A stretch of DNA of 7,945 nt from Candidatus Odinarchaeota archaeon (GCA_038826135.1 JAWBON010000053.1:1-7945), one strand, 5' to 3'. Counted from the stretch's first letter, positions 1 to 7,945 are shown. Notes: generated by a model from the letters alone, not told the origin. Translations and numbers: made by a program.

Positions 1-96
1 GGTTTAAAGCGTAGTAGGGAGGAGGATGAGGCTATTATAGAGTATTATGTTAGGAGGTTTCGGGTTGAAGCTGTGCGAGGAGTTGAAACGGGTTGA
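1..96 (+). CDS. 3' end of a hypothetical protein entering from outside the window (...GLKRSREEDEAIIEYYVRRFRVEAVRGVETG*)
   Basis: Frame 1 is open from base 1 to TGA at 94-96. Codons are purine-rich with G/T wobble (GAG, AGG, GTT), and the charged composition looks protein-like. No family recognised. Confidence 0.4.
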   Translation, partial: GLKRSREEDEAIIEYYVRRFRVEAVRGVETG

Positions 97-211
97 GAGG
101 GAGATTCGGGATCTCGCGCTGGAGCTTGTTAGCCGGGATGAGGGTGTGGGGCTGAGAGTGCTGGGTGAGGCTCTACTAGTAAAAGGGCTTAAACCCGTAG
201 ACCTTAAATAA
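65..211 (+). CDS. Small 48-aa hypothetical protein, probably truncated or chimeric (MKLCEELKRVEREIRDLALELVSRDEGVGLRVLGEALLVKGLKPVDLK)
   Basis: TTG at 65 is preceded by GGAGGT (53-58), with an alternative ATG at 47; stop TAA at 209-211. It has a helical coiled-coil-like pattern. The last ~9 codons are read from the antisense strand of the integrase fragment. Confidence 0.4.
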   Translation: MKLCEELKRVEREIRDLALELVSRDEGVGLRVLGEALLVKGLKPVDLK

Positions 212-321
212 TCTTTAAATTTTAAAATCAGCCTTCCATTATTATTGTTTAACTCCGCTATTCTCTCTTCTTCATTTCTGAGCTTAGAAATATAGTTGTG
301 AATATCCGCTGTTCCACTCAC
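178..321 (-). pseudogene. N-terminal remnant of an archaeal tyrosine recombinase/integrase
   Basis: From GTG at 321 it reads MSGTADIHNYISKLRNEEERIAELNNNNGRLILKFKDYLRSTGLSPFT. This fits the N-terminal pattern I recall for a widespread archaeal integrase family (DIHNY...LE...I......N..LILxFxDY...GLS..RIxxYL). After GLSP the frame becomes Ser/Pro-rich antisense-type sequence, the other two frames close quickly, and no catalytic domain follows. Confidence 0.6.
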
Positions 322-369
322 AATTATTAATTATTGTAAAGCTTTTTTAAGTCTACTCGCGGGTCTTGT

Positions 370-380
370 CCGCGGCGCCA
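370..380 (+). mobile_element. Possible attR remnant resembling a tRNA 3' end (CCGCGGC-G-CCA)
   Basis: It reads as a 7-nt acceptor strand, discriminator G and CCA, matching a tRNA that starts GCCGCGG. It is a GC-rich patch in AT-rich spacer 49 nt upstream of the integrase start. No intact T-arm precedes it, so support is weak. Confidence 0.25.
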
Positions 381-409
381 ATTATAAAATTTTAAAGCTG
401 TATCTTATT

Positions 410-910
410 TTAGATTTTGAATTTTCCGTTTTTCTTCAGATAGTTTATGACTCCGCCTTCTGATAGTATTTCTGTGAGGAATTGGGGTATTTTTTTGAAA
501 TGTATTTCTGTATTTGAGTTTAGGTCTTTTATTAGTCCCGCGGTCAGGTTTATTTCTAAAATATCTCCTTCTCGTATTGCTTGGTGTGCTCCCGGGGCTT
601 CTATTAAGGGTAGGCCTATGTTTATAGCGTTTCTGAAGAATATTCTCGCGAAATAGTTGGCTATAACGGCGCTTACTCCGAGTTTTTTTATCACTATGGG
701 GGCTTGTTCACGGCTTGAGCCGCAGCCGAAGTTGTCTCCTGCTATTATGATATCCCCTGGTTTAACTTTTGCAGCGAAGTCTGGTTTGATGGCTTCGAAA
801 GCGTATTTAGCTATTTCCTCGAAGTTTAATGTTAACAGTCTTTTACCTGCGATTATCTCATCCGTGTTCACGTTGTCGCCGAACTTCCATACTCGTCCTT
901 TTAATATCAT
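410..910 (-). CDS. hacB: Homoaconitase / 3-isopropylmalate dehydratase small subunit (LeuD/HacB/LysU family)
   Basis: Motifs GRVWKFGDNVNTDEII, AGDNFGCGSSREQAP, FARIFFRNAINIGLP and EILSEGG; 166 aa; directly downstream of the large subunit. Lysine rather than leucine pathway is inferred from the neighbouring homocitrate synthase. Confidence 0.92.
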   Translation of the reverse strand: MILKGRVWKFGDNVNTDEIIAGKRLLTLNFEEIAKYAFEAIKPDFAAKVKPGDIIIAGDNFGCGSSREQAPIVIKKLGVSAVIANYFARIFFRNAINIGLPLIEAPGAHQAIREGDILEINLTAGLIKDLNSNTEIHFKKIPQFLTEILSEGGVINYLKKNGKFKI

Positions 911-916
911 TTTATT

Positions 917-922
917 TCACCT
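917..922 (-). promoter_or_regulatory. Shine-Dalgarno AGGTGA for hacB, overlapping the hacA stop codon
   Basis: The minus strand reads AGC TAG GTGA AATAAA ATG. The SD lies 6 nt before the ATG, which suggests translational coupling. Confidence 0.8.
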
Positions 923-2162
923 AGCTTCTAGGATCTGTGATATAGCCTTTTACAGCGGCTAGGGCTGCAACCTCCGGGTTTGAAAGATATATTTTACTGT
1001 TAGGGTTGCCCATCCGGCCTTTGAAGTTTCTGTTCTGGGTGCTTAAACAAACCTCTCCGTCTGCGAGTATGCCTAGGTGTCTGCCGATGCACGGTCCGCA
1101 GCCGGGGGGATTCACTGTTGCACCGGCCTCTATGAAGGTTTCTATTAAACCGGTTTTAAGAGCTTGACGGTATATGGTAGCTGAAGCTGGTTGGATTATC
1201 AGTCTCACACGGCTGCTGACTTTATTTCCTTTTAATATGCGAGCTGCAGCTTGCAGATCTGATAGTCTACCGTTTGTGCAGGTTCCTATGAAAACCTGGT
1301 CGACCTCTTGACCTTCGAAATCATTTACAGGGTGAACGTTGTCAACCTGGTCGGGGGCGGCTATTACTGGTTGTAGTTCAGCAGCGTTGATTTCAAGCTC
1401 CTTCTGGTAGTAGGCGTCTGGATCCGGTTCTAAGCTAATATTTTGGTGTCTGCCTGTCTCAGTTAAGTATTTGACTGTCACGTTATCGACGGGGAAAAGA
1501 CCGGTTTTACCGCCTGCTTCTATAGCCATGTTTGCTATGGTGAACCTGTCATCCATTGTAAGCTGTTTTAAGGCGCTTCCCTGAAATTCCATTGACATGT
1601 AGGTTGCGCCGGAAGATGTAATATTTTTTATGATTGTGAGTATAAGATCTTTCGAGTAAACATGTGGGGGAAGCTGACCGTCGACTTTTATTTTATAGGT
1701 TTGGGGGACTTTAAGCCATGTTTGACCGTAGCCCATAGCTACAGCGATGTCGGTGCTTCCCATGCCTGTTGCGAAGGCTCCTAGGGCTCCGTATGTGCAG
1801 GTGTGGCTGTCAGCTCCTAAAACTAGTGTTAAAGGGTTTACGTGTTTTTCAACTAGTAGTTGGTGGCATACGCCGCATCCTACATCGTATAGTTTAATAT
1901 TATTTTTCCAGGCGAACTCTCTTATGGTTTTATGCAGGTTGCTCACAGTGTCTTTAGGGCTGGGGGTTGCATGGTCTAATACTAGTATTATTTTACTTGG
2001 ATCGAATACGTTTAAACCGAGTTCTTTAAGCTGGTTTATTGCGATGGGGGCGGTTCCGTCATGTGCCATTATAAGATCCACGCTTGCGACTATGAACTCG
2101 CCCGCCTCCGCTTTACAGCCTGTTTTAGCGGATAGTATTTTTTCAGCTAGTGTTAAACCCAT
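921..2162 (-). CDS. hacA: Homoaconitase / 3-isopropylmalate dehydratase large subunit (LeuC/HacA/LysT family, 4Fe-4S)
   Basis: Motifs MAHDGT, VLDH, GVCHQ, GADSHTCTYGALGAFATGMGSTD, FIGTCTNGR, PGCGPCIG (three cluster Cys) and STQNRNFKGRMG; 413 aa, the short archaeal type. Confidence 0.95.
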   Translation of the reverse strand: MGLTLAEKILSAKTGCKAEAGEFIVASVDLIMAHDGTAPIAINQLKELGLNVFDPSKIILVLDHATPSPKDTVSNLHKTIREFAWKNNIKLYDVGCGVCHQLLVEKHVNPLTLVLGADSHTCTYGALGAFATGMGSTDIAVAMGYGQTWLKVPQTYKIKVDGQLPPHVYSKDLILTIIKNITSSGATYMSMEFQGSALKQLTMDDRFTIANMAIEAGGKTGLFPVDNVTVKYLTETGRHQNISLEPDPDAYYQKELEINAAELQPVIAAPDQVDNVHPVNDFEGQEVDQVFIGTCTNGRLSDLQAAARILKGNKVSSRVRLIIQPASATIYRQALKTGLIETFIEAGATVNPPGCGPCIGRHLGILADGEVCLSTQNRNFKGRMGNPNSKIYLSNPEVAALAAVKGYITDPRS

Positions 2163-2169
2163 TAATATT

Positions 2170-2175
2170 TCACCT
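2170..2175 (-). promoter_or_regulatory. Shine-Dalgarno AGGTGA for hacA
   Basis: AGGTGA lies 7 nt upstream of the ATG at 2162. Confidence 0.8.
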
Positions 2176-2207
2176 TTAAAAGTGTTATAATGTTTGATGT
2201 TAAGAGT

Positions 2208-3449
2208 TTAATGCATGTTGAACATATGTTCGTCGTGCTCTTTTCTAGCTAGGAATCTTTTATTGAAGACGGCTGCAGGATCTTTGAGATCTATTTCAAG
2301 GTCTTTAAACTCTCCCTGTTCTTTGATTCTGGACAGGGTTAACTGGATTTCTCTTTCACTGTTAGGTAATCCGAGCACTGAGAATAATAGTTTAACCGCG
2401 TTTTTACCAGAGTATTTTCCGAATATTATTTTTCTACTCTGGCCTACTGTTTCAGGGGATATTATTTCATAGGCTGCAGGGTTTTTTACTATTGCAGCGA
2501 TGTGTGTTCCACCCTTATGTTTGAAAGCGTTTTCACCTATTATCGGTGTTCTAACAGGTATGGGTTGTTTAGCAGCTTCTGCTACGGTTTTAGAGAGAGG
2601 TGTGAGCATCTCCATTTTTACAGGGAGCTGTATATTATAGCAGACTTTAAGTGTGACAACGAACTCGGCCAGTGATGTGATGCCTGCTCTTTCACCCAGC
2701 CCGTTGACTGAAAGATGCGGCGTCTCAGCTCCCGCTTCTATTCCTGCTATGGTGTTGGCTAAGGCTAAACCGAGATCGTTGTGACAGTGGATTTCTAACG
2801 GTGTTTTAACATATTTTTTAACTGTGCTGATCATGTTGCGCATGCCGTTCGGTGTTAGAACTCCTACAGTGTCTGGGACTCCTATTCTATCAACTTTTGC
2901 TTCTTCTATATTTTTACAGAATTGGACTAGGAAGTCAGGGTCTGTTCTACTAGCATCCTCAGCGGTCATTCTTATTTTCAAACCATGGCTTTTAGCGTAG
3001 TCTATAGCTTCCACTGCTTTTTCAACAGCTTGCTGCCGTGTAAGCTTTAACTTGCTTTTCAGTTGGATGTCCGAAGTGGATATGAACATCGCTATCCATT
3101 TTGTATTGCATTCTAATGCTAGGTCTATGTCTTCTTTTAAAGCTCGGATGTGTGATATGAGCTCGCTTTTATAGCCTCTTGTGGAGAGTGTTTTTATCAC
3201 TTTTGCATGTTCTTTGGATATTAAAGGTGATATTTCGATCATGTTTACGCCGAAGTCGTTTAACATGTCGGCTATTTTTATCTTATCATCGTATTTGAAC
3301 TCGACTTTGGGAGCTTGCTCTCCTTCGCGTAGCGTGGTGTCTAGGATTGTTATTTTTCCCAGCTTCTTAGGTTTATTATATTTTCCGATGGTGTTAAAAA
3401 TCAGTTGATATGTTTCATCAATATTAGGGGACCATTTGATATTATTCAA
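2208..3449 (-). CDS. hcs: Homocitrate synthase (DRE-TIM metallolyase, LeuA/HCS family)
   Basis: Motifs ILDTTLREGEQ, PDTVG, HCHNDLGLALAN and VNGLGERAG. HCS-type rather than IPMS-type features: His in SHIRA, RMTAEDASR, HKGGTH (HCS HKAG, IPMS HESG), and no LeuA regulatory domain. TTG start with AGAGGT 8 nt upstream. Confidence 0.85.
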   Translation of the reverse strand: MNNIKWSPNIDETYQLIFNTIGKYNKPKKLGKITILDTTLREGEQAPKVEFKYDDKIKIADMLNDFGVNMIEISPLISKEHAKVIKTLSTRGYKSELISHIRALKEDIDLALECNTKWIAMFISTSDIQLKSKLKLTRQQAVEKAVEAIDYAKSHGLKIRMTAEDASRTDPDFLVQFCKNIEEAKVDRIGVPDTVGVLTPNGMRNMISTVKKYVKTPLEIHCHNDLGLALANTIAGIEAGAETPHLSVNGLGERAGITSLAEFVVTLKVCYNIQLPVKMEMLTPLSKTVAEAAKQPIPVRTPIIGENAFKHKGGTHIAAIVKNPAAYEIISPETVGQSRKIIFGKYSGKNAVKLLFSVLGLPNSEREIQLTLSRIKEQGEFKDLEIDLKDPAAVFNKRFLARKEHDEHMFNMH

Positions 3450-3457
3450 ATGCGTGA

Positions 3458-3463
3458 ACCTCT
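3458..3463 (-). promoter_or_regulatory. Shine-Dalgarno AGAGGT for hcs
   Basis: It lies 8 nt upstream of the TTG at 3449. Confidence 0.6.
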
Positions 3464-3501
3464 ACTTATAAGAACTAGTATTATGTGATATTATGTTTAC
3501 C

Positions 3502-3520
3502 TATTTAAACTTTCTTATTT
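3502..3520 (-). promoter_or_regulatory. BRE-TATA promoter of the hcs-hacAB operon
   Basis: The minus strand reads AAATAAGAAAG-TTTAAATA, a purine-rich BRE followed by a canonical archaeal TATA box ~53 nt upstream of the start codon. Confidence 0.65.
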
Positions 3521-3523
3521 GGT

Positions 3524-3541
3524 AAAAAAAGTTCTAAAAAA
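3524..3541 (-). terminator. Oligo-T tracts, possible terminator of the lysM transcript
   Basis: The minus strand reads TTTTTTAGAACTTTTTTT ~40 nt after the tandem TGA-TAA stop of lysM. Confidence 0.4.
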
Positions 3542-3579
3542 TTATTTATTTAATCATTATTATTCGATTTTTGACCTTA

Positions 3580-4029
3580 TCATTCCTTATTCAATACCTG
3601 TCTTTCCTTCAACACTAAGAAAGTAGTAGTAGATGATATTCCTTCAATACTCCGCATAGAATCAATGCAGCTGTTAAGGGATTGAACCTCTGCGAATTTA
3701 ACAATGACAAGTGCATCATACGGGCCCGCTATGTCGTAAACTTTCTCAACACCCTTGATCTTCATAATTTCTTTAGCAGCATCAGCAGCAGGTTTCTGAG
3801 GTGACAAGCGTACAAGTATTATGGCTTTAACACCCATGCCGTGGCCTAGTTGAATAGTGAACTGCTCTATCACTCCCTTGTCAACAAGCCGTTTAACGCG
3901 TTTTCGCACAGCGCCCTCTGTGAGATTTATCTTCATATCTTTTAAAGAAGATGCTATTTCACTATAAGATGCTCTGGAATTCTTCATTAAATATTCAATT
4001 ATCCGCTGGTCCACATCATCTATTAGCAT
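3580..4029 (-). CDS. lysM: Lrp/AsnC-family transcriptional regulator, LysM-like
   Basis: N-terminal HTH (IDDVDQRIIEYLMKNSRASYSEIA...TEGAVRKRVKRLVDKGVIEQFTI) plus a RAM domain (VEKVYDIAGPYDALVIV...IDSMRSIEGISSTTTFLVL). It lies immediately upstream of lysine genes. SD-like GAGGGA at 4035-4040. Lrp family is secure; LysM orthology is inferred. Confidence 0.85.
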   Translation of the reverse strand: MLIDDVDQRIIEYLMKNSRASYSEIASSLKDMKINLTEGAVRKRVKRLVDKGVIEQFTIQLGHGMGVKAIILVRLSPQKPAADAAKEIMKIKGVEKVYDIAGPYDALVIVKFAEVQSLNSCIDSMRSIEGISSTTTFLVLKERQVLNKE

Positions 4030-4124
4030 ACATATCCCTCTTTTTTATTAGCTTATATTTAATGATTTTAGAAGATTACTGATTGTTAATTAAACACTAC
4101 TGAAATTTAAACTTATTAGTATTA

Positions 4125-5462
4125 TTATATTACTAAAGGGGAACACTCGGTTGAACGGTACAGTCTACTCTCCCTGCTAGGTTTTAACCCGTACTCCATA
4201 GCTCTGGAAGCGTAATTTAAAAGAACACTCATAAGATCCACAGCTCTCAGTCTTCCAAGACCGCCTTTCAAAACCTCTCTTTCATTAAAGTGTTTTACGC
4301 TATCGGGAACAATATTCGGAGCGTATATGGTTAACGCCGGCGGGTCCCCTATATGTATCCCCAGTTCACTGGATGTTGAATGATCCGAGGTAACTGCGAC
4401 CACCGCCTTACCGGGTAGGATTAAACTATCCAGTATTATTTTAATAGCGGAATCAATTTTTTCAATCATTCTAACCTTCTCTAAAGGTTTCCTATCATGG
4501 CTGGCTGAATCAGTTCCCTTAACATGTACGAATACAAAATCATATTTATCCAGTAATTCAAGAGCTTTCCTAAATTTAGCTTCCACATTAGTGTTTAAAG
4601 TACCTGTAGCTTCAGGCACATCGTAAACATCCATTCCAATATACCTAGCCACCCCACGGTAAAGTGAAAGCTTAGCTATACACGCTCCTTTCATACCCCA
4701 AACTTTAGAAAAAGGCTCTATTATTCTAACTAAACCCGCTCCTCTAGGCAGCAATATATTAGCAGGTAATAAACCATTTTTAACCCTTAACCGGTTAATT
4801 TCATGTTCTTTAAGTATATGATAAGATGATTTAACAACCTCGTTGATTATTCTAGCTGTTTTATCAGCTTCGGTGAAATTAACAGTGCTCGATAAAGCTT
4901 CACACTTGTTAACGCAGCTATCCACCTCATGCGGGTCACTGTCGGTGACATCTCCGCAAAGCCCCTCACCCTCCACTACTAGTATACCCCTATGCTCAAT
5001 GTTAGGTATTATCTTTATTTTAGCACCGTTAACATTATTCAACTGTTTCTGCAAATCATCTATCAGAGTTTTAGCCTCCTCTGTGCTAATTCTGCCCGCC
5101 CTCCTATCTTTAACAATAAGTGATATGCCCCCCTCAATTTTTCTCTCAACAACTGTGGCTAAATTAAAACGGCATGCTAAAGTCCCTTCCTTAACGGGTA
5201 TATTTGAACCTAAAGCCTCTATAGGACCTCTGCCAGGATAATACTTAGCCGGGTCAAAGCCGAATAAAGCAAGATGAGCTGAATCACTTCCAGGAGCAAC
5301 ACCAGGTCCGAGCACATCTAAAACTCCTGTAATACTCAACTCTGCAATTTTATCAAGATTAGGAGTTTTAGCGTACTCTAATGGAGTTTTGCCCCCTAAC
5401 TCTGATACCAGTCTATCAGACATTCCATCACAAACAATCAAAAGTATTTTAGGAAGATTCAT
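4125..5462 (-). CDS. apgM: 2,3-bisphosphoglycerate-independent phosphoglycerate mutase, archaeal type
   Basis: Motifs DGMSD, KTPLEYAKTPNLD, PGSD (phospho-Ser), FGFDPAKYYPGRGPIEALG, HVKGTDSASHD, TSDHST and HIGDP. Confidence 0.92.
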   Translation of the reverse strand: MNLPKILLIVCDGMSDRLVSELGGKTPLEYAKTPNLDKIAELSITGVLDVLGPGVAPGSDSAHLALFGFDPAKYYPGRGPIEALGSNIPVKEGTLACRFNLATVVERKIEGGISLIVKDRRAGRISTEEAKTLIDDLQKQLNNVNGAKIKIIPNIEHRGILVVEGEGLCGDVTDSDPHEVDSCVNKCEALSSTVNFTEADKTARIINEVVKSSYHILKEHEINRLRVKNGLLPANILLPRGAGLVRIIEPFSKVWGMKGACIAKLSLYRGVARYIGMDVYDVPEATGTLNTNVEAKFRKALELLDKYDFVFVHVKGTDSASHDRKPLEKVRMIEKIDSAIKIILDSLILPGKAVVAVTSDHSTSSELGIHIGDPPALTIYAPNIVPDSVKHFNEREVLKGGLGRLRAVDLMSVLLNYASRAMEYGLKPSRESRLYRSTECSPLVI

Positions 5463-5468
5463 TTTGAT

Positions 5469-5515
5469 TCACCTAGCAAGCTTAAAAGGCTTGATTGATA
5501 TTTACTTTCTTATTT
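5469..5515 (-). promoter_or_regulatory. apgM promoter (BRE-TATA at 5497-5515) and SD AGGTGA (5469-5474)
   Basis: The minus strand reads AAATAAGAAAG-TAAATATC, then AGGTGA 6 nt before the ATG at 5462. Confidence 0.6.
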
Positions 5516-5999
5516 AACATTAATTAGTCAACTAAATGTTGTCTATTATTTAAACACATTAGCAGTTAGATGATCCCACGCTTATTTATCTCTTTAACTT
5601 GTTCTAATAAAAAAATATTTGAAAATTAATATTATATTAACCTATCTTGATTTATAAAAAATAGTTCTATGTTATACACCATGCGCTATAAAAATAAAAA
5701 AAGAAGATTGCTGCATGGCACCTCAACAGCAAAAGAGTCCTATATTAAAAGTGAATTATCTCAATATCAGAAATATGTAAAATTCATAGACTAAATGAAA
5801 AATAAAAGTAGAGTAAACAACTTAACTTTTTTCTACTGTTTTGTTATAGGTTTTACCGTTGCAAGTGGCTTTCCCTTGCTCCAAAAACTTAAACTAAACG
5901 CCTTAGATTTAATATTTTATTATATATAATTATAATAGAAAAGAATATAAAATATTTTTAACTAATTTTTATTACTACTATAATAAAAGAGGGTAGGAA

Positions 6000-6716
6000 A
6001 TGACCTCCATAGAAATTGAGCGATTAAATGATCATCAGGATTGGATATATGATAGTACTATCATTTTAACTAAACCAATAGTATCGGGTAGAAACAGGTT
6101 AAAGAAGATGCGCAGGCAATCTGTCGTAAAAGTAATTGATGAAATTCTCAGGATAAGTGAAGAAGACCAAGAGGAATTACTAGATGTTCTTTCGGATCTA
6201 GTTATCAATAAAGAGCTTACTGAAATAGAAATCATCAAATTAAAAGAGGAAATTGAAGATAAAATGAATCAAATTAAAAAAATAGGAGCTAAATTTTCTA
6301 ATTTAACTAATTATTTTAATTCTTTAGACGAAGCCACTAAGAAAGACTTAATAAAATTATCAATAGATAAAGCCTTAGTGTATTTTAACGGATTAAAAGA
6401 GGCTGTAATTAAAAGTGTTTGGGATAAGGAAGCTAGTATACAGAACACTATGATACTAGGAAAAACTATACATACAATTACTGAATACCTTTCCAAGTCT
6501 TCTAAAAAAATTAAAACTAAAAAGGTGAAAGAAGATTATTTAGAAGAGAATTTAACCGTCGCATTAATACTTATTCTTAAAATTGAAGCTTATAGACGGG
6601 GTAAAATTACCATCGATGAGCTGGAGCAGACATTAGCAGGTCTACCATTAGAACCAAACAGAAAATATGTTTTACCAGAGGAATATAAGGGTGTCTTGGA
6701 AGTGTTAAATGCTTGA
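6000..6716 (+). CDS. Hypothetical 238-aa predicted all-helical protein, putative partner/antitoxin of the downstream PIN protein
   Basis: Long ORF with Glu/Lys/Ile/Leu-rich amphipathic composition and SD-like GAGGGT upstream. Its TGA overlaps the TTG start of the PIN gene. No family recognised. Confidence 0.8.
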   Translation: MTSIEIERLNDHQDWIYDSTIILTKPIVSGRNRLKKMRRQSVVKVIDEILRISEEDQEELLDVLSDLVINKELTEIEIIKLKEEIEDKMNQIKKIGAKFSNLTNYFNSLDEATKKDLIKLSIDKALVYFNGLKEAVIKSVWDKEASIQNTMILGKTIHTITEYLSKSSKKIKTKKVKEDYLEENLTVALILILKIEAYRRGKITIDELEQTLAGLPLEPNRKYVLPEEYKGVLEVLNA

Positions 6717-7435
6717 ACTACTTTACTCTCGATACAAATATACTAATAGGTGTCGCTAATGAAACAGATGAATTGCATGAAAAATCTCTTTCATTAATAA
6801 CAGGTGAAGATAGAAAAGGACATAAATGTTTTTTAGTTTATACTGCGGTAAGAGAATTTAACTTAACATTTCGGAAAAAATTAAATCAAGCCATCGGAGA
6901 AATATTAGAGGAGCTAAGAAAAATTGAAGACGTAGAACAAGGATTCGATTTAAAGAGGAATTTAGTAGAATTATTTAATAGAAAGATAAATCAAAAAACA
7001 CTTCTTACTAATTTTTATAAATTATTATTTAAAAAGATAGACGAATATATAATAGAAAATCTCGATATTTCCCGTCTATTCACATACTTAGTAGAATTAA
7101 CAGAAAATTTATCTAGGATCGCTTTTGATGTTATTAATGATATTATCGGTGAATTAGAAATTCATTATATCGATTTAACAAATGAAGATCATATAGAAAA
7201 AGTCTCTAAAATTAATGAATTATCAAGAGAGATTATATTTAAGGATAAAACAGATAAAGCAATTCTAATCGAAGTAATAATTACCGTTCTCGACTTATTA
7301 GAAAAAACTACGCTTTATTCAAGCGATAAAGAATTAAAAATAAAAGCGTTAGCAGTAATCAAATCGTTAAAAGGTAGCTTCCAAAAAATAGAGTTACTCG
7401 ATATAAAACATATCGACGAATATAATATTAATTAA
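6713..7435 (+). CDS. Enlarged PIN-domain ribonuclease (VapC-like fold with a long helical insertion)
   Basis: The PIN acidic set is present: D7 (FTLDTNILI...NETDELH), E48 (VYTAVREF), D178/D181 (DKTDKAIL) and D205 (LYSSDKEL). TTG start with GGAAGTG 8 nt upstream. Confidence 0.8.
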   Translation: MNYFTLDTNILIGVANETDELHEKSLSLITGEDRKGHKCFLVYTAVREFNLTFRKKLNQAIGEILEELRKIEDVEQGFDLKRNLVELFNRKINQKTLLTNFYKLLFKKIDEYIIENLDISRLFTYLVELTENLSRIAFDVINDIIGELEIHYIDLTNEDHIEKVSKINELSREIIFKDKTDKAILIEVIITVLDLLEKTTLYSSDKELKIKALAVIKSLKGSFQKIELLDIKHIDEYNIN

Positions 7436-7439
7436 ACGT

Positions 7440-7945
7440 ATGGTGACAAATATAGGCACTATTATTATACTATGTGGTGGTCAATCAAATCGGTTAAAAA
7501 CTAGTAAACCCTTTCTAAAACTCGGATCCACTACTTTAATCGAATACGTTGTGAATAGGGTTAAAAAATATTTTAAAAATATTTTCATAATTGTTAAGAG
7601 CTCCGAAGATGCTGAAAAAATTAAAGCTTTTTTAAGAAACGTTACAGTTTTAGAGGACACGGTGAAAGATCAGCAGGCTCCTATACTGGGGCTTCTAACC
7701 GCTGTGGAGAAAATAAGTGAAAGCGTATTCTTCACATTATCATGTGACATGCCACTGGTTGATTTAAACATAGTAGATATGTTAATTAAACCATTAGGGG
7801 ATCACAATCCGCTTATACGCAGATGGCCTAACGGCTTCATAGAACCACTTTTCGCCGTATACCGTAAAGAAGCCTTAGAACAAAGTATCAGGCAGGTTTT
7901 ATCTGAGGGAAGGTTTGAACTGACGCGAATGGTTTCCAAACTAAG
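7440..7945 (+). CDS. mobA: Molybdenum cofactor guanylyltransferase, 5' part (runs off the window; absent from the ORF track)
   Basis: My translation from ATG 7440 gives MVTNIGTIIILCGGQSNRLKTSKPFLKLG...QAPILGLLTAVE...FFTLSCDMPLV...IEPLFAVYRKE, open to the end of the window. It has the MobA motifs LxGGxSxR...K, GP-like AP-LGL, CDMP and EPLxAxY. Confidence 0.88.
   Translation, partial: MVTNIGTIIILCGGQSNRLKTSKPFLKLGSTTLIEYVVNRVKKYFKNIFIIVKSSEDAEKIKAFLRNVTVLEDTVKDQQAPILGLLTAVEKISESVFFTLSCDMPLVDLNIVDMLIKPLGDHNPLIRRWPNGFIEPLFAVYRKEALEQSIRQVLSEGRFELTRMVSKL

Follow-up and report, generated by a model that had tools for sequence, protein, structure and literature searches.

A horizontally acquired archaeal gene pair joins an enlarged VapC-like PIN protein to a large, predicted all-helical partner and may form a toxin-antitoxin-like or defence module

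No toxin family has more members in archaea and thermophiles than the PIN-domain proteins of the VapC type, whose known antitoxins are small proteins that bind DNA. In classical VapBC, the antitoxin C-terminus lies in the cleft of a helical element that follows strand beta2 of the toxin and interferes with the catalytic site, while the PIN_12 or DUF4935 proteins (PF16289), mainly bacterial, are enlarged VapC-like PIN proteins of about 200 aa and of unknown function (Matelska et al. 2017, PMC5499597). In the partner-swapping network of the PanAT and NetFlax systems, PIN toxins occur with antitoxin domains that are unrelated and in some cases globular, and neutralisation proceeds via three-dimensional epitopes (Ernits et al. 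2023, PMC10440598). In the Menshen system (NsnABC), an inactive PIN domain is fused to a BECR effector and occurs with the ABC ATPase NsnB and the ParB-like NsnA, NsnC-N being devoid of the catalytic residues (PMC12065111). That PIN toxins pair with varied antitoxins is an established general principle and, because partner swapping around them has already been documented (NetFlax, PMC10440598), the find reported here is incremental; the family pair itself, termed orfA-orfB, is uncatalogued. Neither family is described in Pfam, NCBIfam, PADLOC 2.0, PHROGs or the literature searched, and public records label the proteins "hypothetical" or "PIN domain-containing". As a mobile cassette the pair is conserved, the enlarged PIN protein being always accompanied by a large protein, folded and helical, that fits no known family.

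Compared with VapBC (reference structures PDB 5x3t, 3zvk and 3tnd), orfA-orfB resembles the known system in that (i) the partner gene comes first in a tightly coupled bicistronic layout, (ii) orfB shares the modelled fold and the D-E-D-D acidic set of VapC, (iii) the C-terminal part of orfA, like the VapB C-terminus, is predicted to sit at the alpha1/alpha3 side of the PIN domain, and (iv) the distribution is patchy and mobile. In contrast, VapC measures about 135 aa whereas orfB measures 240 aa and contains a four-helix insert of about 95 residues, and VapB is small with a DNA-binding domain whereas orfA, with 238 aa, is modelled as fully folded and all-helical. The helical element after beta2 that is bound by VapB is the one enlarged in orfB, and the model places orfA on it, canonical VapC having no such insert.

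The window, by which we mean the whole stretch of DNA analysed, is a complete 7,945-bp contig of an archaeal genome bin (1.26 Mb, 38.4% GC, 93% complete), and its DNA occurs in hot-spring metagenome runs. Its minus strand encodes the small and large subunits of an aconitase-family enzyme, a homocitrate-synthase-like protein, an Lrp/AsnC regulator and ApgM, an archaeal phosphoglycerate mutase (apgM, 4125-5462; Pfam PF10143, E = 2.6e-49; 75-76% identity to congeners). The plus strand carries orfA, orfB and a MobA-like nucleotidyltransferase gene truncated by the contig end (mobA, 7440-7943; PF12804, E = 1.5e-25), which is assigned to the host by synteny as well. A further ORF at 4-321 has no Pfam match and, because five conserved housekeeping genes stand between it and the insert described below, it is not tied to the cassette.

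Three congeneric genomes have all the flanking genes conserved and collinear, and in them the divergent neighbours apgM and mobA are spaced by 73-76 bp as against 1,977 bp here. Alignment of the relatives' empty sites with both junctions placed a strain-specific insert of about 1.9 kb, composed of a leader, orfA and orfB and absent from these three genomes, at 5528-7435 (boundaries ± 2 nt). A first-pass annotation of this DNA had placed the gene pair on a low-GC insert and this is borne out, since the GC content is 27.1% in the stretch 5529-7434, whereas 1.9-kb windows average 38.4% (sd 2.6) across the genome; of the 2,184 overlapping windows of this size in the assembly, it is the lowest. Both junctions are bridged, at no less than 95% identity, by independent contigs from other hot-spring runs belonging to two studies, so that the insert is no assembly chimera. 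The insert is foreign and was horizontally acquired. It consists of the gene pair alone, with no other element genes, and the cassette is single-copy in the genome. mobA now starts 4 nt past orfB and is separated from its ancestral upstream region. Across the insert, no joint of the empty-site form was found in four runs, which carries no weight either way.

Upstream of the pair, positions 5528-5999 (plus strand) form an AT-rich non-coding leader with ORFs of at most 44 aa, presumably the promoter region. The leader did not meaningfully resemble that of any other cassette or any other part of the genome, Rfam and tRNA searches of the insert returned no match, and a promoter and terminator scan, which uses a bacterial model, did not exceed the shuffled expectation. 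Two kinds of repeats occur at the insert. An 8-nt direct repeat, ATTAATTA, is present at 5519-5526 (left copy) and 7427-7434 (right copy, overlapping the orfB stop codon at 7433-7435) and as a single copy at the relatives' empty site. Target-site duplication and microhomology could each account for it, and in DNA so rich in AT it is weak evidence. In addition, 5624-5638 and 7419-7433 form an inverted repeat of 15 nt with no mismatch. Such repeats, together with the occurrence of the cassette in many unrelated neighbourhoods, would suit a small transposon-like element that is mobilised by the pair itself, with the PIN-like nuclease taking part in the element's insertion. We consider this very improbable: the inverted repeat has its left arm about 96 nt inside the insert and not at the end, both repeats are low-complexity AT sequence, only one copy resides in the genome, and the predicted orfB fold best matches RNase toxins. 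PIN-family proteins are not known to act as transposases.

orfA (6000-6716, plus strand, ATG start) and orfB (6713-7435, plus strand, TTG start) are joined by the TTGA overlap at 6713-6716, where the junction reads ...AAT GCT TGA / TTG AAC TAC and the stop of the former coincides with the start of the latter, an arrangement indicative of translational coupling. Both ORFs and their 4-nt overlap had been called in the first-pass annotation and are confirmed. By our own estimate, about 8% stops per codon are expected at 27-29% GC, which amounts to a chance of about 1e-9 per frame of some 240 codons, so that two open frames of this length are far beyond chance. Comparable junctions were found in 11 other cassettes, with gaps or overlaps ranging from -11 to +6 nt.

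Taken singly, orfB matched no model in Pfam, NCBIfam or PADLOC, curated PIN-clan HMMs included; neither its sequence nor the family profile matched a PDB entry, and word-index searches of 5.8 billion proteins with orfA or orfB alone returned no relative. When 1.84 billion representatives were scanned exhaustively with HMMER, 34 orfB relatives besides the query were recovered, nearly all of 204-267 aa, and 27 of them, 21-30% identical to orfB, were used for the family alignment. Five of these 27 matched PF01850 weakly (best E = 4.6e-05), and the N-terminal profile of the family also matches ordinary VapC-type ORFs of about 140 aa. The AlphaFold2 model of orfB (pLDDT 93.1, pTM 0.88) displays a Rossmann-like alpha/beta/alpha fold with a parallel five-stranded sheet, the elements following in the order beta1 with D7, alpha1, alpha2, beta2, alpha3 with E48, beta3, alpha5, a helix from D181, beta4 and D205. 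In structural comparison by VIA, the best-matching chains were covered whole: M. tuberculosis VapC (5x3t_B; Z = 11.4, rmsd 2.7 Å, 136 of 137 residues), 3zvk_A (Z = 11.2) and a further VapC toxin (Z = 10.8). Foldseek likewise retrieved VapC 3zvk and 5ecd with a probability of 1.0 (TM by target 0.58-0.64). D7 is invariant in the 27-relative alignment, and N9, E48, D178, D181 and D205 are each kept in at least 90%, which provides the four acidic residues (D, E, D, D/E) of a PIN active site. That the second gene retains all catalytic acidic residues of a PIN protein had been read from the DNA at the outset; with the help of the structure and the relatives, this turned out to be correct for D7, E48, D178/D181 and D205. 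These positions presumably correspond to the D7/E42/D98/E119 pattern of Shigella VapC, the match being one of pattern and not a residue-by-residue superposition. By its predicted fold and active site, and with no support from curated HMMs, orfB is a member of the VapC-like PIN group; it would act as a metal-dependent endoribonuclease.

The extra length of the protein, estimated beforehand at some 100 aa over the canonical PIN toxin, is accounted for by a four-helix insert (approximately residues 50-145, encoded at 6860-7147 on the plus strand), to which the additional 95-100 aa are due. In the model, the insert lies between alpha3, which bears E48, and strand beta3, where helices 43-74, 78-93, 99-116 and 119-145 form a bundle in place of the short alpha4. 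The nearest structures to orfB in the Atlas are archaeal clusters of about 230 aa automatically named "putative PIN domain" (TM 0.86). The next named neighbours are PIN_12 proteins (TM 0.57-0.58), which resemble orfB as enlarged VapC-like PIN proteins; assignment of orfB to PIN_12 was rejected, as neither orfB nor any of the 27 relatives matched PF16289 at E ≤ 0.01, and no orfA-like partner has been described for that group. Identity with Menshen NsnC was discarded too: a single relative among the 27 gave a match (E = 0.008), the catalytic residues are conserved in orfB, and the insert contains no ATPase or ParB gene. HARP (PIN_5), the minimal protein-only RNase P, shares with orfB a PIN domain with a helical insert and appears among the weak fold matches (Foldseek E = 0.06-0.13; VIA Z = 7.9). 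It superposes on orfB far worse than VapC does (Foldseek rmsd about 20 Å), and HARP is a single-gene housekeeping enzyme whereas orfA-orfB is a sporadic two-gene insert.

The partner, orfA, was modelled from a 12-sequence alignment as an all-helical protein of twelve helices (pLDDT 87.8, pTM 0.86). With 238 aa, and 235-259 aa in its relatives, it is about three times the size of VapB (some 70-90 aa with an N-terminal DNA-binding domain), is well folded and not disordered, and has no DNA-binding domain detected that could serve autoregulation. No RHH, AbrB, PHD/YefM or HTH Pfam domain was found in any of the 12 members, in agreement with the first-pass annotation, which had described a large helical protein with no recognisable DNA-binding motif; a cryptic HTH may be present in the N-terminal helices. 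The charge of the family is not consistently acidic. For none of the members was there a meaningful match in Pfam, NCBIfam, PADLOC or PHROGs, and the profile matched no PDB sequence. Fold searches gave a best E of 0.18 with Foldseek against the PDB, TM ≤ 0.42 in the Atlas, a best E of 0.18 in BFVD, and a best VIA Z of 9.1, to generic helical bundles only, where about 13 is advised for helical proteins. Since generic helical bundles were all that these searches returned, the fold of orfA is left unassigned and is not claimed as new. The structure searches suggested at the outset have accordingly succeeded for one half of the pair, orfB matching VapC, and yielded no specific fold for the other. 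PanAT antitoxins are defined by the Panacea domain, which orfA lacks: PF13274 had no match in the whole genome, no Pfam match was seen in the 12 members, and hhalign of the orfA family with five Panacea proteins gave a probability of 0.15%, both alignments being small. With sequence and fold searches of Pfam, NCBIfam, PADLOC, PHROGs and the PDB and the Panacea comparison all devoid of a family match, the pair stands outside the described families, as had been proposed.

The orfA and orfB families are adjacent in all 22 other loci examined. An orfA homolog lies directly upstream in 11 of 11 fetched pairs and in 10 of 10 further loci; the genes upstream of orfB relatives encode proteins of 235-259 aa that are all orfA homologs (phmmer E = 4e-9 to 1e-36, in a small set). 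The reverse search led to an orfA relative, labelled "hypothetical", in an Aquificota-labelled bin, and this gene is followed by a 232-aa member of the orfB family. In the methanogen family of Methanolobus tindarius DSM 2278, the PIN gene was present in 12 of 177 species genomes, and the same 12 genomes carry the partner, always adjacent, none having only one of the two. Pairwise identities of the two families are correlated (Mantel r = 0.82, P = 1e-4) with a Spearman coefficient of 0.29, a low rank correlation showing that the Mantel signal is driven by a few close pairs. At 10 loci of the Methanolobus family, the flanking ORFs differ in most cases, and on the contigs of two relatives the cassette adjoins a resolvase gene and many small ORFans. 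Neither 60 related genomes nor 400 genomes from the same phylum contained a full-length relative of either gene. Strict co-occurrence and adjacency (the co-occurrence of homologs having been put forward as a check), a patchy spread and changing neighbourhoods show that the pair is a conserved mobile unit. The relatives in cultured Methanolobus make it a tractable candidate. In one Methanolobus strain, a Shedu-type SduA_C gene lies about 2.5 kb from the cassette in a variable region. As to the defence-island context, which the first-pass annotation had put forward as a check, such a setting was seen in one lineage only, and neither PADLOC nor PHROGs contains a matching model.

A sister clade of PIN proteins of about 250 aa was identified in three genomes of the window's phylum. 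These proteins are homologous to orfB across the helical insert too (hhalign 97.8%), while their tightly linked upstream gene, encoding about 220-235 aa, shows no detectable relationship to orfA (probability 0.6%). From the sequences, this may represent either partner exchange, in the manner of NetFlax-like partner swapping, or divergence past detection.

Prediction of the orfA-orfB complex, a check already envisaged for this pair, gave an ipSAE of 0.88 in three runs, compared to 0.01 for the best of three controls. In calibration, 58 of 80 solved complexes and 2 of 110 mismatched pairs attained this mark, counts which are only rough here because own alignments were used. Contact agreement was at least 97% and the partner pLDDT at least 88. 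The predicted interface engages helix residues 133-159 and C-terminal residues 209-238 of orfA, and on orfB it comprises alpha1 (12, 15-19), R47, alpha3 (50-69), the insert helices (95-108 and 121-140) and residues 152-156, so that the segments 50-69, 95-108 and 121-140 would make the helical insert the docking platform of orfA. Conservation was not enriched among the residues of this predicted interface relative to the remainder of each protein. Overall, the model supports direct binding of the two proteins. Catalytic residues are absent from the confident predicted contacts, for which reason any occlusion of the active site by orfA would go beyond what the model itself places.

Taken together, we favour, with a probability of roughly 0.6, the reading of orfA-orfB as a horizontally acquired, self-contained toxin-antitoxin-like or abortive-defence module. 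In such a module, orfA would be made first, with translational coupling to orfB; the alpha3-alpha4 region of orfB would have grown into the four-helix bundle, and the central helix pair and C-terminal tail of orfA would bind this bundle and the adjoining alpha1/alpha3 face, as predicted. By occupying the face used by VapB antitoxins, orfA might keep the nuclease inactive or mistargeted, and its loss, degradation or triggering would release the orfB RNase. This is close to the non-canonical toxin-antitoxin or sensor-effector system suggested in the first-pass annotation, a proposal which gains support from the co-occurrence, the lack of any family match, the complex model and an asymmetric gene decay described below. 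Its functional core, comprising RNase activity, toxicity, neutralisation and any trigger (for instance infection by a virus, or turnover of the partner), is inferred. Should the pair work as a toxin-antitoxin or defence system, it would introduce a novel fold among antitoxins or sensors and a novel means of holding a PIN nuclease. A bolder version, which we hold as tentative and rather doubtful, is that the four-helix insert serves as a docking platform for large, folded, mutually unrelated helical partners acting as sensors, namely the orfA family in this cassette and the upstream family of about 220-235 aa in the sister cassette, with the RNase being freed on virus infection or element loss; the cassette would then be a new archaeal system of the abortive-infection type and not a plain addiction module.

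The features of the complex model are also compatible with a two-subunit nuclease of RNA processing or of a mobile element, in which no toxin is involved and orfA serves the PIN protein as an activating or targeting subunit, through substrate recognition or scaffolding. orfA is large and well folded and, in the model, sits on the insert with no visible plugging of the active site; substrate-measuring helical inserts exist in PIN enzymes, HARP RNase P being the weak fold match (Z = 7.9) mentioned above; and the two relatives found among small ORFans with a resolvase gene point in the same direction. Conceivable activities for such an enzyme are the processing of the element's own RNA or DNA, or the attack of host or competitor nucleic acids on behalf of a plasmid or virus. 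We regard this explanation as unlikely, given that the pair was inserted here alone, unaccompanied by element genes, and that no match to the pair was found at E ≤ 1e-3 in 72,556 plasmid and 50,697 phage records, nor to either family in PHROGs. A housekeeping role is likewise disfavoured, the pair being carried by only 7% of the genomes of the methanogen family.

The decay of the genes bears on this choice as well. In the methanogen family, the PIN ORF is interrupted by in-frame stops in 4 of the 12 carrier genomes, and the partner in none of the 12. Loss confined to the PIN gene fits a costly nuclease with a protective partner, that is, the toxin-antitoxin-like module, and suits a harmful nuclease better than a cooperative two-subunit enzyme; read from the ORFs, this asymmetry would be a second, independent hint of a toxin-like nuclease. 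The same four broken genes agree with a different possibility, namely that the cassette was functional elsewhere and the copy in the window is a decaying passenger, the neutral remnant of a past insertion. In comparisons with four other runs, from low-depth contigs (2-5x) in which errors in SNP and indel calls are possible, the cassette showed 6 non-synonymous to 1 synonymous SNPs, near the neutral expectation, against 3 non-synonymous to 11 synonymous SNPs in apgM (Fisher P = 0.016), and in two runs the A-run at 7382 is one A longer, so that the last 17 residues of orfB would be read in another frame. At face value, the cassette copy here may be near-neutral or under diversifying pressure, and the SNP spectrum together with the frameshift variant means that it may be drifting. 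For close pairs in other lineages, dN/dS was 0-0.26, derived from 3-6 substitutions per gene, too few for use. A mere remnant is nonetheless quite improbable in our view, as both ORFs are intact with all catalytic residues present and their coupling kept, the sequence upstream of mobA is now the 3' end of the insert, which disfavours simple loss, and a near-identical insert persists in samples of two studies.

The start codon of mobA lies 4 nt past the end of the foreign low-GC insert (window 7427-7445), while the ancestral 75-bp apgM-mobA spacer is kept on the apgM side, so that mobA is left without the upstream region that it originally had. At its right end the insert is AT-rich (ATATAATATTAATTAA); this sequence is roughly as far from the mobA start as the ancestral TTTAACATTAATTAG was, and it may act as a substitute TATA-like element for this gene. 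Alternatively, mobA may now be transcribed by read-through from the two cassette genes, orfA (the all-helical partner protein) and orfB (the enlarged PIN protein). The start context itself has changed from GCGGTG in relatives to ATGGTG in the window.

A perfect 15-nt inverted repeat, AATTAATATTATATT / AATATAATATTAATT, is found at 5624-5638 and 7419-7433; its right arm adjoins the right end of the insert, its left arm lies approximately 96 nt inward of the left end, and both arms consist of low-complexity AT sequence. Contigs from two other hot-spring runs carry one additional A in the A6 run at 7382, and this would put the final 17 residues of orfB out of frame; two further runs agree with the window at this position. 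The extra A reflects either variation in the population or an error due to low depth.

Within the AT-rich non-coding leader upstream of orfA, a GC-richer island (5840-5885) contains the sequence GCAAG-N9-CTTGC, a short hairpin bordered by GTTTT...AAAAC. The island had no Rfam match, and blastn with the insert as query found no other copy of it in the genome. At the contig end, a 105-aa ORF on the minus strand (4-321), with no Pfam match at E <= 0.001, is separated from the insert by five conserved housekeeping genes.

Three genomes of the window's phylum harbor a sister cassette (L021 973-2442, L022 1180-2616 and L023 161-1585), consisting of a PIN gene and an upstream gene. Its PIN protein (~250 aa) is homologous to orfB, helical insert included (hhalign 97.8%); the upstream gene encodes a helical-looking protein of ~217-235 aa, with no detectable similarity to orfA. 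In Methanolobus strains, a variable region lies ~2.5 kb downstream of the orfA-orfB cassette (L056 10831-12081 versus L055 10974-12263). As one strain has a Shedu-type SduA_C gene and the other an unrelated 429-aa gene at the same position, there is a hint that this region is a defence hotspot.
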